Shown one piece after another: positions 1-64,000 of a stretch of 64,000 nt of DNA. The position numbers were made by a program, and so were the translations under genes. The DNA is taken from the sequence record NC_005260.1; one strand, given 5' to 3'. Positions within the stretch are counted from its first letter, which is position 1; every line of letters starts with the position of its first letter. The notes beneath the pieces are model-generated. The model saw nothing but the letters and a program-made list of their open reading frames with translations. It was not told the DNA's origin and did not search any database.

Positions 1-538
1 CAGTCGTCGGAACGTAATCAACTGGGAACATCGTAAAGAAGTCGCTATTAAAGCGTTTGCCAGCTTCTGGAGGATGTCCTCTAACACTTGCTATAGTGAC
101 GTAGTGACTTGCTCCTATAACTTCGCCAGAGCATTTCATGTGCGCTACGCTCGGATATTTCATCTTGTCATAGACATCAACACACCAATCTCCAATCATA
201 TTGATTTTGTTTAGCGGCAGTCTTGCGTCATAATAACCAGAAACGTTAATTAGACCGGATTTCATTGTTTTGTCAATAACGGTTATACTAAGCGGAGTAA
301 GAAATCCAGCTTTGAAAACGGCGTTACCGTCAAACAAATGAACACTCGTTGTATATTCTTTCATATTGCCGAGTAGTTCAGCAACTCGCTTAGTTTGTCT
401 AGTTGGCTTTCTGTTTACAAATGGTCCGGACGGATGCACCGCGACGGTGACATCACATTTCTTTACACCTAGATTAACAAAGTCAACGTGCAAACCCGCA
501 CTATATGGCGGGTTTGCGATCATGTAATCAAAGTGCAT
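1..538 (-). CDS. N6-adenine DNA methyltransferase (catalytic NPPY part), truncated by window edge
   Basis: Not in ORF track; manual translation from ATG at 538: MHFDYMIANPPYSAGLHVDF..., open to position 2; FDxxxxNPPY is MTase motif IV. Confidence 0.75.
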   Translation of the reverse strand, partial: MHFDYMIANPPYSAGLHVDFVNLGVKKCDVTVAVHPSGPFVNRKPTRQTKRVAELLGNMKEYTTSVHLFDGNAVFKAGFLTPLSITVIDKTMKSGLINVSGYYDARLPLNKINMIGDWCVDVYDKMKYPSVAHMKCSGEVIGASHYVTIASVRGHPPEAGKRFNSDFFTMFPVDYVPTT

Positions 539-1256
539 GAGTGCTCAACCGTTCACCGTATTCGGTGCCCATGTTATACTCTTTCGCGATCTTCATAATA
601 GCGATGTTCATTTGCACAAGCTTTTCGCGCTCGCGGGTATAGTCTGCCATCATTACCTCAAGTTCTATGGCATGACGGCGCTTGATTTCTGCTTCCATTT
701 GTTTAATTTGGAGACGCAGATCATCGGTAGAAACTTCTTTGATGTCTTTCTCCACTTTAGTAATGATCTCCGGTTTCTTTTTCTTCGGTTCTTTTACCAA
801 CAGATCGATTTTGCGTTCAGGAATACGAACTTTCATTTTGAAACCATAGTCGGTGCGAATTGCATTGAACGGAGAAAATTCTTTCATTCGATCAAAAATC
901 GCATCGATAATTGATTGACTACCACGGCTGAATTCAAACTCAACCCAGTTCGCAACAATACCCTCGCCAATCTTTGTTACATTAAAACCTGCCAGCTCTG
1001 GAATGTGACCGTCAACGATGTAGGCACCGAATATCTCGTTTAAATGCGATTTATTGTAATAACGACTACCGACCATATTACCGACGTATCGACGTATGTT
1101 TCCGCGAAATCGCACGGAGTCGATTGTGACTTTGGTGCCAGCTGGCTTAGTGTGAGTTTCGCAAGCAATATTCAGAAATTTGTACCACTGATTGCGAGCA
1201 ACTAGCTTCCGTTTTTCGTTCATAATTTCTCCTATGAGAGGGCCCGAAGCCCTCAA
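528..1256 (-). CDS. hypothetical protein with C-terminal coiled coil
   Basis: ORF track 242 aa (true start probably MNEKRK); shares PERKI with 3494..4372. Confidence 0.7.
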   Translation of the reverse strand: MRASGPLIGEIMNEKRKLVARNQWYKFLNIACETHTKPAGTKVTIDSVRFRGNIRRYVGNMVGSRYYNKSHLNEIFGAYIVDGHIPELAGFNVTKIGEGIVANWVEFEFSRGSQSIIDAIFDRMKEFSPFNAIRTDYGFKMKVRIPERKIDLLVKEPKKKKPEIITKVEKDIKEVSTDDLRLQIKQMEAEIKRRHAIELEVMMADYTREREKLVQMNIAIMKIAKEYNMGTEYGERLSTHAL

Positions 1257-1453
1257 ATGTCAAACAGTGATGCAAGCCCAGGATGTTGTGGGAACTTCAC
1301 CTGTTTTGTGTTTTTGTCAATAGCCAATCCGGTTTGTTTAACAAACGCATCGAATTTTTCTTTAGAAGCAAAACGGACTTTGATCGTCCGTTTACCACTT
1401 TTCATTTTTTCGACAACGTGTTCCGGTGCGGCATCTGGGTTAACGTATGCCAT
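1253..1453 (-). CDS. small protein resembling the N-terminal domain of the adjacent glycosyltransferase
   Basis: 66 aa; IKVRFASKEKFDAFVKQTGLAIDKNTKQVKFP aligns by eye with IEFEFDNNDDVAEFSKLADLPLSDKTKSIWWP. Confidence 0.65.
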   Translation of the reverse strand: MAYVNPDAAPEHVVEKMKSGKRTIKVRFASKEKFDAFVKQTGLAIDKNTKQVKFPQHPGLASLFDI

Positions 1454-2652
1454 TATTCTTCCTCGTCGTTAGCATCTTGTTCGGACGCTTTGATGGATGT
1501 TAGCACCATTCCGTATTCATTGCAACCTTCTGGAATAACATTTTTCAGTTTCAGACGATTTGCGCGATACGGTGCGTAGTCTACCCAGTGATGCCAGCGA
1601 CCATTCATCCACTGCAATCTGGCAACGTCTGGATGCATGTCCACGATCATTTGCGACTTAGGCAGAGTACCTTCTTTCGAATAGAAAGCTTCGGTGTTAC
1701 CACCTGCCATTGCTTGAGTCACCAGCTTTCCAGTCAGATAAGCATTATATTGAATCGTGCAATGGCCGTCTTTCAGAACACGCAGACTCAAATCGGTATC
1801 TTCGTTATAGCGACCTCTCCAGCGATACGGGATATCGTTCAGAATGAGTAGGGTACTATAAATCCGACAGTTTTGAACGAATGGCGGCAAAGTCTCTTTT
1901 GGCACAGCAAAGAAGCGATAATGTGGACCAGCGATATACACGTTATCATAACGATCAACATGATCTTCCATTGCACGGAAGATAGCACCGCTATTAACGA
2001 TTGTGCGCTTGTTACCGTCAAGACGGAAGAAGTGCTGTTGGTTATCGTCCATTACCCAGTGGCGCTTGAACCCCATTTTCATAGAGTGATCCCACGCAAA
2101 GTTACGAGCTGCACCGGGACCCTTGCTTCGAGTTGTACCGAGATCATCAAATGTGTCGTATTCATCCAAGAATTTCTGATCCAGAATGATAACAGTCACG
2201 TATTCATGATCGACACGGCTATTATACTCTTCGAATTGAGATTCTTCTACCACGATGTAATGCTTGACTTTCATTCGTACCAAGCTATCGGAAGTCAATC
2301 GCTTTTCCCAACGGGATTTTGATACGATGTAAATCGGATATTTCGGCTGATTCAGGTCGGTGTAATCTGAGACATAACGAATAACAGAGTAATCGTCTGG
2401 TCCCTTCTTAGGCCACCAAATGCTCTTTGTCTTGTCACTTAACGGCAAGTCTGCGAGCTTTGAAAACTCGGCAACATCGTCGTTATTATCGAACTCGAAT
2501 TCAATCTCGGCATAAGCGTCGATGATATCTTTCGGCTCATATCGTGGCATTTGCTGCCAGTGATCCCAGGGATTATCTTCGTTGGCATATCGCTCATTGC
2601 GATAGATCAAATTACCATCTAAGTCTCTTGTTTTTTCTACTTGTTTGCGCAT
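1453..2652 (-). CDS. GT-A fold glycosyltransferase (TAGT/GREB1-like, related to T-even glucosyl-hmC glucosyltransferases)
   Basis: PIYIVSKSR, GPGAARNFAWDH, HWVMDDN (DxD-like), RYNEDTDLSLRVLK, AGGNTE motifs. Confidence 0.75.
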   Translation of the reverse strand: MRKQVEKTRDLDGNLIYRNERYANEDNPWDHWQQMPRYEPKDIIDAYAEIEFEFDNNDDVAEFSKLADLPLSDKTKSIWWPKKGPDDYSVIRYVSDYTDLNQPKYPIYIVSKSRWEKRLTSDSLVRMKVKHYIVVEESQFEEYNSRVDHEYVTVIILDQKFLDEYDTFDDLGTTRSKGPGAARNFAWDHSMKMGFKRHWVMDDNQQHFFRLDGNKRTIVNSGAIFRAMEDHVDRYDNVYIAGPHYRFFAVPKETLPPFVQNCRIYSTLLILNDIPYRWRGRYNEDTDLSLRVLKDGHCTIQYNAYLTGKLVTQAMAGGNTEAFYSKEGTLPKSQMIVDMHPDVARLQWMNGRWHHWVDYAPYRANRLKLKNVIPEGCNEYGMVLTSIKASEQDANDEEE

Positions 2653-2674
2653 CTTCTTTCCAATAATGAAAACA

Positions 2675-2711
2675 GTGATATAAGGATATCACCGTTTCCG
2701 TGTTTTGTAAA
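2675..2711 (-). promoter_or_regulatory. early-type promoter TTTACA-17-TATCCT with inverted repeat over the -10
   Basis: -35 at 2706-2711, -10 at 2683-2688, IR GTGATAT/ATATCAC. Confidence 0.55.
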
Positions 2712-2714
2712 CAA

Positions 2715-3494
2715 TTAGAATGTTAACAGGCCATCGCGAACTTTGTTGATTTCTTCGGTCAGTTCTTTTGCTTCTTTAACATACCGAGAACGTTCGTTTT
2801 GAAGTCTTGCGATTTCTTGATCCACATTTCGTTGCTTTTCAGTCAACAGTCGAATACGGTCAAACTTGTCGCCATAGTTCAGTTCGAGGAAACGATTGAC
2901 TTGAATCAAGTATTGACGTTTCATTTCGTTTTCGCTGACCGGTGGTCGAGCTGAGGTGATTGTTTGTTCTTGTTTCACAGTTTCTTCCTTCTTGAAGGGT
3001 TTCACCAGATCAGCGGCAATCAAAACTTTGTTTTCTTGCTTGAGATACGGCATCATTTTCAGCGGTTTCAGCGTCTTGAGATCCGTAGCCATAAAAATTT
3101 GGGCATCTAGTTGAAGAACGCCATTCACGACCTTGGCATAACCCAGCTTAACGAGGTTAGAGTCTGCCATTTTGTTCATCGTCTTAGCGCGTATCACCAT
3201 TCGAACACAATGGAATGATGTAAACTGATTGATACCGCGAGTAACAGAAGCAGAGTCCCATACTACGGCTTCATCGCCAACAGCAAGTTGAAACTTGTGT
3301 TTCATGTTCGTATCGTTGTGAAGACGATCGGCTTTCTTTACGTGTTCAGCGGTATAACTGTTGTACACGCGAGTTGTTTTTCCATTCACGGTAACGTTCT
3401 TGAAAAAGATGTGATTCAGAATCGCCCGGCAAGCATTATGCAGCTTGATATCGGCTTTCATCTTATTCCGATTAGATTTTACTTGACTACTCAT
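2715..3494 (-). CDS. hypothetical protein, coiled-coil C-terminus
   Basis: ORF track 259 aa. Confidence 0.75.
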   Translation of the reverse strand: MSSQVKSNRNKMKADIKLHNACRAILNHIFFKNVTVNGKTTRVYNSYTAEHVKKADRLHNDTNMKHKFQLAVGDEAVVWDSASVTRGINQFTSFHCVRMVIRAKTMNKMADSNLVKLGYAKVVNGVLQLDAQIFMATDLKTLKPLKMMPYLKQENKVLIAADLVKPFKKEETVKQEQTITSARPPVSENEMKRQYLIQVNRFLELNYGDKFDRIRLLTEKQRNVDQEIARLQNERSRYVKEAKELTEEINKVRDGLLTF

Positions 3495-4372
3495 TACGCT
3501 TCCTTAAAGCTATATTTGTCCAGAACTTGAGTCATGATAGTGATTTTCGGTTGCAAAGTCAACATCACCTCATGGTATTCTGCATATGCTTGTTGTTGTT
3601 CGGCTACAGCCAGTTCAAGCTGTGCCTGTGCTTGTGCCAACAATTGCTTGCACTGCTTAACACTAACACTCTTGGTTTCAACAACACGCTCCAATTTTTG
3701 AAGTTGAGCGAAACCAGGCAGAACTTTTTCGAAATCGATATCAAAAACATCTTGACTTTCAACTTCTTTTTTGCTCATTTCTTCCAGAGTTTGAGCGTTT
3801 TCGTTCCTGGTATTCTTATAAATGATATCAAACCCGACTGATTTTTTATCAGTTCTCGGCAGATAATCTTCACCGATTTTGCGCTCAGGAACAGTGATCA
3901 CAACGCGGCTCTTGTATTGAGTTGGATCACAATGCCACACGCGCATACCGGTTTCGCCGTCTTTGAATCCCCAGTTCTCCATAGAGAAGTGTTTGCCGAT
4001 GTTCGATTTCAGCAGCTTCTCTGGGACTTCGGATTTGAAATACAATGCGAGTTGTGTAGGAGAAATCACACGATATTGCCAACCGCTCGTTTGAAGACTC
4101 GGCCAAATCGGACGCAGTTTCTCGTACTGATCATATTCTGCATTGATGTTGTTATATAACGGTTTGGTAAAGAAACTGTCGGTGCCGAACATCGCCACGA
4201 ATGCGGATGCAATGTTAACCAGATTGGTGCTAGAAAACATATTGCCTTCTCGCAGGCGAGTAAGGGTTTTGCCGTCTACAGTCACGTTTTCGCAGAACAG
4301 ATTTTGTTCCATACGGATAAGAAAGTTCTTGAATTTCTTATCCTTGAATACTACTTTACGAGCTTCTTTCAT
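3494..4372 (-). CDS. hypothetical protein, coiled-coil C-terminus
   Basis: ORF track 292 aa, abuts neighbour. Confidence 0.75.
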   Translation of the reverse strand: MKEARKVVFKDKKFKNFLIRMEQNLFCENVTVDGKTLTRLREGNMFSSTNLVNIASAFVAMFGTDSFFTKPLYNNINAEYDQYEKLRPIWPSLQTSGWQYRVISPTQLALYFKSEVPEKLLKSNIGKHFSMENWGFKDGETGMRVWHCDPTQYKSRVVITVPERKIGEDYLPRTDKKSVGFDIIYKNTRNENAQTLEEMSKKEVESQDVFDIDFEKVLPGFAQLQKLERVVETKSVSVKQCKQLLAQAQAQLELAVAEQQQAYAEYHEVMLTLQPKITIMTQVLDKYSFKEA

Positions 4373-4374
4373 TA

Positions 4375-4629
4375 TTAAGCCTCCATCATCTTGATGTAGT
4401 TCAGGATATCCTCAAAGTTGAAGCTTTCGATGCCAACGCCAACAATATCTTGAATGACATAGCAATCGCGCTCAAAATCTTCGCTGTGGTACAGGCTGAT
4501 TTCGTAGTAATGTTCCGCTTTGGTAAACACTACCAGAACTTCGTTACTTTCGGCATTGATATGATCAACACATTCGAGATTAGAGAGTTGAGCCAACATG
4601 ATAACTTCCTCTTGTTTTGATATGTCCAT
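4375..4629 (-). CDS. hypothetical protein
   Basis: ORF track; true start probably MLAQLS, downstream of a TTGACA-16-TAATAT promoter at ~4630-4657. Confidence 0.6.
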   Translation of the reverse strand: MDISKQEEVIMLAQLSNLECVDHINAESNEVLVVFTKAEHYYEISLYHSEDFERDCYVIQDIVGVGIESFNFEDILNYIKMMEA

Positions 4630-4638
4630 ATTATCACA

Positions 4639-5148
4639 CTAATATTCGGTGTCAAGCACTTTTCTAGCGTGATCCACCTTTTTTACACATTGAATCAATT
4701 CGCTAATCTTGTCTTTCTTGATAACAAGCGTGGTAAACTCACCACCGCTGTTCATATCAAAGATAACATCTTGCTTAGACGTTCTAACACCAAGCCTAGA
4801 GTTCTTGATCTTCATTCTGCCAACCTGTATGTTAGCTGATTTGAATCTCGACTCGGTAACAATCGAATCAGACCGTTCCATGAAACTAACGAATCGATCA
4901 TGATCTACTCGATTCGGCAACTGAAACCAAACTTTCTTATTGAAATTCTCAGTTACCTCCATAACAGTCGTGTGATCTTTGATATAAAAAGAGATTGTGT
5001 AAAACTGATTTACACCTACACCGGAACAAGCAACAACTTCCTTATTACCGGCGTTTAGTCTTGAATAGAACTCTTGATCACTCACAATAGCAGCGTTGGC
5101 AGATGTTACTGCCAACGCGATTGCAAGATTACTCCAGAGATTCTTCAC
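4639..5148 (-). CDS. predicted exported protein
   Basis: Probable GTG start at 5148 gives signal peptide VKNLWSNLAIALAVTSANA. Confidence 0.6.
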   Translation of the reverse strand: MKNLWSNLAIALAVTSANAAIVSDQEFYSRLNAGNKEVVACSGVGVNQFYTISFYIKDHTTVMEVTENFNKKVWFQLPNRVDHDRFVSFMERSDSIVTESRFKSANIQVGRMKIKNSRLGVRTSKQDVIFDMNSGGEFTTLVIKKDKISELIQCVKKVDHARKVLDTEY

Positions 5149-5479
5149 ATTCTTCAGGCAGAACGGAATCATCACACAGCACCTCTTCCTCGTTAGTACC
5201 ATTTTCAACTTGCTGATCATTACCATTTTGCATAGCATTCATAAGCATCATGGTAGTTACTACGTTAGCGGCAGTGTTGGTATGAACGGCCGCATTGCTT
5301 ACAGTAACAGGACGAGATACCGGAGCACTCACGGTCATTGGACGCGATACAGTCATCGGGCGGCTAATGGTCATAGGACGACTCATACTGATAGCAGCGT
5401 GAGCAGTAGACATACCAAGAGCAAACAGAGCAATAGCGATAACAGACTTTTTCATTTGAACCCCATAAAGAATAGACAT
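5129..5479 (-). CDS. exported protein with SRPMT repeats
   Basis: MKKSVIAIALFALGMSTAHA signal peptide followed by SRPMT(I/V) repeats. Confidence 0.65.
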   Translation of the reverse strand: MSILYGVQMKKSVIAIALFALGMSTAHAAISMSRPMTISRPMTVSRPMTVSAPVSRPVTVSNAAVHTNTAANVVTTMMLMNAMQNGNDQQVENGTNEEEVLCDDSVLPEECEESLE

Positions 5480-5567
5480 AAAAACATGATAAACATTTGA
5501 ACAAGTGTTTCCACTTTCTTAACCCTCTTGATAGAAGTCTAAGAAAGTGGGGACAAGCCCCACGATT

Positions 5568-5831
5568 TTAATCTACTTTACGAATGCCGTATTGATAACC
5601 CAACATTTTAACTTTGTTTTCAAACTGGCAAGCTTTCTTGAAATCTTCGATTGTGATGTTGGCAGTATACGCTATCACATGACCAACTTTAGAACGAACC
5701 GGAGTAACATTCATCACTTCCATCGCAATGCGGATTTTGAAATCGGCAGTGATATCGATGTAGCGATTAGCTGGAACATTAACAGTGAATACATATTTCA
5801 TAACAAGCTCCTCATCAGAAAGTGGAGTCAT
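5568..5831 (-). CDS. hypothetical protein
   Basis: ORF track 87 aa. Confidence 0.55.
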   Translation of the reverse strand: MTPLSDEELVMKYVFTVNVPANRYIDITADFKIRIAMEVMNVTPVRSKVGHVIAYTANITIEDFKKACQFENKVKMLGYQYGIRKVD

Positions 5832-5865
5832 TATCTATGGATTACCAACAACAGTCAACAACTTT

Positions 5866-6408
5866 TTACCGAAAATCAGAAACTTTTGAATGATTCACGC
5901 TTTGATCTTGCTCCACGGCAGCGTTCATCTGAGAACAACCTTGCATCATTGCATACGGATTGGTATGCATCAGATTAGAGCCAATCGCAACGCCTTCCTC
6001 AAAACCAGATTGCACTTTAGCGGAATCATAGTTCGGATTCTTCTTCGCTTCTTCAATCATTCGAGTGCGGAACACGTTATAATAGGCATCGTTGCTCATA
6101 CGCGCTTGAGCACACTTACTGGTAACACCCAGACCGCGACCGATGTTATATGAGAATGCTTCGGCTTCTTGCTTGGCAATGTTGGCATCGATTCGCTTTT
6201 GATCTTCTACTGCCCAAGCTTTATATTCAGCTTCTTGCTTGTTGCGGATCTCGCGCTCTTGCATATTGATTGTCAGTTGCTTGTCTTGCTCTTCCAACTG
6301 CTTTAGATACGCTACCTGTTGGTGTTGAGCGTCGATATCGTACTGGTCAGACGGCATAGAAGCGCAACCAGTCAGCAGAAGTCCAGCGATAAGAATCAAA
6401 CGTTTCAT
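5866..6408 (-). CDS. predicted lipoprotein
   Basis: Lipobox LLLTGC at residue 16. Confidence 0.75.
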   Translation of the reverse strand: MKRLILIAGLLLTGCASMPSDQYDIDAQHQQVAYLKQLEEQDKQLTINMQEREIRNKQEAEYKAWAVEDQKRIDANIAKQEAEAFSYNIGRGLGVTSKCAQARMSNDAYYNVFRTRMIEEAKKNPNYDSAKVQSGFEEGVAIGSNLMHTNPYAMMQGCSQMNAAVEQDQSVNHSKVSDFR

Positions 6409-6776
6409 TTTGCACCCACACAGTTGGCGAAACTACGGAAATTCACGTTATCAAGTTCTACCATAACGCGATCATTTTTCAACACAACATCTTGACCAGA
6501 TTTGCTCGCGATCTCTTCTTTGCTCATTTCAAAGAATACATGAGTCGGATCAACTGGATTAAACGGGTCAGTACCGTAATCGGTAACAGCTACACCAGAT
6601 TTTGCGCCAACAGTTGCATACGAAATCAGGGTACGGCTTTCTTTGTCGTGTTTAACGAAAGTCTGGCACTCGATATGAGCAGCATTGGCACTCATAGAAA
6701 ACAAAGCAAGGATAATCAATTTTTTCATTTTGTTTCGCGACCCACTAACGATAGCTCTAAGAATGCCCCCATTCAC
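6405..6776 (-). CDS. predicted exported protein
   Basis: Internal MKKLIILALFSMSANA signal peptide. Confidence 0.65.
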   Translation of the reverse strand: MNGGILRAIVSGSRNKMKKLIILALFSMSANAAHIECQTFVKHDKESRTLISYATVGAKSGVAVTDYGTDPFNPVDPTHVFFEMSKEEIASKSGQDVVLKNDRVMVELDNVNFRSFANCVGAK

Positions 6777-6850
6777 CTAGCACAAACGTTTAATAAGTTA
6801 AAAGTTAGTGTAAGAAAAGAGCTACCGTTAGTGGGTCCCGCCTCCCACTA

Positions 6851-7384
6851 TTAGTTCAGATAAGTCGTTGCAGTTGATACACAATCAGCAACCATGGAAC
6901 TCATGTCTTTGATATCAACAGCATAGCCACCGACCAAAGATGTATCGTCTTGAACACCAATGTAAACTTCTTTGGTAGCGTATTTTTCGACGCTTACAGT
7001 TACACCGTTGGAAGATTTGTATTCGTGCTGATAGAATTCATCATCTACGAGTTCAGCAACATCACCATCGGCAACGAGTTTGATTTGACGCGCAAACTCA
7101 ACGGCAGTATCTTTGCTCATCGCAGCGAACATTGGACCCATTGCTTGTTGACCTTCCAGCATGTAGCCGATCATGACAACGGTGTTTGATTTCAGATTCA
7201 CACCGACACCAATTTGTTCTGGACCAACTTCACCTTGAAAGTCGATGGTACAAACGTTGGCACTATGTTTTGCTGTCAGTTGTGCTTGAACTTCGTCCAT
7301 AGTCAGTTGGGTGAAGTTTTCGGCGGGAGCGGCATTCGCGATTGCGGAGAAGCCGAACATCAGTGCAAGTAAAGTCTTTTTCAT
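6851..7384 (-). CDS. predicted exported protein
   Basis: MKKTLLALMFGFSAIANA signal peptide. Confidence 0.75.
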   Translation of the reverse strand: MKKTLLALMFGFSAIANAAPAENFTQLTMDEVQAQLTAKHSANVCTIDFQGEVGPEQIGVGVNLKSNTVVMIGYMLEGQQAMGPMFAAMSKDTAVEFARQIKLVADGDVAELVDDEFYQHEYKSSNGVTVSVEKYATKEVYIGVQDDTSLVGGYAVDIKDMSSMVADCVSTATTYLN

Positions 7385-7407
7385 GATTTAATCTCTTTGT
7401 TGATTCA

Positions 7408-7728
7408 TTATGGAACTATGGTAATTTGTTTCGCGACTTCTGTCAACGTGTTTTTGAATGTTTTTGCTTGTTCTAGTTGAGATTCACCAAACACCTGAAC
7501 GATCTGCCACTTATAGATGTTATCGAAATCGGAAGTCTCATGAGAATAAACACTTTGCAGAACTACCCAACAATCGGTGTATGCATAATTCGGTGAACCC
7601 CAAGTAACGCCTTTGTACACTCGTTTAGTAGCGAATGCAACGGCATACGCACCGCGTGGAACTGGACCATCAAACGTGCTATCATTCATTTCATAGTTTT
7701 CATTTCGGAAAACATACATCATAATCAT
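7408..7728 (-). CDS. hypothetical protein
   Basis: ORF track 106 aa, coupled to neighbour. Confidence 0.65.
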   Translation of the reverse strand: MIMMYVFRNENYEMNDSTFDGPVPRGAYAVAFATKRVYKGVTWGSPNYAYTDCWVVLQSVYSHETSDFDNIYKWQIVQVFGESQLEQAKTFKNTLTEVAKQITIVP

Positions 7729-8192
7729 TCCTCAAATGTCAGTAGCGTGATAACTCGGTCATCTTGGCGAATGATCCGAACATCGTCGGGTGGATTTTTA
7801 ACGTAGTTTCTGATTTCGTTTTGTAACTTATCAGTGAACATCCCATGACGATTCGCCCATCTGATCTTCATCATATCGCTATCGGTGATAGGATACAAGC
7901 CGTATTCCAGTTTAATCTGTTCTTCGTCGAATCTGTAGTTTCGAATTCGCTCCATGTACCGAACAAGAAAATGATCCGATAGATTCAAGCAACCAACTGT
8001 TCGCCATGTGTTATAACAAAAGTTGTCTTGAATTCTACCATTAGCCCAATCACCCGGCAAGACAGTTCGTTCCACGCTGTTCAGAATGCGGTGGCTTTCT
8101 GCGATGCAATCATTAATTCGTTGAATTTCTTGATTGATTTTCAGAACTTTTGCCGGGCGCACTCTCCGAAGTCTACGCCCTTGCATACTCAT
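7725..8192 (-). CDS. hypothetical protein
   Basis: ORF track 155 aa. Confidence 0.65.
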   Translation of the reverse strand: MSMQGRRLRRVRPAKVLKINQEIQRINDCIAESHRILNSVERTVLPGDWANGRIQDNFCYNTWRTVGCLNLSDHFLVRYMERIRNYRFDEEQIKLEYGLYPITDSDMMKIRWANRHGMFTDKLQNEIRNYVKNPPDDVRIIRQDDRVITLLTFEE

Positions 8193-8833
8193 TTCCCCAG
8201 ATAAAAATCAATTGCCTTGTGTGGGTCAACAAAGATTTTGATGCCTTTGTCCGATACATCACATTCATTGCCGTTGTCTGTTCTTTTGAAACTATGCCGA
8301 GTTTCGGTATGATCGCAATACCAAGTCTTATCGTCGATCTCTCGCGTTTCTCTAGTGTTGTTACTATACACTTTATGATCTCGGATTTCAATCGGCATTT
8401 GTCTGATTTCGTTATGATAGAACACCGCGTACTTTAGTTCTACATTCGAATCCATATGAAGCAAAACGGATTCATACTTAGTCAACTCCATGTTATTGAG
8501 TCGATTCACATATGCCATCGCCTCATGTTCGGTGTTAAAAACGCGATTGACGTTATACGGCTCATAATGAGCTCCTTCCATCGTGACATTGAAATCACCA
8601 TAGAATATCTCCCGAAATCTACCGGTGCCGGTCAGTTGAATAGTAGTCTTTCGGTCATGAATCGCAACAACTTTGCCAGACACACAAGACGCGGTCAATC
8701 GGTCATTCTGCCTCATTACAGAGACGACATACAATATCTTTTCATACTGAATTTGTGATTTCTTTGTAACTAACATGATGATTTCCTCTTGTTTTTGACA
8801 ATAGGCACTCACCAGAATGCCTATCAGCAACAC
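8189..8833 (-). CDS. hypothetical protein
   Basis: ORF track; true start probably MLVTKK after GAGGAAATCATC. Confidence 0.65.
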   Translation of the reverse strand: MLLIGILVSAYCQKQEEIIMLVTKKSQIQYEKILYVVSVMRQNDRLTASCVSGKVVAIHDRKTTIQLTGTGRFREIFYGDFNVTMEGAHYEPYNVNRVFNTEHEAMAYVNRLNNMELTKYESVLLHMDSNVELKYAVFYHNEIRQMPIEIRDHKVYSNNTRETREIDDKTWYCDHTETRHSFKRTDNGNECDVSDKGIKIFVDPHKAIDFYLGK

Positions 8834-9373
8834 TTAGATCAGATCTTTCAGTTTAACGACAGTTGGAACATATACCTTGGCGCTGAACATTTCCTGTTCA
8901 ATCATATGAGTTTTAAGCTCATTTTTTGACATTTCTACCTGTTTGCCATTGAAAATCAAAGTGTATTTGTCGGAAGAAACATCAATCGATTTGTTTTCTG
9001 TCTTAACAGAACCTAGGATTTCCGGATAAGGGAAGGATGGACGAGTTTCGATCATTTTAAACTTGTCCAAGTTTGGAATAGACATATCACTAATAGTACA
9101 AATGTCGAAGATCTCGGTGCAATTACTTTCCGCAACATGAACCAAACGACAGGAGCCAGATTTTGCTTTAACTCGCTGGTATTTTCCGTTATCATCCATA
9201 TACCATGCTTCGATCTGATAACGGGAGTGGTATTTTACTTTTCCTTGATACACACTTTTGGAGTGATCTCGCTCTACAACTTTGCCAAAGATTCCCTCAA
9301 ATGTGCCGCTAGTAGTGCCGATGATATCACCGATGGAAAACTTGTGTTCTGGCTTGATGTTTTGCATTTTCAT
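8834..9373 (-). CDS. hypothetical protein
   Basis: ORF track 179 aa. Confidence 0.65.
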   Translation of the reverse strand: MKMQNIKPEHKFSIGDIIGTTSGTFEGIFGKVVERDHSKSVYQGKVKYHSRYQIEAWYMDDNGKYQRVKAKSGSCRLVHVAESNCTEIFDICTISDMSIPNLDKFKMIETRPSFPYPEILGSVKTENKSIDVSSDKYTLIFNGKQVEMSKNELKTHMIEQEMFSAKVYVPTVVKLKDLI

Positions 9374-9483
9374 TCTCTCTTTTTCAGTTGATTTGATTGT
9401 TTCGATGTAGCTATATTAACAGGATGATTTTGTCTGTCAACGCTTTTCGACAATGGACACTAATTAAAGTGCCCATTAGCAAA

Positions 9484-9906
9484 TTACGCAGTAACGAAAT
9501 CGGCGATGATACGCGGATTAGCAATGTGGCCACTCAGTTTCCACAGAGATACAGTTTCTGCCGGATTCTTGATCTTGTGTTCACGCGCTACTTCCATAGC
9601 CTGCTTGTCAGTCATCGGGTTCATGAACACGCTTTGACCGTCTGCTTTGGTAATCTGAACAATAGAAGTCAGTTTGCCTTGTTTCACGCCAACACCAATA
9701 TCACTCATGATCTTTTTGGCTTCGGTTTCGGTAATCTCGTCCAGGGACTTTACACTCAGATAAACACGCTTGCCGTCGATTCGCAGAACACCGGAACAAA
9801 CACCGTCACGCCAGGTATAGTCTTCCATCTTGGCAACAGCGCCATGATGTTTGGATTTTTCGTTGTTAACACGTACCATACCACGATAAGATTGTTTTAC
9901 AGCCAT
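9484..9906 (-). CDS. hypothetical protein
   Basis: ORF track 140 aa. Confidence 0.7.
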   Translation of the reverse strand: MAVKQSYRGMVRVNNEKSKHHGAVAKMEDYTWRDGVCSGVLRIDGKRVYLSVKSLDEITETEAKKIMSDIGVGVKQGKLTSIVQITKADGQSVFMNPMTDKQAMEVAREHKIKNPAETVSLWKLSGHIANPRIIADFVTA

Positions 9907-9914
9907 TTTTCACC

Positions 9915-10475
9915 TCAGATAAATTTGAATGTTTGCAGTGCTTCCGGACTCAGATGCACTACCATGTCTTTTTCGATACACAATTTCGAATACAGGTCCA
10001 GTTTATCAGCTTTCACCAGTATGTCAATGATTTTATCGAACTTTTCTTTTGCTTCCCAATCGCCATCAGCAACGATTGTAAATTCAGCAGTAGCAACAAC
10101 GAACTCTCCTTCAATACCACGCGCTTTTGTCAAGCTGTAGGCATAGAAATCAAAGCTTTCGCGCTTTACGACTGCGGCATATTTTCGAACTTCCTCAATG
10201 TTGTGCATTACAGCATCAAGCGGGAACATGGTATTGAAATTGTATTTCCACTTGCCATGATAGTCGAATGCACCACAATGACGTTGAAGATCAGTAAACA
10301 GGCTTTCATGTGAATCTTCGTACATCGGGCGATGTGCGCGATGATTCCAACCACAATGACTATGACCCATTTTACCAGCTTGTCGGCAGTTCACACGCTC
10401 CAGATCATCTTGCATCGGTTTGCGTCCAGTGAACTTTTTAAACCGTTTGGCATCCATTTCAGTTTTAAGGCGCAT
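9915..10475 (-). CDS. hypothetical protein
   Basis: ORF track 186 aa. Confidence 0.7.
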   Translation of the reverse strand: MRLKTEMDAKRFKKFTGRKPMQDDLERVNCRQAGKMGHSHCGWNHRAHRPMYEDSHESLFTDLQRHCGAFDYHGKWKYNFNTMFPLDAVMHNIEEVRKYAAVVKRESFDFYAYSLTKARGIEGEFVVATAEFTIVADGDWEAKEKFDKIIDILVKADKLDLYSKLCIEKDMVVHLSPEALQTFKFI

Positions 10476-10738
10476 TACATGTCCTCCAGAATAACAATCT
10501 CACGATCTTTCGGGTTAGGTTCTATATCAAAGAACGACATAACACCGTCTTTGCGAACTGTGATATAACCAAGATGGCGGTCGCATTGCTCGATTGTATA
10601 TCCTTTGCTTTCAAGAAACATAATTGCTTCACTGCTTGCGTGAGTACGACCACAACCAGTCCAGTCAATCACAGCGGCTTTAGCACCAGCATTAGTAGAA
10701 ACAAACAGAGCGTTGCGAATGTTATGCGGATTAAACAT
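10475..10738 (-). CDS. hypothetical protein
   Basis: ORF track 87 aa with GAGGAA RBS and upstream promoter. Confidence 0.7.
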   Translation of the reverse strand: MFNPHNIRNALFVSTNAGAKAAVIDWTGCGRTHASSEAIMFLESKGYTIEQCDRHLGYITVRKDGVMSFFDIEPNPKDREIVILEDM

Positions 10739-10760
10739 GATGATTTCCTCTTGTTTTGAT

Positions 10761-10795
10761 GTGACTCATTATACAGTAACGAGCCACTCCGTCAA
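10761..10795 (-). promoter_or_regulatory. early-type promoter TTGACG-16-TATAAT with imperfect inverted repeat over the -10
   Basis: -35 at 10790-10795, -10 at 10768-10773. Confidence 0.65.
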
Positions 10796-11194
10796 TCACT
10801 TTTTCAATACTTTTGGATCAAAATGCCAGTACCGATATGTCTTGCTACCATGAACAAAGCGTTGGAACACGATACCATGGGTTTTGCGCATATGCTCGAT
10901 GTTTTCATCCGACTGATTGAACACAAAACGGACATCACGCTCCCAAGTCTCGCGCCAGCGAGTTTTAGACAATTCGTTGGTCTTGTCGTCCTTACGATTA
11001 TACATGTCCATGTGAGCGTTGAAATCGTCATTATCTCGCAGCAGATCAACAATATCATTATTGCTGAATTTCACATACGGAACGGATTGCATCTGCGGAA
11101 TACCAAACTTGATCACTGCCGCTTTGATACTCAGTTTCATTTTGCGGTCTCCACCAGAACTTTCATACCAGCTGGGACAGTCACGACAAGACAA
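10796..11194 (-). CDS. hypothetical protein
   Basis: ORF track; true start probably MKLSIK. Confidence 0.65.
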   Translation of the reverse strand: MSCRDCPSWYESSGGDRKMKLSIKAAVIKFGIPQMQSVPYVKFSNNDIVDLLRDNDDFNAHMDMYNRKDDKTNELSKTRWRETWERDVRFVFNQSDENIEHMRKTHGIVFQRFVHGSKTYRYWHFDPKVLKK

Positions 11195-11640
11195 TCGCGG
11201 AACATACGAGTAGTAAACTCGGGTTTCTTTTCTTGTGTCTTTTCAGGCAGATTACTTTCTGCTTTCTTCACTGCTTCCGCAAAGTCGTTCAGATCTTGCG
11301 GCTTCTCTTCGCGTTTGCTAACCCATGCTTTGCCGTCATGATGAATGTTATGGCGAGCATACATCTTGATCGCAATCGGGCTAGATGATTTCAGCAGATC
11401 GCGAATGATTGCATGCCAGCGTGGGCGCTTGTCTACTTGCTTGCCATTAGCACCGGTTGGAACTTGCAGCAGAGCACGATTGCGACGCAGGTAATCTACA
11501 AAAGATTTGTTCCGTTCGAGTTCATCGATCAGAATCTTCGGCGTAACAGCTCGATGTTGTACCATAGACAGAAACACGATGTTGGCGAATTTCTTGATCT
11601 CGGTACGAACGATAGTCGGAATAGACGGATGTTTGCTCAT
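11137..11640 (-). CDS. hypothetical protein
   Basis: ORF track 167 aa, GAGGT RBS. Confidence 0.7.
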   Translation of the reverse strand: MSKHPSIPTIVRTEIKKFANIVFLSMVQHRAVTPKILIDELERNKSFVDYLRRNRALLQVPTGANGKQVDKRPRWHAIIRDLLKSSSPIAIKMYARHNIHHDGKAWVSKREEKPQDLNDFAEAVKKAESNLPEKTQEKKPEFTTRMFRDCLVVTVPAGMKVLVETAK

Positions 11641-11650
11641 TTTTAACCTC

Positions 11651-11998
11651 TTAGTTAGAGTTCAGGTGTTCTTTCAAAACTCGGATGTGTTCAGGACTCA
11701 AGCCACGAAGTTGCTTTTTTGCCTCTTCCAACAGATTATAATCCCGATTATGGTGTTCGTCAACAACAACGCGATAAGATTCACTAAAAGAAGATTTGGT
11801 GACTTTCACGCCTTTTGCTTCGTTCAAATGGTCAGCCCTCAGAACTTCAACCGGTTGAAAGTTATATCCGTAGTATGGATTCTTTCCCTGCAAAAGTAGG
11901 AGACTTACAATCTTTTTGATTTCACCAGAGTAAACACCAAGATGACGAATCGAGCGACCTTCACAATCGCCTTCAGTCGTTACGCTATAAGTTGCCAT
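11651..11998 (-). CDS. hypothetical protein
   Basis: ORF track 115 aa. Confidence 0.7.
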   Translation of the reverse strand: MATYSVTTEGDCEGRSIRHLGVYSGEIKKIVSLLLLQGKNPYYGYNFQPVEVLRADHLNEAKGVKVTKSSFSESYRVVVDEHHNRDYNLLEEAKKQLRGLSPEHIRVLKEHLNSN

Positions 11999-12006
11999 GA
12001 TTTGCC

Positions 12007-12204
12007 TCAGATTTTGAATTTAACGATTTCGGACCCATGAACTACGATTACAGTTTGACGCTTGCGCCAGAACTGATACCACTTTACCTTTACATACTCG
12101 GCCATCTGCATCACTTGTTCAACAGAAGCAGATGTAACGGAGATTTCGCCGTTCGGCAGAGTCATCATAACTTGGTCATTCACGATTTGCAGATTCATAA
12201 TCAT
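12007..12204 (-). CDS. hypothetical protein
   Basis: ORF track 65 aa, CTGAGGAA RBS. Confidence 0.6.
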   Translation of the reverse strand: MIMNLQIVNDQVMMTLPNGEISVTSASVEQVMQMAEYVKVKWYQFWRKRQTVIVVHGSEIVKFKI

Positions 12205-12318
12205 TTCCTCAGGGTAGTTGATTCATCAAACTTGACAAAGCTTCGGCATACGCTAGGCCAAATCCCATCATCATTATAAAGAATGCGATTTTCATTTCTT
12301 TATCCGGTTGTCTTGATG

Positions 12319-12351
12319 TGGACATCTTATCAGGATGTCCATACATGTCAA
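12319..12351 (-). promoter_or_regulatory. early-type promoter TTGACA-16-TAAGAT with 8-bp inverted repeat
   Basis: tggacatc/gatgtcca flanks the -10. Confidence 0.6.
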
Positions 12352-12356
12352 TCAAA

Positions 12357-13085
12357 TTAGAAAATAACTTTTAGTTGTTCGATGTAAAGATCAAGTTCGT
12401 CAGTATCATGTTCGCCGTCAGTAGCACAGATAACAGTCGATTTGATGTGCGTTACCTGCTCTTCCCAAGTGAACCGAGCTTCGGATTTAGAATTCTTGAT
12501 CTTGTTCCGAGTCGTATTCAACAGTTGCAGATTGTTCGGAGTAAATGCAACCTGTTGATTGTCATATACACTGGTAGCGTGATCTACATCAAAATAAGTT
12601 CCGCCACACAATGAGTTGATACGCTTTGAAATTGCCCAGAAATCATAGTACCGGATTTGATCTCGTTTACAAAGCTTTCCAACATATTCTTTTTCTGCCA
12701 TTTTTCGGCTGATTGTCTGCTTAGACAGACCGGAATAATCGTCTGGAGTTTCCTGTTCAACATCTAGCGCCTGATCTTCTTCTACCTCAACTTCATCTTC
12801 CAAATCGGATTGATCTTTCAGATAAAATCGACGTATTCCGTCTTCTCCGACTTCAAGATCAACATGATTTTTGGAAGAAGGATAATTATGCAGTCGATCA
12901 TATACATAATACACAAAGTTTCTGGCTTTCTCTTCGCTGCCCTGCTTCTTAACAGTTGCATCGAATGATTCTTGATTACTTTCAATCGCATAGTTAGCAA
13001 TTTCAAGTCCAGTTGATCCATTTCCAACGGATTTTATTGCATCGACGATCAGATTTACGTTTGTCATTGCCAGAACTTTACGCAT
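12357..13085 (-). CDS. protein with C-terminal HNH-like nuclease motif
   Basis: FDVDHATSV...NNLQLLNTTRNKIKN matches the DH...NL...N pattern. Confidence 0.55.
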   Translation of the reverse strand: MRKVLAMTNVNLIVDAIKSVGNGSTGLEIANYAIESNQESFDATVKKQGSEEKARNFVYYVYDRLHNYPSSKNHVDLEVGEDGIRRFYLKDQSDLEDEVEVEEDQALDVEQETPDDYSGLSKQTISRKMAEKEYVGKLCKRDQIRYYDFWAISKRINSLCGGTYFDVDHATSVYDNQQVAFTPNNLQLLNTTRNKIKNSKSEARFTWEEQVTHIKSTVICATDGEHDTDELDLYIEQLKVIF

Positions 13086-13181
13086 GATATTTTTCTCAAT
13101 TTGTGTTTCGATGTGGTTATATTAACAGAACTAGATTTCGATGCAAGCACTTTCTGGAAAATAAAACCCGCCGAAGCGGGT

Positions 13182-13403
13182 TTAGTCTTTCTTGGATGCC
13201 AACATTGCTGCCATCAGCATTTCGTGGCGCTTTTGTTCTTCTTTCTCTTTGCGCAGATTCGGCAGAATCAGCAACAGAATGATGGAGAAAAGCGGAGTAA
13301 GGAAAATGGTGATGATTAACCAACCCAGAACAGAACGTCCGCGAGAGTTTGCCAGTACCAGTGTAACGATCAGAAACACTAGCCACCCGATTACGATTGT
13401 CAT
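13182..13403 (-). CDS. small membrane protein
   Basis: Two hydrophobic segments, 73 aa. Confidence 0.7.
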   Translation of the reverse strand: MTIVIGWLVFLIVTLVLANSRGRSVLGWLIITIFLTPLFSIILLLILPNLRKEKEEQKRHEMLMAAMLASKKD

Positions 13404-13856
13404 TTAATTACCTTTATGATAGTTGATAGCGTATTCTTTCAGCTCTTGATAAAAAGCCTGATATTCGATTGTGCGAATAATGTCCTTAGGACCGATGCCC
13501 TTCAAACGTCGGATATCGCTATTGGTGCGCAAGTCGCTCATTTTGATGTAAACGGAACGAATATCCAGTTTAACCCGAGCTTTGTAATCTTCTTTACTTT
13601 CACCCGGACGTTTACTCACGTTGTCAACGAGTTGAACAGCTTCGAGACTCATACCATTGGAGATCAACAGGTCTCGACCATTCTCGATATCTTCGATGAT
13701 GTCGTGAGCCAGTGCAGCTTGTTTGGTAGCTTCATCGGCACATTCAGGAAGTCCTTTCAGAACTGCCAAACAATGTTCAAAATACGGGTGACCGCCTTTG
13801 TCGTTTATATCAGCGAATGCGGTTGCTACCAGGGCATACAGTTTAGCTAAAGTCAT
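13404..13856 (-). CDS. HD-domain (p)ppGpp-hydrolase-like protein (small alarmone hydrolase/Mesh1 type)
   Basis: DKGGHPYFEH, AALAHDIIED, IKMSDLRTN motifs. Confidence 0.75.
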   Translation of the reverse strand: MTLAKLYALVATAFADINDKGGHPYFEHCLAVLKGLPECADEATKQAALAHDIIEDIENGRDLLISNGMSLEAVQLVDNVSKRPGESKEDYKARVKLDIRSVYIKMSDLRTNSDIRRLKGIGPKDIIRTIEYQAFYQELKEYAINYHKGN

Positions 13857-14112
13857 GTTCTTTCTCCAATTGTTCTAGCTCTTGAGATAACATCATATCA
13901 CGCTTGGCATGATAGTCAACCTTTTCTTTCGAATATTTGATCTCTTCTACCAAATGTTTTCGATAGTCTCGAATCGCCGTACACAAGCTAGGACAATCCT
14001 TTGTCCCGTATGAGTGTTTGGCAAAGCCGTCAACACAGAATGTCCAGTTCAAACACGATATTGATTTGTCGGTATCACAAATTGAATACCGACCGTTTTG
14101 ATGGATTATCAT
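13843..14112 (-). CDS. hypothetical protein
   Basis: ORF track 89 aa. Confidence 0.6.
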   Translation of the reverse strand: MIIHQNGRYSICDTDKSISCLNWTFCVDGFAKHSYGTKDCPSLCTAIRDYRKHLVEEIKYSKEKVDYHAKRDMMLSQELEQLEKEHDFS

Positions 14113-14115
14113 AGA

Positions 14116-15045
14116 TCACCAGTAAATTTGGCCAGCCAGTTTGGCAGCAGCCACGTTTTTGAACTTAGCCTCTACCATGATATCCCAACTGCGAATATAG
14201 GTAGATAGAACTTCTTCGATTGCGTATTCGGTAATCATATCGCTATGAGCGCACAGATCACGGAAATTGTCGGTACCGCGAGATTGCGAAACATGCATCT
14301 TGGCGCGACACTTACGGCCAATCCAAGTACCAAGAATTCGATGTGCCAGCGGATCAGTACCACGCAGCAGAATACCGCCATCGGTCTTGTTGCAACGGTG
14401 ATGATGAATATCAAACACCAATGGGAATCCGTATTTCTCACAGACTTCCAGTGTCCGAGTCAAAGTGCCAGTCTTTTCGTCGTTCTCGAAAGTCAGATAA
14501 GATTTCAGATGATCGCTCATACGTTCAACCGGAATAATATCAGTCTTGCCGTTAAGATGGATATTAATGATGCCTTCACCCATTGGAACAAGTAGATGTT
14601 TCAGGATGAAAGTATGCATTTCAAGATCAATCAAAGCAGCGTCAACAACTTCCGGCTTGTCACTGTTTACAACAGTATACTGGGACGGATGCATGGACAA
14701 CCGAATGCCATATCTTTGAGCAACATCACCGATCAGTGCCAGTTTGTATGTGATGCGTTTATTCAGATCCTCATACAGCTTGCCATATTTCGGGTGGGTG
14801 AACAACGGCAACAGATCGGATGTAACACGCAACATACGACGATTTTGTGGCAGTTTTGCAACACGCAGAACAAGATTTTCCAGCGCCTGCAAATTATCAT
14901 TGACTTTATCAGCCAGCTTTTTCTTTGCGGCGATCTCGTTCAGCTTGTCCATATCACATACGCGAACGGTACCGAACTTGGTATCTTTGAATTGCTTGAA
15001 TTCGCCATTTATCACTTCACCCATTTGACACGCAAAACCGATCAT
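14116..15045 (-). CDS. uvsE: UV-damage endonuclease UvsE/UVDE
   Basis: IGFAC, RVTSDLLP, RLSMHPSQY, LTFEND, VFDIHHH, KMHVSQ, AHSD, MVEAK motifs. Confidence 0.9.
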   Translation of the reverse strand: MIGFACQMGEVINGEFKQFKDTKFGTVRVCDMDKLNEIAAKKKLADKVNDNLQALENLVLRVAKLPQNRRMLRVTSDLLPLFTHPKYGKLYEDLNKRITYKLALIGDVAQRYGIRLSMHPSQYTVVNSDKPEVVDAALIDLEMHTFILKHLLVPMGEGIINIHLNGKTDIIPVERMSDHLKSYLTFENDEKTGTLTRTLEVCEKYGFPLVFDIHHHRCNKTDGGILLRGTDPLAHRILGTWIGRKCRAKMHVSQSRGTDNFRDLCAHSDMITEYAIEEVLSTYIRSWDIMVEAKFKNVAAAKLAGQIYW

Positions 15046-15066
15046 GATTTATTCCTCAATTGATTA

Positions 15067-15104
15067 AGTGCGACCATTATAGATCGCACTGATTTGGATT
15101 ACAA
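15067..15104 (-). promoter_or_regulatory. promoter TTGTAA-17-TATAAT with -10 in the loop of a 7-bp inverted repeat
   Basis: agtgcga...tcgcact around attata 15076-15081. Confidence 0.6.
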
Positions 15105-15109
15105 GCTTT

Positions 15110-15532
15110 TTAGAACTCCGGGTTCATTTTGCTGTGAGTACCAGCAACAAGAGCAAATGTCTTGAAGTACAACCACTGACCGGTAAGCTTTTTGCGCCAG
15201 AACACGCGGCCGTCAGAAGTCTTGATAGTTTTCAGACTATCAGAGATTTTCACGATGGTGCCACACGGGTAGTAATCACCGTTGAAAGTCATGCTGACTT
15301 CATCACCGACTTTAGGCATTTCGATTACATCAAAGCGCGGGCTTACCCATTCGCCTTTGTCGATTGCCAGAAGATTGCGACCTTCGAATTCATCGACAAC
15401 AGCTTGAGCATTCTCCAGTGATTTGAAGTCCCAGCGAGAAACGATGTAGTGTGTACGGTCAGATTCGCGGGCAGCCATGGCTGTTTTGATGTCGGTGTAG
15501 ATTTCTTTGGTGTTCAGGTTGAAGTGCAGCAT
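15110..15532 (-). CDS. hypothetical protein
   Basis: ORF track 140 aa, CTGAGGAA RBS. Confidence 0.75.
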   Translation of the reverse strand: MLHFNLNTKEIYTDIKTAMAARESDRTHYIVSRWDFKSLENAQAVVDEFEGRNLLAIDKGEWVSPRFDVIEMPKVGDEVSMTFNGDYYPCGTIVKISDSLKTIKTSDGRVFWRKKLTGQWLYFKTFALVAGTHSKMNPEF

Positions 15533-15571
15533 GATGTATTCCTCAGAGTTTTAGTTGAGATTGTTTCGTCT

Positions 15572-15610
15572 TGATGTGGCTATAGTATCAATAGCCACAT
15601 CAGCGGTCAA
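15572..15610 (-). promoter_or_regulatory. promoter TTGACC-17-TACTAT within a 12-bp perfect inverted repeat
   Basis: tgatgtggctat 15572-15583 / atagccacatca 15591-15602. Confidence 0.65.
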
Positions 15611-16177
15611 CTACTTTTTACAGATAGAAACGAATTTTTTCATATCATCGGCAACAAAAACGTAATCGCGCATAAAGATTGCAACCTTTACCATGTTGCC
15701 AGATTTGATTGAGTCAACTACCGTTTCCTTTGGATACGTTTCGTACATATAAACATCAAATGTACCAACTTGGAATTTAGTTGCCCTACGAGTAAGTAAT
15801 TTCCCACCATCATATGATGAAACCGTAGCTTCTGCGACAGGAACAGGAGTCAGTGAATCTCCGTCATCCGCATAATATTTTTGCAGAGGAGAGTCGGTAA
15901 AAATAGATGCGGCAACGCTATCATTTACCGAATTACAAACGAGCTTGATCTTGGCGGAATGAATAAAATCGTTATTAACATGACTATAAAATGATTTTTC
16001 ATATGAATAATCAGTTTCAGAATAAGCAGTTTTAATTACATCAATCCCACCGATACGCTCTTGTGTAACAGTAGCGCAACCGGTGGACAGAGCAGCAAGA
16101 GCGATAACAACAACTGACATAAACTTTTTCATTTTTGTTTCCTTAATTAATAATCTTTTTGATTCCGACCGGCACAT
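15611..16177 (-). CDS. predicted lipoprotein
   Basis: Internal start MKKFMSVVVIALAALSTGC with lipobox. Confidence 0.7.
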   Translation of the reverse strand: MCRSESKRLLIKETKMKKFMSVVVIALAALSTGCATVTQERIGGIDVIKTAYSETDYSYEKSFYSHVNNDFIHSAKIKLVCNSVNDSVAASIFTDSPLQKYYADDGDSLTPVPVAEATVSSYDGGKLLTRRATKFQVGTFDVYMYETYPKETVVDSIKSGNMVKVAIFMRDYVFVADDMKKFVSICKK

Positions 16178-16518
16178 CTTACCATTTCTGTATAAACACG
16201 AATGCTTTTTTCATATGGGTCATCCACGTTTTCCATATCGCGATAGAAATCTTTATGATTTCGATTTTCGCGGATATATCTCCCGAGATAGCAACTGATT
16301 CCGGTCAGATAAGTGCGCATGGATTGAGTGTTCAACATATCAGTCGGGATAGTCTGTAGGAGTTCCTTCAAATCGTTGAAACGTTCTACCACTTTTTGGT
16401 ATTGTTCGTCAAATTTATCAAACTCAGATAGACCGATCCGAAGTCGATTCATAATTCGAAGATCAAACGCAAGTTCGCGAGTTAGTACGCCAAACTTACT
16501 TGCAAAATCAGGATTCAT
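16147..16518 (-). CDS. hypothetical protein
   Basis: ORF track 123 aa. Confidence 0.6.
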   Translation of the reverse strand: MNPDFASKFGVLTRELAFDLRIMNRLRIGLSEFDKFDEQYQKVVERFNDLKELLQTIPTDMLNTQSMRTYLTGISCYLGRYIRENRNHKDFYRDMENVDDPYEKSIRVYTEMVRCAGRNQKDY

Positions 16519-16795
16519 TTGATCTCCCTTTTATGATTTTCATTTCCATTTCCGCACAAGCAGCGTTATAAAAATCGCGCTTGGCTTGTGCCACCTCAGG
16601 AACAACTACGTTCATTCGATGCATATACAGATCATCAAGTCGATTAAGAAGCTTGACACCATCGCGGGACAACTTACCATTAACAGTTTGTGCCTGCTTC
16701 TCGATCTCGATTGCTCGAATACATTCCAACTGATAATCAGCCGACATTTGTCGTTCTTTCAGTCGCTTGTATACTTCCATAATATCAATTTGCAT
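16508..16795 (-). CDS. hypothetical protein
   Basis: ORF track 95 aa. Confidence 0.65.
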   Translation of the reverse strand: MQIDIMEVYKRLKERQMSADYQLECIRAIEIEKQAQTVNGKLSRDGVKLLNRLDDLYMHRMNVVVPEVAQAKRDFYNAACAEMEMKIIKGRSNES

Positions 16796-17117
16796 TTTTC
16801 AATCCTATGTACCAGAGTTTACCGACACTGGTATGTTGATACTTTTCTTTGTCCCACATACGACGTCGAACGGCAGTTGTGTGTGCATTATCACCGCTCG
16901 TTTTATCTAGCCAGCGCATCATGATACGGAAACAAAGTCCCACGTCCAGTCTGAATTCACAAGCCATTTCGTCGTACAGCTTATCGTTGACATAAAGCCG
17001 ACAATGATACTTGTTGTTGATCCTTGTCAGCTTAGTCTCGGTCTTTAGTTCGCTCAAATAAGACGCTCCCCAGTTACAACAGTCTTGCCACTTGAATAGT
17101 AGCCATACTGTTTCCAC
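16785..17117 (-). CDS. hypothetical protein
   Basis: ORF track 110 aa. Confidence 0.6.
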   Translation of the reverse strand: METVWLLFKWQDCCNWGASYLSELKTETKLTRINNKYHCRLYVNDKLYDEMACEFRLDVGLCFRIMMRWLDKTSGDNAHTTAVRRRMWDKEKYQHTSVGKLWYIGLKNAN

Positions 17118-17239
17118 TTTCTCATATTGCCAATCATGATGTTCTTTGCCGCTTGTTCCGCTTTCTCCGCAGTATCATAAGAAACAGTATAATCAACACG
17201 GGAAACACCTACAGCAGATACGAACGGATAAAATTTCAT
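17054..17239 (-). CDS. hypothetical protein
   Basis: ORF track 61 aa, GAGGAG RBS. Confidence 0.55.
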   Translation of the reverse strand: MKFYPFVSAVGVSRVDYTVSYDTAEKAEQAAKNIMIGNMRKWKQYGYYSSGKTVVTGERLI

Positions 17240-17489
17240 GATTAGCTCCTCGGATTTGATAAAGTGATTGTATCAGAGTCCATCGTCATCAAGCAAGCAT
17301 TATTTGATGATGAATTCGATTACCGGATTGGTGATGATCTGATAGACACCAACGGTTGACAGACTAAACAAAAACATCTTAACGACGCAGTTCCCAAATC
17401 CGTTGGAGCTCCACATCAGAGTAAGAACACCAAGAACAAAAACACTCACAAGCATATAGATAGTCAACATAATTCATTTCCTTTAGTTA

Positions 17490-17562
17490 GTTTCGATGTA
17501 GCTATATTATCAGGTTCATATCCGGTGTCAACAAAAAAGGCACCCGAAGGTGCCTTTATTTT
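17490..17562 (-). promoter_or_regulatory. terminator hairpin + early promoter cassette (PeSL-like)
   Basis: AAAGGCAC-CTTCGG-GTGCCTTTTTT directly followed by TTGACA...TAATAT and the conserved ACATCGAAAC leader. Confidence 0.7.
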
Positions 17563-19007
17563 TACGCTTGTTCGTCGCTACGTGCGCGAGCTTCATCAAA
17601 CAGTGCTTTGGTATAGCTATGAGAGCAAACACCGTCCATCAGATAGGTAACAAACTCGTTACTGTGCTCATACTGGGCATATTGCGGGTCAAGAACGTTA
17701 ACAGTCTTGTATTGACCGTCGATCTTGATCAGACGCATACGACCGGCTTTAGAAGCTTTCCATGCAGCGTCTTTCGGATTCTTACGAACACCACGCCATT
17801 TGCCGTTTACGCGAATCGCAGAGCATTTGTAAGCCCATTTCTGAGTGTCACGGTCGCATTTCTGCAACAGACCACCACCCATACCGAAAGCTACGTTTTC
17901 AACACTATAACCCAGCTCTTTGATGAACTTCAAGCAGGCTTCGATATCCTTATCGGAACTCAGGCCGTCACCTTGGATTACGCGGTAGCTACCATGCAGA
18001 ACTTTATAGCCTTTGCTGTTCACAGTGAAACCAACGTTTTTCGCGATAGTCTCCAGGGCATACCCGATATTATCGAACATGTCACCAGAGTCAGGACGAA
18101 TCACACAAGTACCGCCACGTGCCAGAATCTCTTTCTTGAACTCACCGGTAGTCAGACGATCAACGGCAGATTTGTAGTCGATAGAGTCGGCAACAATCGC
18201 ATACACACCGTCACCCCATTGGCGAATGCTGTTCCAGAATGCTTCATCTTCCTGTTCAGGAGTCAGCAAACCTTCATCACCATAGCAAATGGTAGTGCTG
18301 TGCTCACGCGCTGGGATACTGATACCAACAGCGATATCATGAGCCAGATTGTAGATGTCTTGTGCCATAATCAGAGCTTCAACGGTATCAGTACCGATAA
18401 AGTTGATCAGATGCGCCAGACCACCCAGTTTTGCTGCTTGCTCACAAGTCGCACCACGAGCACCGAAGTCGTGCAGGCGAGTTTTCAGAACGAAATCAAA
18501 GTCGGCACCGGTCAGATCTGAGGTTTCTTTCAGATACTTTTTCACCAGCTTCTTGATTTTGAAACTCAGAGTAGCAACAGAACTCGGATACCAGTGACCA
18601 CGCAACACGAAAGTTTCGAGGTGTCCACCAACACTGAATTCAGGGCCGAAAGTTTCAACAACCATAGTTGCATTACGACCGGGGATAACTTGTCCGTCTT
18701 TTACACCGTACATATTAACCGGCAGCTTACCACCACGTTCAGTTGCAATTTTCATCCACATATCATAAGCGAATACATCGCGTCCGAAGTGTGATTTGAA
18801 AAGCATGTTAGCGCGAGTTACGTCGGCGACGGTAATGCCCTGCTCCAGGACACGCGCAACAAAGTGAAGACCAGACAACATCACATCATCATCAACACGC
18901 GGCTCGGCATAGAAGCTTGCAGCGTCGGTGCCTTGCGGGAATTGCCAAGGATGGGTGATTTTGTAAGAGTCGGTGGATGCACACAGATTAGATTTAAATA
19001 CGTTCAT
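17562..19007 (-). CDS. nadV: nicotinamide phosphoribosyltransferase (NAD salvage)
   Basis: STDSYKITH, RLHDFGARG, IPAREHST, VADSID, VIRPDSG, VIQGDG, FGMGGGLLQ, DTQKWAYK; probable start MNVFKS at 19007 with GGGAG RBS. Confidence 0.92.
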   Translation of the reverse strand: MNVFKSNLCASTDSYKITHPWQFPQGTDAASFYAEPRVDDDVMLSGLHFVARVLEQGITVADVTRANMLFKSHFGRDVFAYDMWMKIATERGGKLPVNMYGVKDGQVIPGRNATMVVETFGPEFSVGGHLETFVLRGHWYPSSVATLSFKIKKLVKKYLKETSDLTGADFDFVLKTRLHDFGARGATCEQAAKLGGLAHLINFIGTDTVEALIMAQDIYNLAHDIAVGISIPAREHSTTICYGDEGLLTPEQEDEAFWNSIRQWGDGVYAIVADSIDYKSAVDRLTTGEFKKEILARGGTCVIRPDSGDMFDNIGYALETIAKNVGFTVNSKGYKVLHGSYRVIQGDGLSSDKDIEACLKFIKELGYSVENVAFGMGGGLLQKCDRDTQKWAYKCSAIRVNGKWRGVRKNPKDAAWKASKAGRMRLIKIDGQYKTVNVLDPQYAQYEHSNEFVTYLMDGVCSHSYTKALFDEARARSDEQA

Positions 19008-19132
19008 TTGAAGGCTCCCTTCATTGATTGATTGTGTTTTGGTTTGTGATTTCTTATCACAAAAAGATTGTCTCATATCTTTAGACACAAAACAAGCTTT
19101 TTGTGAGGGGTATTTTCTACCCCTTCACGTTA

Positions 19133-19810
19133 TCAGAATACCAGTGCAGCGCCCAGAACTGCGGAGTTATCATAACCAACACCAGTGGTGACGGTATGAC
19201 GCATCTTAACATAAGGCTGAATCATGTGACCGGTGAAAGTCAGGGCAACTTCATGCTCGTTTTCGGTAGCCATACCCAGATCGAAATCGGTACGCTCATG
19301 GAAACCCTTGCGAGTGTAGTTGTAACCAACGGTCATTTCGGGATGCAGATCATAACTAACGCCTGCTTTCACTTTGCTGTAGTCTTGACCTTCGTTCATG
19401 AAGCTATAACCGGCACCGGCGTAGGTATACAGTTGAGCGAACGGCATATATTCAACAATGCCCTGAACGTAGGTTTCGTGATCGGTGTTGTCGCCTTCGA
19501 AGATGCCGTATTCGACACTCGGAACAAAGGTGAAATCATCGGACACTTGCAGACTCTTACCCAGTACGCCAGCAGTGTGCTTGTTGGTTTCGTGCTTCAC
19601 TTCCATGAAGTAGTCAGCAGGAAGAGCGATACCCATACCGTATTCAGTTACGTCGGTATTAGTATTGCGCTCGATGTAGACTTTTTCAAGTTGTATCTGA
19701 GCCAGAGTTTCGGTCATTTCGGACGCTTCTACGCGCTGAGTACAGCCAAAAGCGGCAGCAGCCACAGCCAGACCAACGATTACAGTGTGAATAAAGTTTT
19801 TAGACATCAA
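19133..19810 (-). CDS. predicted outer-membrane beta-barrel protein
   Basis: Signal-peptide-like N-terminus, alternating beta-strands rich in Y/F/G, C-terminal Phe (GAALVF). Confidence 0.65.
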   Translation of the reverse strand: MMSKNFIHTVIVGLAVAAAAFGCTQRVEASEMTETLAQIQLEKVYIERNTNTDVTEYGMGIALPADYFMEVKHETNKHTAGVLGKSLQVSDDFTFVPSVEYGIFEGDNTDHETYVQGIVEYMPFAQLYTYAGAGYSFMNEGQDYSKVKAGVSYDLHPEMTVGYNYTRKGFHERTDFDLGMATENEHEVALTFTGHMIQPYVKMRHTVTTGVGYDNSAVLGAALVF

Positions 19811-19821
19811 GGTATTACCTC

Positions 19822-20040
19822 TTAGTTGATGGAGAATAAAGCACCAACAAGTATCAGCATTATGATTAAGATCTTGTTGTCGCCATGTTTACTTAACGTT
19901 TCCAGTATACGACGCTCGATTGCGACTGTCAACAACTTTTTTGCGATTGCTAACGGTATTACGAGAAACGTTAAGGCTAGGAACTTATGTTGATTATACA
20001 TTAGCTCCAGAAGATTGCAAACACTATCGTACAAATCCAT
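19822..20040 (-). CDS. small membrane protein
   Basis: Two hydrophobic stretches. Confidence 0.55.
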   Translation of the reverse strand: MDLYDSVCNLLELMYNQHKFLALTFLVIPLAIAKKLLTVAIERRILETLSKHGDNKILIIMLILVGALFSIN

Positions 20041-20088
20041 ATCGTTACTATAGTTGATGGTCGATGAAGAAAATCAAACCAATCGTCC

Positions 20089-20322
20089 TTACAGTAACTC
20101 CGTCATATAGCGGCTATACGCGATTGTATAGTCCGAGCCAAAGCCGGTGATATCTTCCCATTCTTGCTGCGGGTCTATCTTAATGATAAACCCATAGCCG
20201 AGAAACGGAATTTCGTGATTAGTTGCGACACCGACAACGGTACATTTAAACTTTTGAACGTTGCCGACTTTACCAGAGACGAGTTCAACCTCAACCCGAT
20301 CTCCATTTTCAAACGGATACAT
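20089..20322 (-). CDS. hypothetical protein
   Basis: ORF track 77 aa. Confidence 0.6.
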   Translation of the reverse strand: MYPFENGDRVEVELVSGKVGNVQKFKCTVVGVATNHEIPFLGYGFIIKIDPQQEWEDITGFGSDYTIAYSRYMTELL

Positions 20323-20548
20323 CGAATAATCCTTGTTGTTTTGCTTGCTCGAATAGCGGGTGATTGTCTGCTATCGAGATATCTAGAGCTTTTATGATAA
20401 GACTAATGTCTTCCAGTGTCAACTCTTTTTTCACGATTTTATGTGTTTTCGGGATATAGATAGATCCTGTCAGACTATTTCCACCACGATGGTACCAGTT
20501 TTCTCGTTGTTCGATCAATTCGTGTTGATGGAGTGCATCCTGACTCAT
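20309..20548 (-). CDS. hypothetical protein
   Basis: ORF track 79 aa. Confidence 0.6.
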   Translation of the reverse strand: MSQDALHQHELIEQRENWYHRGGNSLTGSIYIPKTHKIVKKELTLEDISLIIKALDISIADNHPLFEQAKQQGLFDVSV

Positions 20549-21498
20549 TTATTGATTTCCTCCACGTATACTTCGTAAAGGAAATTATCCCAGAATTCCT
20601 TGTCCACGAACTCGCGCATACCATTTTTCTTGGCAATAACGATTTCGGCTTCCACATCATTCATAAGCTGTTCAAGATACGGATTAACTTCGTCTACCAG
20701 ACTACGCTTTCCTAGCTTGATGTCAAGAATAAATTCACGATGTTTCAGCGGGAATTCCAGATCGCCAGTTCGATAGATTTCAAGCAGTTGCTCGCCACCA
20801 CGGACGGCATGAGACAGTGCTTTCCAGTCAACGCCGACTTCCTCTTTGGCTTTCTTGGCACGATCACCGTATTCTTCCCAGATCTTGGTGATCTGTTGTT
20901 CAAACTCGGTGAACTTGATGCCATATAGATACTTGCGTCCCAGCACTTCATAGAAGCTAACAAGCTCGCCCGTTCGAGAGATCTCCGCACCGGGGAACGT
21001 GAATTCGTCGGTAGGAAGCCGTCCAACGAAGCTGGACAGACGGTAGCCACGTTCGTCTTGTGGTACTGCTTTGACTACTGCCATAACTCGTTCCAGAGCG
21101 GCCAAGCGCGTACCTTTGACACCATACTTGGTAGCTTGTTTGCGGCAGTAACCCAAGAAAGCGTCCATTTTCGTAGTGTAGAACATCGAACGATTTTGCT
21201 GGATGTATTCCCAGTGTTTGGAAGTCATCAGCAGTTGGTTACTATGCAACATATCAATGCACATAGTTTCGCCTTTGCTGGCAAGACGTAGGAACTGACG
21301 CAAAGACATCATTTCGGTATCAACATCATCAACGGTATTTTTACCCTTGCCGCCAGTCGATTCGTTATAGACTTCACGCCCACCCAATACGATCTCGCGA
21401 GCAGTCGGGATAAAGATACCTTTATAATCTCGATCCGACGTCGGTGTACTCAGCCCGTATAAATGCGAGCCGAACACGGTTTTCATTAGAGTTTTCAT
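20545..21498 (-). CDS. nrdC.11: Pol-beta-superfamily nucleotidyltransferase, T4 NrdC.11/RlaP-like
   Basis: FGSHLYGLSTPTSDRDYKGIF (GS...DxD), GETMCIDML, VDWKALSHAVR. Confidence 0.85.
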   Translation of the reverse strand: MKTLMKTVFGSHLYGLSTPTSDRDYKGIFIPTAREIVLGGREVYNESTGGKGKNTVDDVDTEMMSLRQFLRLASKGETMCIDMLHSNQLLMTSKHWEYIQQNRSMFYTTKMDAFLGYCRKQATKYGVKGTRLAALERVMAVVKAVPQDERGYRLSSFVGRLPTDEFTFPGAEISRTGELVSFYEVLGRKYLYGIKFTEFEQQITKIWEEYGDRAKKAKEEVGVDWKALSHAVRGGEQLLEIYRTGDLEFPLKHREFILDIKLGKRSLVDEVNPYLEQLMNDVEAEIVIAKKNGMREFVDKEFWDNFLYEVYVEEINK

Positions 21499-21842
21499 TC
21501 AGTTTCCTTAAAGAAGTCAACAGATTTTGTGATGGTACTTGAATTTTCTTTGAAATAATCAACTACCATTTGCTCGTTTCTGCCAAGATAGTACATAAAC
21601 GTTTTAGCCATACTAATGGTCATTGGTCCAGTAGTTCGATGCCATCCGATAAACACAAATTGTTTTCCTTGTTCCTGAATTTGAATTCCATACCGAAGTA
21701 GATTCTTGTTCAGAGTCGGCAGCTTACTCAAGAACTTGTCGTGATCTAACCAGGTCATGATCTTAACGTAGATAACACGACACACGATCAAAAACACAAA
21801 AAGAATCACAACTTCTTTCACACCAATTTCAATAACGTCCAT
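21495..21842 (-). CDS. membrane-anchored hypothetical protein
   Basis: N-terminal TM segment. Confidence 0.6.
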   Translation of the reverse strand: MDVIEIGVKEVVILFVFLIVCRVIYVKIMTWLDHDKFLSKLPTLNKNLLRYGIQIQEQGKQFVFIGWHRTTGPMTISMAKTFMYYLGRNEQMVVDYFKENSSTITKSVDFFKETE

Positions 21843-22180
21843 TATTGCATCGCCTTTTGTTGATAGAGTTCAGCCAAATTTTTGTTCAGTCGTTCGATTG
21901 CTTGATCCAAAGTTTCGGCATTAGGATCATAGTTATCGGCAGTTGAATCGTAATGTGAGGTCGATTTGCCGTTAGATACATCCCAATGAGTGGAAGTAGT
22001 CTCTGGACAACGAGTTACATATAGATTTTGCTGTTTTTCCGACCGCATGTAAAACACTTTACAGCCAGCCAATTCGCTAGGCATTTGATAGCCGCCGGTT
22101 GTTTCATAGGTTACAGTATCGCATCCCATCAGAGCGAATGCAAGAGCAATTGCAGCAAACTTTTTCATATTTCTAGCCAC
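21842..22180 (-). CDS. predicted lipoprotein
   Basis: Lipobox ALMGC. Confidence 0.7.
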   Translation of the reverse strand: MARNMKKFAAIALAFALMGCDTVTYETTGGYQMPSELAGCKVFYMRSEKQQNLYVTRCPETTSTHWDVSNGKSTSHYDSTADNYDPNAETLDQAIERLNKNLAELYQQKAMQ

Positions 22181-22286
22181 TCCAGTACAGGTAAAATTGC
22201 TTTAAATACCATGATCATGAAGTCATTGCTCCCGATCATGGCATATATTAACACGTTAAGCGAGATTAGCAACCACCAGATTGCAT

Positions 22287-22541
22287 TTAATCCTTTCGCC
22301 ACCATATGTCTTCGTCTCTCATGTCAATTGATGATTTAGAGTTTATCACAACGGAACGAGGAGTTACAAGTGGTTTATCCATTATTTTTGTTTCGATAGT
22401 CGCATAAACAGGGATATATTTCTCGCTGAAATCGTGTCCCTGTAACATCTTTTCGAAGTTACACAAAACGCCCTCCTTAGAGGGCGCACTAATGTCCTGA
22501 TATCTACTTGACATTAAACTGCCTGTACAGATACTTGCCAA
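22287..22541 (-). CDS. hypothetical protein
   Basis: ORF track 84 aa. Confidence 0.45.
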   Translation of the reverse strand: MASICTGSLMSSRYQDISAPSKEGVLCNFEKMLQGHDFSEKYIPVYATIETKIMDKPLVTPRSVVINSKSSIDMRDEDIWWRKD

Positions 22542-22881
22542 AGATCAGTTTGTAAACATCTTTGGATTTCTCCGCTTGTTGTAGAATGTCGTAAAATACG
22601 GGAATACTCAGTACACGGGTTTGCTTTCCGTCTGAACTAACGAAATCATATCCGTGAGTGGTATCAGTCGGCACTTTTGGAGTTCCGTAGTAATCATAGA
22701 GTCGAATGGTGATTCCCTTCTTTTGGAAAGCATCAACGATTTCATTGAAATGTTGTTTTATCCAAATGCGCTGATTTTTTGCGTCATTCTTGCGACGTTT
22801 TTTGATTACGTCTATTGCCCAAATGATCAGGACTAAGATTGCAATAAAAATAGTGGTCATCATCGCAGCGGCATAAGCCAT
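22504..22881 (-). CDS. membrane-anchored hypothetical protein
   Basis: N-terminal TM segment. Confidence 0.6.
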   Translation of the reverse strand: MAYAAAMMTTIFIAILVLIIWAIDVIKKRRKNDAKNQRIWIKQHFNEIVDAFQKKGITIRLYDYYGTPKVPTDTTHGYDFVSSDGKQTRVLSIPVFYDILQQAEKSKDVYKLIFGKYLYRQFNVK

Positions 22882-22885
22882 TTTA

Positions 22886-23215
22886 TTACCTCACAGTGAA
22901 TAGATCAGATATAACCGGTTTATCGGACAGAGAAACGGTGTGTTCCTCGAACTTTTCTCCGTATTCGCATTTTCGCCAGAACAGCATTACCTCAGACGGA
23001 TAGAGATCTCGACTGATTCTTTCGCCATTGGTAAACACGAAACGGACTTTGTGTATCTTTTTGAGCTGAACTCCATGTTTCATAAGATTGTGTTGGATGA
23101 TATCCCAACTCTTTCTGATACGACGATAGGAGACAAACTCAACGATAGCGCACATTAAGAGAGTTGCAGCAAGAATAACTGCCGCAACGATTCCCATGAT
23201 ATCGATTGAAGTCAT
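22886..23215 (-). CDS. membrane-anchored hypothetical protein
   Basis: N-terminal TM segment. Confidence 0.6.
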   Translation of the reverse strand: MTSIDIMGIVAAVILAATLLMCAIVEFVSYRRIRKSWDIIQHNLMKHGVQLKKIHKVRFVFTNGERISRDLYPSEVMLFWRKCEYGEKFEEHTVSLSDKPVISDLFTVR

Positions 23216-23568
23216 TATACCTCTAGTTTGTAACAGTCAATAAACGCCTGTGCATTTTTGTTAACAAAGTCCACGATCTTGTCACAAGCCAACTCACGGG
23301 ACTTTTGTTTCCGCAGAACCGGAAACTTAACACCAGATTTCCACTTGCAATCACCACAAAGAGATTCGAACTTGGTTTCACCAGCGTGGAGCATGAAATG
23401 AGCCCAACGATTGTTGAAAAACTCAAGATCAGAACAACCAATCTTCGCGCCAACCATGATCACTTCCATTGTCTCTTCGCCGAGAGATTTGCGAGACTTA
23501 ACGCGCACATATTCTACCAGACGCGAGTCAATCTTGGACTTTACTTGTTCTACCAGTGCTTGATTCAT
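23215..23568 (-). CDS. hypothetical protein
   Basis: ORF track 117 aa, AAGGAG RBS. Confidence 0.7.
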   Translation of the reverse strand: MNQALVEQVKSKIDSRLVEYVRVKSRKSLGEETMEVIMVGAKIGCSDLEFFNNRWAHFMLHAGETKFESLCGDCKWKSGVKFPVLRKQKSRELACDKIVDFVNKNAQAFIDCYKLEV

Positions 23569-23578
23569 GATGTTCTCC

Positions 23579-23806
23579 TTACGCTGCTTTCTTCGGGTTG
23601 TTGTAAACGTAGGTTTTGCGACGTTGTACTTTACCAGCGAACTGGGTTTCGAGTTTAGCAGCGACTTGATCGCGAATCATTTCCACAGTCTTGTCGATGT
23701 AACGACCAACAGTACGAGGAGAAACTTTCAGCTCGCGAGCTACCTGGGCTTTGGTTTTCTTAGCAGCAGTTACGGCAAAGTAGGCTTTGATTTCGATGTT
23801 GTTCAT
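23579..23806 (-). CDS. small HTH DNA-binding protein
   Basis: TKAQVARELKVSPRTVGRY; start MNNIEI at 23806 after CTGAGGAAAACATC. Confidence 0.7.
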   Translation of the reverse strand: MNNIEIKAYFAVTAAKKTKAQVARELKVSPRTVGRYIDKTVEMIRDQVAAKLETQFAGKVQRRKTYVYNNPKKAA

Positions 23807-23877
23807 GATGTTTTCCTCAGAGTGATTGCTTCGTTTCAATGAGGCCATTATTACATGGCCTCCAGTTCATGTCAAAC

Positions 23878-24222
23878 TTATTTTTGAACTTTTTTCTGTT
23901 GCTTCTGGATTTCTTTCCAGACTTGCTTTTGCAGCTTTTCGCGGCAGCCATTCTTGTTCATCAGATAATCATTGGTAATTTTCTGTTGAGCGTGAAACCA
24001 ATGTGCAACCGCTTCACTCAGAATAACACGCTGTTCAGCTTCCGACATCTGCTTGAACTTCTCGATTCCGAAGTATTTGATACGAGACACAACACCATTT
24101 GCCATACGTTCCAGCGCGTCGCGATTCACATTGAACTGTTTTGCGATTGCGTCGAACTGTGCTTGAATTGCCATATCCATGATGTTTTCCTCAGTGTTTC
24201 GTTGTTTCGATGTGGACATCAT
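23878..24222 (-). CDS. hypothetical protein
   Basis: True start probably MDMAIQ after CTGAGGAAAACATC. Confidence 0.7.
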   Translation of the reverse strand: MMSTSKQRNTEENIMDMAIQAQFDAIAKQFNVNRDALERMANGVVSRIKYFGIEKFKQMSEAEQRVILSEAVAHWFHAQQKITNDYLMNKNGCREKLQKQVWKEIQKQQKKVQK

Positions 24223-24275
24223 AACAGGCTGATTTTTGATGTCAACAAAAAAGGCACCCGAAGGTGCCTTTTATT
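24205..24275 (-). promoter_or_regulatory. terminator hairpin + early promoter cassette (PeSL-like)
   Basis: Same GGCAC-CTTCGG-GTGCC hairpin as at 17.5 kb, then TTGACA-16-TATGAT. Confidence 0.7.
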
Positions 24276-24276
24276 T

Positions 24277-27200
24277 TTAAAGCTGTTCAGTGAGTTTCAG
24301 ATAATCTTTCAACTCTTTGCCTTTCAGCTTCTTACATGCTGAATACTCGCGGTATTCTGTGCGCTTGGCAGGGATGTAGACACGAACGTATCCGTCATCC
24401 TCGTTGCCGCCTTCGATCTTGATTCCCGCAGGGAAATCAACTTTCTTGGGTTCCACGTACTCAAGACGACCGTTCTTCCATCTTGGCAATTCGCCATCAC
24501 GGAAAGAATAAACGATGTAATCTTGAACACTAGAACGCTTGGCTTCGGTAAGCATTTCACCGAACTTCATTGTTTTACTTTCTTCCAACGTTCCCTTCAT
24601 TTCTGCTTGATACGCTTTGAACTTGTCGTGGCGGTTTAGCTCGACTTCATAGCATTTTAGAATTCGCAGTTGTTTTTCTGGATTAAACACTGCCCATTCC
24701 GGACTGATTACGTTTGATTTTGATGTTGCGTTAGGCACACCAGCAGAACGATAATCTTTAATAGGCTGACCCAGAATAGATTCCATTTCGAAAACATATC
24801 CCTTTGTTCCAGCTTGACGTCCATAACCGGAGTTACCAACGTACTGCAAGATCTTATCAATCTTGTTACTAAAGTAAATACCGTCACCTAGCATACGTCC
24901 AACAACAGATGCATCCTTACTAGGAATGATCTTAAAGCCGTAGCGTAAAATCATGTTAGCAGCGATACCACCAGTTCCGTGAAAACATGGAACAACTTGC
25001 TCAAGTTTACCAGCGTCGATTTGCTCTTGCATGAACTTTTTGAATTCACCGTCAGGGAAACTCACGGTCATACTACGCAGAATTAGCGGATAAACATTGC
25101 CGTGTTTACCAGCGTAATAGTTGTCGATCAAATGCTTACCAATCAGGTATTTCTGTTCGTTGGTAATATTGTCGTTCGTCGCTTTAACTTTCGGAACAAC
25201 ACCGTCACCCTTCGCAGCTTCTGCCTCTACTCGCTTGATATAATCGGTGAATTTCTCATTCTTACCGAGTTTGAGCTTCGCTTGTTTCACCAACTCAGTT
25301 GGGTTAATCTCGTTAAACTCAAACATCTGTTTAACACGACGACGATCAAGCTTATCGAACAAGTTAATTGGACCTTCAAGAACTTGTCCGTAAACAAACT
25401 TGATTGCAGCCAATTGATCACGAACTTTACCACGATAATATGTTTCCAAGTTATCAAAGAACAAGTCGGTAACAGTCGGGTCGGTTTCTACGGCGTCGGT
25501 CATAATGTCAACCAATGATTGCTGCATACCTTGTTTGTGATCGCGAACGCTAATTGATTTACCGTTCTCAGCGTTAAAGAACTTGAATCCGTTCTTAACT
25601 TCAAGCTTCATGAATTCTACAGCATCTTCTCCCTCGAAATCATAGTATTTCAAGAAAGCAGAATAAAGATTGTCAAACTTGCTTGAGGTAATACCAAGAC
25701 TAGAAAGATCCAGATTTTTCCCCAATACGCTATAAGCACCTAGGAAAATCTTCTGTCTGTGTTCTGGCATTGTGCCGCGATTTGACATCAACAAAATGCG
25801 AGTCTTTCCGTATGAGTTAGGTGTACCTTGAATCTTGCTCATAACGTATTCCGCACCAGCTTTAACGTCCTTTTCACCATGAATGAAAATAGCAGACAAT
25901 AATGCCCGTTCTTGTTCTTCCCATGGAACACCGGCGCTAGTGTCTTTCGTGATATAAGCGTCCAACGCATCCTTAACGCGCTGCTTCATGCTCGGTACCA
26001 TGTTTACTGCCATTTCGTTTACGCGATTTGGGAAGATAACTCCGATTTCAAGAGCACGAATAACGCACTTAGCAATCATGATCACATCAGCGGTATCCAT
26101 ACGCTCAAGCGGAAACTCGACGGAAGTCTTGTATGCGTCATTAACTTTCAGCATGACATTTTTAAATTCTTCATCATCCAGCGCAAAAACTTTGGACCAA
26201 TGTAGATTAACGAAACCGAAATCCGCATTTGTTTTGTTATCCGGATTCAACAAGAACTCCATGCCATAGCGACACATAGTTAACTTGCTTTGATCGTTCC
26301 AAGCACTCCAACGATACGGAGGATAAAAATCTTTGTACTTGTCGGTAACATAGTTAACGACTTGATCCCAACCAATCATATCAGCAAACGGACCAGTAAA
26401 CAACAATTCTTTGTAACCATCAGTCAGATACGAAGAATAGGACATCATATAAACGTAAGCGGGTTTGATTACTTCCAACAGACAGTTGAAATACATTTGG
26501 CGAATCATTGGACTCATTTCACGCATATTGCCCATGATGCCGATAACAATGCTATTCCCGTTCGTTCCCTTATAGTGATTCACCATATCTTGGCCGATTT
26601 TGCCATTTGTCATTTCAAAGGCAACATCAATGCTATTGAATCCAAAGAGCCAGCAAGTCGGGTCAGTTTTCATATTACTAAACGCCATTGCCATTGTCTG
26701 ATAACCGGTATATCCAATTTCATCACCGAGAATGCTATATTTTTCTTTTAATCCACGGAAGAAGGAAATGTGTTTACGCAAGAATTCAACGTTTTTCAAT
26801 TCCATTGCTTCTTCAATCGCATAAACGCTATTTGAGTTATCACCAAGCATATAATGACTGATACGTTTGCCCATTTCTGAAAGCTGGGTAATAGTAGCAG
26901 AGTATCGGGTACGGTACTTGTCGTGCATTTCGGATTGCGCTTCATCGTTCAGATCGAATTCGAATCCAGTTACCATTTCGCCGTACTTACTCACAATAGG
27001 ATATGCAGTTTGAGCCAACCCATATAGACCTTTCAGACCGGTACTTGTGTTAACACACTCTTCAATCTGCTTGGAAATGAATTGGAGCAATCCCGCGTCA
27101 TGATCATATGTCTGATAGTCTGGTTGAACAGGAACAGCTACAGGCTCGTCCTGGACGACCGGAGCGACGTCATCGGCAACGTCATCGACATCAGGAGACG

Positions 27201-27912
27201 CATGGACTTGTGCCAAGTTATCGTTTTTGTCGTCGTCATCATCGTCTCCGGTATTTGATGTAACACCAGCACCAGCAGCAGTACCAACAGTTACGGTACT
27301 CACACCAGCAAGACGCGCATATTTAACATACATACTCACGGTCCACAGATCTTCACCTGCTTCTGGGAATTTTTTGATTACGCGACGCAATTCCTTGGAA
27401 GTATCAATCAGACTAATAGCACCTGTCTTAAACTTGTTCATCAGATCACGAAGCTTTGGATGCAAATTCATCAATGCGGTAGATTTAATGTTTGCTACCC
27501 AACCACGAACGATATCATCATCAACGGTGTTAATAACTCCGGCTTTGCATTTAACTAGGAAGCGGGTCATTTCGCTTACCTTAGCGTCGCTGATAAACAT
27601 TTTCTTATCAGTCATTAGTTTCAGTACCAGGGAAATGTTGTTGTTATCGTCTCCGATATTCTTCAACATCAATTGGCCGTCACTCTTAAAATAACGCTCA
27701 TACTTGCGCAGGCTAGATAGATGATTCATCTGGCGTGCAGCGTTGAAACTACCCAGAATACCGATGAAGTTGAACATGAACGCATTCATGATCGCGGTTT
27801 CGTCATCCACGAAAGTCGCTTTGTTTGCGGCATCATAGAGGGTATTTTCTGCCAAGAAGCGTTGGTAATCCTCTTCTTCTTGACGCTCGAATAATTGTTT
27901 GGTTGTTAACAT
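24277..27912 (-). CDS. large protein with C-terminal PARP-like (H-Y-E) ADP-ribosyltransferase domain, probably virion-associated
   Basis: CFHGTG...LGDGIYFS...YVFEMESILG...SPEWAVF; late-type CTAAATA promoter upstream; N-terminal MLTTKQLFE. Confidence 0.8.
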   Translation of the reverse strand: MLTTKQLFERQEEEDYQRFLAENTLYDAANKATFVDDETAIMNAFMFNFIGILGSFNAARQMNHLSSLRKYERYFKSDGQLMLKNIGDDNNNISLVLKLMTDKKMFISDAKVSEMTRFLVKCKAGVINTVDDDIVRGWVANIKSTALMNLHPKLRDLMNKFKTGAISLIDTSKELRRVIKKFPEAGEDLWTVSMYVKYARLAGVSTVTVGTAAGAGVTSNTGDDDDDDKNDNLAQVHASPDVDDVADDVAPVVQDEPVAVPVQPDYQTYDHDAGLLQFISKQIEECVNTSTGLKGLYGLAQTAYPIVSKYGEMVTGFEFDLNDEAQSEMHDKYRTRYSATITQLSEMGKRISHYMLGDNSNSVYAIEEAMELKNVEFLRKHISFFRGLKEKYSILGDEIGYTGYQTMAMAFSNMKTDPTCWLFGFNSIDVAFEMTNGKIGQDMVNHYKGTNGNSIVIGIMGNMREMSPMIRQMYFNCLLEVIKPAYVYMMSYSSYLTDGYKELLFTGPFADMIGWDQVVNYVTDKYKDFYPPYRWSAWNDQSKLTMCRYGMEFLLNPDNKTNADFGFVNLHWSKVFALDDEEFKNVMLKVNDAYKTSVEFPLERMDTADVIMIAKCVIRALEIGVIFPNRVNEMAVNMVPSMKQRVKDALDAYITKDTSAGVPWEEQERALLSAIFIHGEKDVKAGAEYVMSKIQGTPNSYGKTRILLMSNRGTMPEHRQKIFLGAYSVLGKNLDLSSLGITSSKFDNLYSAFLKYYDFEGEDAVEFMKLEVKNGFKFFNAENGKSISVRDHKQGMQQSLVDIMTDAVETDPTVTDLFFDNLETYYRGKVRDQLAAIKFVYGQVLEGPINLFDKLDRRRVKQMFEFNEINPTELVKQAKLKLGKNEKFTDYIKRVEAEAAKGDGVVPKVKATNDNITNEQKYLIGKHLIDNYYAGKHGNVYPLILRSMTVSFPDGEFKKFMQEQIDAGKLEQVVPCFHGTGGIAANMILRYGFKIIPSKDASVVGRMLGDGIYFSNKIDKILQYVGNSGYGRQAGTKGYVFEMESILGQPIKDYRSAGVPNATSKSNVISPEWAVFNPEKQLRILKCYEVELNRHDKFKAYQAEMKGTLEESKTMKFGEMLTEAKRSSVQDYIVYSFRDGELPRWKNGRLEYVEPKKVDFPAGIKIEGGNEDDGYVRVYIPAKRTEYREYSACKKLKGKELKDYLKLTEQL

Positions 27913-27944
27913 TTATGTTCCTCATTGGTGAACTTAATTTACTG

Positions 27945-27951
27945 TATTTAG
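27945..27951 (-). promoter_or_regulatory. late promoter (CTAAATA)
   Basis: Variant of T4 TATAAATA, ~33 nt upstream of the PARP-like gene. Confidence 0.6.
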
Positions 27952-27961
27952 TGCGTCCAGC

Positions 27962-28082
27962 ACTGCGGCGTAAGCCGCTAGATCAGAAAAGACAAAATAA
28001 AATCTCTTATAGATCTTTAATGATAATCTATTTTGTCTTCCTTAAGGTAATCAATGAGTTAGCTTCGCAGTCGCTGGCGCGA
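27962..28082. repeat. dispersed palindromic intergenic repeat, copy 1
   Basis: GCGGC-gtaa-GCCGC hairpin + 51-bp core 27989-28039 bounded by AAGACAAAATA/TATTTTGTCTT. Confidence 0.9.
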
Positions 28083-28086
28083 CATC

Positions 28087-28968
28087 CTACAACTGGTCAA
28101 CTATTGAACAAACAACTCGGTGCGTGAACTCGTTAACAATGCTATCGATTATATCTTGTCGTTTGATATTTTCGATCAGCCAAGGAGTAAACTCTTGATT
28201 TTTGTTCTGGACAGTTGTATATGCGCCAATCATTGATCCATAGATACTTGCGATTGTATCGCTATCTAATCCCATGTTTGCTATGAGAAAAATCCCATAC
28301 TCTTTGTGTTCGAACTCTAGGAACACTCTCCAAGCGATTGTGAGTGAGTCCTTAACATAGCCAGTAGGCAAACATGAGTCTTCATCGAAATACGCTCCAA
28401 ATTCGGTACGAAGCGTCCTTTTGTTTACTCCGTCGAATATCCGATGCATGATACGAACATACAACATAGAGTAATGCAAACACAACGGAACCGGATGGGT
28501 AAACTCCGTCATGTATTTAACGATACGTTCGATATCTTCTTGACTTCTGCCGTAAGTGGCAATTGCGACTGGATACATACGCATGAGCGCACCATTACCA
28601 GCTCCCTTAGTTGGGTCAGTGACCGGCTTGTTCGCGAGTATAGCATAGGCAGTACCTGTGCCAACATCAAAGCACTCGCCTGTGGAAGAAAACGCACCTT
28701 GCTCGATCCAGCGCGTCATATCACGCTTAATTGCGGGCACATTGAACTCGCCATTTTTGAAATTGCGCATAGTGATCAGCGCACAAGTGGTATCGTCTGT
28801 GAAGTTACCATACTTATTGTGAAAAACATCGCGATCTGTTTTCAGCAGATTCATGTCCACTTTGCGAAGTTTTTTCTTGCCTTTGGTGCCGAAATTGAAT
28901 TCGTTGAATGCGCCAACACAATCGCCAATGATAGCAGATTGCGTGGTATTTTTGATAATGTCGATCAT
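28087..28968 (-). CDS. ADP-ribosylglycohydrolase (DraG/ARH family)
   Basis: GDCVG, FTDDT, DVGTGT, GNGALMR, TH, DSDTIASIYG motifs. Confidence 0.9.
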   Translation of the reverse strand: MIDIIKNTTQSAIIGDCVGAFNEFNFGTKGKKKLRKVDMNLLKTDRDVFHNKYGNFTDDTTCALITMRNFKNGEFNVPAIKRDMTRWIEQGAFSSTGECFDVGTGTAYAILANKPVTDPTKGAGNGALMRMYPVAIATYGRSQEDIERIVKYMTEFTHPVPLCLHYSMLYVRIMHRIFDGVNKRTLRTEFGAYFDEDSCLPTGYVKDSLTIAWRVFLEFEHKEYGIFLIANMGLDSDTIASIYGSMIGAYTTVQNKNQEFTPWLIENIKRQDIIDSIVNEFTHRVVCSIVDQL

Positions 28969-29037
28969 GATATCCTCATAAATGAAAAAGGGTCTATACT
29001 CGATAGACCCATATTGTACTTCTTTATTGATTTGAAA

Positions 29038-29655
29038 TCAACGACGATGTGGAATAATTGATTCCAGATAGTTGTTGACATAGACAACATCACCAGCAAC
29101 ACGTTGCAGATTACAATCTTGTTGTTCGGTTTTGACGGAGTGGAATACAACTTGATCTTTGCTATCGTCTTTGCTGATAATTTTCAGCAGGATGTATTCT
29201 TGCGTCATCGGGTCGATCATAGGCTCGCCGCCCATTTTCAGAACTTCCAATCGAGTACCACTGTTGCGGTACAATTCGATCATGTCGCCTTCGGTGATAG
29301 CACGACCGGAAATCAGACCAGGATTGGTTACTTTTCGGGTTTTGTGTGAATAGAAGCCACCGCGTTTCACCCATCCCATAGTACCAACTTCGATACTTTC
29401 ATTGGTGATACCAAAGTTAACTTTGTTGACTCGGGTAATCAGCGCGTTCCCGTTAACGATGCGCATAGAAACACGTTCGTCGCTCGCTTCCAGATTGTAT
29501 ACCGGTTCGACGTTGGTGCCAGTTCGCTCGATGTTCAGCAGAACATAAGAACGATCTTTGATGTCGATGGAGTCGCCCGGTTTCATGTCGATCAGTCGAA
29601 CATAATTGATATCGATATTCGGCATAGCCACTTGATGTTTCAGATAATAAGCCAT
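29038..29655 (-). CDS. hypothetical protein
   Basis: ORF track 205 aa. Confidence 0.7.
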   Translation of the reverse strand: MAYYLKHQVAMPNIDINYVRLIDMKPGDSIDIKDRSYVLLNIERTGTNVEPVYNLEASDERVSMRIVNGNALITRVNKVNFGITNESIEVGTMGWVKRGGFYSHKTRKVTNPGLISGRAITEGDMIELYRNSGTRLEVLKMGGEPMIDPMTQEYILLKIISKDDSKDQVVFHSVKTEQQDCNLQRVAGDVVYVNNYLESIIPHRR

Positions 29656-29664
29656 GATAATTCC

Positions 29665-29862
29665 TTAGTGTGTGATTTCGTTGATGCGGGTTTCGTAAAC
29701 TTTGATCTTGCTGCGGAACAGATCCATGTTTTCTTTGTGTTCCATGATAACAGCTTGTGACAGTGCGCGTTGTGCGAATGCATGAGATTCGATCAACACA
29801 TCTTTCTCAGTAGCGTAGCCACGTTTAGCGCGTTTTGCTTTCAGTTCGGCGGTAGTCATCAT
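29665..29862 (-). CDS. hypothetical protein
   Basis: ORF track 65 aa, CTGAGGAA RBS, upstream promoter. Confidence 0.7.
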   Translation of the reverse strand: MMTTAELKAKRAKRGYATEKDVLIESHAFAQRALSQAVIMEHKENMDLFRSKIKVYETRINEITH

Positions 29863-29916
29863 GATTTGTTCCTCAGTTCGTTTGATGTAGCTATATTAAC
29901 AGATCTGGATTTGCTG

Positions 29917-30210
29917 TCAATCGATTCTAGGAATTATTTTCACATAAATCTGAAAATGTCCTCTCGCGTGACGTTCGCGATTGAAACTCTCGACAAAATC
30001 CTCGTTATCAATGCAACTCAACTCCGGACAAAGCTTGTCAAATAGCCAATAGGTATCGCTCTTGAAATCTGCGAATTCTTGGGATTCTGCTATCTTTTTT
30101 GATCTAGGATAGTAGTTGTTCAGAACGTTAAGCAGATACAGGAGACGATTCCGCAGAACTGGATGCGTAATATAGTGACGGGTTTCATATGATTTCATCT
30201 TTATCTCCAA
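29917..30210 (-). CDS. hypothetical protein
   Basis: ORF track 97 aa. Confidence 0.55.
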   Translation of the reverse strand: MEIKMKSYETRHYITHPVLRNRLLYLLNVLNNYYPRSKKIAESQEFADFKSDTYWLFDKLCPELSCIDNEDFVESFNRERHARGHFQIYVKIIPRID

Positions 30211-30231
30211 AAAGGGCCCGAAGGCCCTTGA

Positions 30232-30780
30232 TCAAAATTCGTTATCTTGCTCATACAGCTCAACAAAGCCGAGTCCGTGTGCATCCAGAGCGCCTTCGTC
30301 GTTCTTACGGATAAGAATAGTCTTACCTTTAGAATCACTCAAAACAACAGCATCGGGAGTGATCAACAGAACACTGCATTTCCCGTTCCGACTTTCAACT
30401 TCATCGGCGATAGAAAGAGGCTCACCAACACCGATTCGATATGCTGCTTTCTCAACAAACAGGCCGTTTGAACTTGATTTACGAGCGATTCCAAGTGGCT
30501 TCATTTGCTGACGAGTTACGCTATAAGTTTTGGAATCTTTATATACTCGGGTAATCTCTACCTCATACGCACCGAACAGTCGGAAAGTAAGTTCGGTCTT
30601 GCCGTCTTCGGATTCAGCACGATAGAATGGAGAATATACTCCAGACCCATTACTTACTCCATATCGAGTGAACATACCAAACTTGATGTTATTTGCTTCA
30701 TCAACGAACGGCTTACCCGCGAGGTGAATTTCTACAAGTTCCACCGGAACGTCTTTGATATTTCGCTTATGATAAAACAT
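30232..30780 (-). CDS. hypothetical protein
   Basis: ORF track 182 aa. Confidence 0.7.
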   Translation of the reverse strand: MFYHKRNIKDVPVELVEIHLAGKPFVDEANNIKFGMFTRYGVSNGSGVYSPFYRAESEDGKTELTFRLFGAYEVEITRVYKDSKTYSVTRQQMKPLGIARKSSSNGLFVEKAAYRIGVGEPLSIADEVESRNGKCSVLLITPDAVVLSDSKGKTILIRKNDEGALDAHGLGFVELYEQDNEF

Positions 30781-30783
30781 CTT

Positions 30784-31170
30784 TTATCCTTTTGATTTGT
30801 AATAACCGGATTTGACTCGTTCGCGATACGCTCGACGTTGTTCTAAAGTCAAACCATCTTTCATCAGTGTTACCAGCTTATACGGTTTCGGCATTTCCGT
30901 CAACTGCAAATACAGATTTGTTTCACGCGGAGCACCTGGACGTTTCTCAGATTCGTAAAGCAACGCCTTTCCGATGATTTCACAATCTTTCGAATGGAGA
31001 TCTTTTGAGTAAAGAAACTCAATCGGAGGCGAGCATAATCCAGTTACATCACGATCTTCTGCCTGATCTCGCAGCTTATCAAACTCTTCTTTGTTGACTT
31101 CCACGTAATCGTGAGTTATTTCTCCGACGTCACAATATTCGTCGTGTTCTCGAATTCTTTCAATTCTCAT
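30784..31170 (-). CDS. hypothetical protein
   Basis: ORF track 128 aa. Confidence 0.65.
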   Translation of the reverse strand: MRIERIREHDEYCDVGEITHDYVEVNKEEFDKLRDQAEDRDVTGLCSPPIEFLYSKDLHSKDCEIIGKALLYESEKRPGAPRETNLYLQLTEMPKPYKLVTLMKDGLTLEQRRAYRERVKSGYYKSKG

Positions 31171-31808
31171 GATTTGAATCCGTAGTATTTGAAATCGACG
31201 TACTTACCAACATACATGCCAGTCATATCTTGATAGATTATAGTCTGTGTTTCTCGGTCTTGCAACATCGGACTAGCCTTAGTTACATCAATTGATACCA
31301 TATCCACGTTATCAAAACAAGCAGGAGTTTTCCCGTCTTTCGACTTTACATCACGATCTTTCCAGATTTCAGCGACAGTCGGACGAGTTACACCTTTGGA
31401 CTTACGAATCACTTGAATAGTGAAAATAACATCGATTTCGTGAACAGCTTCAATTCGCTTGATGTATGAGCGCAGTTTCTCCAGTCGATCTTCGGTACCG
31501 TTGAAATCAGCATAACCGGAGAAGTCTAAAACAACAACGTCGATTTTACGCTCTCTTCCAAGCTCTACCGCAGCGTTGTGAACGGCGTCCTGTAGGGCAG
31601 TCAGACTTACACCGTCAACTTCACCAACAGCAATCTCACCGTCTCCAAAGTCGGTATCGATATCGGAGATCTTTCCGACGATACTCTCTTGGGTTTCTTC
31701 GTTGTTCAGGAAGACGACATACTTGCCTTTCTTCGCTTCTTCTACCGCAAGTTCAATTGCTTTGCTAGTCTTGCCAGCGCCGGCACTTGCTTTAATTATC
31801 TTGATCAT
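31167..31808 (-). CDS. P-loop NTPase (RecA/DnaB-like fold)
   Basis: Walker A ASAGAGKT, VVFLNNEE, Walker B VVVLD. Confidence 0.7.
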   Translation of the reverse strand: MIKIIKASAGAGKTSKAIELAVEEAKKGKYVVFLNNEETQESIVGKISDIDTDFGDGEIAVGEVDGVSLTALQDAVHNAAVELGRERKIDVVVLDFSGYADFNGTEDRLEKLRSYIKRIEAVHEIDVIFTIQVIRKSKGVTRPTVAEIWKDRDVKSKDGKTPACFDNVDMVSIDVTKASPMLQDRETQTIIYQDMTGMYVGKYVDFKYYGFKS

Positions 31809-32064
31809 TTACTTCCTCGTGATATTCGTCAATCCAATATTGGTCAGAGTCTTTGTTTCGACGTTTCAGATCTGATTGAATGCAATCGATAACAGATTGT
31901 CGATTTCGTATAGTCTCAGCATGTGGCTCAACGTCGGACGATAAAGTGAATTTTATCTCACCTATCTGAACAATGCAACTCAAGAAATCGCGACGTTTGA
32001 CCCAAACGGTGACATCGTATTTCTTGAGTTTCTGTTTGCGTTTAAAAAAGTCAAGTATTTTCAT
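31792..32064 (-). CDS. hypothetical protein
   Basis: ORF track 90 aa. Confidence 0.6.
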   Translation of the reverse strand: MKILDFFKRKQKLKKYDVTVWVKRRDFLSCIVQIGEIKFTLSSDVEPHAETIRNRQSVIDCIQSDLKRRNKDSDQYWIDEYHEEVNDQDN

Positions 32065-32079
32065 ATGTAAAATCGGGGA

Positions 32080-32337
32080 TTAACCCCGATTCTCCAGAGA
32101 TTTGATCATCGCATAGAGACGGTCAATATGACGGCGCTGGGTGATTACCATCATCCACAGACACACAAAGAACGACATAGCGGAGATCACGAATGTGCCT
32201 TCCGCCTGATAGTTTTCATAGCCAGCATACACATCCATGAAAATGTATGAATAGCCAAGCAGCATCAGCAGAATATAGATAACGTTATCCATATTGAAAT
32301 TCCACTTGCCGTCTACTTTCATTCGAGTATCAATCAT
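32080..32337 (-). CDS. membrane protein
   Basis: Two TM segments. Confidence 0.65.
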   Translation of the reverse strand: MIDTRMKVDGKWNFNMDNVIYILLMLLGYSYIFMDVYAGYENYQAEGTFVISAMSFFVCLWMMVITQRRHIDRLYAMIKSLENRG

Positions 32338-32347
32338 TTTATTTTCC

Positions 32348-32596
32348 TTAGTTCATTACCAACATAAATGGGCAGTTTACACAAACAGCATACCAGAGTG
32401 CGCCACTTGCTGCCACGGGGATAAGAGTGCCGATATCAATCTTGCCACTTAATGCAAGTTGCGCGTATGTACCAAAAGCGGTAGCGAACGACACAACAAC
32501 AGCGATAATCACAAGAACAATCCAACCGAATACGATCATACAGTCAGATCTCGGTGAATTTGCGACAGTGCTGCCAGTTCGTTTTCGTCTTTGCAT
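32348..32596 (-). CDS. membrane protein
   Basis: True start probably MIVFGW; two TM segments. Confidence 0.6.
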   Translation of the reverse strand: MQRRKRTGSTVANSPRSDCMIVFGWIVLVIIAVVVSFATAFGTYAQLALSGKIDIGTLIPVAASGALWYAVCVNCPFMLVMN

Positions 32597-32763
32597 TCAA
32601 ACGAGGCATCTTCAATCAGTCGCACAATGATATCGTGGTGCTTGATCATGTTCATCATAACACGGCGAGCATTTTTAAAATCTGACTCGCTCATATCTTT
32701 TGGTTTACCTTGAATACGCAGACCATTACGAGCGTTTTCAGGCAACATTTCATTCAAGAACAT
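32536..32763 (-). CDS. hypothetical protein
   Basis: ORF track 75 aa. Confidence 0.6.
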   Translation of the reverse strand: MFLNEMLPENARNGLRIQGKPKDMSESDFKNARRVMMNMIKHHDIIVRLIEDASFECKDENELAALSQIHRDLTV

Positions 32764-33379
32764 ATTTTACTCCCAACCGTTGAGCCAAATTTCGAAGTCT
32801 TTCTTCTCGTTCATCACGAGTCTCAATTACCATACGATTATAGAACGATGTGCCAGCTAGGTCAAGCAGTTTCTTTGTTATTTCTTCTGCTTCTGATTTC
32901 AATACAGTTTGAGCGGCGTGAGTTGTTAACATGCTCTCTATGGTATTGAGTTCTTTCATGTTCTCGGATGGAATACGAACTGGACTCTTTTGTACACTAA
33001 TACCACTGCTATTTGCGGTCACTTTAATGTGTACCCAGTCACAGTTATTTTCGTTCGGCACATCGACATCCACCAACACGGTATCTTCGGATTGTAGCGA
33101 TGAAAGAAATATCAGAGGTACCCGACCAAGATAACGTCCATTAAACTTACCATCAAGATCAAAGAAGCAAACGTGGTAAACTTGTTGATCTTGTACTACT
33201 TGAGAGATAGCGTAAACGTTCTTCGGGTTACCTGTTCCAACAATGCGGTCACGATAACGAAAAGTCGCTTTCATATCGTTCAGCATTTCGGCAATGCTAT
33301 CAGTTGCTTTGGTGTTCATCTTGCTTCTCCATTTCTTTGATAAGATCAATATACACGGCTTTGGCTTCGTTCTCAACAT
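32750..33379 (-). CDS. hypothetical protein
   Basis: True start probably MNTKAT. Confidence 0.65.
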   Translation of the reverse strand: MLRTKPKPCILILSKKWRSKMNTKATDSIAEMLNDMKATFRYRDRIVGTGNPKNVYAISQVVQDQQVYHVCFFDLDGKFNGRYLGRVPLIFLSSLQSEDTVLVDVDVPNENNCDWVHIKVTANSSGISVQKSPVRIPSENMKELNTIESMLTTHAAQTVLKSEAEEITKKLLDLAGTSFYNRMVIETRDEREERLRNLAQRLGVKYVLE

Positions 33380-33695
33380 ATTCCGGGAGTCCCATTATGT
33401 CGAAACACAGACAGCGATTTTTATCCCATCCAAGATTGAAAGCGATTGACTGAGGGATATTTTTGTTTCCAAACGGACGTTTCGCCGTTTTCAGAAACTC
33501 AACAATGCCCATTTTACATTGTTCGTCTTCTTCGCTTTGGAGATATTCGAGATAGAAACCCTTCAACACAGTTTCCAATCGAACACGTTCCCAAAACGGC
33601 TCCATTCGATTGTTGAGCGCGTTGTCCCAATACTTGACTCGGGTCATACCTGATTCGGCAACATATCGGGCATTCAGTTTATGGAGATTCATCAC
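33300..33695 (-). CDS. hypothetical protein
   Basis: ORF track 131 aa. Confidence 0.65.
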   Translation of the reverse strand: MMNLHKLNARYVAESGMTRVKYWDNALNNRMEPFWERVRLETVLKGFYLEYLQSEEDEQCKMGIVEFLKTAKRPFGNKNIPQSIAFNLGWDKNRCLCFDIMGLPEYVENEAKAVYIDLIKEMEKQDEHQSN

Positions 33696-33949
33696 GCTTC
33701 CTCCTTCATTTCAGTTGCGTATTTCTCGATCATCTGCATAGTGATCCACTCGGGTTTAGTTTCAAAGCTGTTATACAGTGCTTTCATGCTTTCGATTTGT
33801 TCGTCAACACTGCCAGCCCACAGACGGGATACAGAACGATTACCGTATCCCAGAAAGAATTCGCAATCGGATTTCATACGACTCAGTAACATGTATTTGA
33901 ATTCATGATCTGCTGGACGAGTCGCGATAACTTCTTGAATATAGCTCAT
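33692..33949 (-). CDS. LPD11-domain protein (polyvalent-protein associated domain)
   Basis: KYMLLSRMKSDCEFFLGYGNR...LWAGSVDEQI...KPEWIT. Confidence 0.7.
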   Translation of the reverse strand: MSYIQEVIATRPADHEFKYMLLSRMKSDCEFFLGYGNRSVSRLWAGSVDEQIESMKALYNSFETKPEWITMQMIEKYATEMKEEA

Positions 33950-33964
33950 GATTTATTCCTCTCG

Positions 33965-34040
33965 TTTCGATGTGTCCATAATAGCAGGTTGATTTGATGT
34001 GTCAACAACAAAACAAAAAAGCCACCCGAAGGTGGCTTAA
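33965..34040 (-). promoter_or_regulatory. terminator + early promoter cassette
   Basis: GCCAC-CTTCGG-GTGGC-TTTTTT then TTGACA...TATTAT. Confidence 0.65.
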
Positions 34041-34055
34041 ATTTATCTTAACTGA

Positions 34056-34334
34056 TTACTCACTATCCCAAGACCGTTTTACGTTACGTCCATCACGACG
34101 AGGGCGAGACTTGTCTTTAGCCGGTTTTTCGATATGTTCACGTTCGTCCATGATGGACTTGATCAGATCGTAATAATCGGCCAGATTGTGAGCGCGTTCC
34201 ATATCCGCATCAGAACAATTCTGATTATCTGCATGATACTGTGCGGCAGCGCGAGACTTCAACACGGTTTTACGCAGTGCATTCAGACGTTCGGTAGTCA
34301 GATTGCGGAGTTTTTTCTCAGTTAGAAATTCCAT
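34056..34334 (-). CDS. hypothetical protein
   Basis: ORF track 92 aa. Confidence 0.7.
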   Translation of the reverse strand: MEFLTEKKLRNLTTERLNALRKTVLKSRAAAQYHADNQNCSDADMERAHNLADYYDLIKSIMDEREHIEKPAKDKSRPRRDGRNVKRSWDSE

Positions 34335-34383
34335 CTTTGTTTCCTACAGGTGGTTTTAATACACTATCACGAATGACAGATTT

Positions 34384-34505
34384 TGGAGGGGAAGACGGGA
34401 CTCGAACCCGCGACCAACAGTTTGAATTTGCGTTTATTTGCGGTAAAGAATCTTAATCAGATTCCGCTTTGTGCGACTACTGCTCTACCACTGAGCTACT
34501 TCCCC
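34384..34505 (-). ncRNA. tRNA-shaped RNA with ~54-nt insert replacing the anticodon loop (GCAA-module RNA A)
   Basis: GGGGAAG/CTTCCCC-T-CCA acceptor, GCTC-AGTGGTA-GAGC D arm, GCGGG-TTCGAGT-CCCGT T arm; insert contains GAATCT/AGATTC hairpin then TTTACCGCAAAT. Confidence 0.8.
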
Positions 34506-34513
34506 AAATTTTT

Positions 34514-34649
34514 ACAACACTATGCTGGCGGTGCTGGAGTCGAACCAGCGTTACAGGCTTAACAGGCGAGTATTTATTGCAGGAATCATTCTTGACAGAA
34601 TGAATTTTACAGTGTCCTACCACTAGACGAACCGCCAGCATAATGTTGT
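34514..34649 (-). ncRNA. tRNA-shaped RNA with GCAA module in place of the anticodon arm, extended acceptor (RNA B)
   Basis: TGGCGGT/ACCGCCA plus ~12 extra bp, D arm GTCTAGTGGTAGGAC, T arm GCTGG-TTCGACT-CCAGC; TCATTCT/AGAATGA hairpin then TTCCTGCAAT. Confidence 0.8.
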
Positions 34650-34777
34650 TTGTTGTCGCGATACTGGATTCGAACCAGTGACGTTTCTCGATGTGCCCAC
34701 ACGCAACGGAATCGAACCGTTCTCGATACTTCCTCGGCTAGAGGACGTTCTCCCAACTGAACTAATCGCGACAACAA
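34650..34777 (-). ncRNA. tRNA-shaped RNA with two T-arms and a 5-nt anticodon-position loop
   Basis: AACGG-TTCGATT-CCGTT and ACTGG-TTCGAAT-CCAGT inside one TCGCGAT/ATCGCGA acceptor. Confidence 0.75.
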
Positions 34778-34791
34778 AACTATATTAACAC

Positions 34792-35268
34792 TTATTTCTT
34801 AGAAGGTAAACCATTTTCGTTGAACTTTTTCACTGCGAGTTTGAACTTCAAACGAATACACGGCTCACGACTCGGATCCACTTTCATGATCTTGGCATTT
34901 CCACGGTGAATCAGCGAGTAAACATCTTCGATCTGATTCCGAGCAATCAGTTCCGCGAATTCTTCGCTGTATCGAATCTGGGTAGTGAAGTCAATAAACT
35001 CCTCGCCAGAAATCAGATCAACACAACGAGTTACGGCACCATCATACATGTAATCCGTATTCACAACAACACGAACATTACCAGCACCGTCGAAAGAGAT
35101 CATCGGGATGCCGAGAGGACGTTTGTATGAAAGCATGATCAAACGATCTTTCTCTTTACGTTCTTCGTATTCTTTGCGCTTTTGTTCGATTCCAGCCCAT
35201 TTGCCTTCTTCGACGATAGCAGTATAAGTATTCGGGAACAACAGTTTAGCCAGATATTTCATACTCAT
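34792..35268 (-). CDS. hypothetical protein
   Basis: ORF track 158 aa. Confidence 0.7.
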   Translation of the reverse strand: MSMKYLAKLLFPNTYTAIVEEGKWAGIEQKRKEYEERKEKDRLIMLSYKRPLGIPMISFDGAGNVRVVVNTDYMYDGAVTRCVDLISGEEFIDFTTQIRYSEEFAELIARNQIEDVYSLIHRGNAKIMKVDPSREPCIRLKFKLAVKKFNENGLPSKK

Positions 35269-35298
35269 AATAACTTCCTCATTGATTTGATATTCGTA

Positions 35299-35643
35299 TT
35301 ATAGCGACTCTGGATTACCAGTCAAGCAAAAATATGCGATTGCGATCAAAATTTTACACACAACATGAAGTGCCTGATCTTGATGTAATCCAATCTTACC
35401 GTTGCACTTAGCATAATCGATGATCCAATGACTTACAAGCTCTGCCAAACTAAGCCAAACGCTCTTGGTTGCAACGTATACCACAAGCGCATGGGTAGCA
35501 CTATGGGCAGTTAGCCAGTAAATCCAATGCACTCCATAGAGTGGAGAGTTGATAGGATTCTTACCACGAGCAATACTATCGGATTGCAGAACATAATCGG
35601 CCACAAAATGACCGATAATCAGAACATATAGAATCTCAAACAT
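35299..35643 (-). CDS. DUF3307-family membrane protein
   Basis: GHFVADYVLQ, H..H, SHWIID..K, DQALH. Confidence 0.8.
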   Translation of the reverse strand: MFEILYVLIIGHFVADYVLQSDSIARGKNPINSPLYGVHWIYWLTAHSATHALVVYVATKSVWLSLAELVSHWIIDYAKCNGKIGLHQDQALHVVCKILIAIAYFCLTGNPESL

Positions 35644-35914
35644 TTCGCGGCGCCATCACTAAGAAAACGTGATATCCGTTTTGTTTGATTTGTCTGGTAT
35701 GAAAGCTGAATCCGCGAGACAACAGAATAACATGATCGTGCTGGCTAATGAAATCGCTTCTGTCCATTGGATCGGTACTAACTTCGTCGTATCCGATACA
35801 CTCGATAGTCCGAAGAATCCGAGATAGATTTTCAGATACCATCGTGTTCGATCTTCTCTTGCAACTCTGCTTTGCAGTTTGCCAAATGATGTTCGATAAC
35901 ACGTTCATCGGCAA
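35636..35914 (-). CDS. hypothetical protein
   Basis: True start probably MVSENL. Confidence 0.5.
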   Translation of the reverse strand: MPMNVLSNIIWQTAKQSCKRRSNTMVSENLSRILRTIECIGYDEVSTDPMDRSDFISQHDHVILLSRGFSFHTRQIKQNGYHVFLVMAPRNV

Positions 35915-36119
35915 ACAATTTCAGATTCAGGCTGGTGCGATAGTGATCGCCTTCGCCAGCGTGAGAGTGAAACCAGAACTCCACATTACCTTCATCGTCG
36001 ATGTTGGCATCATTGGATTCCCAGTTAGAATCTCCATTGACTTTGATTTCGTTCGCATGTGCGACTATCGCTTGCTTGAAAGTCTTGATGTTATAAATTA
36101 GCGCATTTGTATTTCGCAT
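35832..36119 (-). CDS. hypothetical protein
   Basis: ORF track 95 aa. Confidence 0.65.
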   Translation of the reverse strand: MRNTNALIYNIKTFKQAIVAHANEIKVNGDSNWESNDANIDDEGNVEFWFHSHAGEGDHYRTSLNLKLFADERVIEHHLANCKAELQEKIEHDGI

Positions 36120-36461
36120 TTATTCTCCGTTAACTTGTTTCAAAAAATCTTCCACCTGCTTGATCCAAGACGAAACGCTTGCTTGATCGCGGAAGAAATC
36201 CATTTCAAATTTGTGTTCAAGCTCTTTGCCGTCGGCATCGAACTTCACAATGATTTCTTTCTTGTTCAGATTGAACGATACATCATCGGCCTTAAAATCC
36301 ATTTTGTGGATTTTTGCCATTGCATCGCCGTACATCTTCACGTTGGCAAGTATAAACTCAATAATAGAACTCATGATAATCTCACATTGGAGTTGGAATT
36401 TGGCCGAATTCAGCTTGCAGTCGCTTGTAATGTTCCAAGCGTTGTTGCTTCTGATTAGCAA
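36120..36461 (-). CDS. hypothetical protein
   Basis: True start probably MSSIIE. Confidence 0.6.
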   Translation of the reverse strand: MLIRSNNAWNITSDCKLNSAKFQLQCEIIMSSIIEFILANVKMYGDAMAKIHKMDFKADDVSFNLNKKEIIVKFDADGKELEHKFEMDFFRDQASVSSWIKQVEDFLKQVNGE

Positions 36462-36795
36462 TCCATGCTTCTTTCTTGACCCGGTACTCTTCGTCTTTCT
36501 GCTTTATGTGAGCAAAAGATCGCGCAATCTCGGATTCGATATCTTCCAGGATGTCGTCGATCTCTCGATCATCAACCGCGACGTCAATGCTACAAACATG
36601 GAAGTCGTCATCCCAGCCAGTCTCAAAAGTGACGCTAATCGTCATGTCTTCGAGATCCATGCTAACATTCGAATATCGACCAGTCAACTTGCGAATGTTA
36701 TCTTTATCGTGAAACTGGGAAACTTTTTCGTTCCATTCAGCTCGCAACGTCTCGACTTTCGCCACAATCTTCTTACAATCTTCACTTTTGAACAT
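36382..36795 (-). CDS. hypothetical protein, paralog of 36797..37183
   Basis: MF..EDCKK...W and C-terminal charged helix. Confidence 0.7.
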   Translation of the reverse strand: MFKSEDCKKIVAKVETLRAEWNEKVSQFHDKDNIRKLTGRYSNVSMDLEDMTISVTFETGWDDDFHVCSIDVAVDDREIDDILEDIESEIARSFAHIKQKDEEYRVKKEAWIANQKQQRLEHYKRLQAEFGQIPTPM

Positions 36796-36796
36796 G

Positions 36797-37183
36797 TTAT
36801 TCTCCGAATTTCTCTTTAAGTTTCAGATAGGTTTCGCGTTCTTCTTGCTCTCGTTTGGCAATTTGATCCAGTCTATCTTGCTCTTTTTTCTTGCGTTCGT
36901 CAAGCTTCGATTTCAATCTGTCGCCGAACTTGGAATTCAGATCATTGATGATAGTATCGATGTCTTTTGTTCCGATGTTGGTTTCCACACAGAATACCGC
37001 ACCATCTTCCCACCACATATGATCGAATGCTACATGAATATCCAGATATGAGAATCTGATATCGATTGTTGCCGTTCTTACTTTGAGATGAGTGTCTATC
37101 GTGGCAATCTCTTGATTCCATTTCAGTTGAGCAGCAAATGCCCATTGCTTCAATTTATCACAATCATTTTTGTTTATGAACAT
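36797..37183 (-). CDS. hypothetical protein, paralog of 36382..36795
   Basis: MF..NDCDK...W and C-terminal charged helix. Confidence 0.7.
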   Translation of the reverse strand: MFINKNDCDKLKQWAFAAQLKWNQEIATIDTHLKVRTATIDIRFSYLDIHVAFDHMWWEDGAVFCVETNIGTKDIDTIINDLNSKFGDRLKSKLDERKKKEQDRLDQIAKREQEERETYLKLKEKFGE

Positions 37184-37260
37184 GTTTGTTCTCCTTTTGT
37201 ATATTCTCTCATATCCAACGCATATGTCAATAAAAAAGGCACCCGAAGGTGCCTTAATTT

Positions 37261-38697
37261 TTAGAAGTCGATACCGACGTAACGGTCGCTCATGATCTTG
37301 TCAAGCATGATTTGCATCGGGTTAAAGTCTTTCGCACTCAGGATTGTCTCCATGATTGCGGGACTGAAACCGGACACCAACGCAGTGCCTTGATCATCTT
37401 TGGTCACCGGATTGTTAGTCGGGCGCGGGCAAAGATTCCAGAATACCAGCTTCGGCATTTCGTAACCAGCATCGCGGTAAGTCTGACGAATCACCTCAAA
37501 GTTGGTACGTTCGCGATCACGCATACGATAGTATCCGCTGTAACCGCCGTCAGCGATGTTGAATTCCATGTCAGACAAGACGACCATCATAGTCGGCATA
37601 TCTTCTTGCGGAACTCGATTGCGTACAGCGCGATCAAGAATGATCTTGAATGCACCGGCAAAGTTGGTAGAGCCACCCCAAGGAGCGCGTCCCAGATGAT
37701 TCACCATGCTTTGCAGATCGTCGCCTTTCGCTTTGATGTTGTAGAACTGAGGATTATCATCGAAGGTAATCACTTCGTTCTTGAACACGCCACCAGAGCG
37801 TTCGCCGATATACAGACCCAGAGAAATCGCGATGTCCATAGCAGACAGACCAGCAACAGCAGTCGGAGTGCTCATAGAACCGGAAACGTCAACCATTGCG
37901 ATTACGTTTTCGGTAGAGCCAGCCATCCAGTCGCGTTGTGCTTTCCATTGCGCGTCAGCAGCAATAGAAGAACCGGTACGCATGGACTTGATCATGTCAT
38001 ACGGGTAAACTGCACCAGCGTTGATCTTAGCCTCGCCCTTTTTCAGAGACTCAAGGTAAGCAACATAACGCTCGTTCGCGTTTTTCAGGAATGCTTTCTG
38101 ATATCGAGCAGAAGCAACAGACGGCAGTTTACCGAACTCAATGCCATCCCACTGACGAGCACACATCTTTTGTTCAACGGTGTTCGACATACGGACGATA
38201 GTGTGACGGTATTCTTTGGCAGTCATCTGCATGGCTTTCGCTAGAATGCCAGCTTCTGAGCCTTTGCGCGGTGCCCACTTTGCAGCAAGACCGTTTTGCT
38301 TGGTCATGATTGCATCAACCATGATCGCAACAGCGGCGTCCTGAATCGGAGAGTTGAACATCGCTACCACATCTTTGAAGCGACCGATTTCAGGAGTGTT
38401 CATCAGAACAACGGTAGCATCAACCGGGTGACGGTGTGCAAGGACTTTCAGCAGGCGGATGAATTGTTCGCGTTCACCGGCACCACCGCGAATATCGCGA
38501 GCCCATTGCAGAATGCGAACAGCCCAGTCCGGAGACTCGGTATAAGCATCAACAAACATCTGAGTTAGATCTTTCCCGCGAGAGGAACCAATCTGAGAAA
38601 ACAGATTCAGACACTTGTCGCCAGTAGTGTAGTTAGTAACAGCACCGTTAGCAGTGCGGGCTTGAGCTTGTACCATTGCATTCATAAAAGTAGACAC
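37261..38697 (-). CDS. DUF2828-family TROVE/Ro60-like protein with vWA (MIDAS) domain
   Basis: TANGA, ARDIRGGAGER, AKWAPR, DVSGSMS, TFDDNP, WGGSTNF, LSDMEFN, FWNL; probable GTG start at 38697 with AGAGGT RBS. Confidence 0.85.
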   Translation of the reverse strand: MSTFMNAMVQAQARTANGAVTNYTTGDKCLNLFSQIGSSRGKDLTQMFVDAYTESPDWAVRILQWARDIRGGAGEREQFIRLLKVLAHRHPVDATVVLMNTPEIGRFKDVVAMFNSPIQDAAVAIMVDAIMTKQNGLAAKWAPRKGSEAGILAKAMQMTAKEYRHTIVRMSNTVEQKMCARQWDGIEFGKLPSVASARYQKAFLKNANERYVAYLESLKKGEAKINAGAVYPYDMIKSMRTGSSIAADAQWKAQRDWMAGSTENVIAMVDVSGSMSTPTAVAGLSAMDIAISLGLYIGERSGGVFKNEVITFDDNPQFYNIKAKGDDLQSMVNHLGRAPWGGSTNFAGAFKIILDRAVRNRVPQEDMPTMMVVLSDMEFNIADGGYSGYYRMRDRERTNFEVIRQTYRDAGYEMPKLVFWNLCPRPTNNPVTKDDQGTALVSGFSPAIMETILSAKDFNPMQIMLDKIMSDRYVGIDF

Positions 38698-38710
38698 AGA
38701 ATTACCTCTT

Positions 38711-39310
38711 TCAGGTTTGTTTGAATTTGTCCCAATCATAGGACAGTTTGTTTTTCCAGCACTTGCGGCAGAACGAGATATAACGTTGTTCAGCCCCAAT
38801 GCAAATTTGTTCACCGCGACGGATAACATTGCCGTTATCATCAACGCGAGCTACCATACAGGATTTTCTACCACAATCGCAGATACCAGACAGTTGTCGG
38901 ATTTCATCTGAGATCGAAAGCAATGCCCTAGAGCCGGGGAACAAGTTACCGAGAAAATCGGTACGCAGTCCGTAGCACATCACAGGGATATCCAGCTTGT
39001 CAACTACATCAGATAGTTCCCATACTTGTTTTTCAGTTAGGAACTGCGCTTCATCAACAAGAACACAGGCGATTTCGGACAGTTTACTCTCTTTTTCGAT
39101 CATTGTAAACATGTTTTCATTAACATGTACACATCGGCATTCACGCTGGATACCGATACGTGATCCAATCGTGCCTTCCGTTCTCGTGTCAAATGCTGGT
39201 TTGTACAACAGAACGTTTTGATTTCTCTCGTTGTAGTTGAAAGCCACTTGCAGTAATTGAGTGCTCTTTCCAACGTTCATCGAGGCATGGGTGAAAAATA
39301 ACTTAGCCAT
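38711..39310 (-). CDS. tk: thymidine kinase
   Basis: SMNVGKST, VLVDEAQFL, YGLRTDF, CDCGRK, YISFCRKC. Confidence 0.95.
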   Translation of the reverse strand: MAKLFFTHASMNVGKSTQLLQVAFNYNERNQNVLLYKPAFDTRTEGTIGSRIGIQRECRCVHVNENMFTMIEKESKLSEIACVLVDEAQFLTEKQVWELSDVVDKLDIPVMCYGLRTDFLGNLFPGSRALLSISDEIRQLSGICDCGRKSCMVARVDDNGNVIRRGEQICIGAEQRYISFCRKCWKNKLSYDWDKFKQT

Positions 39311-39359
39311 TGATTCCTCTTTTCTGTTACTTTAACTCGCCTTCCATGGCAAGTAAACA

Positions 39360-39686
39360 TCAGTAACAATATTTCGCTAAAAAGTTAGCTTGGTATGAAT
39401 CGTCCTTGATGTAGTATTTGATTCCACTTTGATACACAGCTTTCAATAGTACAACGGTTTCTTGTTTGAACTCGGGTACAATCGTACAGCTACCAGTTTC
39501 GATTGTGTGAACAAGAATTCCGTTATATTCAAACTCAACGCGAGCAGCTTGATAGAACTTACCTCTCCACTCTTGTGGCTTGTATCGCGTCGCCTGTGCT
39601 GTTACTTCACGAACAACAATTGGCTTTTCTGGTTCGCCGCAACCAGATAACAGCGCGACGAACACAAGAAACATTACACGGAACAT
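39360..39686 (-). CDS. predicted lipoprotein
   Basis: Lipobox LLSGC. Confidence 0.7.
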   Translation of the reverse strand: MFRVMFLVFVALLSGCGEPEKPIVVREVTAQATRYKPQEWRGKFYQAARVEFEYNGILVHTIETGSCTIVPEFKQETVVLLKAVYQSGIKYYIKDDSYQANFLAKYCY

Positions 39687-39695
39687 ATAATTCCC

Positions 39696-40124
39696 TTACA
39701 GAACAGGCACCACGGTGATAGCGGAACTAGCATTGTCGCCGTCCATTTTCTTGGTATAGCTCACATAAACCATGTTCATATGCTCTTTGTCATACACACG
39801 GTCGATCACCATGTTTTTGAAAAACCAGCTTTTCTTCTGAGAGAAAATGTTTTTGCGAGACGTCAGCTCAACGCCAGAAGCAAACGGAGCAGAAACACAC
39901 TGCATTGCCACGTCGGTCTGATCTTCGAAACTCAGAGTTCGAGACGGCAGATTCACATAGCAGGTGATGTTCGGATAGTCTGGATCACTGAATACTTCCA
40001 CACTCAGGGTATCTTTGAATACCAGGCCGGAAGTCTCAACTTCGTACAGGGTATCGGCTTTAACAGCACCAACAGCCAGCATGGCACACACGAACATCAG
40101 GTTTTGAATAATCTTTTTCATCAT
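39696..40124 (-). CDS. creA: CreA-family exported protein
   Basis: VEVFSDPDYPNITCY, IFSQKKSWFFK, RVYDK, VYVSYT. Confidence 0.85.
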   Translation of the reverse strand: MMKKIIQNLMFVCAMLAVGAVKADTLYEVETSGLVFKDTLSVEVFSDPDYPNITCYVNLPSRTLSFEDQTDVAMQCVSAPFASGVELTSRKNIFSQKKSWFFKNMVIDRVYDKEHMNMVYVSYTKKMDGDNASSAITVVPVL

Positions 40125-40399
40125 ATTTCCTTAGCAATTACTTTGCAGTTGACAACATAACACGATTTGCCGTTATACTTAAATGTAACAAAATCGCGGG
40201 TAATACTCAAATCGGTGACTATCAAGTTCCTCGCGAGGATTTTCTCTCCGCTTTCGCTTGGCAGTTGATAGTATGTCTCATAAGCTTTATCTATGTAATA
40301 GATCGATACAACATGTTGGGCCATTATTTCAGATCCCAGATAACGGAACAAGTGGCATTTGTGACGTAGTATTGACGCTCGTTGAGCATAAACATCCAA
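40121..40399 (-). CDS. hypothetical protein
   Basis: True start probably MAQHVV. Confidence 0.5.
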   Translation of the reverse strand: MDVYAQRASILRHKCHLFRYLGSEIMAQHVVSIYYIDKAYETYYQLPSESGEKILARNLIVTDLSITRDFVTFKYNGKSCYVVNCKVIAKEI

Positions 40400-40566
40400 C
40401 CATCACCAATTCGACTCAACTCACCGGCACGAATGCCGTTAATCAGCATACCGTCTGGAGTCTTCACATATCCGCCGTTTTGAAACCAGCAAGTAATCAT
40501 GCCAGGTACCGCGAACACAGAGCTATTAAACAACATCAGAGCCACAAACGCAAGAACTTTTTTCAT
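40324..40566 (-). CDS. small exported protein
   Basis: Signal peptide; paralog of 40570..40791. Confidence 0.7.
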   Translation of the reverse strand: MKKVLAFVALMLFNSSVFAVPGMITCWFQNGGYVKTPDGMLINGIRAGELSRIGDGWMFMLNERQYYVTNATCSVIWDLK

Positions 40567-40569
40567 TTT

Positions 40570-40791
40570 TCACCTTTCAAGTAAGCAAATAACGCCATTT
40601 AGTTTATACGACTTCTTATCATACCAGAATGACGTTTCCATTCCGTCAATTATTGCAAGTCGAACGTATAGATTTTTAATCTCCGCATCGCCGATCTTAA
40701 CATAGTTCCCGTTTTGAAACTGACAAGTTAGAATCTCTGCATTAGCGGTACTCGCAAACATCAGAGCGACAAAAGCAATAACTTTTTTCAT
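40570..40791 (-). CDS. small exported protein
   Basis: Signal peptide; TCxFQNGxYVK shared with neighbour. Confidence 0.7.
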   Translation of the reverse strand: MKKVIAFVALMFASTANAEILTCQFQNGNYVKIGDAEIKNLYVRLAIIDGMETSFWYDKKSYKLNGVICLLER

Positions 40792-40988
40792 TTTTCACCA
40801 CATTTTTCTCTGAGACGTTTGATTTCATCGTACATTTCGGACACGATGTTGGAAACATAACGGTGACAATCGCCGCCGGTTCCCCAGCAAGTAGTACAGC
40901 AGTATTGATCATCGAAGCTCATTCCGCGACAGTCTGGACAGTTCACAACACCACGGAATTCATCTTCATCGATCATACGCTTGATCAT
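40788..40988 (-). CDS. small Zn-finger-like protein
   Basis: 3' part of ORF 40788..41231 (MIKRMI...CPDCRG...CTTCWG); start uncertain. Confidence 0.5.
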   Translation of the reverse strand: MIKRMIDEDEFRGVVNCPDCRGMSFDDQYCCTTCWGTGGDCHRYVSNIVSEMYDEIKRLREKCGEK

Positions 40989-41004
40989 ATGCAGTTCTGA
41001 GCTA

Positions 41005-41283
41005 TCAATCACCTTGTACGTCCATGAACATGTTGTCGGCACCATAGAACTTGATAAAGCGTTGTCCAACGATTGCCACCATTGTACCATACTCGGACAT
41101 AATGCTACCACAGTCATGATACATATTCTTTGTGAAAACGAATGGACGAACACCAAAGACGTTTTCGAACAGTTGACCGGCATCGTCGTTTCGCTCATAG
41201 ATTGAGCCCATACAGTCAACAATGCGCACACCGACCAGGCTCATTGTCAACAGTTCTTCCAGATTCTTTACAAATACTTTCAT
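41005..41283 (-). CDS. hypothetical protein
   Basis: ORF track 92 aa. Confidence 0.6.
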   Translation of the reverse strand: MKVFVKNLEELLTMSLVGVRIVDCMGSIYERNDDAGQLFENVFGVRPFVFTKNMYHDCGSIMSEYGTMVAIVGQRFIKFYGADNMFMDVQGD

Positions 41284-41513
41284 TTTCCATCTTCTCCATA
41301 CAGTTTTATCAAATCGTAGTTACCGAAATCGCATGTAAACGCAACAACTTTCAGATTTTTATAGACTTCGCAATACAGCTCCAGTCCACGATTACGCTTA
41401 AACAAATCCGGCTCGCCGTCGAACTTCACGGTAATTGTTTCAAACTGACTAAGTTCGGTAGCGGTGAAGTCGTGGATCTCTTTGACTGTATTGAACGTGA
41501 TGTTTTTGCCCAT
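41280..41513 (-). CDS. hypothetical protein
   Basis: ORF track 77 aa. Confidence 0.6.
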   Translation of the reverse strand: MGKNITFNTVKEIHDFTATELSQFETITVKFDGEPDLFKRNRGLELYCEVYKNLKVVAFTCDFGNYDLIKLYGEDGK

Positions 41514-41515
41514 GA

Positions 41516-42004
41516 TTAACCTCGTTTGTTAATGTCAACATTAAAGTAACCGCTGATAACAAAATAGTGTGATTTCTTGACAACGACGGCAACGTCCTCA
41601 CACCAAAAGATCATACACTCACCGAACATCGGTTTCCATTCTTGTTCGAGTTTGCGGTTGCGCTCATAGACACAATCGGAAGTTTCGATCTCGTTAACGC
41701 TATCATCCAGTTCAGCATAATTCAAATCGTCGAGTGTGTCAATACAAGTTTTATCGAAATACACACCGATATCGGATGCGTTTTCAACCGTAGAATATCC
41801 ACGCTCGGTAATGATATACAGCTCCGGTGAATTGCCTTTGTTGACATATACCGCAGACTTGTATCCAAACCGATCAAATATATACTGTGAGATTTTGCGA
41901 CTGTATGAACATTTGAAAATATTCGGACGAAGACCGTCATTAATCGCAACTTCGGCACCAACATTCAATTCGAAGTTAAACAGAAAATCGTGAACTGTAG
42001 TCAT
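41516..42004 (-). CDS. hypothetical protein
   Basis: ORF track 162 aa downstream of an early promoter cassette (~42020-42105). Confidence 0.7.
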   Translation of the reverse strand: MTTVHDFLFNFELNVGAEVAINDGLRPNIFKCSYSRKISQYIFDRFGYKSAVYVNKGNSPELYIITERGYSTVENASDIGVYFDKTCIDTLDDLNYAELDDSVNEIETSDCVYERNRKLEQEWKPMFGECMIFWCEDVAVVVKKSHYFVISGYFNVDINKRG

Positions 42005-42106
42005 AATGTATTCCTCATAAGTTGTTTCGATATGGACATCTTATCAGGACAAACCATGGTGTCAACACTTTTGGAAATAAAAAATCCCGCCGAAGCGGGA
42101 TTCTGT

Positions 42107-42484
42107 TTACCATTGAATGAACCAGCGAAAAGCGCAAGTATCGTACTTTCTACGGTCAATGATCTCAACATCGGTATTATCCAATGAGATCTTTTTCAGT
42201 TGATCGCGAACTTTAGCACGACCCAGATTGGCATACTGTCTGCAACTCTTGTTAGAGTAGTTGCCGGTTTTGCTAACTTCGCAGTCATAACCACGAACGA
42301 TCTGATTTTTCTCTCGCTCATATTCTTCATAAACGTTCATATTGATGCGTTCTTGTTGAATATGATATCGCCAGTAATCATACTTACCGATTCGGTAATA
42401 CTCGTTGCAATTATCTTTCCAGAAGTCGTGGCCAATCAGATACTTGACTTCATTTTTGTTCTTAACTCGGGTAGTTCTTGACAT
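42107..42484 (-). CDS. hypothetical protein
   Basis: ORF track 125 aa. Confidence 0.65.
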   Translation of the reverse strand: MSRTTRVKNKNEVKYLIGHDFWKDNCNEYYRIGKYDYWRYHIQQERINMNVYEEYEREKNQIVRGYDCEVSKTGNYSNKSCRQYANLGRAKVRDQLKKISLDNTDVEIIDRRKYDTCAFRWFIQW

Positions 42485-42539
42485 CTTGGATCTCCATTGT
42501 TAGTTAAAACAATGAAAGAACCGTCCCTTATGACTAATC

Positions 42540-42701
42540 TTAGCCTTTATGTTTTGCAATCTCAATAGCCTGTAGTTGATCTACTGCTTGTTCTTTGGTC
42601 TTGTGTGTGCCAAGAACTTTCGTCTTAGCATGATTCAAAACCACCCAATCGTCGCCTCGTTTCTCAACGTATTCCAGCAACATGAAACTCTTAAAGTCCA
42701 T
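42540..42701 (-). CDS. small late protein, possibly head-associated
   Basis: MDFKSFMLLEYVEKRGDDWVV...; CTAAATA at 42804-42810 upstream. Confidence 0.6.
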   Translation of the reverse strand: MDFKSFMLLEYVEKRGDDWVVLNHAKTKVLGTHKTKEQAVDQLQAIEIAKHKG

Positions 42702-42717
42702 ACGATCTCCAAATATA

Positions 42718-42800
42718 GGCGTTAGAAGGCGGGACTCGAACCCGCACCCCACTGGGTTTCTGCCCAGTAGCTCTTCCAATTGAGACTTACTACCAACACC
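42718..42800 (-). ncRNA. pseudo-tRNA / tRNA-like element
   Basis: T arm GCGGG-TTCGAGT-CCCGC and D-like arm, 6-bp stem with 6-nt loop CAGAAA, extended acceptor, no CCA. Confidence 0.6.
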
Positions 42801-42806
42801 TAATAT

Positions 42807-43178
42807 TTAGATCTCTTCGGCAGCGTCTGCTACCATTTCAGCCAACTTATCTTCGTTGTCGCTAACAATCAAATAACGAGCCTCATTGATTTCCCAGCGA
42901 TACGGACACAATTGTCCATAGCAGTATTCGGCACCACTTTTCATGATGTCTCTGATTTCATCGGCACAATCTTCGATGTAATCCTCGTCCACGATATCTT
43001 TTCTGGCGAGGAATGCAATGATTTCCCAGCGATGATGAACAACTTTCTTTTTGTAACCTTCAATCATCAGAATCATGTTCATATTCCCAATTGGCTTCAT
43101 GCAAAGCTTTATGCATTTGAAAGTTGAAATCGTCTTTCTGTCTTGACAGTTCTCGGTGAAATGCGAACTCACTAGCAC
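42807..43178 (-). CDS. hypothetical protein
   Basis: True start probably internal (MNMILM). Confidence 0.5.
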   Translation of the reverse strand: MLVSSHFTENCQDRKTISTFKCIKLCMKPIGNMNMILMIEGYKKKVVHHRWEIIAFLARKDIVDEDYIEDCADEIRDIMKSGAEYCYGQLCPYRWEINEARYLIVSDNEDKLAEMVADAAEEI

Positions 43179-43371
43179 AAGCGATCAACATCTTTTTATC
43201 TTCTACGGCGTTAAACGGCGACTGAGCAACAAAGACAACTTTATTTTGTTGGTGCATTTCATTGATGTACCGACACACTCGATCACCGTTGTCAAACATA
43301 CGAGATAGGTAGAGTCGTTGAAACTGAGACAATCGGACTTTCTTGTCCTTGTCAACGTCTATATAATGCAT
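43060..43371 (-). CDS. hypothetical protein
   Basis: ORF track 103 aa. Confidence 0.6.
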   Translation of the reverse strand: MHYIDVDKDKKVRLSQFQRLYLSRMFDNGDRVCRYINEMHQQNKVVFVAQSPFNAVEDKKMLIACASEFAFHRELSRQKDDFNFQMHKALHEANWEYEHDSDD

Positions 43372-43586
43372 TAATTCGGACCGCCTTCGAGTTCACCGAA
43401 AGTTTCTTCGGTATGCTCTTGGACAGAGAAGTGATAGCTTTCGCTGTATCCTTTCTCGGAATACTCGGCGTTAGCGCGAGCAGCAACAGATTCAGCGATC
43501 TTTTTGTCAGTGCGAACGGCATAGAACTCTTTGTATTCTCCACCGTACTCTACATCAAAGAATGAACGAATGACAACATAAAACAT
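43371..43586 (-). CDS. hypothetical protein
   Basis: Start MFYVVI after GAGGAAATAATC; upstream ORF extension overlaps a tRNA. Confidence 0.65.
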   Translation of the reverse strand: MFYVVIRSFFDVEYGGEYKEFYAVRTDKKIAESVAARANAEYSEKGYSESYHFSVQEHTEETFGELEGGPN

Positions 43587-43607
43587 GATTATTTCCTCAG
43601 ATGAATT

Positions 43608-43682
43608 TGGTGGCCCCGGTGGGAATCGAACCCACATCAAGCGGTTATGAGCCGCACGCTAAAACCCTCCAGCTACGGGGCC
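43608..43682 (-). tRNA. tRNA-Ile2(CAT) (or Met)
   Basis: GGCCCCG acceptor, CT-CAT-AA loop, A-CCA; resembles T4/E. coli Ile2. Confidence 0.85.
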
Positions 43683-43722
43683 ATGTTTATAGGAACCATT
43701 ATTACATAGTTCCTAATGATAG

Positions 43723-44109
43723 TCAACCTTTAAGATTCAGTTTGTATCGAATCGAAGTCAAAAACGTCATGATATCTTCCAGTGCATTCACCAGATCGAA
43801 ATGGCGTTTAGTCTCCAAATACTCATGCACCATAGTACACTCTTGTAGGAAATTGTCAATCAACATTTCAACTTCCACTTCCGCGTGAGTGGCTGTAAAA
43901 CTCTGAACATAGCCACGAGCGATAGCGCATTCAGCAAAGCTATCAATCAGCTCTGGAAGTCCTTCGTAGTACGCTTGGAGTGCTGTATGGCGGCTATAGA
44001 TGGTAGTAGTCAGGTGTTGATGATGAACGTATGCCACGCTTTTCAGAAGCTTGGAAATTAGTTCACCAACACTTGAGTTCGCATCACCTTTGAAATCTTT
44101 GAAACTCAT
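43723..44109 (-). CDS. ferritin-like helical protein, T4 e.6-like
   Basis: VHHQH...YSRHTALQAYYEGLPELIDSFAE; CTAAATA at 44149-44155. Confidence 0.65.
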   Translation of the reverse strand: MSFKDFKGDANSSVGELISKLLKSVAYVHHQHLTTTIYSRHTALQAYYEGLPELIDSFAECAIARGYVQSFTATHAEVEVEMLIDNFLQECTMVHEYLETKRHFDLVNALEDIMTFLTSIRYKLNLKG

Positions 44110-44156
44110 ATTATACTCCTAATGAAAAAGGGAGCCGAAGCTCCCTTTTATTTAGA

Positions 44157-44243
44157 TGGTACGGATGGTCGGACTCGAACCGACACGCTATCACTAGCGC
44201 GAGCACCTAAAACTCGTGTGTCTACCAATTTCACCACATCCGC
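44157..44243 (-). tRNA. tRNA-Leu(TAG)
   Basis: Cloverleaf with long variable arm, CCA. Confidence 0.9.
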
Positions 44244-44249
44244 ATTGTT

Positions 44250-44337
44250 TGGAGGAGAAAGTGGGATTCGAACCCACGGACCCTTGCGGGCCTACGAATT
44301 AGCAATCCGCTACGTTCGGCCTCTCTGTCATTTCTCC
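44250..44337 (-). tRNA. tRNA-Ser(GCT)
   Basis: GGAGAAA/TTTCTCC, TT-GCT-AA, CCA. Confidence 0.9.
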
Positions 44338-44447
44338 ATGTTCTTTGATGTAATCAGCGGCTCGTTTAATCTGTTCCCACTGAGAATCAGTTACTTTACT
44401 ACCGGATAACTCGAACGAGGCTCTTACGTTTTCCTCGATCTCTTGTT

Positions 44448-44669
44448 TTAAGCTTTGCAATAGTCGGTACCACTTCGAACAAAACCACCATGATCTTTCT
44501 GTCCAATGCAGTGGACACCGCGACATACTTTAATCAGTCCAAGCTTTAGCAGTCTAGTAATCTGATCATTAGAACATCTTGCCTTGGATTGAGTTGTACC
44601 AAATCCATTAGAATTAGCGGTATCAGCGAAACGAGATTGCAGTTCAATATCAGCTTTGGTGATTTTCAT
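44448..44669 (-). CDS. hypothetical protein
   Basis: ORF track 73 aa. Confidence 0.5.
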   Translation of the reverse strand: MKITKADIELQSRFADTANSNGFGTTQSKARCSNDQITRLLKLGLIKVCRGVHCIGQKDHGGFVRSGTDYCKA

Positions 44670-44693
44670 AATATAACTCTCTATTGTTTAATT

Positions 44694-44788
44694 TGGCGGA
44701 AGCGATCCGATTCGAACGGATGGACGAGGGGATACCTCGCCGCAAGTTTTCAAGACTTGTGCAATAAGCCGGACTCTGCCACGCTTCC
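44694..44788 (-). tRNA. tRNA-Ser(TGA)
   Basis: GGAAGCG/CGCTTCC, CT-TGA-AA, G-CCA. Confidence 0.9.
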
Positions 44789-44874
44789 AAATTCTTCGAC
44801 ACGGCTCTATGTCGTCATGACTCTTGAACATTACGTTCTGGCTACATACGCGCATCACCTTCCCATTTGATAAT

Positions 44875-45219
44875 TTAACGAGCTACGGGAATCATAGCAG
44901 CTCGTTCCAACCGATCTGCACATTGATTTCTAATATCGACAATAACAGAACGAGCAGACTCAGTGGAAATACCAAGAATGGTATTCAATTCCGTTATATT
45001 GACTCCAATCAATGGGTCTTTATATTTTATATTATCGAATCGTTTGATTAGATGGTTTATGCGTTTCAGTTCTTCTGGACGAGCATGTAAAGAATCGCGA
45101 TACAAGCCGTCAACTATTTCCATAAACTCACGCTCGTTGAAATTCAACGTAGCGACCAGTTCACAGTTAGACCCATACTCAGATTTATCAATAGGTTTTA
45201 CAATCATTTCTCGGCTCAT
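44875..45219 (-). CDS. hypothetical protein
   Basis: Start MSREMIV at 45219; ORF-track extension runs through tRNA-Gln. Confidence 0.6.
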   Translation of the reverse strand: MSREMIVKPIDKSEYGSNCELVATLNFNEREFMEIVDGLYRDSLHARPEELKRINHLIKRFDNIKYKDPLIGVNITELNTILGISTESARSVIVDIRNQCADRLERAAMIPVAR

Positions 45220-45233
45220 TTTATTTTTGAAAT

Positions 45234-45310
45234 TGGCGGGGGATGTTGAATTCGAATCAACGATATCGGAGTCAAAGTCCGATGCCTTAGGCCAGCTAGG
45301 CGAATCCCCT
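45234..45310 (-). tRNA. tRNA-Gln(TTG)
   Basis: TCGGA-CTTTGAC-TCCGA, G-CCA, A1:C72 mismatch. Confidence 0.9.
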
Positions 45311-45563
45311 ATAATTCTTAGCAGACATGAACGTTTAACGTGAGTCGCTGCCTTATCGTTTCGGTAACTTAATCCTACTTTGTGTAACCTCACATCATTC
45401 AACGCAACGCTGAATCAATTCAAAGAACTCTAATCAAGAACTCTTTGAAGTGACTCACAAGTAAATCACTCGCCCCTTAAAATCGCATGTTCTTTCGAAC
45501 AGAGGGAATTTTTCAGCTGGACTTCTAACAAAGTTTCCTAGGACATTGTTAGCATTCTCTATT

Positions 45564-45638
45564 TGGTCTCGGGTGAGTGAATCGAACACTCGACGACCTG
45601 GTCCCAAACCAGGCGACATACCACTTGCCTAACCCGAG
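45564..45638 (-). tRNA. tRNA-Pro(TGG)
   Basis: CCTGG-TTTGGGA-CCAGG, CCA. Confidence 0.9.
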
Positions 45639-45647
45639 GTAACTAGA

Positions 45648-45749
45648 CGCTAAGGTAGAGAATCGAACTCTACATGAAATCAATACCGACGGGGCAATAT
45701 ATATCCCGACTTTCGAGAAGCTATCTCATTGCACTTAAAAGCATTAGCG
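45648..45749 (-). ncRNA. tRNA-shaped RNA with branched domain replacing the anticodon arm
   Basis: CGCTAA/TTAGCG + GTAGAG-TTCGATT-CTCTAC; internal ATGAGAT/ATTTCAT stem; no CCA. Confidence 0.6.
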
Positions 45750-45774
45750 ATTTCACCTTTCAAAGCGATTAAAC

Positions 45775-45850
45775 TGGTGGGCCCTCCCAGAATTGAACTG
45801 GGGACACTATGATCTTCAATCATATGCTCTACCTACTGAGCTAAGGACCC
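45775..45850 (-). tRNA. tRNA-Phe(GAA)
   Basis: TATGA-TTGAAGA-TCATA, CCA. Confidence 0.9.
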
Positions 45851-45855
45851 GAGAT

Positions 45856-45931
45856 TGGGGTGACGGACGGGGATCGAACCCGTGACTACCAAGATCACAG
45901 CCTGGAGCTCTACCAACTGAACTACCGTCAC
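45856..45931 (-). tRNA. tRNA-His(GTG)
   Basis: CCAGG-CTGTGAT-CTTGG, C73-CCA; -1 position is T. Confidence 0.9.
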
Positions 45932-46010
45932 ATAAATGATCACTCGAAAGAAAGCATTTATGTAACGAGTTACACACTGACATATATGGGAACATCAGAA
46001 CCCTTTTCAC

Positions 46011-46085
46011 TGGAGCCCCCACTCGGGATTGAACCGAGGACCTACTGCTTACAAGGCAGTTGCTCTACCACTGAGCTATAGAGGC
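46011..46085 (-). tRNA. tRNA-Thr(TGT)
   Basis: ACTGC-CTTGTAA-GCAGT, CCA. Confidence 0.9.
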
Positions 46086-46091
46086 GAAATT

Positions 46092-46183
46092 TGGTGGATG
46101 CGGTAGGAGTCGAACCTACAATGTTTACCCTGTGGGGCCAGATTTACAGTCTGGTGCAATACCACCGTCATTGCAGCACATCC
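46092..46183 (-). tRNA. tRNA-Tyr(GTA)
   Basis: CCAGA-CTGTAAA-TCTGG, long variable arm, CCA. Confidence 0.9.
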
Positions 46184-46208
46184 ATTATTCTTTATTTAGT
46201 ACGCTATG

Positions 46209-46282
46209 ATGCGAGTGGTGGATTTGAACCACCGACCTTTAGCTTATGAGGCTAACGAGATACCGGACTTCTCCAACTCGCA
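46209..46282 (-). tRNA. tRNA-Met(CAT), initiator-like D arm, no encoded CCA
   Basis: TTAGC-CTCATAA-GCTAA; acceptor extended by a GCGCTATGA/TCATAGCGT stem. Confidence 0.8.
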
Positions 46283-46302
46283 TCATAGCGCACTAATCAA
46301 TT

Positions 46303-46378
46303 TGGTTCTCCGTATGGAATTCGAATCCATGTTACCGCCGTGAAAGGGCAGTGTCCTAGTCCACTAGACGAACGGAGA
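46303..46378 (-). tRNA. tRNA-Glu(TTC)
   Basis: CTGCC-CTTTCAC-GGCGG, CCA. Confidence 0.9.
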
Positions 46379-46382
46379 TCTG

Positions 46383-46622
46383 TCAATAAGCGAAACTAAA
46401 CAATCGTCTTTGTTTTGCTTTTAAGTCTTCTTCGACAACAGAGACATTATCACATGTTTCCGCAGTAGAGTAAACATCTTTTTGTTTTTCTTTTTCAGCG
46501 GCTTCCGCAGCTTTCTTTCTAGCAAGTGGACCAACGTTTTTCCACAACGGAGCGTCGTACCATGCTTTGCTACACTGATTACCCGAGCCACGATTGGCGC
46601 GAGCGTCTTGATCATTACTCAT
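46383..46622 (-). CDS. hypothetical late protein
   Basis: Start MSNDQD with AAGGAG RBS; CTAAATA at 46646-46652. Confidence 0.6.
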   Translation of the reverse strand: MSNDQDARANRGSGNQCSKAWYDAPLWKNVGPLARKKAAEAAEKEKQKDVYSTAETCDNVSVVEEDLKAKQRRLFSFAY

Positions 46623-46656
46623 ATAAACTCCTTTAATAGCAAGTCTATTTAGTACC

Positions 46657-46791
46657 AAATTTAAATGCACTGTCTAGATCCCCGCAGGTGGTTCCCACTC
46701 TACTAGCCTTTGTTTGCACAAGCTTGCGGCTCTTAGCTACATACGAGGGCTTATCTCGTCCAATGATGGTAAGGGCAATGCACTTAAATTT
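46657..46791 (-). ncRNA. structured RNA resembling a reduced tmRNA mRNA-like domain
   Basis: 13-bp closing stem, ACGAG/CTCGT hairpin with pseudoknot potential, GCA AAC AAA GGC TAG TAG mini-ORF. Confidence 0.45.
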
Positions 46792-46864
46792 GGTGGAGAC
46801 GACGGGATTTCCGCCCGTATCTCAGGTCCCAGTGACCTGCGATTATGAAGTTATCTACGTCCCC
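46791..46864 (-). ncRNA. tmRNA-like tRNA-like domain (alanine-type acceptor)
   Basis: GGGGACG/CGTCTCC-A-CCA with G3-U70, stemless D region, CAGGTC/GACCTG helix, atypical T loop CGGAAAT. Confidence 0.65.
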
Positions 46865-46869
46865 GAATC

Positions 46870-46944
46870 TGGTGGTGCATGGTAGATTCGAACTACCGAC
46901 CGACGGCGTATGAAACCGCAGCTCTACCACTGAGCTAATGCACC
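46870..46944 (-). tRNA. tRNA-Met(CAT), elongator
   Basis: GGTGCAT/ATGCACC, TT-CAT-AC, CCA. Confidence 0.85.
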
Positions 46945-47163
46945 AGACGGTATCCAGAATAACAGATACCGAGGCAATAATCAACCATTCGGTTGCAAAG
47001 AGATTTAACCAACAACAAACTACTCTCATTGTATGTCGTGTTGGAAGCACTTCTCAGATCGTCCGTGGTAAACATCACGCGCCCCGTCTGAGCCTAATCT
47101 ATTGCTTTTTTATAGCCTATCGCCACGCAACAAGTATATGGCCTATTGCTTGACTCGACTATT

Positions 47164-47240
47164 TGGTACGCCGCCCGGGACTCGAACCCGGAACCTATCG
47201 GTTAAAAGCCGATTGCTCTAAACCATTGAGCTAACAGCGC
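47164..47240 (-). tRNA. tRNA-Lys(TTT)
   Basis: ATCGG-CTTTTAA-CCGAT, CCA. Confidence 0.9.
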
Positions 47241-47246
47241 ATTGTT

Positions 47247-47320
47247 TGGCAGGGGATGTAAGAATCGAACTCACGTCAACGGATTTGGAATCCGCCGCAT
47301 AACCATTTTGCTAATCCCCT
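47247..47320 (-). tRNA. tRNA-Trp(CCA)
   Basis: GCGGA-TTCCAAA-TCCGT, G-CCA. Confidence 0.9.
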
Positions 47321-47326
47321 ATATTC

Positions 47327-47506
47327 TTACCAGCTATCAAAATCCGTAATGGGAACACTCTTTGCTCCATCTTTGACAGCTTTTGCACTAACCACAGTAC
47401 CGATTGATCCGCTTTCGTATTCAACATCAATCAGATTCGTTTCGTGCATCTGCATGAGTTCCATCATACGCTGAATCTCAAGCATTGTAAACCTTACTTT
47501 ATTCAT
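47327..47506 (-). CDS. hypothetical protein (59 aa, below ORF-track cutoff)
   Basis: Manual translation MNKVRFTMLEIQRMMELMQMH...DFDSW. Confidence 0.5.
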   Translation of the reverse strand: MNKVRFTMLEIQRMMELMQMHETNLIDVEYESGSIGTVVSAKAVKDGAKSVPITDFDSW

Positions 47507-47513
47507 TTTTCAC

Positions 47514-47723
47514 CTACAGAATAGGACTTTCGATTGTGACGTCAAGAACGGAATAATACGTGCTGTATTCCGAACCCATGTCGTCGTAATGTGCGCGAAC
47601 TTTACTTTCGGCATCGTCTATGTCTTCCGCTTCTACCAATTTAATGGTATCGAATGACTTGGATGATCCCATGTATTCGCTTTTCATATAACGTATCTTA
47701 GCAAGAAACAACATCGTTGTCAA
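47514..47723 (-). CDS. hypothetical protein
   Basis: ORF track 69 aa. Confidence 0.6.
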   Translation of the reverse strand: MTTMLFLAKIRYMKSEYMGSSKSFDTIKLVEAEDIDDAESKVRAHYDDMGSEYSTYYSVLDVTIESPIL

Positions 47724-48120
47724 CCTTTAACGTATAGATTTTCGAAGTGTGTCCAGTCATAGGCTGAACTCCGCAAATTTCCTCAGCAATCAGCTTGGGA
47801 ACAAATCTAGGAACAACTGTGAGTCTATCGAAAATCGCTTGATTTCCTTTATCCCAGTTCTGTTGTCTTTTGATCGCCGCAATCTGTGTTGACTTGATAT
47901 CAAGTTCTTCCGCTTTCAGAAGCTCGAATTCTAAGTCATTGCTATAGGTAACACCATACGCGATTACGATATCAAAGTCAATAGGACATTCAGGCGTTTC
48001 GGTATATCTAATGATCTGTCTCAGTGTTCGAACATCATCTTGAAACCAACCGCAGTTGATAAAGCATTGTCCGACACGTTCGCCGTTCTTCATGAACAGC
48101 GCCCAACTAGGTGCGCTCAT
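47698..48120 (-). CDS. hypothetical protein
   Basis: ORF track 140 aa. Confidence 0.65.
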   Translation of the reverse strand: MSAPSWALFMKNGERVGQCFINCGWFQDDVRTLRQIIRYTETPECPIDFDIVIAYGVTYSNDLEFELLKAEELDIKSTQIAAIKRQQNWDKGNQAIFDRLTVVPRFVPKLIAEEICGVQPMTGHTSKIYTLKVDNDVVSC

Positions 48121-48264
48121 ACTTTATTTCTCAATAGAGTGAATCACAGATAATAGTGAGGACAAGAAGTACATCCGTTAGGATGGCATGTTGCCGTTCT
48201 ATCATCACAAATAAAAACAACAGGAATTAATACCATATTAGCTTTCATTTTTATTCCTTGTTAT

Positions 48265-48339
48265 TGGAGTACCGGATCTGATTTGAACAGACGTAAAAGT
48301 GATTTGCAATCACTTGCCTTACCGCTTGGCTACCGGCAC
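48265..48339 (-). tRNA. tRNA-Cys(GCA)
   Basis: AGTGA-TTGCAAA-TCACT, U73-CCA. Confidence 0.9.
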
Positions 48340-48346
48340 GTTAATC

Positions 48347-48420
48347 TGGAGCCTCATTCGGGAATCGAACCCGACACTACGACTTGGAAGGACGGTATGT
48401 GACCACTACACCAATGAGGC
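48347..48420 (-). tRNA. tRNA-Gly(TCC)
   Basis: CT-TCC-AA loop, U73-CCA; anticodon stem has two mismatches (C27:T43, T30:T40). Confidence 0.8.
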
Positions 48421-48493
48421 ATTTCTGAGTAGTCGAGCCGACTTATCCGTATTCTTTCAACGGTGAGCTGATAGCTACTCTAAACTTTAAATT

Positions 48494-48569
48494 TGGTGGA
48501 GAAAATGGGACTCGAACCCACGACCCCCAGCTTGCAAGGCTAGTGCTCTCCCATCTGAGCTATTTCCCC
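48494..48569 (-). tRNA. tRNA-Ala(TGC)
   Basis: G3-U70, CT-TGC-AA, CCA. Confidence 0.92.
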
Positions 48570-48638
48570 AAATTCTAATAGATACTCGCAAGTATACATT
48601 AGAATAGGCACTTTATGCAAGTACCTACGCAAGTCTTC

Positions 48639-48781
48639 GGATTCACATACGGGAGCGGTGACTAACCCGCGTTACTTTTATATGCTGTTCCCTCTCAGCC
48701 GCACATCCAACTACCGAAGCAAAGGAGTGCTATCCATTAATAGTAGAGTTTTGTTTTTGTATTGATTGCAGAAGTGAATCC
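48639..48781 (-). ncRNA. GCAA-module RNA C (long internal domain)
   Basis: GGATTCAC/GTGAATCC terminal stem followed by TTCTGCAATCAAT. Confidence 0.6.
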
Positions 48782-48844
48782 ATGCAATTTCAAAGAGCAA
48801 TTGAACTACTGTCGGGTAAGTTCATTTTCCTGCTAGGCAGAAAC

Positions 48845-48931
48845 TGGTGGAGAAGACTAGCTTCGATTCTAGTAAGGCTTGTAAAGCGGGCCCATCACGA
48901 GGACCTGAGACTCTTTATCTCTTACTTCTCC
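48845..48931 (-). ncRNA. atypical class-II-shaped tRNA-like RNA (GTG triplet, C33, aberrant T loop)
   Basis: GGAGAAG/CTTCTCC-A-CCA, GAGA/TCTC, GGTCC-TCGTGAT-GGGCC, GCTT/AAGC variable arm, ACTAG-AATCGAAG-CTAGT. Confidence 0.65.
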
Positions 48932-48938
48932 ATAAAAC

Positions 48939-49013
48939 TGGCGGTGCATACGGGAATCGAACCCGTATCTTGTGATAGACAGTCACGAATAATAGCCATT
49001 ATACTAATGCACC
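48939..49013 (-). tRNA. tRNA-Asp(GTC)
   Basis: GTGA-CTGTCTA-TCAC, G-CCA. Confidence 0.9.
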
Positions 49014-49019
49014 TAAATT

Positions 49020-49094
49020 TGGTAGTCCCGAATGGTATCGAACCATCCACATCCGCGTTATCAGCACGGCGCTCTACCTCTGAGCTACGGGACT
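49020..49094 (-). tRNA. tRNA-Ile(GAT)
   Basis: CCGTG-CTGATAA-CGCGG, CCA. Confidence 0.9.
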
Positions 49095-49101
49095 AAAGAC
49101 T

Positions 49102-49207
49102 GAAAGACTTTTTAACTGCCACCTGGACTCTTGTGCTAGAGAGTTGAGGAATCGAACCTCACCGTTTTCTTAAAATAGAAAAGTTATATTGATTGCTGAA
49201 ATCTTTC
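49102..49207 (-). ncRNA. GCAA-module RNA D with circularly permuted tRNA-like domain (YrlA topology)
   Basis: GAAAGATT/AGTCTTTC stem, CAGCAAT, T arm TGAGG-TTCGATT-CCTCA, stacked closed stem ACTCT/AGAGT, AGGTGGCA D-like loop. Confidence 0.75.
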
Positions 49208-49229
49208 TTAGCACGGTAAATCATTATTG

Positions 49230-49311
49230 CGGAGGAGGTTGGACTCGAACCAACATAGGGTTATTACCCGCAGATTAACAGTCTGCCGCTCAACCTTTGA
49301 GCCACACCTCC
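49230..49311 (-). tRNA. tRNA-Asn(GTT) with long variable arm, no encoded CCA
   Basis: GCAGA-CTGTTAA-TCTGC, GGGT-AATA-ACCC variable arm, 10-bp acceptor extension. Confidence 0.8.
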
Positions 49312-49337
49312 GCAATAATGACTTGCAAATAAGAAAC

Positions 49338-49399
49338 GGAATGAACTTTTAAGGCTATTTCAAATAATGGCTTTTTAAGTTAGTTGCTGAACTCATTCC
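49338..49399 (-). ncRNA. standalone GCAA-module RNA E
   Basis: GGAATGAGTT-CAGCAAC...TTAAA-AGTTCATTCC; own promoter GTTTACA(49434-49440)-17-TATAGT(49411-49416). Confidence 0.75.
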
Positions 49400-49461
49400 T
49401 ATCTTTGTTTACTATACACTACTATTTAGTGACTGTAAACAAAGCATCTTAAATTTTTGAC

Positions 49462-49515
49462 AGGCTCACTTTTTGATTTCATCCGCAGAAAAGTTTTGAT
49501 TGCTGAACGGAGCCT
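49462..49515 (-). ncRNA. standalone GCAA-module RNA F
   Basis: AGGCTC-CGTT-CAGCAAT...AAAAAGT-GAGCCT; own promoter GTTTACA(49546-49552)-17-TACAAT(49523-49528). Confidence 0.75.
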
Positions 49516-49590
49516 TATAAAGATTGTATCACGTTTTATCAACGTTGTAAACTATCTTTTATTTATGCTCTACTTTAAGAGCATGTGATA

Positions 49591-49620
49591 ATGATAGCAT
49601 ACGGTTCATAGAGTGTAAAC
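49591..49620 (-). promoter_or_regulatory. T4-early-type promoter GTTTACA-17-TATCAT
   Basis: Third of three stacked GTTTACA promoters; followed by ATGCTCT/AGAGCAT hairpin at 49565-49584. Confidence 0.6.
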
Positions 49621-49623
49621 ATT

Positions 49624-49727
49624 CTTTATCACGATATCCCAACATTGCTTCATGCTACTGCCGGTTGAGTCCGAAGACCGACTAAGGGTTCACTTCCGCT
49701 TTAGATTTACGGCATACCGTGATAAAG
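49624..49727 (-). ncRNA. candidate ~104-nt structured RNA
   Basis: ~14-bp closing stem CTTTATCACGGTAT/ATATCGTGATAAAG, internal cUUCGg; CTAAATA at 49780-49786 upstream. Confidence 0.55.
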
Positions 49728-49797
49728 ACAGTCCGCATCGCAAATTGGACACAACGGCATCGCAATCTGCCACTAATGTTATTTAGTGTCTACTGTC

Positions 49798-49856
49798 AAT
49801 CAGCTTTGGGTGGGTGCTGATTCCGTCCCACGAGCGTGAGCCACCGATACACGCTC
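49798..49856 (-). ncRNA. hairpin + H-type pseudoknot
   Basis: GAGCGTG/CACGCTC; S1 GTGGG/CCCAC, S2 AATCAGC/GCTGATT. Confidence 0.55.
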
Positions 49857-49884
49857 GGAAAGATCTTACGGTTTATCGAATTCT

Positions 49885-50109
49885 TTACTTGTCGTAATAA
49901 TACGGCTTACATTGACCTTCGAACTTGGTTTTACCGCCGAAGAATCCAGTACGATTCTCGCCATATGTATCTTGTGCATTTTCTTCCGCGACTTTCAGCG
50001 CGGCTCTGCACTCTGCTTCGGTGTCAAACTTCTCAATTGCGTGACTATGTGAGCCCCAATTAGTACCGAAGTTAACGAACAACGAAGTAATCAACAAGAA
50101 CTTAATCAT
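49885..50109 (-). CDS. small exported protein
   Basis: Hydrophobic N-terminus, FDTEAECRAA. Confidence 0.65.
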   Translation of the reverse strand: MIKFLLITSLFVNFGTNWGSHSHAIEKFDTEAECRAALKVAEENAQDTYGENRTGFFGGKTKFEGQCKPYYYDK

Positions 50110-50134
50110 AACATCACCTATTGGTATAGTAAAC

Positions 50135-50467
50135 TTATTTAGTATCGCAGGAATACACTTCTTTCACGCGAGTAACAGAACGTTTGGTAACGTTGATCGA
50201 ACTACCCTGATACCAGCGAGACTCTGAATCCAGCACTTTGTCAACAACTGCCTCCGATTTGGGTAGAATAGCGTCGAAACAGGTTTTACCCATACTGTCT
50301 TTCATGTGTGACCAGATAGACAGTGAGAAACGTTCGATCTTGTTACAGACTTTTACCTTGCACATTTCTTCGGACTGAGCACCAAAAGACAACAGCGCAA
50401 GCAGAATTACAGCAGCTTTCATTCTTCGATCTCCACAACTGCACCGGTTTTTATAAGATGATCCCAC
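50135..50467 (-). CDS. small exported Cys-containing protein
   Basis: Internal MKAAVILLALLSFGAQS signal peptide. Confidence 0.65.
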   Translation of the reverse strand: MGSSYKNRCSCGDRRMKAAVILLALLSFGAQSEEMCKVKVCNKIERFSLSIWSHMKDSMGKTCFDAILPKSEAVVDKVLDSESRWYQGSSINVTKRSVTRVKEVYSCDTK

Positions 50468-50745
50468 AACTTTTGATAAGAGATCGAGTGATCTTCCTTT
50501 TCGTTACAGCAGGAACAACCTTGCTCATAGTACACAGTGATCCAATTCATGTCAAGCTTATAACCGCAGCCATAGAAATGACGACTGCCGTGACTCGGTT
50601 TACCCAGTTCATAGTTGACGACATCTTCCAGAGCGTTATCAATACCGTCAGAGTCGATGAAGTCTTCCGGTGCGTCTTGTTTACGCAAAGCGTCCATAAA
50701 GTCAAACAGATTATCAATTTGCATTTTATTTTCCTCATTAGCCAT
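50419..50745 (-). CDS. hypothetical protein
   Basis: ORF track 108 aa. Confidence 0.65.
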   Translation of the reverse strand: MANEENKMQIDNLFDFMDALRKQDAPEDFIDSDGIDNALEDVVNYELGKPSHGSRHFYGCGYKLDMNWITVYYEQGCSCCNEKEDHSISYQKLWDHLIKTGAVVEIEE

Positions 50746-50820
50746 AGTAATACGTTATCGCATTAATATGGCGGCTCTTTCGAGCCACCTCTTAGAAATC
50801 AGGCCATTCGTCTTTCACGA

Positions 50821-51924
50821 TTAGACCTCCTTGAACTCCACGATACTTGAAATCTCGTTGAACTCGCCGTATTTCTTCATTGATGGAACAAGATTTCCGT
50901 TCTCGCCATGAATCAGATCTGGGTTTTCTTTCCACTTATTAGCTGATACGTATTCTTGCACAGCTTTCGTGTCCAAGTCAACAACTAATTTCGGACTAAT
51001 TTTCAGTGGATATTCGCGAGTCCGATCATTCTCCGCACCAGCTACCACGATTCGAGTCATCAGATCGGCATGATACAGATGATCGTTGTCCTGACTGCCG
51101 TATTGTTGTGGGTTAAACTCGATGTTGAGTTCACACAACATACTAACAAACTTACGAAGTCCGATATGCAGCTCTGCATTAGCGGCAGTGAGTTTAATAA
51201 CACGGTTTGTCAAGTTGTTTTTAGAGTAGGGACCCATTCCTACATTGACAACACTATCGTATTCCCAAGAGAATCCCATACTGAGATATTCGTTGAACAG
51301 ATCTTTTGTCAGTTCTTCGCGAATGATCTCGGGCGCTTTCTGAATTTCTTCCATTCTGAACGCGAGTTCTTCTTTAGTCAAGCGTTTTTTATCCGGATCT
51401 CGAAGTTCTAGTTTGGCGAAACTTTCGCGGATCTTTTTGTGCGACTCAATAACGTATTCTTTGTTCCAAGAGTGTTCAAACGTGCGGTCGTATTCTGCTA
51501 CCATCAGATCATATACTTTTCGCTTGATTACCATGAACATAACCTGAGATTTCTTACCGCCCATAAACGATGAGGCTGGTTGAATATACAAAGCTTCCTC
51601 ATGCATTAAGTCTTGATATGACAGCTTGTTCAGATCGAATAGATCGTCGATGTTAACATTGCGATCTTCGTCACAGACGATATGAGTCTTTACCATGTCT
51701 TGGAACGCTTGGTATGCGGCATTATCTTCGATCTCGAAGTTACCATAGTCGTCATACGTCGCATACAATGGAAGATGCAGTGCAAGCTGGTATCGATCCC
51801 AGTTATAGCAACCAGGTGCGGCTGGGATAGTTTCTCCGTGACAAACGAGTGCCAGTAAAACAACCGGCTCGCCACAAGTAACGATATGACGACTAACGCC
51901 ACAAATAGTATTGAAAGAACCCAC
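50821..51924 (-). CDS. hypothetical protein
   Basis: ORF track 367 aa, probable GTG start. Confidence 0.75.
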   Translation of the reverse strand: MGSFNTICGVSRHIVTCGEPVVLLALVCHGETIPAAPGCYNWDRYQLALHLPLYATYDDYGNFEIEDNAAYQAFQDMVKTHIVCDEDRNVNIDDLFDLNKLSYQDLMHEEALYIQPASSFMGGKKSQVMFMVIKRKVYDLMVAEYDRTFEHSWNKEYVIESHKKIRESFAKLELRDPDKKRLTKEELAFRMEEIQKAPEIIREELTKDLFNEYLSMGFSWEYDSVVNVGMGPYSKNNLTNRVIKLTAANAELHIGLRKFVSMLCELNIEFNPQQYGSQDNDHLYHADLMTRIVVAGAENDRTREYPLKISPKLVVDLDTKAVQEYVSANKWKENPDLIHGENGNLVPSMKKYGEFNEISSIVEFKEV

Positions 51925-51976
51925 GATATTTTCCTTTTGGTTACAAAAAAGCCCCAGTTAAGGGGCTTTCGAATTG

Positions 51977-52366
51977 TTAAGCGATAGCTTCCAGGACAGC
52001 TTCCAGAGATTCTTCGATCATGACGCGATTCGGTACGTCATACTCGGAAGTGCGGAAACTCAACAGAACTTCACCATGGATGTTCTCATGCAGACCAACG
52101 ATCTTGTCAGCACCAACTACGAACTTCTCGATACCGCGGTGTTCAACCGGAGTAACAACGGCGCGCTTGAGGTAGCAATCTTTCAGTTTCAGTGCCAGAT
52201 CTTCGAAACGTTCAGAAACGGTATACACAGTCGGCAGTTGACCGTCAACTTTTACAGTCAGCAGGGTCTTACCAGAGCGCAGCTTTACCAGGCCAACAAC
52301 TTTCTCGGAGTTGACTACAAAACGGGTGATGTTACCAGCTACCGGGGATACAACAAAACGGGACAT
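51977..52366 (-). CDS. hypothetical protein with internal duplication
   Basis: FVVSPV...FVVNSEKVVGL and AVVTPV...FVVGADKIVGL. Confidence 0.75.
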   Translation of the reverse strand: MSRFVVSPVAGNITRFVVNSEKVVGLVKLRSGKTLLTVKVDGQLPTVYTVSERFEDLALKLKDCYLKRAVVTPVEHRGIEKFVVGADKIVGLHENIHGEVLLSFRTSEYDVPNRVMIEESLEAVLEAIA

Positions 52367-52375
52367 TTTAGTTCC

Positions 52376-52612
52376 TTAAACAGTGATAGAAAATACATAC
52401 TGGTCATTCTGAATGATTCCAGCGTTGTTGTCAACGAAAATTTTGAAATTCATTTCCTTTGACGTTTCGATGTGAGCTTTCGCAGCTTCTAATGCTACTA
52501 CACTCGGGTATTCATGTCTAGCACCCGCGAAAATACAGATGCCGTTTAAACCATAGACTCGGCCACTAAAGCTTCCGTCTTCATCTTGGTCTAGTATACA
52601 GATTAATTTCAA
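52376..52612 (-). CDS. hypothetical protein
   Basis: ORF track 78 aa. Confidence 0.55.
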   Translation of the reverse strand: MKLICILDQDEDGSFSGRVYGLNGICIFAGARHEYPSVVALEAAKAHIETSKEMNFKIFVDNNAGIIQNDQYVFSITV

Positions 52613-52631
52613 CGTGTCAATCTCTTTTATT

Positions 52632-52720
52632 TGGTGCGAGTGGTGAGGATCGAACTCACATGGCGCGTTAGCACCGGCAAATTTTAAGTCTGCTGCCTAT
52701 ACCGATTCGGCTACACTCGC
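52632..52720 (-). tRNA. tRNA-Leu(TAA)
   Basis: GCAGA-CTTAAAA-TTTGC, long variable arm, CCA. Confidence 0.9.
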
Positions 52721-52725
52721 AATTC

Positions 52726-52810
52726 TGGTGGGAGTAGTGGGATTCGAACCCACACGACTATTGTCAACAAGGTTTGAGCTTGCCCTGTATGCCAGTTCCA
52801 GCATACTCCC
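52726..52810 (-). tRNA. tRNA-Leu(CAA)
   Basis: GCAAG-CTCAAAC-CTTGT, long variable arm, CCA. Confidence 0.9.
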
Positions 52811-52820
52811 AAAAATAATG

Positions 52821-52879
52821 CCAGTCCGGATCTCTTCTCGTATAAATTGGACTTTATGGGATTTGTCAGATCCGACTGG
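52821..52879 (-). ncRNA. candidate stem/large-loop RNA
   Basis: CCAGTC-GGATCT / AGATCC-G-GACTGG enclosing an A-rich loop. Confidence 0.5.
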
Positions 52880-52906
52880 ACTTTTTCTTTTGTGTAAAAC
52901 ACATTG

Positions 52907-53008
52907 TCCGGGTGGCGGGACTCGAACCCACAACCCACTGCTTCTTCTGTACTCTCGTTAGAAAGCACAGGAGAAGGCAGATGCGCTATCCTGTTGCGCC
53001 ACACCCGG
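52907..53008 (-). tRNA. tRNA-Arg(TCT)-like gene with a 28-nt insertion in the anticodon loop
   Basis: CCGGGTG/CACCCGG, GCGC D stem, CTGC-CTTCT[28 nt]AA-GCAG, T arm; no CCA, 7-bp acceptor extension. Confidence 0.7.
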
Positions 53009-53032
53009 ACAATGTGTTCTAATAGACTGGAA

Positions 53033-53527
53033 TCAAGGACTCCAGTCAAAATTTAAATCTTCCGTGTATTCTTCAAGTATACACAGCTTGTAATCGATTG
53101 TAAAGCTTTTTGGCAAAACAAAATCAGGACCAACATCATAACTAGCGGTAATGTGTGGATGATAGTCAGGATAATCATGAGTTGCCCCATGCTTTTCTCT
53201 GATCTCTTTGTGTCTAGCACCAAACCATGGGTCGGTCAACTTGAGCACAAGAGCACGTTTGCCGCTTTGAGTTTCAAAGATATCAGGTATCATGACTCCT
53301 TGCAACACTTTATCGATCTTACCGCTTGCTTGAAACTCAGGCAAGTATTTTCTTGAGTAGACCAACGTGGTATGCATTTTGTCATAGGGGACAAGATTAG
53401 GTATCCCCATTTCTCTGCATCTTCGAACAATTGCCATTGCAGTGCGCGGCTTATACCGTACTGCTACGTAAGTGCCGCGCGTGTCTTGCTTAGTCGCTTC
53501 TGTGAATTCAGAAAACGACTTTAACAT
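53033..53527 (-). CDS. 57B: gp57B, 2H phosphoesterase (anti-CBASS Acb1 family)
   Basis: GTYVAV, KMHTTLVYSR, HDYPDYHPHITASY; position next to 57A. Confidence 0.9.
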   Translation of the reverse strand: MLKSFSEFTEATKQDTRGTYVAVRYKPRTAMAIVRRCREMGIPNLVPYDKMHTTLVYSRKYLPEFQASGKIDKVLQGVMIPDIFETQSGKRALVLKLTDPWFGARHKEIREKHGATHDYPDYHPHITASYDVGPDFVLPKSFTIDYKLCILEEYTEDLNFDWSP

Positions 53528-53760
53528 TACTCGGTTACCAGCTCGCCGTCAACTGCTTTCGGAGCTTTCAGATCAGCGATTGCTTTCAGATAAGCTTCCG
53601 GTTGAGAAGCGTCTTCGCCTACCAGGCCCAGTTCTTTAGCCAGTTGAGCAAAGAAACCCTGATAAAACTCAGTTTCTTGAGTACGGGCTTCTTGGGCATC
53701 AAACAGACGAACTTTCAGGGTGTTCAGTTGCGCTTGCAGTTGTTGAACTTGTTCTTGCAT
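53527..53760 (-). CDS. 57A: gp57A tail-fibre chaperone
   Basis: LNTLKVRLFDAQE coiled coil; synteny. Confidence 0.85.
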   Translation of the reverse strand: MQEQVQQLQAQLNTLKVRLFDAQEARTQETEFYQGFFAQLAKELGLVGEDASQPEAYLKAIADLKAPKAVDGELVTE

Positions 53761-54413
53761 TTCAATTCCTTATATGTTGTTAATACTTGATCACTAAGTG
53801 CCGCTAATGTCGCGTCATTGTGAATTATTGGTTCATGTTCTAGCGGAGTTAGTCCCCGCTCTGTGATGTGATTATCACACAGATTAGTGTCGCGATAAAC
53901 AAACATCATTTTCCCGAACTCTCGAACAAACTCGATTTCGTGAGTCTGTCTAATGTCTGGGATAATTATATCTTTATTTAGTGACTTTTTCATTAGAGGC
54001 AATAGCCAATAGTTCTTATTGACTGATACCATAATGTCAGTTCCCAGAGTCTGCATCATTCTTCGAATTGTCCACGGCTCGTTGTAATCAAGACTTTCAA
54101 TGATCTTGGTTACTTCCGTATATTCGGCGATGGATATTTTATTATAAGACAAATGCAGCCAACGTAAGCACTCTCGTATCATTTCAATATCAACCAGAAA
54201 TAGATCTTCATCACGATTGACGGTTGTTTTACCATCAAAGTCGTCAAATGTTAATCCGAGTTGTCTACCAATACCGAAGTCTAATGCGAGTTTGATTGGA
54301 AACGCGAGTGAATAAATCTCGGCATTGCCTCCCTGTTCAACTTCGTAATTTCTAATGAAACGAGCGGCAGTATCTTTGCCGCTTCGTTTTTTACCGTGAA
54401 TACCAATTAACAT
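53724..54413 (-). CDS. 1: gp1 deoxynucleoside monophosphate kinase
   Basis: MLIGIHGKKRSGKDT, RRMMQTLGTD, IPDIRQTHE; start at 54413. Confidence 0.9.
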   Translation of the reverse strand: MLIGIHGKKRSGKDTAARFIRNYEVEQGGNAEIYSLAFPIKLALDFGIGRQLGLTFDDFDGKTTVNRDEDLFLVDIEMIRECLRWLHLSYNKISIAEYTEVTKIIESLDYNEPWTIRRMMQTLGTDIMVSVNKNYWLLPLMKKSLNKDIIIPDIRQTHEIEFVREFGKMMFVYRDTNLCDNHITERGLTPLEHEPIIHNDATLAALSDQVLTTYKELKCKNKFNNCKRN

Positions 54414-54420
54414 AGTTACC

Positions 54421-54990
54421 TTATGCGTGTGAATAGAATGGATGTAATTTAGGCACACTGCCATTTGATCCAGCGACATAAGGACGTATTTCTACACCGT
54501 CTTTTTCAATGACGAATGACTTATACATAAACTGAACAGGAAGAACTATCGGAGTATTACTTTCATCGGTGTACGTAAATTCTACCTCACCTAGATTAGA
54601 CGGCCAAGCGTCGATAAACTTGAATGTAAGAACGATCTTCTTCTTGGAGTTATCCAAAACGTGGAGCAGCAGTGTTCTAGGAACAGTGCCGTCAATTTGT
54701 GCAGTGCTGTTTAACTTTGCATAGTCTACCACAGATAACATCCACTTGTAAACTTCCACGTATGCGCTTAGGTGTTCATCAAGTAACACACGGATGTTAA
54801 GCGGTTCAAAGTCAACTGCGGTGCCGGGTATTTTCCCAACTGTCATTGGGTTAATAGGTATTTCAATCGGATTTATATTAATTCCAGGGATGCTCAATCC
54901 CTGGACTGCCATTTCAAATGCAACTGTGCCACCCGTGTCTGGAATATCCAGTCGGAAGTTCGTTACGTGAGCTGGATTACTATGTATCAT
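54421..54990 (-). CDS. 3: gp3 tail completion / tube terminator
   Basis: TNFRLDIP, SIPGI, FEPLNIRVLLDE, FIDAWPSNLGEVEF. Confidence 0.85.
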   Translation of the reverse strand: MIHSNPAHVTNFRLDIPDTGGTVAFEMAVQGLSIPGININPIEIPINPMTVGKIPGTAVDFEPLNIRVLLDEHLSAYVEVYKWMLSVVDYAKLNSTAQIDGTVPRTLLLHVLDNSKKKIVLTFKFIDAWPSNLGEVEFTYTDESNTPIVLPVQFMYKSFVIEKDGVEIRPYVAGSNGSVPKLHPFYSHA

Positions 54991-56834
54991 CTATTTTGCA
55001 TCCCATGTGGTGTTGTGTTTGAATATGCATGATCAGACGGGAACGCAAACGAGCTGGTATAAATGCTAGTATTGCTGTTATTGACGTTGTTTGTCATAGC
55101 CATTCTAGATTGCATAGCCGTAGCGTCTCGTTGTCTATCACGCTCCTGCTTCTCTGCCTCGGCGCGTTTCAAATTCTCTCCACTCGATTCAACAGCAGCA
55201 CTTTCTGGTGCCATACCGCTTTGAATATTAGCAACCGGAGACAGTTTCTCTTTCAGTGCATTACCGGCGTTGCTTACCATTTCAGAGACTTTACCGTCGG
55301 TAGCATAATCCGCGATATCATATAGATCACTCAATAACAAAGCGGTACCAACAAACGGAATAAACTTAGTCGCAACTCTACCAACAACTTTAGCAGCTCC
55401 AGTCAATGCAGCTTTGCCACCAAGTCTCTCCATAATACCCTTAGTGCCTGCGGCAGCAGCTTTTTGTCCGGCTTTACCTTCAACAGTTTCAGCAGCTTCA
55501 CCGAGAGCTTTACCTGGCTTCATTTCGACGTCAGGTGTTTTACCAGGCTCAATAGTTGGCTTAGGCTTTCCGTTTACATCAACATCAACATTAGGTCTAG
55601 GCTTTCCTTTCGCATCAACGTCTGTAGTCGGCTTTTTGCCGTCGATATCAGGCTTGGGTTTTTTGCCGTCAACATCAACACTAGGCTTAGGCTTTTTGAA
55701 TCCAGGGAAAGCTTTTTCGAATAATGATCCAAGCGACGACTTGATTGCACTAGCGAATTTAATTGCTAGTCCTCCTAGAGTAGTAATCAACAGGCCAAAT
55801 CGAGAGAATAATCCAGCGCCTAGACTCGATAGACTACCGAGTAAACCACCGAACATTTTCATGATGCCGCCAATCAAGATCATTTTTCCCAAGTCTTTCA
55901 GTGTGCCGATCAAAGTCTTGTGACGCTTGTCATTCTCGCCACGCTCCTTCTTATTTTCACCACGTTCTTGACGTTGCTCTTGATTGTCTTTCTTTGTCTG
56001 ATCTTCGGCGTTTACATCTTCACCTGTTTGAACTTCTCTAGATGCTTGGAATTTACTAATCTCTTTCTCCTTGAGACGTTCAAATCTATTTTCCTTTATC
56101 TTCTCTACGCCTTTGCTACCGACAAACTTAGCAAATTTGGTGCCCTTACTAGCGACTGTATTCACCGCGGATTTTGCAATCCCATATCCAGGAATATCTT
56201 TGAACAAAGCGGATTCGATACCGCTTGCCATTTGACCAAATGCACCACTCGCGGTTTCTTTGATTGTTGATAATGATTCTTTGATAAAGTTGTCGGCAGA
56301 TTTACGAATAAATCCCTTGTTATTTTCGCGCTCCTGCTTATCTGCTTTCTTCTTGTCCTCATACTCCTTTCGACTTGTCAATCCTTTGTCTTTGAGAAAC
56401 TTTTTCAACTCCGCATCCACATCCGGTTTTGTTTCCGGTGCTGGTGCTGGACTTGGTGTGTCTCCGGTCGGAACGTCAGTCTGTGCGGCAGCATTAGCCG
56501 CTTGTTCAGAATACCGAACAATCGGACTCTGACTTGCTATTTTGTTTTCTAGCTCCGTTCTACGCTGTAATGCCTTTTGATATTCGTCCTCAATTTGAGT
56601 GCTATTTCGCTGTGAGTAGGCAACCGTGTCCATATAATCGGTAGCACGTTCGGTTGCCTTGACTTTAGCTGATATAGACTTAACAAGCGTATCTTCCGCT
56701 TTCGCGACGTCGAGACTGGAATCGGTAGTCATATCGAATGCCGTTTCTAGATCCCTTGCTTGTTTTTTGGTATCATCAAGTTGTACAGCGAGCTTTAAAC
56801 TAGAGTCTTCAAGTATTTCGTTTGCTTCTTTCAC
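54987..56834 (-). CDS. gp29-like baseplate hub / tape-measure protein
   Basis: 615 aa, helical low-complexity, hydrophobic Gly-rich middle, directly downstream of the chaperone-like gene 26. Confidence 0.55.
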   Translation of the reverse strand: MKEANEILEDSSLKLAVQLDDTKKQARDLETAFDMTTDSSLDVAKAEDTLVKSISAKVKATERATDYMDTVAYSQRNSTQIEDEYQKALQRRTELENKIASQSPIVRYSEQAANAAAQTDVPTGDTPSPAPAPETKPDVDAELKKFLKDKGLTSRKEYEDKKKADKQERENNKGFIRKSADNFIKESLSTIKETASGAFGQMASGIESALFKDIPGYGIAKSAVNTVASKGTKFAKFVGSKGVEKIKENRFERLKEKEISKFQASREVQTGEDVNAEDQTKKDNQEQRQERGENKKERGENDKRHKTLIGTLKDLGKMILIGGIMKMFGGLLGSLSSLGAGLFSRFGLLITTLGGLAIKFASAIKSSLGSLFEKAFPGFKKPKPSVDVDGKKPKPDIDGKKPTTDVDAKGKPRPNVDVDVNGKPKPTIEPGKTPDVEMKPGKALGEAAETVEGKAGQKAAAAGTKGIMERLGGKAALTGAAKVVGRVATKFIPFVGTALLLSDLYDIADYATDGKVSEMVSNAGNALKEKLSPVANIQSGMAPESAAVESSGENLKRAEAEKQERDRQRDATAMQSRMAMTNNVNNSNTSIYTSSFAFPSDHAYSNTTPHGMQNR

Positions 56835-57013
56835 GACTCACTAGCCTCCTTAGCTCGTTTATTTCTGTCATTAATGAATAGAGTACGATAAATGGCACGT
56901 TCGAAGGGAGTGGTAGTTTCCAATTCTTCAATCGTCCAACCCTCTTTGTGCATTTCGTAATTTACGTTGAATAAGTCGTAAACCGAATCATTGACGAGGG
57001 TCAGTCGAAAAAA
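56831..57013 (-). CDS. gp51-like C-terminal module, probably reached by -1 frameshift from gene 26
   Basis: Open -1 frame FFRLTLVNDSVYDLFNVNYEMHKEGWTIEELETTTPFERAIYRTLFINDRNKRAKEASES; slippery T TTT TTC at 57013-57007. Confidence 0.65.
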   Translation of the reverse strand, partial: FFRLTLVNDSVYDLFNVNYEMHKEGWTIEELETTTPFERAIYRTLFINDRNKRAKEASES

Positions 57014-57777
57014 TCGGAGAGTCCTCGCAGAATAACCGGCTCAGAATGTCCACACACAGGACACTTGACAGCTAATTCCATTGTAGTCTGAGGAATATCA
57101 TTCACAAACTTAGCCATTTTCTCATATCCGTCTTTGTCCAGATAATCCAATAGCTCGATCAGTTCCTCATGCTTAATATCTTCACCGACTCGCATTACGT
57201 CTCCGTTTAAGTGAACTTCCTCAACACAGCGCATTGTGATATCAAACAAATCAGATTCTTTTTCTACGTCAAAGAATTCGGATTCATATACGGTCGGATA
57301 ACGCATCTTGATTGATAGCTTATCGCTGACTTTGATCATACTTTCTGGGACGCGGGACAATTTAGCGCGGCGCAGATCAGCGTTGATTTTAATTTGAGTT
57401 GAGCACTGGTGTTGCACTTGAACTCCATTGAACATCACAGGATTGCCTTCTTCATCAACACTGTCAACCATATTCTGACAGATAAACGCAACAGGAACAA
57501 CTGAGGTGCCCTTGGAGAGCTTCCACACAGCTAGATAGATCGTCTCTATGTCGAAAATTGGAAGCGTCTCCAAATCGATTCCAGCCGTGTCAATCACGCA
57601 GTTCTTGAGAACTTGAATCATCGCTTCTTCCATAGACGACTCGCTTTCATGAGCCAACATCAAGATCTTATATTCTTTTACCAAGAATGCACGAACTCGA
57701 ACTTTCTTACCGTTTGACAGCTTGACGCTTGATTGTTGAACAGCTTCAAGAAGCATGTCCCTTGTAAACTTTGCCAT
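57001..57777 (-). CDS. 26: gp26 baseplate hub assembly protein
   Basis: VRAFLVKEYK, KMRYP, KCPVCG...LRGLSDFF; TATAAATA at 57800-57807. Confidence 0.85.
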   Translation of the reverse strand: MAKFTRDMLLEAVQQSSVKLSNGKKVRVRAFLVKEYKILMLAHESESSMEEAMIQVLKNCVIDTAGIDLETLPIFDIETIYLAVWKLSKGTSVVPVAFICQNMVDSVDEEGNPVMFNGVQVQHQCSTQIKINADLRRAKLSRVPESMIKVSDKLSIKMRYPTVYESEFFDVEKESDLFDITMRCVEEVHLNGDVMRVGEDIKHEELIELLDYLDKDGYEKMAKFVNDIPQTTMELAVKCPVCGHSEPVILRGLSDFFD

Positions 57778-57938
57778 TAAAAACTCCTTTAGTTAATCTT
57801 ATTTATAGAAACGCTCGCAAACTTCACCAATCGAATGGAGAAGCGATTCGAACTACCTATAGTACGAACGTATCAGTTAGGTAACAAATCGATTATAGAG
57901 CATTCCATATAGATAGTAATCAAGCAGGCGAGTCGATA

Positions 57939-58070
57939 GACTGCGGCGCAGCCGCTCAATTGTTACTACCTAGTTATAAAAAGACAAAATAAAATCTCTT
58001 ATAGATCTTTAATGAGAATCTATTTTGTCTTCTTCAATGAAATCAATAAGTTAGCTCACTACGTTCGCGA
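57939..58070. repeat. dispersed palindromic repeat, copy 2
   Basis: 51-bp core 57981-58031. Confidence 0.9.
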
Positions 58071-58130
58071 TCTTGCGATCATTGATTTCTGGAAGAGACT
58101 ACTTTATGAACTAATGTAAACAGTCGCTAG

Positions 58131-58241
58131 ACTGCGGCGTAGCCGCTAGAAAGACAAAATAAAATCTCTTATAGATCTTTAATGAGAATCTATCTTGTCT
58201 TTTTCAATTAAATCAATAAGTTAGCTCGCTACGCTCGCAAT
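58131..58241. repeat. dispersed palindromic repeat, copy 3
   Basis: 51-bp core 58151-58201, 170 bp from copy 2. Confidence 0.9.
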
Positions 58242-58282
58242 CTTACGATAGTTTACTGACTGGTACTTGCATCATATAATGA

Positions 58283-59278
58283 TTATGCATTTCTGATACC
58301 GCGTACCATTCCCTTAGCTCTGTTATAGAACGACTCAACCGAGTTGATCAAATTATCTTTACCGGCATGTTCGGCATGAATCATTGTGCTGACTGTAAAT
58401 TCAACCTCAAATGTCGCTACTTGGTTGTTATTCTCAAAGTCTAGTTGAACTTCACCAACTCGGGTAGGGAAACATCCGTCACTGTGAACAACGGAAGTCA
58501 TTACTCCGCGTCTGTTTAGTGTCACGATATCGATATCTCTTGCGTAATTGCTATAAAAGCCAAATGTACCCTTCTTCGGATTATGAATAGAGTTCATCCA
58601 AGTTAAAAACCAAATGCGCTCCGCATAATCGGAAGAGCAATAAAATGTCATTCTAATTGGGTCAACTGTTCTATTTCGAACTTCCGTAAACGGTTTTCGT
58701 TCGTTATAGTTTGTTTGAGTGTCGAAACTCACACCCGGTAAATTAACAGACTTGACCATTAATGCCAGATCACGGTTGACGTCATAATCAGATCCCAAGA
58801 ATCCGTCTAGTAATTCACCTGCACCAGGAATCATTCTCACTAGCGTTGGGTCAATCGCTCCCATAATATTCTTGATCTTCGGACTCAATAACTTTTTGCC
58901 CTGATTCATCGCTATATCCTGAATACGATGCCACTGAAAACTTGTACCACCGAAGAATCCACCGGTTGACTTGTTGATCGCATCACCAATCCCACCAATT
59001 GTCTCGCCTAGTGGACCCAAATGTCCCAAAATACCGTCCGCGGAAGCAACGGATTTAAAATCACCAAATCGAACAAGAAACGTATTTGCTCTTGCCAAAT
59101 CTTTATTCTCAATCACTCGCATAAAACGCGCAAAGTCCGGAGTTGAATTCGGATCATCTGCTAATCTATCTGCAATATAATCAATGCCGTCCGATAATGC
59201 CGTACTCGCCATCCCAGGAATTTTACCAGGAATCTCTTTGATATAATTCGCGGCAGTATCCATTAAACTTAAACCCAT
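58283..59278 (-). CDS. 54: gp54 baseplate tail-tube initiator
   Basis: LARANTFLVRF, MVKSVNLPG, FPTRVGEVQLDFENNNQV. Confidence 0.8.
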   Translation of the reverse strand: MGLSLMDTAANYIKEIPGKIPGMASTALSDGIDYIADRLADDPNSTPDFARFMRVIENKDLARANTFLVRFGDFKSVASADGILGHLGPLGETIGGIGDAINKSTGGFFGGTSFQWHRIQDIAMNQGKKLLSPKIKNIMGAIDPTLVRMIPGAGELLDGFLGSDYDVNRDLALMVKSVNLPGVSFDTQTNYNERKPFTEVRNRTVDPIRMTFYCSSDYAERIWFLTWMNSIHNPKKGTFGFYSNYARDIDIVTLNRRGVMTSVVHSDGCFPTRVGEVQLDFENNNQVATFEVEFTVSTMIHAEHAGKDNLINSVESFYNRAKGMVRGIRNA

Positions 59279-59326
59279 TTTAATTCTCCAAATAGTAAAA
59301 AGGCGGCATTCGCCGCCTTGTGTAAA

Positions 59327-60325
59327 TTAATAACTCTTCCAAACTTTTTGTGCACCAAACGATTTGCTCTGAGGACCAGATACAAATTTCTGAGTCGGTA
59401 AGAACACAGCATTCACCCAGTCTTGTGGCTTGATCTCAATCATGCCGCCTTTGATTCTCTGAGGAATATATGCCTTGATCATGTGCTCCGCACCACGCAT
59501 CGATTTAACTTTGTCCCAGTTAATCTTTAGTGTCGTCTTGTTTGTGATACGATCTGTGCTCGCATATTTCAGCAACTCTTCCAAGAAATCTTTTCTTGCT
59601 TTTGGCGGAATATAGTGCAAGTTCAAACCCATCATCAATCCAGGATATCTCAGACTCGGTCCCAGATATACAATAAGAGGATATACATCCCAATACGGTA
59701 GCGTGTCTTTATGCTTCGCGTCGTAGATATAGGTATACAATTTCCCAATCTGAGGTTTATTCGGTCTAAATCCTCGAACGTTTTTCTTGATAACATCGCT
59801 AAACCACTCAGCCGATTTCTTCTCATTCTTTTGAATGGAATCGCGAGTTCTTGCCTTGACTTGAGCATTAAAATCCTGTTTCAGTAGATCGTATTTCTGT
59901 TTCGCGCTCAACTTGGATTTATTTTTCATGCTATCTTCCAGATTCTTCTTGATGATAATATCATCCCTGAATTTTCTGAAAGCACGGCTCATAGTCTCTT
60001 TGTTGAGTTTCTTATCATCGGCGAACTGAGAAATGGAAATACCTTTGTCTTTAGCCCTTAGATAAGCAACACCAAGCTCTACCCATTGCGCTTTGTTCTT
60101 GTTCGGATTAATCGCGCTGTAATATTCCTTGATGTCGTCTTTGTAACGACGCATAGCGCGGCCAAACGTCTCGTATTTTAATCCGTTATCGTCTGCGAAC
60201 TTCTTGACAGTCAAACTTGGATTCTTTTTCTTTGCGTCGAGAAACTTAACGCCGACGTCGATCCATGCTTTCTTATTACGCTTTTCAGCCGGAGTTTCCG
60301 GAATCTGAACTTCCTCAAATATCAT
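59327..60325 (-). CDS. 2: gp2 DNA end protector
   Basis: YDAKHKDTLPYWDVYPLIVYL, GLNLHYIPP, IKAYI. Confidence 0.9.
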   Translation of the reverse strand: MIFEEVQIPETPAEKRNKKAWIDVGVKFLDAKKKNPSLTVKKFADDNGLKYETFGRAMRRYKDDIKEYYSAINPNKNKAQWVELGVAYLRAKDKGISISQFADDKKLNKETMSRAFRKFRDDIIIKKNLEDSMKNKSKLSAKQKYDLLKQDFNAQVKARTRDSIQKNEKKSAEWFSDVIKKNVRGFRPNKPQIGKLYTYIYDAKHKDTLPYWDVYPLIVYLGPSLRYPGLMMGLNLHYIPPKARKDFLEELLKYASTDRITNKTTLKINWDKVKSMRGAEHMIKAYIPQRIKGGMIEIKPQDWVNAVFLPTQKFVSGPQSKSFGAQKVWKSY

Positions 60326-60785
60326 CTTTCACTCCCTTAAAGCCCATTCGCTTTAGTGTGTCTTCGGTGATTATATTAAATCTCCACCCTTTTTGTTCGC
60401 ATACTTTGATTGCAGCTTTCCATTTTGACGTATTAACGCCCCATGTATATACTTCCTGTGCGAATCTCTTTTTCGCTGCTGCTGTATTTCGATTCGGCAT
60501 CTGCGGAGGCATTGTTTCTTTGCGAGGCTTAACTTCCCAAAGTGAAATGCTGCCATTTTTCCAGCACACAGTCATGTCCATGAAGTATCGTCTTTTCTTT
60601 CCGTCTGCTTCTGAGAAATAAGGAATAACCGTTTCTTCCGAATTCCACCATTTGACTTCTGGGTTTCTGTCAAGCATTTTCATGATGAAAAGCTCCCAGC
60701 TACTCCGATACGTGATCTTGGAGGCATCGCCTCTGTATTTTTCTTTGTTTTCAGGCACAAACTTGCCTTTATATGTTTCTGCCAT
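60315..60785 (-). CDS. 4: gp4 head completion nuclease
   Basis: YKGKFVPENKEKYRGD, YRSSWE, WNSEETVIPY, RRYFMD, EVKP. Confidence 0.92.
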   Translation of the reverse strand: MAETYKGKFVPENKEKYRGDASKITYRSSWELFIMKMLDRNPEVKWWNSEETVIPYFSEADGKKRRYFMDMTVCWKNGSISLWEVKPRKETMPPQMPNRNTAAAKKRFAQEVYTWGVNTSKWKAAIKVCEQKGWRFNIITEDTLKRMGFKGVKDDI

Positions 60786-60803
60786 AATGAACTCCTTTAA
60801 CTG

Positions 60804-60817
60804 TATTTAGCTAAATA
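60804..60817. promoter_or_regulatory. back-to-back late promoters (TATTTAG|CTAAATA palindrome)
   Basis: Between divergent genes 4 and 48. Confidence 0.7.
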
Positions 60818-60837
60818 ATCATAAAAGGAGCTTAATA

Positions 60838-61914
60838 ATGGCCAACAAAACAGTCACTATGTTAAACAACGGTGTCAAGACTATTTCAGACGCCGCTGGT
60901 AAATTTATCGGTGAATTTCTAAGTTCGCCGAGCGGCGAAACTGGGATTCAAGCATTACAATATCCACTCGCTATGAAAGGCGAGGCAGATCGCCACAAAA
61001 ACTATCTATGTTTTTATGCCGTTGATGCAACTGCACAGGGTTTGAGCAATTCGGATATTCAAAATCGGAGTCTGAATAGCGTTAGTGGTAAATTCAACGA
61101 GAAAACAATTGCCGTTATTCAGATGTACATGCCTAGTTTAAACCAAAATATCAGTCATGAATACAGCGATAATGATGGCGGTTTCTTGCAAGATATGATG
61201 ATGAACTATGCTGGCTCTGCTGGCTCCGGTATTATCGAGACGGGCAAAGATCTGGGTATTGCGCTTGCGAAAACTGCGATTCAACAAGTAACCGTTAATC
61301 TGGGAAAAGCAACTCAACAATATAACGCGCAATTAAGCGGTAAAGTATTGGGTAGCAGAAGTGCTAATATGTACAAAAATACATCACTTAGATCCCAAAC
61401 GTTTTTGTACAACTTGCGTCCTAAGAACTTAGCGGAACTAAAAGAAGTTGGACAGATCATCCGTGCTTTCTTGTTGTATAGCTCTGCATCTTCGGAGGGA
61501 GCGACTTCTATCAACTCGATGATAGGTAGCATTGGCGGTAATGCGAACGTGCTCCAAAGTGAGCTTGGAAGCGGCGGTGGGTCTGAGAGTATTCAAGTGT
61601 TGAAAGTGCCTCCTCTTTGGTATCTGGAAGAACGAATTAACAGTCAGGCTGCATCAGCGGAGATCAGATATACACCAAAGTTTGCAATGGGTCCTTGTGC
61701 GCTAACTAATATTCGTATAACTAGCACACCGGAACAGATTTACAACTCATTCGAGGGCACTGCTGGTGACCCAATTGCTATTGACTTGGAACTGACATTC
61801 ACTGAATTGCGTCCTGTGTTCAGAGAATATTGGGACAACTTGACAAAGAATTTAGGCGCACAAGATTCAGGGCAATTCTTCTTTGGATCATACGGAAGTA
61901 AGGAAAGCAAATAA
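60838..61914 (+). CDS. 48: gp48 baseplate tail-tube cap
   Basis: LQYPL, YNLRPKN, PPLW, GPCALTNI, IDLELTFTE. Confidence 0.8.
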   Translation: MANKTVTMLNNGVKTISDAAGKFIGEFLSSPSGETGIQALQYPLAMKGEADRHKNYLCFYAVDATAQGLSNSDIQNRSLNSVSGKFNEKTIAVIQMYMPSLNQNISHEYSDNDGGFLQDMMMNYAGSAGSGIIETGKDLGIALAKTAIQQVTVNLGKATQQYNAQLSGKVLGSRSANMYKNTSLRSQTFLYNLRPKNLAELKEVGQIIRAFLLYSSASSEGATSINSMIGSIGGNANVLQSELGSGGGSESIQVLKVPPLWYLEERINSQAASAEIRYTPKFAMGPCALTNIRITSTPEQIYNSFEGTAGDPIAIDLELTFTELRPVFREYWDNLTKNLGAQDSGQFFFGSYGSKESK

Positions 61915-62480
61915 TGTTGATGCAATTTTTTGACCCAATTACATACAACGGTATTCCAACTGCGAACATTTTTAAAAGCTACGGTAAGTATTTCAATGAA
62001 GTCGCTGGTAGCTTTATTCTACGTCGATATTTCGTGACGGGTGATCCCCGTCCCGAATTACTTGCACATAGATTATACGGAAATAGTTCATACTACTGGA
62101 TTTTGTTGATGTTGAATAACATATATGACCCATTTCATGGGTGGATTAAGTCGCAGGAACAAGTATATAGTTCCGCAGCGCAAAAGTATAAGAACATGCC
62201 CGACAAAGAAAATACCGTGTTGTATCACGTTGATTCGGAAGGGAAGCGTTATTACAGAATGAAAGAATTTCCGATTGGCTCAAAGAACTGGTATGATATT
62301 GGTGATAATCTGAATAGATTTATTCAGCACACCGGAGCACTTGCTCCTGTTAGTGCAATTGAGCATGAATTAAACGAGAACGAAAACAAACGAAATATTG
62401 TTATTCTGAGTCCGTCCGATTTACAAACATTCTTGGACATGTTGACTCGTAGAATGGAGAGAGTTCGCCGTGGCAGTTGA
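61914..62480 (+). CDS. 53: gp53 baseplate wedge subunit (LysM-like)
   Basis: RPELLAHRLYGNSSYYWILLMLNNIYDPF. Confidence 0.9.
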   Translation: MLMQFFDPITYNGIPTANIFKSYGKYFNEVAGSFILRRYFVTGDPRPELLAHRLYGNSSYYWILLMLNNIYDPFHGWIKSQEQVYSSAAQKYKNMPDKENTVLYHVDSEGKRYYRMKEFPIGSKNWYDIGDNLNRFIQHTGALAPVSAIEHELNENENKRNIVILSPSDLQTFLDMLTRRMERVRRGS

Positions 62481-63696
62481 ACGCATTAGTGCCAGTTCGC
62501 TTGAGAATTTCACCATTGAGCGAATATTGGTAATGCAGGGTGAAAACGGATTTGAAGTAAGTGATGCCTTTTATTCAATCGAGATTAACGAGGGAATGAC
62601 AAAGGGGTTTATAACTGGTGTGTTGACTATCAAAAACGATGCTGATTTTCTTGACACCGCTATGAATCCACGAGGAGACGAATTTATCGAAATTAGTTTC
62701 TATCACAAATATCCGGGCGGTGGATCCGGTAAAAAGTTTTCTAAGCTGTTTCGCGTCAACTCATATAAAGAAATGACGGACGCTAATACAATGAGCCGCG
62801 GTTTGATTGAATTCCACTTTGAAAGTGTAGGCTCAGTTGAAAATGAATTTGTTCGTGTTTCCAAGTCATACGCAAACGTTGGTACTCACGTTATTGTTGC
62901 TGATATGCTCAAGCTATTGGGCTATAAGGACAGTGATATGAAAATCGAGCCAACGTTGTATAACAAAGACATTGTTATTCCAAACATAACACCAGTTGAA
63001 GTAATTGGACATTTGGTAGATCACTCTCAATCGGGTGACTCAATCACGAAAGGAGATAGTAACTTTTATTTCTTCGAGAACAGGGATCAGATCAACTTTG
63101 TTAGTGGGTCAAGTCTTGTGAATGCCGCTCCGGTTGCAACTTATGTTTATAGCATGACGAGCGATCAAAATTTTCAGGGAAAAGTTATTAAGTTTATCCG
63201 TGATCGAGGATATAACTTGAGGGATCAGGCAAGAAGCGGTGCATTTGGTGTGACCGTTATTTCAAACAGTCTGGTAGACAAAAGTTATAAAGTAACTCCA
63301 TTGGAAGTCGAAAGCGTCAAAGAAGTATACAAGACGTTAAACACTGATAAGTGGTACGGTGGTACTATCGGAAATAATCGCGATTCGTGCGTTATGATGT
63401 CCTGTGAAGATCAGATGTATCAATATCTGAATATGGGAGCAAACGGTAACAGCCTCGGTATTCAAAGAGTAAATAGATCAAACTTCAATGCTAAAAGAGC
63501 ATTTGCTCGCATTGGCGGAAATACCGACATTACAAGTGGAAGTGTTATTGACTTGAAAGTGCCGAGTATGAGCGGAACAAACAATAACAGAGATAGCGGC
63601 AAGTGGATCGTTTTCTCTGTTCGTCATTTCATAACGAGAGAGCAATATTTTATGGATCTTGAGTTAATGAGTGATTCAGATATTAGGAGATCATAA
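62470..63696 (+). CDS. gp27-like baseplate hub protein
   Basis: 408 aa between 53 and 5; YFFENRDQINF, GNTDITSG, VRHFI. Confidence 0.6.
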   Translation: MAVERISASSLENFTIERILVMQGENGFEVSDAFYSIEINEGMTKGFITGVLTIKNDADFLDTAMNPRGDEFIEISFYHKYPGGGSGKKFSKLFRVNSYKEMTDANTMSRGLIEFHFESVGSVENEFVRVSKSYANVGTHVIVADMLKLLGYKDSDMKIEPTLYNKDIVIPNITPVEVIGHLVDHSQSGDSITKGDSNFYFFENRDQINFVSGSSLVNAAPVATYVYSMTSDQNFQGKVIKFIRDRGYNLRDQARSGAFGVTVISNSLVDKSYKVTPLEVESVKEVYKTLNTDKWYGGTIGNNRDSCVMMSCEDQMYQYLNMGANGNSLGIQRVNRSNFNAKRAFARIGGNTDITSGSVIDLKVPSMSGTNNNRDSGKWIVFSVRHFITREQYFMDLELMSDSDIRRS

Positions 63697-64000
63697 TGTT
63701 TTATGGTTTGAGTTATAAATGGTTTGAGGGGGTCGTTGAGGATCGATTTGACCCTCTCGATCTCGGACGTGTTCGTGTTCGTGTTATGGGAATTCATAGC
63801 AATCAAAAAGCAAAGAACGACAAGAACGGTATTCCAACGGAAGAGTTATTGTGGATGCATCCAATGCTACCAATTACTTCTGCTGCTGTTTCTGGCATAG
63901 GACAAAGTCCAACCGGCTTATTAGAAGGATCTCACGTTGTCGGGTATTTCAGAGATAAATTCTGTCAAGACGGGGTTATTGTTGGGTCTCTTCCTGGGAT
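63696..64000 (+). CDS. 5: gp5 baseplate hub / tail lysozyme, N-terminal part
   Basis: Manual translation MFYGLSYKWFEGVVEDRFDPLDLGRVRVRVMGIH...LLWMHP...SGIGQSPTG. Confidence 0.92.
   Translation, partial: MFYGLSYKWFEGVVEDRFDPLDLGRVRVRVMGIHSNQKAKNDKNGIPTEELLWMHPMLPITSAAVSGIGQSPTGLLEGSHVVGYFRDKFCQDGVIVGSLPG

Follow-up and report, generated by a model that had tools for sequence, protein, structure and literature searches.

Mycobacteriophage DS6A encodes a tmRNA that consists of the tRNA-like domain (TLD) only, and a TLD-only molecule inhibits the tmRNA of E. coli (PMC4131195, PMC11915505). In jakobid mitochondria and some plastids, too, there are CDS-less tmRNAs that consist of a TLD alone and, lacking a tag template, are thought to work with SmpB (cited in PMC11915505). 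The two-piece tmRNAs of α- and β-proteobacteria and cyanobacteria (RF01849-51, RF04321) are arranged differently: the first piece carries the T arm and the 3' acceptor strand, and the second opens with the 5' acceptor strand. In T4, the tRNA cluster contains two unexplained stable RNAs, species 1 and species 2 (rnaC and rnaD), which lie directly after a tRNA; rnaC has a tRNA-like T arm and an acceptor-like stem, and rnaD ends in CACCA. Finally, long near-perfect helices between functional units are found at RNase III processing sites, such as the T7 R1.1-type sites and the flanks of rRNA.

The window analysed here (64,000 nt of NC_005260.1) belongs to the T4-like Aeromonas phage Aeh1. The feature of interest lies on the minus strand inside the phage tRNA cluster and comprises a 74-nt RNA and a longer structured unit, unit 2 (Table 1), both without annotation in all records examined. 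In a literature search, we came across no description of either a tmRNA or a tRNA-like RNA from these phages; phage entries are absent from the text supplements of the 2025 tmRNA database paper, and the database itself may contain the element. The initial annotation had taken the feature for a tmRNA split into a TLD and an MLD-like piece. Our analysis indicates that it is very probably not a split tmRNA; instead, the locus would consist of two independent, co-transcribed non-coding RNA modules, between which we found no promoter or terminator. We regard the modules as independent because unit 2 occurs without a neighbouring TLD in ZPAH1/Aswh_1 and in the Ahp1_CNU clade. Whether this arrangement and the roles that we propose below for each module are right when taken together is, in our judgement, evenly balanced. 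Models of the 74-nt RNA (R1) and of unit 2 (R2) were searched over the sequences gathered here, and nucleotide i of the 74-nt RNA corresponds to window coordinate 46865 - i.

Table 1. Features of the locus in window coordinates
Feature	Coordinates	Strand	Remarks
Upstream tRNA-Met(CAU)	46870..46944	-	5 nt from TLD 5' end
74-nt alanine-type, anticodon-less tRNA mimic (TLD-like RNA)	46791..46864	-	RF00023 17.1 bits; model R1 104.5 bits
Acceptor stem 5' strand, nt 1-7, GGGGACG	46858..46864	-	Partner 46795-46801 = nt 64-70, CGUCUCC
Single-stranded connector, nt 8-21	46844..46857	-	14 nt, replaces D arm; conserved pairing absent
Central helix, nt 22-46	46819..46843	-	3 bp, G25·A43 mismatch, 6 bp, pentaloop ACUGG
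T-arm analogue, nt 47-63	46802..46818	-	5-bp stem, non-canonical loop YGGAAAU
Discriminator A73-equivalent + CCA	46791..46794	-	Invariant; also outermost 4 bp of unit-2 P1
Unit 2, ~141 nt structured RNA	46654..46794	-	P1, P1b, three hairpins, pseudoknot; captured by model R2
P1 5' strand, ACCAAAUUUAAGUGCAUUG	46776..46794	-	Partner 46654-46672, CAGUGCAUUUAAAUUUGGU; 19 uninterrupted bp
Hairpin Hb, ACGAG-AUAAGCC-CUCGU	46743..46759	-	A-U closing pair becomes G-C in 3 sequences
Hairpin Hc, pentaloop CGCAA	46720..46732	-	Pentaloop invariant; 2/4 stem pairs compensatory
Supposed tag, GCA AAC AAA GGC UAG UAG	46700..46717	-	No ORF; GGCU in pseudoknot, GUAG = He 5' strand
Hairpin He, GUAG-A-GUGG GAA CCAC CUGC	46684..46703	-	5/8 pairs compensatory between clades
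Downstream ORF Aeh1p184, 79 aa	46383..46622	-	phrog_5438, function unknown; co-oriented; AUG ~32 nt past P1 end

An anticodon-less RNA with alanine identity marks

The 74-nt RNA (46864..46791 on the minus strand) is as first described: it has the acceptor stem GGGGACG/CGUCUCC with G3·U70, A73 and CCA, a stemless D region, a short helix with a five-nucleotide loop and a deviant T loop. The acceptor stem is 100% paired in the alignment, and its G3·U70 corresponds to window positions 46862 and 46797. In place of the D arm is a single strand whose sequence is mostly invariant (UAG.UAA...C18). The central helix (97% paired) carries its pentaloop on a C-G closing pair and has no 7-nt anticodon loop. 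The loop of the T-arm analogue reads CGGAAAU in Aeh1 and UAGUAAGC(C) in the Ahp1 clade, and the UUCRANY consensus is absent from it. Lacking both an anticodon loop and a D stem, the RNA therefore cannot decode. In layout it matches a tmRNA TLD: a tRNA-like fold that bears alanine identity marks but has neither an anticodon nor a D stem. A separate, normal tRNA-Ala is present at 48494-48569, as had also been recorded.

The RNA is kept in nine phage isolates and three metagenome contigs. It is 95-99% identical in relatives, compared with 69-89% at the synonymous third positions of the neighbouring gene, and 97% of the cells of its alignment are paired, compared with 36-55% when the partners are slid. 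Each of the three helices has one compensatory pair: in the acceptor stem, G4-C69 becomes A-U in the Ahp1 clade; in the central helix, A27-U41 becomes U-A (and G29-C39 alternates with G·U); in the T stem, G50-C60 becomes A-U. The G3·U70 pair is G·U in eight of eight distinct sequences from two clades and, together with ACCA, is invariant over these clades, whose sequences differ at about 20% of positions. We found no ORF in the RNA, and 1-nt indels are seen among relatives. Searches with a TLD pattern returned known isolates only from IMG/VR, three Ahp1-like contigs from metagenomes and nothing from 185,579 species genomes; a blastn search of all complete E. coli genomes with the entire feature found no match. 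A pairing of the CCA end in the Ahp1 clade (ACCAGAU/AUCUGGU) was considered and dropped; the metagenome variants compensate another hairpin (by eye).

The identification of this RNA as a tmRNA TLD is supported by its architecture (alanine marks, no D stem, no anticodon), but homology to tmRNA was not demonstrable. RF00023 scores it at 17.1 bits, below the gathering score of 47; the TLD-only tmRNA of DS6A, which serves as a yardstick, reaches 43.2 bits, and the copy from the Ahp1_CNU clade gives zero matches at E<=10. RF00023 aligns the RNA from end to end as an acceptor stem and a T arm, deleting the MLD and leaving the D region unaligned. The 7-bp stem, G3·U70, discriminator A and 3' CCA are those of the alanine acceptor of tmRNA, and the missing D stem and the exchange of the anticodon arm for an anticodon-less helix are those of a TLD, but the D-loop (..GG..UUCGAC) and canonical T-loop (GUUCRANYC), which form the SmpB-docking elbow, are lacking. 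The last 20 nt at the 3' end do resemble the tmRNA of the host family (only 1-2 of 500 shuffles were as good). tmRNA detection by ARAGORN found nothing, and Rfam at gathering thresholds found tRNAs only. Overall, the likeness of the RNA to tmRNA is only weak.

Comparison with DS6A makes the same distinction. Its RNA, listed as TLD-only ('standard, no CDS') on the tmRNA Website, and the Aeh1 RNA are both phage-encoded, 74-83 nt long and end in NCCA or a near variant; both have an alanine-type acceptor that includes G3·U70, lack a D stem and a tag reading frame, and carry a short helix where P2 and the MLD would be. In the DS6A RNA, however, the D-loop is that of tmRNA (UGG...CGAC), a P2a helix is present and the T-loop is canonical (GUUCGAUUC), unlike in the Aeh1 RNA. 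The phages differ too: DS6A, which infects an actinobacterium, is a temperate siphovirus, whereas the Aeh1-type phages are lytic, T4-like, infect a γ-proteobacterial host and carry the RNA in a tRNA cluster. The CDS-less organellar tmRNAs resemble the Aeh1 RNA in being a tRNA-like domain alone, but they are permuted/organellar, have recognisable tmRNA homology and co-occur with a dedicated SmpB; for the Aeh1 RNA homology is not demonstrable and a phage SmpB is absent. The T4 RNAs resemble those of Aeh1 in their kind of genomic position, directly after a tRNA in the tRNA cluster, and in the lack of an explanation, but have no G3·U70 and are unlike them in size and fold. Homology to rnaC/rnaD was rejected, as R1 scores 13.7 bits (E 0.84) on rnaC, through the T arm only, and R2 is silent on the T4 locus.

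The 74-nt RNA is not called as a tRNA by RF00005 (29 bits) or ARAGORN, and the D arm, the 7-nt anticodon loop with U33 and the TΨC loop of a canonical tRNA are missing. Under model R1, phage tRNA-Ala genes nevertheless reach 24.3 and 23.2 bits, more than the 20.4 bits of the DS6A TLD and the 20.0 of E. coli ssrA; the likeness to tRNA-Ala is confined to the acceptor and T stems. Because R1 scores tRNA-Ala at least level with tmRNA TLDs, an origin of the 74-nt RNA from tRNA-Ala is equally possible. One could go further and regard it as a degenerate tRNA-Ala, uncharged and inactive in trans, that is only a punctuation signal for RNase P. An acceptor stem and a T stem suffice for RNase P; these are the best-matching parts of the RNA, tRNA-Ala genes are the top non-self matches of R1, the T-loop is non-canonical, and the RNA is flanked by a tRNA on one side and an mRNA leader on the other. 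What makes this reading improbable to us is that parts dispensable for RNase P (the 14-nt connector, the 10-bp central helix and its invariant pentaloop) are, over two clades, as conserved as the acceptor stem and show compensatory changes. Moreover, G3·U70 never turns Watson-Crick even though the adjoining pair changes, and ACCA is invariant in the Ahp1 clade too, where P1 of unit 2 needs none.

Fold and genomic setting of unit 2

Unit 2 had been proposed to be a 135-nt unit closed by its own 13-bp stem. It is indeed self-closed, but the stem, P1, has 19 uninterrupted base pairs and the unit is longer. It overlaps the TLD by 4 nt, with P1 beginning at the TLD discriminator and CCA (ACCA/UGGU); the A73/CCA bases at 46791..46794 are paired with UGGU at 46654-46657. 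P1 has 19 bp in the Aeh1 clade and in ZPAH1 despite differing sequence and 17-18 bp in the Ahp1 clade (by eye); of the 15 pairs that are in register, nine show compensatory changes, and pairing holds in 99.5% of cells. The ACGAG/CTCGT hairpin noted at the outset, Hb, is present. The pairing suggested for its loop, with GCTTGT, is not conserved (ZPAH1 has GAAGAC there); instead, the loop pairs with GGCU. This loop-to-junction pseudoknot, between AGCC of the Hb loop (46748-46751) and GGCU (46705-46708), is 100% paired, with a C-G pair changed to A-U in the Ahp1 clade, although the alignment had been built with a model that did not contain it. The sequence CCGCAAG of hairpin Hc is invariant in all three clades. 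A further hairpin predicted by alifold around the supposed tag (AGCUU...AGGCU) is absent in ZPAH1 and was rejected. In total, unit 2 has 40 base pairs with 97.1% of cells paired, 18 of them compensatory, and none of 500 shuffles matched this covariation. Folded thermodynamically, the interior does no better than shuffled sequence (z about 0). The 4227 covariance models of Rfam 15 gave zero matches on unit 2 at E<=10 for either Aeh1 or Ahp1_CNU. Unit 2 is a new structured RNA family.

Homologs of unit 2 found with R2 score about 132 bits in ZPAH1/Aswh_1 and about 90 bits in the Ahp1_CNU clade. In ZPAH1 and Aswh_1, unit 2 directly follows an ordinary tRNA-Leu(UAA), and a TLD is absent within +/-1.5 kb; in the Ahp1_CNU clade, some 600 nt separate it from the TLD upstream, and it comes after a tRNA-Met, a small ORF and a UUCG hairpin. 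An ORF start is located directly downstream of unit 2 in three of three clades, with about 10-32 nt from P1 to the AUG, and in Ahp1_CNU the SD sequence GGAGG lies within 3 nt past P1. Where a tRNA or tRNA mimic precedes unit 2, P1 takes in its CCA end; this pairing is missing in the Ahp1 clade. The genes downstream differ by clade: a phrog_5438 homolog of Aeh1p184 is found there in the Ahp1 clade and is absent there in ZPAH1. We considered a tie between unit 2 and the phrog_5438 gene family, which holds for two clades and fails in ZPAH1 and CC2. Unit 2 occurs as a single copy per genome. Two patterns of its core returned known isolates only from IMG/VR. The three known clades are all from Aeromonas T4-like phages and represent few independent evolutionary events.

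The split-tmRNA reading

If the locus were a tmRNA split into a TLD and a mini-MLD acting in trans, unit 2 would supply a tag (A-ANKG) or support a degron-free rescue. The TLD-like architecture of the 74-nt RNA and its RF00023 alignment agree with this, and so does the order of four short motifs: those named from E. coli ssrA do exist there and are collinear with their counterparts in unit 2, of which CGGGGAUCUAGA is present in Aeh1, although its TAGA is GCGA in most relatives. A restricted alignment to ssrA was equalled by 23 of 2000 shuffles, a figure that we do not count, as the aligned region was picked after the motifs had been seen. In an unbiased Smith-Waterman comparison, unit 2 and E. 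coli ssrA are not significantly similar (68 of 500 and 79-281 of 1000 shuffles were as good). We collected 120 γ-proteobacterial ssrA loci, including two from Aeromonadaceae MAGs. Three of the four motifs are missing from the tmRNAs of the Aeromonadaceae, the host family; against these tmRNAs, Smith-Waterman scores of unit 2 are at the shuffle mean (314-345 of 500 shuffles as good). An nhmmer profile of 108 γ-proteobacterial tmRNAs gave zero matches in unit 2 of any clade, which also counts against the split.

The supposed tag fares no better. The string GCA AAC AAA GGC TAG TAG is present as described, but only sequences of the Aeh1 and PX29 types have its tandem stop; those of the phiAS5 type read UAG UCA at this point. 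An in-frame stop, UAG or UAA, is found at the same place in three of three clades, which would suit a tag; however, the resume codon GCA is AUA in ZPAH1, and GGC becomes UGC (Gly to Cys) in the Ahp1 clade. As the latter change covaries with the Hb loop, it reflects a constraint of RNA pairing and not of coding. A mini-MLD in trans is not supported, given the lack of family-level similarity to tmRNA, a variable resume codon and tag codons that are part of a covarying pseudoknot. The combination that marks an MLD (PK1, a conserved resume codon, a tag ORF with stop and a tether to the TLD) is not found in unit 2.

Nor does the locus correspond to the two-piece tmRNAs, with which it shares adjoining segments, one of them CCA-ended. 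In Aeh1, the first piece has both acceptor strands and folds completely in a tRNA-like way, and the second closes on itself; matches to RF01849-51 or the permuted models, which had been suggested as a check, are absent at E<=10. To our knowledge, the pieces of all known two-piece tmRNAs are joined by acceptor and P2 helices, whereas in Aeh1, once the CCA is freed, nothing holds the 74-nt RNA and unit 2 together. Furthermore, unit 2 is found after a tRNA-Leu or an ORF, with no adjoining TLD. We conclude that the split-tmRNA reading is largely refuted and give it a very slight chance of being correct. As far as sequence comparison can tell, unit 2 is a structured RNA that is not derived from tmRNA.

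Possible roles of the two RNAs

We suggest that RNase P and 3' trimming would release the 74-nt RNA in the same way as its neighbours, leaving the end ACCA, and that host AlaRS would charge it with alanine, because G3·U70, A73 and an acceptor stem of 7 bp together make up the identity set for alanine. Acting as a non-decoding Ala-tRNA mimic in the manner of a tmRNA TLD, it may compete for the host factors by which the acceptor/T-arm half of tRNA-Ala or tmRNA is recognised (SmpB, AlaRS and EF-Tu), and host trans-translation could be damped or redirected during infection. Some alanine-charged, non-decoding role seems to us fairly probable. An SmpB/TLD-type mode of action is the most likely one, which we put forward tentatively; recognition by SmpB is doubtful because the D-region and T-loop lack the tmRNA consensus kept by DS6A. 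A search for SmpB encoded by Aeromonas phages found none.

In the primary transcript of the Aeh1 clade, the CCA end of the 74-nt RNA is buried in the 19-bp helix, which, if uncut, would block charging. It is conceivable that the alanine-charged mimic enters trans-translation through host SmpB, as a blocker or a tag-free rescuer, and that its release is gated by the CCA-masking helix until a nuclease cuts it, but we think this specific combination decidedly improbable. Alternatively, the RNA may be charged, or CCA-ended, and have a target other than SmpB, as a decoy or sponge for a host factor or defence directed at the tRNA acceptor end (toxins that modify the tRNA 3' end or cleave the acceptor stem, or AlaRS itself) or as an alanine donor for a non-ribosomal transfer. 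The structural evidence for the SmpB/TLD-type mode applies here too, and the missing D-loop and T-loop consensus of tmRNA fits it; large phage tRNA sets are widely discussed as a counter to tRNA-directed defences. We consider it unlikely, as a candidate partner was not found in the window or in relatives, a toxin or transferase gene linked to the 74-nt RNA is absent, and the idea is inferential.

For unit 2, we propose a boundary and processing element that separates tRNA from mRNA; this appears to be its most likely role, although its probability falls somewhat below even. P1 provides about two turns of uninterrupted double helix, as RNase III sites do, and may be cleaved by RNase III or another RNase specific for double strands. 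Cleavage would part the upstream tRNA-like RNA, with its CCA freed, from the downstream message and set the 5' end of the latter. Both P1 and RNase III processing helices flank structured RNA and have an adjoining asymmetric internal loop. Classical RNase III sites are simple hairpins, however, whereas in unit 2 the helix surrounds a four-way core of about 100 nt that is conserved and contains a pseudoknot, and P1, whose cleavage is predicted, differs from them in recruiting the CCA end of the upstream tRNA. Since a plain hairpin would suffice for RNase III, the conserved core points to something more specific; this pseudoknotted invariant core is probably a binding site for a protein or ligand by which the cleavage, or the translation of the next ORF, is tuned.

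Unit 2 could also be something other than mainly a processing site: a cis-regulator of the downstream ORF that binds a ligand or protein (a riboswitch or translational operator), a stable trans-acting small RNA or a self-cleaving RNA that generates the 3' end upstream. Its invariant unpaired CCCUWAC, CCGCAAG and CAAAKGCUA, 7-nt internal loop and pseudoknot are typical of binding pockets or catalytic cores, it is always just 5' of an ORF start, and there is one copy per genome; in the 1980s, a stable-RNA precursor from the T4 tRNA cluster was reported to cleave itself. On the other hand, its perfect P1 of 17-19 bp far exceeds that of riboswitches, an obvious switching platform is missing, the downstream genes are non-homologous between clades, and matches to Rfam riboswitch or ribozyme families are absent. 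Self-cleavage for the sake of maturation is also at odds with the Ahp1 clade, which has no upstream tRNA to mature. Such a function is possible, and we are inclined to doubt it.

Should the 74-nt RNA prove to be charged and to target SmpB or AlaRS, no earlier report of a mimic of this kind would exist for a lytic phage that infects a Gram-negative host; the one phage TLD-only tmRNA on record in searchable papers is from a temperate mycobacteriophage. It would then be a simple natural tool for studying the role of trans-translation during infection, and, should the reading that combines trans-translation with CCA gating be true, the phage would encode a timed switch on ribosome rescue. The pairing of P1 of unit 2 with the preceding CCA is unusual and could couple the maturation of a tRNA 3' end to expression of the next gene. 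Unit 2 may also bear on the purpose of the unexplained stable RNAs in T4-type tRNA clusters.

The 74-nt RNA in its tRNA cluster

The window matched Aeromonas phage Aeh1 (Straboviridae, Cinqassovirus) at 100% identity, and the feature is enclosed on the minus strand by a cluster of at least 23 tRNA genes, with tRNA-Met on one side and the small ORF Aeh1p184 on the other. Its position carries no annotation in Aeh1 or any relative examined, neither strand of the feature holds a credible ORF, and 1-nt indels separate relatives across the region. Since a simple consensus scan detected no promoter or terminator inside the element or separating the two modules, the region is probably co-transcribed with the tRNAs. 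Within 46200-47400 the scan returned two sites resembling promoters, one upstream of tRNA-Met and the other inside Aeh1p184, a count no higher than chance expectation.

Coordinates of the features discussed (window numbering unless a locus is named)
Feature	Position	Strand
74-nt RNA (TLD, module 1)	46864..46791	-
Unit 2 (module 2)	46794..46654	-
tRNA-Met	46870-46944	
Aeh1p184	46383-46622	
Aeh1p187	47698-48120	-
tRNA-like gene, 49-nt insert	34387-34505	-
tRNA-like gene, 26-nt insert	52907-53008	-
40-nt insert	L003:690-736; equivalents in L002, L004-L008; alignment A1 columns 24-66	
AsFcp_4 locus (L009)	MH791407.1 1-1335	
Shared spacer element, Ahp1_CNU	L010:966-1036	
264-aa ORF, metagenome contig	L018:5540-6334	+
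T4 rnaC (species 1)	L011:1409-1547	-

The initial description of the 74-nt RNA holds on the minus strand: the acceptor stem GGGGACG/CGUCUCC contains G3·U70 and is followed by A and CCA, the D stem is absent, a pentaloop (ACUGG) caps the central helix, and the T-like arm has a deviant loop, CGGAAAU. Eight Aeh1-like phages from three genera (PX29, AsFcp_1, AsFcp_2, phiAS5, phiWae14, Ah1, avDM12 and Aeh1) all carry the RNA at a length of exactly 74 nt; this count leaves out a ninth relative, AsFcp_4, which has a run of Ns at that place. Among more distant copies, that of Ahp1_CNU is also 74 nt long, and those of three Ahp1-like metagenome contigs are 75 nt. With the explicit structure imposed, pairing holds in 97% of alignment cells, compared with 36-55% when the 3' partners are slid, and every one of the three helices contains a single pair altered on both sides. 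G3·U70 is G·U in all eight distinct sequences, and the neighbouring G4-C69 changes to A-U. Relatives are 95-99% identical to Aeh1 over the 74 nt and 69-89% identical at synonymous third positions of the adjoining gene. These comparisons identify the 74-nt RNA as a real, constrained, tRNA-like RNA.

Several neighbouring features deserve mention. All Aeh1 relatives carry a 40-nt hairpin-forming insert (GCUUAAAC...GUUUAAGC) between tRNA-Met and the TLD; Aeh1 alone is without it and has a gap of 5 nt. The AsFcp_4 record, labelled 'UNVERIFIED', has Ns in place of the TLD 3' end and the entire unit 2, followed directly by the downstream ORF; this gap is an assembly artefact and not a natural deletion. 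Aeh1p187, a 140-aa ORF within the tRNA cluster annotated 'major head protein, similar to T4 gp23', looks like an oddly placed gene fragment or small paralog. Two tRNA-like genes (RF00005, 53.0 bits for the one with the 49-nt insert and 49.8 bits for the other) are missed by default ARAGORN, which places the inserts in the anticodon region once introns are allowed; the first is about 9 kb away from the main cluster, and its D and T arms are normal. The pair could be either tRNAs with introns or additional tRNA mimics.

Relationship to tmRNA and tRNA-Ala

The tmRNA model RF00023 aligns with the 74-nt RNA over its full length, leaving out all of the mRNA-like domain, yet the score is only 17.1 bits, where the gathering score is 47. 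As a yardstick we used the "TLD only" tmRNA of mycobacteriophage DS6A, accepted by the tmRNA Website (PMC4131195). The DS6A molecule reaches 43.2 bits and has the tmRNA D-loop, the P2a helix and a canonical GUUCGAUUC T-loop, whereas the matches of the Aeh1 RNA are confined to the acceptor stem, T stem and ACCA. RF00023 fails to pick up the copy in Ahp1_CNU. Reciprocally, R1, a covariance model of the 74-nt RNA searched against sequences collected in this analysis, gave 24.3 and 23.2 bits for ordinary phage tRNA-Ala genes, 20.4 for the DS6A TLD and 20.0 for E. coli ssrA. Against Aeromonadaceae tmRNAs, the sole significant similarity is in the 3' 20 nt (matched in score by 1-2 of 500 shuffles). 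From these comparisons we conclude that the architecture is that of a TLD, while homology to tmRNA over tRNA-Ala is not demonstrable. Judged by its sequence, the RNA is without two defining features of tmRNA, the D-loop and T-loop consensus. It has its architecture in common with the DS6A molecule and organellar CDS-less tmRNAs, from which its sequence signatures differ. An exhaustive 2014 search of RefSeq viruses found ssrA in mycobacteriophages only, Bacillus phage G and DS6A being carriers added from outside that dataset (PMC4131195). We found no report of either Aeh1 element in the searchable literature.

Unit 2 as an RNA family

Unit 2 had been proposed as a mini-MLD derived from tmRNA. 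The strings cited for this, GCA AAC AAA GGC UAG UAG, CGGGGAUCUAGA and an ACGAG/CUCGU hairpin, are all in place, as is the closing stem, P1, which proves longer than described: an uninterrupted 19-bp helix starting from the TLD discriminator and CCA (ACCA/UGGU). With these helix-forming flanks included, the fold of the whole region has z = -4.8. Four motifs attributed to E. coli ssrA do occur in it and are collinear with unit 2, but the two Aeromonadaceae tmRNAs recovered lack three of them, CCUCGUA, GCCGCAA and CGGGGAUC. In unbiased tests the similarity of unit 2 to E. coli ssrA is at chance (68/500 and 79-281/1000 shuffles score as well). With every filter disabled, nhmmer searches using a profile built from 108 distinct γ-proteobacterial tmRNAs matched neither unit 2 of Aeh1, PX29, phiAS5 and phiWae14 nor the sequence directly downstream of the Ahp1_CNU TLD, and no Rfam family matched unit 2 of Aeh1 or its Ahp1_CNU homolog at E<=10. 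The other supposed tmRNA elements fare no better: the resume codon GCA is AUA in phage ZPAH1, the GGC-UAG of the tag splits into a pseudoknot strand (GGCU) and the 5' strand of hairpin He (GUAG), and the GCUUGU said to pair with the loop of hairpin Hb is GAAGAC in ZPAH1. On this evidence, unit 2 is not derived from tmRNA.

A weak blastn match led to ZPAH1 and Aswh_1 (Ishigurovirus), where a clear homolog directly follows an ordinary tRNA-Leu(UAA) and no TLD is detected within 1.5 kb, even with filters off. R2, a covariance model built from the Aeh1 and ZPAH1 clades, detects unit 2 in the Ahp1_CNU clade (~90 bits, E ~1e-21, among sequences collected in this analysis), some 600 nt downstream of the TLD, with tRNA-Met, a small ORF and a UUCG hairpin between. 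P1 has 19 uninterrupted bp in both Aeh1 and ZPAH1 with largely different sequence, 9 of 15 in-register pairs being compensatory. Inside it lie P1b (CCCU with GGGG), Hb (loop AUAAGCC), Hc (invariant loop CGCAA), He, and a pseudoknot between AGCC of the Hb loop and GGCU. In the three-clade alignment, 97.1% of cells at the 40 base pairs are paired, compared with 27-42% in slid controls; both-sided changes occur at 18 pairs, and the covariation score is 0.449 compared with 0.161 for shuffles (0/500 reach the observed value). Nested pair counts on this alignment are biased towards the model behind it, and a MAFFT-based count and script concur with them. The pseudoknot, left out of that model, is 100% paired, with C-G replaced by A-U in the Ahp1 clade (AGCA with UGCU). 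Comparative support is thus strong that unit 2 is an independent, new RNA family, albeit one with few independent evolutionary events, since all known members belong to three clades of T4-like Aeromonas phages.

Surroundings and putative roles of the two modules

In all three clades an ORF starts ~10-32 nt after the 3' end of P1, and in Ahp1_CNU a GGAGG Shine-Dalgarno lies within 3 nt of it. The ORF differs by clade: Aeh1p184 (phrog_5438, function unknown) in Aeh1; an unrelated 69-aa ORF and then a phrog_5438 homolog in the Ahp1 clade; and, in ZPAH1, proteins unrelated to either. An upstream tRNA or TLD, where present, supplies its CCA as outer P1 base pairs. On an Ahp1-like metagenome contig, the phrog_5438 homolog is followed by an ORF of 264 aa whose N-terminus is of the GIY-YIG type, as in Seg homing endonucleases, consistent with mobile-element traffic that reshuffles these tRNA clusters. 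Part of the ~340-nt spacer after the Ahp1_CNU TLD is 86-95% identical to unannotated tRNA-cluster sequence in about 30 other phages, including T4-like CC2, ZPAH1 and AS-szw, T5-like Akh-2 and AhSzw-1 (Demerecviridae) and Citrobacter phage Ci1, and looks like another conserved, unannotated element common to several phage families. The Aeh1 elements share their genomic niche with the unexplained T4 stable RNAs C and D, to which we found no homology. T4 rnaC has a canonical T arm (CCGGGUUCGAAUCCCGG) and an acceptor-like stem, with a weak alignment to the tRNA-Sec model (17.5 bits); its tRNA-like 3' half may be worth equal comparative treatment.

That the TLD and unit 2 lie side by side in Aeh1 is peculiar to one clade and does not reflect a functional pairing. 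The best reading of module 1 is that of an alanine-type tRNA mimic that does not decode. Since minihelices with G3·U70 and A73 are substrates of AlaRS, and an acceptor stem and T arm meet the requirement of RNase P, we propose that it would be matured by RNase P and 3' trimming and then charged with alanine by AlaRS. The leading specific mechanism would be that of an SmpB decoy, because a molecule made of the TLD alone acts as a tmRNA inhibitor in E. coli, perhaps via SmpB titration (Mao et al. 2009, as cited in PMC4131195). This suggestion is tentative, our confidence being held near one third because the D-loop and T-loop consensus is missing; a search of Aeromonas phages for an SmpB of their own found none.

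Module 2 is most economically regarded as a boundary element between tRNA array and mRNA, and RNase III sites of phage polycistronic transcripts are among the closest known things. The perfect P1 helix of 17-19 bp would be a likely substrate for RNase III, whose cut would free the upstream CCA end and fix where the downstream message begins. The invariance of the pseudoknotted core implies a further specific interaction.

Follow-up and report, generated by a model that had tools for sequence, protein, structure and literature searches.

The 23S rRNA genes of Salmonella and other bacteria contain intervening sequences that are excised by host RNase III. These are short hairpins at the tip of a helix in a stable bacterial RNA, and in this they resemble the insert in the tRNA-Arg gene of Aeromonas phage Aeh1 described here, the predicted geometry of which is that of an RNase III product; they differ in that the rRNA pieces stay unjoined and are nevertheless functional, whereas a tRNA cut in its anticodon loop needs to be rejoined. 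We know of no tRNA from which an intervening sequence is excised by RNase III. The protein-spliced introns of archaea and eukaryotes are similar to what is proposed here, since an endonuclease and a ligase, with no ribozyme involved, excise a short insert from the anticodon loop, but they usually lie at 37/38 and present 3-nt bulges 4 bp apart, whereas the Aeh1 insert lies at 36/37 in a continuous predicted helix; to our knowledge, bacteria and phages lack the splicing endonuclease of archaea and eukaryotes. Group I introns also interrupt bacterial tRNA genes in the anticodon loop, and the group I intron of the alphaproteobacterial tRNA-Arg(CCU) gene likewise follows the third anticodon base, but group I introns are at least 200 nt long and have a catalytic core, in contrast to the 25 to 31 nt of the present class. 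In the break-and-repair system of T4 (PrrC, Pnkp, and Rnl1), an anticodon-loop nick is resealed by phage Rnl1, a T4-type enzyme specialized for such nicks, and Aeh1 likewise encodes Pnkp and Rnl1; the T4 system mends a host tRNA-Lys cut by a host defense, whereas the break in Aeh1 would be a programmed step in the maturation of the phage's own tRNA.

Bacterial tRNA introns have been described as all self-splicing group I introns, with enzyme-spliced ones assigned to archaea and eukaryotes (PMC3400036), and all phage group I introns then known were in protein-coding genes (PMC3984707). The "enigmatic" introns in tRNAs of Lak megaphages (bioRxiv 10.1101/356790), for which neither a mechanism nor a common structure was given, are phage tRNA inserts other than group I introns, as is the insert in Aeh1; they differ in that they occur in Thr, Phe, Gly, and Tyr tRNAs, that at least one is long enough for a predicted tRNA, and that no junction rule was reported for them. 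A full-text literature search returned no description of the insert class presented here.

We analyzed a stretch of 64,000 nt of the Aeh1 genome (NC_005260.1), referred to as the window, in which a coordinate equals the record coordinate minus 62000. The Rfam tRNA model (RF00005) matched positions 52907 to 53008 on the minus strand with 49.8 bits (threshold, 29), leaving 31 nt in the anticodon loop unaligned. ARAGORN in its default mode, which has no intron search, skipped this gene and reported 23 other tRNAs for 18 amino acids, with only Arg and Val absent; the original Aeh1 genome paper has no Arg tRNA in its list (PMC1524935). AGA makes up 15 to 27% of the Arg codons in Aeh1 open reading frames (ORFs), with a peak in the block of late structural genes. 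The interrupted gene is named tRNA-Glu(UUC) in GenBank, its homologue is named a two-piece tRNA-Lys in the record of phage PX29, it is not annotated in the records of other relatives, and ARAGORN with intron search called it Leu(CAA). We rejected the Glu, Lys, and Leu names, which are mutually discordant and contradicted by the uninterrupted allele of phage phiAS5.

The gene spans tRNA positions 1 to 73 (52907 to 53008), with a cloverleaf kept by compensatory changes. Alignment with the phiAS5 allele delimits a 5' exon (52972 to 53008), which ends with the anticodon bases U34, C35, and U36 (52974 to 52972), and a 3' exon (52907 to 52943), which begins with A37 and A38. Between them lies an intervening hairpin of 28 nt (52944 to 52971), composed of an 11-nt 5' arm, a UAAC loop, and a 13-nt 3' arm with a terminal AG, and containing a 10-bp stem. 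On the minus strand the loop thus reads CTTCT, the 28 nt, and AA, and their removal is the unique single excision that yields the loop CTTCTAA. The whole anticodon arm has a predicted energy of -22.9 kcal/mol (z = -6.3 versus shuffles). The gene encodes no CCA, its trailer being CAA. A 12-bp inverted repeat flanks it (5' arm, 53009 to 53020; 3' arm, 52895 to 52906, both minus strand) and prolongs the acceptor stem to about 19 bp; nine phages share an identical copy of this repeat, in the more distant phage Ahp1_CNU-2021 both bases differ in 7 of the 12 pairs with pairing retained, and the repeat is absent in uncultured carriers. It may constitute a second double-strand processing site. A tentative promoter-like site detected by consensus scan only (TTTACA, 17 nt, TATACT; 53076 to 53104, minus strand) lies about 65 nt upstream from the gene, within the 3' end of gene 57B.

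Nine related Aeromonas phages have a homologue at the same locus, directly downstream of gene 57B. Four interrupted alleles were found among them, with inserts of 28 nt in Aeh1, Ah1, and avDM12-TAAL, 26 nt in PX29, AsFcp_1, and AsFcp_2, 28 nt in AsFcp_4, and 26 nt in phiWae14, and phiAS5 has an uninterrupted gene with the loop CTTCTAA. Ahp1_CNU-2021, whose Rnl1 is just 58% identical, has yet another variant, the fifth, with a 26-nt insert in the same position. The tRNA bodies of phiAS5 and PX29 are 91% identical, and in a MAFFT alignment the phiAS5 gap falls precisely between U36 and A37; a second, unrelated pair with and without the insert, viral contig L035 and the tRNA-Arg of cyanophage S-RIM8, gave the same 36/37 junction. 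Because the uninterrupted phiAS5 allele occupies the same locus, it fixes both identity and junctions, and on sequence comparison the Aeh1 gene is a tRNA-Arg(UCU) with an insert at 36/37. The D loop of the Aeh1 gene contains GGATA, and thus A20; all aligned alleles retain C35 and the D-loop sequence GGA-A that supplies A20. A20 and C35 are the main identity elements for arginyl-tRNA synthetase in Escherichia coli.

These results bear out most of a preliminary description made from the DNA alone, which had reported a 28-nt hairpin whose excision restores the CTTCTAA loop of an Arg UCU tRNA, had placed the insert at 36/37, had counted 23 other tRNAs for all amino acids except Arg and Val, so that the only Arg tRNA carries the insert, and had called for a comparison of relatives with and without it, which phiAS5 provided. 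The range it gave, 52901 to 53015, does contain the gene, but extends into the flanking inverted repeat. The description did not include the geometry of the junctions, the broad distribution of the insert, which extends to bacterial chromosomes, or the Acb1 identity of 57B, all described below.

The tRNA genes at 52632 to 53008 and at the corresponding loci of the relatives (L003 to L010) form a mosaic. Aeh1 and Ah1 share 96% of the insert plus anticodon stem and 67% of the tRNA body, and AsFcp_4 and Aeh1 share 92 to 99% of two Leu tRNAs while their Arg alleles are very different. The flanks are much better conserved than the tRNAs (the last 200 nt of 57B are 88 to 96% identical among relatives), and the tRNA-Arg alleles are discordant with phage relatedness based on Rnl1. 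A PHROG endonuclease ORF (E = 6.5e-13; L010:452-1192) adjoins the interrupted gene in phiWae14, an HNH endonuclease-like ORF (L346:4401-4973) adjoins it in contig L346, and the tRNA-Arg gene of a related phage contig carries a 571-nt insertion at its 3' end (window positions 52890 to 52933). An imperfect inverted repeat of 12 to 13 bp with a spacer of about 35 nt (52821 to 52833 and 52869 to 52880), partially conserved in relatives, lies between the Arg tRNA and tRNA-Leu(CAA). The adjoining endonuclease ORFs, the near-identical inserts in different bodies, and the discordant alleles together suggest that gene conversion, perhaps driven by homing endonucleases, shapes the spread of the insert in phages. 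A flank-based pattern for close relatives had no matches in JGI metagenomes, and IMG/VR contained four close relatives, all already known genomes.

Both the tRNA body and the insert are maintained by selection. Covariation was counted on a hand-drawn structure over an alignment of seven alleles, in which 96.2% of cells were paired and both partners differed in 25 of the 48 helix pairs; no shuffle out of 500 attained the observed pairing or compensatory values, and sliding the structure partners by 1 to 3 columns left 40 to 50% paired. Compensatory changes were present in the acceptor, D, anticodon, and T stems and affected 6 of the 10 insert-stem pairs, and pairing across alleles was 100% in the acceptor, D, and T stems; the first and the third-from-last insert bases, which pair with each other, had also undergone a compensatory change. 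The predicted rod was common to five anticodon arms (z-scores, -5 to -8).

The position of the junctions within this rod is the same in every allele. The minimum-energy folds have a bulge at C32, followed by the pairs U33-A38 and U34-A37, by C35 paired with the final G of the insert, and by U36 paired with the penultimate A, after which the helix runs on for about 10 bp to a loop of 3 to 8 nt, for a total rod length of 17 to 20 bp. These pairs of the anticodon bases U34, C35, and U36 were present in all 13 arms from phages and viral contigs, in three arms from genome bins, and in the real metagenome matches listed; in 11 of the 13 the 3' side of the insert exceeds the 5' side by 2 nt, and in the other 2 by 1 nt. 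The 5' junction follows the pair that contains U36 and the 3' junction precedes the pair that contains A37, an offset of two base pairs. Since the two junctions are thus offset within one helix, both products of cleavage would have 2-nt 3' overhangs, which are the signature of cuts by RNase III-family enzymes. The predicted folds accordingly combine a hairpin extension of about two helical turns with a 2-nt 3' offset. No 3-nt bulges were predicted, so the bulge-helix-bulge motif is absent, and the 5' end of the insert is unable to pair with the start of the 3' exon. We rejected a bulge-helix-bulge intron, since both junctions lie in a continuous helix in every minimum-energy fold and both pairs with and without the insert place it at 36/37 rather than at the canonical 37/38, and we rejected a group I intron, given the 28-nt length and the lack of an Rfam intron match even at E values up to 10.

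The insert class is widespread across unrelated phages, metagenomes, and some bacterial chromosomes. The scans fixed the last two anticodon-stem pairs and the T-loop sequence, so that the true distribution is wider than that sampled and the counts given here are not frequencies. A biased IMG/VR pattern (last two anticodon-stem pairs, CTTCT, 24 to 30 free bases, AGAA, and T loop) found at least 15 loci beyond the known genomes; 11 of those listed were real tRNA genes, with unrelated tRNA bodies and insert sequences. In a second IMG/VR scan, in which the terminal AG was not required, the insert in phage-like contigs began with C or T right after U36, and every insert directly following U36 ended in AG in the real tRNAs among the matches listed. 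Giant-virus-like contigs formed a separate class that serves as an internal contrast (L048, L049, L052, L056, L063, L066, L083, L084, L095, L111, L120, L126, and L146): here the insert follows A37 in eukaryote-type tRNA bodies, both tRNA-Arg(UCU) and, among the neighboring genes, tRNA-Ile(UAU) carry canonical 37/38 introns, and among the matches listed true 37/38 introns occurred only in such giant-virus-like, eukaryotic-type tRNAs.

A bacterial and archaeal scan with one genome per species yielded five real cases among the matches listed. In two Treponema bins the gene lies between V-ATPase subunit genes and the RelA/SpoT and FlaA genes, and on a 239-kb Chitinophagaceae contig it adjoins dehydrogenase and topoisomerase IB genes; these are cellular, chromosomal contexts. 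A metagenome scan added at least about 27 distinct inserts of 26 to 31 nt, the real ones listed sharing the fold, including two more Treponema-type genes that have different, compensating inserts and again adjoin V-ATPase subunit I. Several Treponema lineages have the insert. Overall, the inserts measure 25 to 31 nt and always end in AG among the real cases listed. The viral contigs L034 and L035 have an identical insert. No cultured relatives were found for three uncultured carriers, L035 matching just the 5' half of cyanophage tRNA-Arg genes. No shared protein, nuclease, or ligase gene was found across the groups of carrier contigs in the stretches compared, which argues for a common cellular enzyme.

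The other tRNAs on carrier contigs are uninterrupted, with the exception of a tRNA-Leu(UAA) on L174 (c[1978,2090]). This gene adjoins the interrupted tRNA-Arg and, compared with uninterrupted homologues on L034, L035, and L047, has a 24-nt insert between C32 and U33 that forms a weak hairpin (z = -1.6) of different geometry. An uncultured viral contig with 24 tRNAs, L046, contains both an uninterrupted and an interrupted tRNA-Arg(UCU) gene, 7 kb apart (c[4148,4220] and c[11459,11562]).

The Aeh1 window contains other unusual tRNA-like genes. Three of these lie in tandem at 34387 to 34780 on the minus strand, with large conserved inserts that replace the anticodon loop: gene A (about 34654 to 34772) has two T-arm-like hairpins, gene B is located at about 34512 to 34640, and gene C (34387 to 34505, 119 nt; Rfam, 53 bits) encodes CCA and is annotated as tRNA-Val. 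All three are 87% conserved across five relatives, and A and B have 8-bp acceptor extensions similar to the repeat that flanks tRNA-Arg. We rejected gene C as the missing Val tRNA, since no single excision gives a loop with U33 in six homologues. The region has a weak match to Y-RNA-like RNA (YrlA; 17.5 bits, E = 0.62). At 37261 to 38841 on the minus strand, a 526-amino-acid protein with DUF2828, DUF7788, and VWA domains (PHROG 850, "RNA-binding protein"; E = 3e-165) has a layout that recalls Ro60/TROVE proteins, which work with tRNA-like RNAs (PMC7824862). Given this layout, the protein may be a partner of the three tRNA-like genes about 2.5 kb away.

Gene 57B (53033 to 53527, minus strand), whose RefSeq name in Aeh1 and relatives is "RNA ligase," belongs to Pfam Acb1 (E = 1e-35), an anti-CBASS 2H phosphodiesterase; the misleading name derives from the 2H fold, and we rejected 57B as a splicing ligase. 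Genes for Rnl1, Pnkp, a split Rnl2, and a CCA-adding enzyme lie elsewhere in the Aeh1 genome, beyond the window. The Rnl1 protein combines Pfam RNA_lig_T4_1 with the tRNA-specific C-terminal domain T4_Rnl1_C (E = 1.6e-41) and Pnkp contains HAD_PNKP (E = 1.2e-48), and the T4-type repair gene set, Rnl1 with the tRNA-specific domain plus Pnkp in one genome, is thus present in Aeh1. Full-length Rnl1 was found in all 10 Aeromonas phages compared, nine of which have the insert. The RNA ligase 2 gene rnlB (record positions 166804 to 167830; L029:48405-49431) consists of two adjacent ORFs of 69 and 269 amino acids, both of which match the RNA ligase family, the short one weakly (E = 0.008). The earlier suggestion that Rnl or RtcB genes be sought was therefore answered in part, with Rnl1, split Rnl2, and also Pnkp found and no RtcB annotated in the parts of the Aeh1 record examined. 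Because Aeh1 has these ligase and kinase genes, the nuclease-plus-ligase route that had been put forward is a plausible candidate.

Removal of the insert from the RNA, by whatever route, is probable. The reading that we prefer, although it falls a little short of an even chance, is that the gene encodes a real tRNA-Arg(UCU) with a miniature intervening sequence that is removed by an RNase III-type double cut and sealing by an RNA ligase. In the precursor, the anticodon stem would continue past the bulged C32 into one long rod that contains the pairs of U33 through U36 described above, with the remainder of the insert folded into a roughly 10-bp stem and a small loop, so that both junctions lie in one helix. 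A host endonuclease of the RNase III type, specific for double strands, would then make both cuts, after which the tRNA body and the excised hairpin would each have a 2-nt 3' overhang; we infer this cleavage solely from the geometry of the junctions. The product would be a 7-nt anticodon loop with a nick bearing 3'-OH and 5'-phosphate ends, which an ATP-dependent RNA ligase could seal, the candidate in Aeh1 being its own Rnl1. Removal by this particular pair, a staggered double-strand cut followed by an RNA ligase (Rnl1 in Aeh1), is possible and still somewhat doubtful. Among the public sequencing runs searched there were only DNA contigs of relatives and no Aeh1 RNA.

Several observations weigh against the preferred reading. 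Common descent of all inserts, if real, could account for the terminal AG, and the interrupted copy on L046, which accompanies an uninterrupted tRNA-Arg(UCU), may have a non-decoding role. We know of no ATP-dependent RNA ligase in the bacterial carriers, and RtcB is unable to join RNase III ends. The main rival, splicing by other enzymes, would involve cyclic-phosphate chemistry, with the ends joined by RtcB in bacteria or by Pnkp and Rnl1 in T4-like phages. It fits the bacterial carriers better, as Treponema and Chitinophagaceae are, from general knowledge, likelier to have RtcB than an Rnl-type ligase, and it would explain why Aeh1 keeps a Pnkp that is needless for RNase III ends. In addition, bacterial RtcB is without a known tRNA-splicing substrate (PMC3400036). 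We nevertheless consider this rival unlikely: we know of no enzyme of such chemistry that cleaves the two strands of a continuous helix with a 2-nt 3' stagger, and no candidate nuclease gene is common to the carrier contigs in the stretches compared.

Rather improbable is a stable, unspliced tRNA-like RNA with a hidden anticodon, whose role would be that of a decoy, sponge, or regulator, directed for instance at a nuclease or at another factor that binds tRNA-Arg(UCU). Selection on the hairpin itself, the coexistence of both gene forms on L046, and the three other conserved tRNA-like genes of Aeh1, with elaborate inserts and unable to become tRNAs, are consistent with such a role, but the tRNA-Arg(UCU) gene of phiAS5 at the corresponding locus is a plain one, no allele has lost the anticodon loop letters, A20, or any part of the cloverleaf, Aeh1 has no other Arg tRNA while AGA is common in its genes, and the chromosomal Treponema copy resembles an ordinary housekeeping tRNA gene. 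The preliminary description had based a decoy on the tip of the 10-bp stem, which repeats TTCTAA; stem and tip are indeed present in Aeh1, but the tip, a loop of 3 to 8 nt, varies in sequence (TTCCAA in Ah1, TTTTAC in PX29), and we rejected it as a mimic of the anticodon loop. There is only a slim chance that the insert is primarily a selfish or protective DNA feature, which would disrupt a homing endonuclease target and be spread through gene conversion. The near-identical inserts in different bodies (Aeh1 and Ah1; L034 and L035), the alleles discordant with Rnl1, the endonuclease-like ORFs in phiWae14 and L346, and the 571-nt insertion would agree with this, whereas no endonuclease gene is annotated near the Aeh1 tRNA-Arg, the chromosomal Treponema copies have no endonuclease neighbor, and T4 SegB recognizes the T arm rather than the anticodon loop (PMC2330249); it would account for the origin of the insert, with removal at the RNA level still needed. 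A dead tRNA gene with a chance insertion is hardly credible: gene finders do skip the gene or disagree on its name, but the same architecture recurs in dozens of distinct sequences from unrelated genomes, and the compensatory changes throughout body and insert (25 of 48 pairs) exclude a decaying pseudogene and contradict the random decay in relatives that had been named as the sign of a pseudogene.

Our results describe an insert too short for a ribozyme, in a tRNA kept by selection, that recurs in cultured and uncultured phages and on bacterial chromosomes. We tentatively propose that it represents a third, protein-dependent kind of tRNA intron in bacteria and phages, a hairpin of about 27 nt at 36/37 of tRNA-Arg(UCU) that would be cut by RNase III and rejoined by an RNA ligase. 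Genes of this kind are now misnamed Glu, Lys, or Leu or are skipped, so that the tRNA sets of phages and bacteria are undercounted. Aeh1 and its host are culturable, which makes the question of splicing directly testable. If the insert is removed, bacteria possess a cut-and-rejoin route of tRNA splicing; this would account for the tuning of phage Rnl1 to anticodon loops and would provide a native splicing substrate for bacterial and phage RNA ligases.

What the first reader, a model, noticed from the sequence alone, without database searches (positions are those of the whole stretch)
56831..57015. Probable -1 frameshift turns gene 26 into a gp51-like protein (lambda G/GT logic in a T4-like phage)
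Seen: gene 26 ends GAT TTT TTC GAC TGA, a T TTT TTC slippery heptamer. The -1 frame stays open for ~60 codons to 56831, has no SD-led start, and overlaps the tape-measure-like gene start. Known: tail chaperone genes upstream of tape measures use -1 frameshifts (Xu, Hendrix and Duda 2004). From memory, T4 gp51 is a gp26 paralog with a C-terminal extension (..NH..K..YS....M.P.ER..) resembling this frame (..NYEMHKEGWT....TTPFER..). Inference: one frameshifting gene does here what T4 hard-wired as two genes.
Basis: partly seen in the sequence, partly recalled or inferred. Interest (0 to 1): 0.75.

Follow-up and report, generated by a model that had tools for sequence, protein, structure and literature searches.

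The report
Frameshifted tail chaperone gene in Aeh1
Aeromonas phage Aeh1 appears to make its missing "gp51" tail-assembly protein by letting a fraction of ribosomes slip back one base on a run of six T's at the end of gene 26; the signal is real and widely conserved, but it was already described for T4-like phages in 2022.

Summary
The window is Aeromonas phage Aeh1 at 100% identity. Gene 26 (minus strand, 57777..57001, 258 aa) ends with an in-phase T TTT TTC heptamer at 57013..57007. The -1 frame then runs 58 codons to a TGA at 56833..56831, which overlaps the GTG start of the next ORF.

The extension has no ATG, GTG or TTG until its 19th codon, yet its first 18 codons vary like coding sequence. 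Alone, it matches the "baseplate hub assembly catalyst" (gp51) family at E 1e-13 and the C-terminus of T4 gp51. T4 gp51 covers the whole gp26-family profile plus exactly the segment that the extension matches.

The six T's are invariant in 102 of 103 related loci, which span at least four named phage families. This holds even though the amino acid before them varies. Only T4 lacks the run; T4 and three other Tevenvirinae carry a separate full-length gene 51 instead.

No conserved RNA structure follows the site. RNA polymerase slippage cannot be excluded from sequence.

However, it restates Vladimirov, Gautam and Davidson (Virology 2022), which I could not read and know only through citing papers. 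The Aeh1 records do not annotate the extension. The tape-measure identity of the downstream ORF is inferred from gene order and size only.

The parts
57800..57807 (-). TATAAATA motif 23 nt upstream of the gene 26 ATG. It resembles a T4-type late promoter; this is a lead only.
   Evidence: It is the only exact TATAAATA in the 64-kb window. The late-promoter consensus comes from general knowledge of T4. The motif was not tested.
57001..57777 (-). Gene 26, 258 aa: the short product, equivalent to a TAC-N tail or hub assembly chaperone.
   Evidence: Pfam T4_baseplate E 1.5e-54. phrog_150 E 4.6e-59, profile positions 10-232 of 282. Annotated as gp26 in AY266303.2. AlphaFold model with mean pLDDT 85.
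57007..57013 (-). In-phase slippery heptamer T TTT TTC, one sense codon before the gene 26 stop.
   Evidence: Read directly from the sequence. The T run is invariant in 102 of 103 related loci, while the two bases before it vary freely.
56831..57007 (-). -1 frame extension, 58 codons plus TGA. It is equivalent to the C-terminal segment of T4 gp51 (the TAC-C part). It has no start codon of its own before its 19th codon.
   Evidence: phrog_634 E 1.1e-13, and phrog_150 positions 236-280 at E 0.0067. A profile of extensions matches T4 gp51 residues 207-245 at E 4e-8. Variable sites in codons 1-18 fall 6/4/13 by codon position. Neither Aeh1 record annotates it.
54987..56834 (-). ORF187c, 615 aa, with a GTG start that overlaps the stop of the extension. 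Presumed tape measure (gp29 equivalent).
   Evidence: This role is inferred only. The ORF lies between gene 26 and gene 3, and its length (615 aa) is close to that of T4 gp29 (589 aa). It belongs to phrog_11300, of unknown function. It shows no similarity to T4 gp29 by BLASTP or hhalign. The ORF in the same position in Vibrio phage K491 weakly matches a tape-measure PHROG at E 1.1e-6.
54421..54990 (-). Gene 3, tail completion and terminator protein; the downstream neighbour.
   Evidence: Pfam Phage_T4_gp19 and phrog_45. Annotated as gp3.
58283..59278 (-). Gene 54, baseplate tail-tube initiator; the upstream neighbour.
   Evidence: phrog_45 E 2.6e-55. Annotated as gp54.

Best explanation
Gene 26 of Aeh1 is a two-product tail or hub assembly chaperone gene.

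Most ribosomes stop one codon after the T TTT TTC heptamer and make the 258-aa gp26. A minority slip back one base while the two Phe tRNAs sit on the heptamer, then read 58 further codons in the -1 frame. This would give a product of about 315 aa with the same architecture as T4 gp51: a gp26-like body plus a short C-terminal domain.

By analogy with lambda G/GT, the short form would coat the presumed tape measure encoded by the next ORF. The rare long form would use its extra domain to recruit tube or hub subunits.

- **Shown:** the signal, its phase, its conservation, the coding nature of the extension, and its homology and colinearity with T4 gp51.
- **Inferred:** that the shift is made by the ribosome, its frequency, the chaperone function, and the tape-measure identity of ORF187c.
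For: - **Site and frame.** The heptamer is in phase and the -1 frame is open to the next gene's start.
- **No start of its own.** There is no canonical start in the -1 frame until its 19th codon, yet codons 1-18 vary mainly at third positions (6/4/13) across six Aeromonas phages. The first residue, Arg, is shared by 96% of 89 distinct extensions.
- **Conserved T run.** It is invariant in 102 of 103 loci, including a wobble position whose codon varies among six types. The loci come from Straboviridae outside Tevenvirinae, Kyanoviridae, Pootjesviridae and Menderavirus. A Desulfovibrio phage fetched separately carries the same heptamer.
- **Variable start position.** The first start codon in the -1 frame lies 1 to 31 codons after the site. 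In 22 of 96 distinct sequences there is none within 6 codons.
- **Colinearity with T4 gp51** through phrog_150 and phrog_634.
- **Reciprocal pattern.** The four Tevenvirinae examined have a separate full-length gp51 and encode the same Phe-Phe as TTC TTT, which breaks the run.
- **No fused homologues.** All of the best 120 gp26 homologues listed are 231-259 aa long.
- **Literature.**
  - Lambda G/GT works at a low, unstimulated level with a 30:1 product ratio (PMC5009743).
  - Poly-T slippery sequences in TAC-N genes of T4-like phages are attributed to Vladimirov et al. 2022 (PMC12846349).
  - Sullivan et al. 2010 list gp51 as 'missing only in Aeh1' (PMC3037559).
Against: - No protein or RNA data were examined, so no product has been seen.
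- No conserved downstream RNA structure exists family-wide: 0 predicted pairs in 27 and in 15 sequences. The Aeh1-clade stem (z -2.96) has no compensatory changes. No Rfam family matches.
- An SD-like GAGG or GGAGG lies 8-18 nt upstream in 78 of 94 contexts. It is confounded with a conserved Gly codon, and T4, which does not shift, has it too.
- The Phe-Phe motif is also conserved as protein, so part of the T run reflects coding constraint.
- 74 of 96 relatives have a start codon within 6 codons after the site, so some independent initiation is possible in those phages.
[quoted passage not shown] One citing paper reads this as T4's two separate genes. I could not read the paper itself.
Confidence: 0.6

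Rival explanations
1. The two products are the same, but the frame change is made during transcription. RNA polymerase slips on the T run, so a fraction of mRNAs carry the two frames as one continuous ORF that is then translated normally.
For: The conserved element is a homopolymer run of six T's, or seven in L101-L103. No downstream ribosomal stimulator is conserved. The protein product would be identical, so every homology and conservation argument applies equally. The title of Vladimirov et al. [quoted passage not shown]
Against: From general knowledge of transcriptional slippage, six T's is short for efficient slippage by bacterial RNA polymerase. No conserved hairpin lies just upstream of the run; positions -9 to -1 vary freely. 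The run is always in the phase of a canonical X XXY YYZ heptamer, although the protein constraint in both frames also forces that phase. PMC10885494 reads the 2022 title as 'two separate genes', not slippage.
Confidence: 0.22
2. There is no fusion. The -1 ORF is translated on its own as a small (40-58 aa) gp51-like protein, either by termination-reinitiation at the gene 26 stop or from the internal ATG at 56953. This is how the PX29, phiAS5, K491, AF3 and cyanophage records annotate it.
For: Several records annotate a separate small 'baseplate hub assembly catalyst' ORF. In K491, Marzo and AF3 an ATG overlaps the gene 26 stop, as in coupled genes. 72 of 96 distinct sequences have an ATG within 6 codons of the site.
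Against: - Aeh1, phiAS5, S13, CC2 and phage 65 have no ATG, GTG or TTG for 18-31 codons, yet the sequence there is conserved as protein.
- The codon that overlaps the stop is CTG in Aeh1 and Ah1, TTG in PX29, and CTA in avDM12, which cannot serve as a start.
- No SD-like sequence precedes ATG 56953.
- This model does not explain the invariant wobble T or the T run.
- T4 shows that the functional unit is the gp26-like body plus this segment in one chain.
Confidence: 0.12
3. The frame break is an artefact or a lesion: either a homopolymer sequencing error in Aeh1 or a decaying gene.
For: Homopolymer runs are prone to sequencing error.
Against: The same frame arrangement occurs in 102 loci from isolates and metagenomes sequenced independently. 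All of the best 120 homologues listed stop at the same point. Both frames are under purifying selection.
Confidence: 0.02

Closest known systems
T4 gp26 / gp51 (tail assembly chaperone pair of T4-like phages; Vladimirov, Gautam and Davidson, Virology 2022, pmid 34826709)
   Same: Aeh1 gp26 is a gp26 homologue. Its -1 extension is homologous to the C-terminal 40 or so residues of T4 gp51. Short ORF plus extension are colinear with T4 gp51 on the phrog_150 profile. Citing papers attribute poly-T slippery sequences in TAC-N genes of T4-like phages to this paper.
   Different: T4 encodes the long form as a separate, uninterrupted, divergently transcribed gene, and its gene 26 has no T run. Aeh1 has one gene and needs recoding. 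I could not read the paper, so I do not know whether it treats Aeh1 explicitly.
Lambda G / GT tail assembly chaperone frameshift (Levin, Hendrix and Casjens 1993; Xu, Hendrix and Duda 2004, 2013, 2014; reviewed in PMC5009743)
   Same: A -1 shift near the 3' end of a short ORF lying just upstream of the presumed tape-measure gene. The extension ends at that gene's start, no stimulatory structure is needed, and a low-abundance long form is expected.
   Different: There is no sequence similarity. gp26 is about twice the size of gpG and carries conserved Cys pairs. The structural match to the HK97 chaperone is not significant. The tape-measure identity of the neighbour is unproven here.
Small 'gp51' ORFs of cyanophages and vibriophages (Sullivan et al. 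2010, PMC3037559)
   Same: They are the same domain, in the same -1 frame, at the same position after gene 26, with the same T TTT TTC site.
   Different: Those genomes usually have an ATG a few codons after the site, so annotators call a separate gene. Aeh1 has none, which is why the paper lists gp51 as 'missing only in Aeh1'.
TAC-N/TAC-NC loci of Vandenendeviridae and Andersonviridae with an invariant GTTTTT motif (PMC12846349)
   Same: A T-rich slippery motif at the 3' end of the short chaperone ORF, and a -1 ORF wrongly annotated as a separate hypothetical gene. Vibrio phage VAP7 (Ackermannviridae) has a gp26 homologue with this kind of variant site.
   Different: They are different phage families, and homology of their chaperones to gp26 was not tested here.

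Membership tests
Phage tail assembly chaperone with programmed -1 frameshift (lambda G/GT type) | [quoted passage not shown] | tested here: met
   T TTT TTC at 57013..57007, one codon before the stop. It is invariant in 102 of 103 loci.
Phage tail assembly chaperone with programmed -1 frameshift (lambda G/GT type) | The -1 frame is open from the site, codes for protein, and lacks its own initiation signal | tested here: met
   58 codons are open. The first start codon is the 19th codon, with no SD. Variation is biased to third positions upstream of it.
Phage tail assembly chaperone with programmed -1 frameshift (lambda G/GT type) | The gene lies immediately upstream of the tape measure gene | tested here: inconclusive
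   The next ORF (615 aa) sits between gene 26 and gene 3 and is close to T4 gp29 in size. It shows no similarity to gp29 and every record calls it hypothetical. The syntenic K491 ORF weakly matches a tape-measure PHROG.
Phage tail assembly chaperone with programmed -1 frameshift (lambda G/GT type) | The TAC fold | tested here: inconclusive
   The model is good (pLDDT 85). Foldseek against the PDB gives no hit at E <= 0.001. The HK97 tail assembly chaperone 2ob9 has the highest probability (0.51), but at E 1.1 over 66 columns.
Phage tail assembly chaperone with programmed -1 frameshift (lambda G/GT type) | Two products in a fixed ratio, both absent from virions and required for tail assembly | not testable with these tools
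   No expression or proteomic data are available here.
T4 gp26 family (Pfam PF12322, phrog_150) | A full-length match to the family profile | tested here: met
   Pfam E 1.5e-54, residues 19-257. phrog_150 E 4.6e-59.
T4 gp51 (baseplate hub assembly catalyst) | A C-terminal segment homologous to that of gp51 | tested here: met
   phrog_634 E 1.1e-13. T4 gp51 itself matches phrog_634 at E 8e-24. The extension profile matches T4 gp51 residues 207-245 at E 4e-8. Direct BLASTP of the single sequences is not significant.
T4 gp51 (baseplate hub assembly catalyst) | A gp26-like body and the C-terminal segment in one uninterrupted ORF | tested here: not met
   In Aeh1 the two parts lie in different frames. 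All of the best 120 homologues listed are 231-259 aa long. Aeh1 can therefore produce a gp51 equivalent only by recoding.

The most novel reading that the evidence does not exclude
The frame change at this deeply conserved T6 run may be made by RNA polymerase rather than the ribosome. Alternatively, it may be made by the ribosome with no stimulator at all. In either case the one-gene, slip-site arrangement would be the ancestral state for T4-like phages across several families, with T4's separate genes 26 and 51 a later duplication that fixed the long form. Comparative data here fit that direction but do not prove it, and the 2022 paper may already argue part of it.
Probability: 0.25. Interest if true: 0.45.

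Novelty: already known. Interest (0 to 1): 0.3.

Why it matters
The finding explains why gp51, a near-core T4 gene, was reported as "missing only in Aeh1". It also shows that the small "gp51" ORFs annotated in cyanophages, vibriophages and others are most likely the C-terminal part of a recoded gp26. This corrects the annotation of Aeh1 and of hundreds of related genomes. It supports the view that T4-like phages follow the near-universal chaperone-before-tape-measure, two-isoform rule of long-tailed phages. It does not open a new question, because the concept was published in 2022.

Tried and rejected
- **Word-based protein search with the 58-aa extension.** It found only 2 proteins.
- **Exhaustive phmmer with the extension.** It found 6 proteins: four small ORFs and two long repetitive proteins whose Pfam matches are low-complexity noise. 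It returned no natural in-frame fusions and no T4 gp51. A single 58-aa query is too weak; the link to T4 gp51 came from profiles.
- **Direct BLASTP of the extension against T4 gp51.** Not significant.
- **NCBIfam.** No hits for gp26, the extension or ORF187c.
- **Conserved downstream RNA structure.** None. The structure limited to the Aeh1 clade has no covariation. Rfam found nothing.
- **Fold search for a TAC fold.** Not significant.
- **ORF187c against T4 gp29.** No similarity by BLASTP or hhalign, and only a weak match to the K491 ORF.
- **The Vladimirov 2022 and Christie 2002 papers.** Neither is held.
- **No joined sequence.** I built no sequence across the two frames. All searches used the two pieces separately, and I do not repeat the junction peptide quoted in the finding.
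Full report
**Identity of the window.** The 3.4 kb around the finding is 100% identical to Aeromonas phage Aeh1 (AY266303.2 / NC_005260.1; Straboviridae, Cinqassovirus). All genes discussed lie on the minus strand. The local order is gp4, gp2, gp54, a 500-nt repeat-rich spacer, gp26, an unannotated stretch, ORF187c (615 aa, hypothetical), gp3, gp1.

**The observation.**
- Gene 26 runs 57777..57001 (258 aa; Pfam T4_baseplate E 1.5e-54).
- It ends GAT TTT TTC GAC TGA. This places an in-phase X XXY YYZ heptamer at 57013..57007.
- The -1 frame entered there is open for 58 codons and stops at 56833..56831. That stop overlaps the GTG start of ORF187c, which has its own AAGGAGG 10 nt upstream.
- Upstream of the site the -1 frame is closed after 11 codons.
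- The first ATG, GTG or TTG in the frame is the ATG at 56953, the 19th codon of the extension, and no Shine-Dalgarno-like sequence precedes it.
- The coordinates and description in the finding are correct.

**What the extension is.**
- Searched alone, the 58-aa piece matches PHROG 634, "baseplate hub assembly catalyst" (the T4 gp51 label), at E 1.1e-13. It also matches positions 236-280 of the 282-position gp26-family profile phrog_150 at E 0.0067.
- I took T4 sequences from a record that a search returned (MZ375356.1).
- On phrog_150, T4 gp51 (249 aa) covers positions 13-280 (E 1e-87). T4 gp26 (208 aa) covers 14-235, and Aeh1 gp26 covers 10-232.
- So T4 gp51 is a gp26-like body plus a C-terminal segment. 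The Aeh1 short ORF plus its -1 extension tile the same profile with no gap.
- A profile built from 89 distinct extensions, each translated in its single frame, matches T4 gp51 residues 207-245 (E 4e-8 for that comparison). It does not match T4 gp26.
- BLASTP gives E 1e-5 for T4 gp51 against T4 gp26, and E 1e-5 for T4 gp51 against Aeh1 gp26.

**Conservation of the signal.**
- I collected 103 loci: 16 annotated phage records and 87 IMG/VR contigs.
- In 102 of them the gp26 homologue carries an in-phase T TTT TTN heptamer: 98 end in C, 3 in T and 1 in G. The exception is T4.
- In 101 loci exactly one sense codon separates the heptamer from the stop.
- The -1 frame then runs 56-69 codons. It ends at or overlapping the next gene's start in the 15 annotated phage records; I did not check this in the 87 IMG/VR contigs.
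- All six T's are invariant, while the two bases before them vary freely.
- The codon that supplies the first T is AGT, TCT, GAT, GCT, AAT or GGT. The amino acid changes but the wobble T does not.
- Elsewhere in the same genes T takes 62% of such wobble positions and TTT makes up 69% of Phe codons. Other Phe-Phe pairs are mostly TTC TTT (54 of 93), and only one is TTT TTC.
- The site occurs in Aeromonas, Cronobacter and Vibrio phages of Straboviridae outside Tevenvirinae, in Kyanoviridae (a cyanophage and a pelagiphage), in Pootjesviridae (Rhizobium phage AF3), in Menderavirus (Stenotrophomonas phage Marzo) and in a Desulfovibrio phage.
- An Ackermannviridae phage has a GTT TTT C variant followed by a homologous -1 ORF.
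- Four Tevenvirinae (T4, RB69, ECML-359, UoN_LG358_1) encode the same conserved Phe-Phe as TTC TTT, which breaks the run. Gene 25 follows their gene 26, and they carry a separate full-length gene 51 of about 250 aa.
- So the T run is present where there is no separate gene 51 and absent where there is one. This is what a recoding signal predicts.

**The extension is translated from the shift site, not from its ATG.**
- Across six Aeromonas phages, the 18 codons between the site and the Aeh1 ATG have 6, 4 and 13 variable sites at codon positions 1, 2 and 3 of the -1 frame.
- This resembles the rest of the extension (18/13/34) and the end of gene 26 (10/5/16).
- The first residue after the site, Arg, is shared by 96% of distinct extensions.
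- The first canonical start codon in the -1 frame lies anywhere from 1 to 31 codons downstream. In 22 of 96 distinct sequences there is none within six codons.
- The codon that overlaps the gene 26 stop is CTG in Aeh1, TTG in PX29 and CTA in avDM12, so no conserved reinitiation codon exists.
- All of the best 120 gp26 homologues listed from the large protein collection are 231-259 aa long, so none of them is a natural in-frame fusion.

**Mechanism.**
- The heptamer allows two Phe tRNAs to re-pair after a one-base backward slip.
- I found no conserved stimulator. RNAalifold predicts no pairs in 27 diverse sequences or in 15 cyanophage-type sequences downstream of the site.
- Aeh1 alone folds into a stem starting 3 nt after the heptamer (z -2.96). 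Within its clade that stem shows no compensatory change. Rfam has no match.
- An SD-like GAGG or GGAGG lies 8-18 nt upstream in 78 of 94 contexts. It coincides with a conserved Gly codon and is present in T4 too, so it says little.
- Low, unstimulated slippage would suit a chaperone whose long form is needed rarely. Lambda G and GT are made at about 30:1 (PMC5009743).
- Slippage by RNA polymerase on the T run would give the same protein and cannot be excluded from sequence.
- My estimates: about 0.6 for ribosomal slippage, 0.2 for polymerase slippage, 0.1 for a separately initiated small protein.

**Function.**
- The chaperone role comes from the literature on T4 gp26 and gp51 and from gene order.
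- A good model of Aeh1 gp26 (pLDDT 85) has no significant structural neighbour in the PDB. The HK97 tail assembly chaperone 2ob9 gets the highest Foldseek probability (0.51), but at E 1.1 over 66 columns. This is a lead, not evidence.
- ORF187c is taken to be the tape measure because of its position and size only.
  - It shows no similarity to T4 gp29 by BLASTP or profile comparison.
  - Every record calls it hypothetical.
  - The ORF in the same position in Vibrio phage K491 matches a tape-measure PHROG only weakly (E 1.1e-6).

**What is already known.**
[quoted passage not shown] The paper is not held.
- PMC10885494 summarises it as follows: some T4-like phages carry a short gene plus a longer fusion gene instead of frameshifting.
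- PMC12846349 cites it for poly-T -1 slippery sequences in TAC-N genes of T4-like phages.
- Sullivan et al. 2010 noted that cyanophage and vibriophage gp51 lack about the first 200 residues, and that gp51 is "missing only in Aeh1" (PMC3037559).
- The present analysis explains that remark. Aeh1 has the gp51 segment, but with no start codon near the shift site gene finders did not call it. Neither Aeh1 record annotates it.

**Verdict.**
- The phenomenon is an instance of a published kind, so I rate it already known, with modest interest.
- What remains open is experimental: whether the product exists, which slippage mechanism produces it, how frequent the shift is, and what the neighbouring ORF does.

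Noticed in passing
window 57931-58249 (spacer between genes 54 and 26), and 27989-28028: There are two direct repeats of about 103 nt (57977-58079 and 58147-58249, 92% identical). Each contains an inverted repeat. There is also a 26-nt GC-rich repeat (57931-57956 and 58122-58147). A 40-nt core recurs at 27989-28028, and the 3.4-kb query hit 8 places in the Aeh1 genome. This looks like a dispersed intergenic repeat of unknown role.
   Followed up: partly
window 57800-57807, minus strand: The only TATAAATA in the 64-kb window lies 23 nt upstream of the gene 26 ATG. It resembles a T4-type late promoter. One match is below the chance expectation of 2.9 for the window, so only its position is suggestive.
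   Followed up: partly
L013, L105, L106, L107 (T4, RB69, ECML-359, UoN_LG358_1): Tevenvirinae gene 26 encodes the conserved C-terminal Phe-Phe as TTC TTT, which breaks the T run. These phages carry a separate full-length gene 51 transcribed divergently. This is the complement of the one-gene arrangement.
   Followed up: yes
L108 (Vibrio phage VAP7, Ackermannviridae), about 3085-3273: A gp26 homologue ends with a GTT TTT C variant site followed by a -1 ORF with a similar C-terminal motif. This extends the arrangement beyond Straboviridae and Kyanoviridae, and resembles the GTTTTT motif reported for other myovirus families.
   Followed up: partly
window 54987-56834 (ORF187c): The presumed tape measure has a Lys/Pro/Asp-rich repetitive middle region, which is why the record notes 'similar to histone H1'. 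It has no detectable similarity to T4 gp29.
   Followed up: partly
L004 (Aeromonas phage Ah1), gene 54: Gene 54 is annotated as two separate CDSs (54_1 and 54_2) in Ah1, so there is one break in that relative's gene. The kind of break was not examined.
   Followed up: no
P0012 (protein search): A gp26 homologue with 49% identity sits on an 88-kb contig that NCBI labels as a Culicoidibacterales bacterium MAG. This is probably a T4-like phage contig binned with a bacterial genome.
   Followed up: no
window 53724-54479 against the record's gp1: The longest ORF for dNMP kinase (251 aa from an upstream ATG) overlaps the end of gene 3 by 59 nt. The record annotates a shorter 229-aa gp1. This is a start-site ambiguity only.
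   Followed up: no
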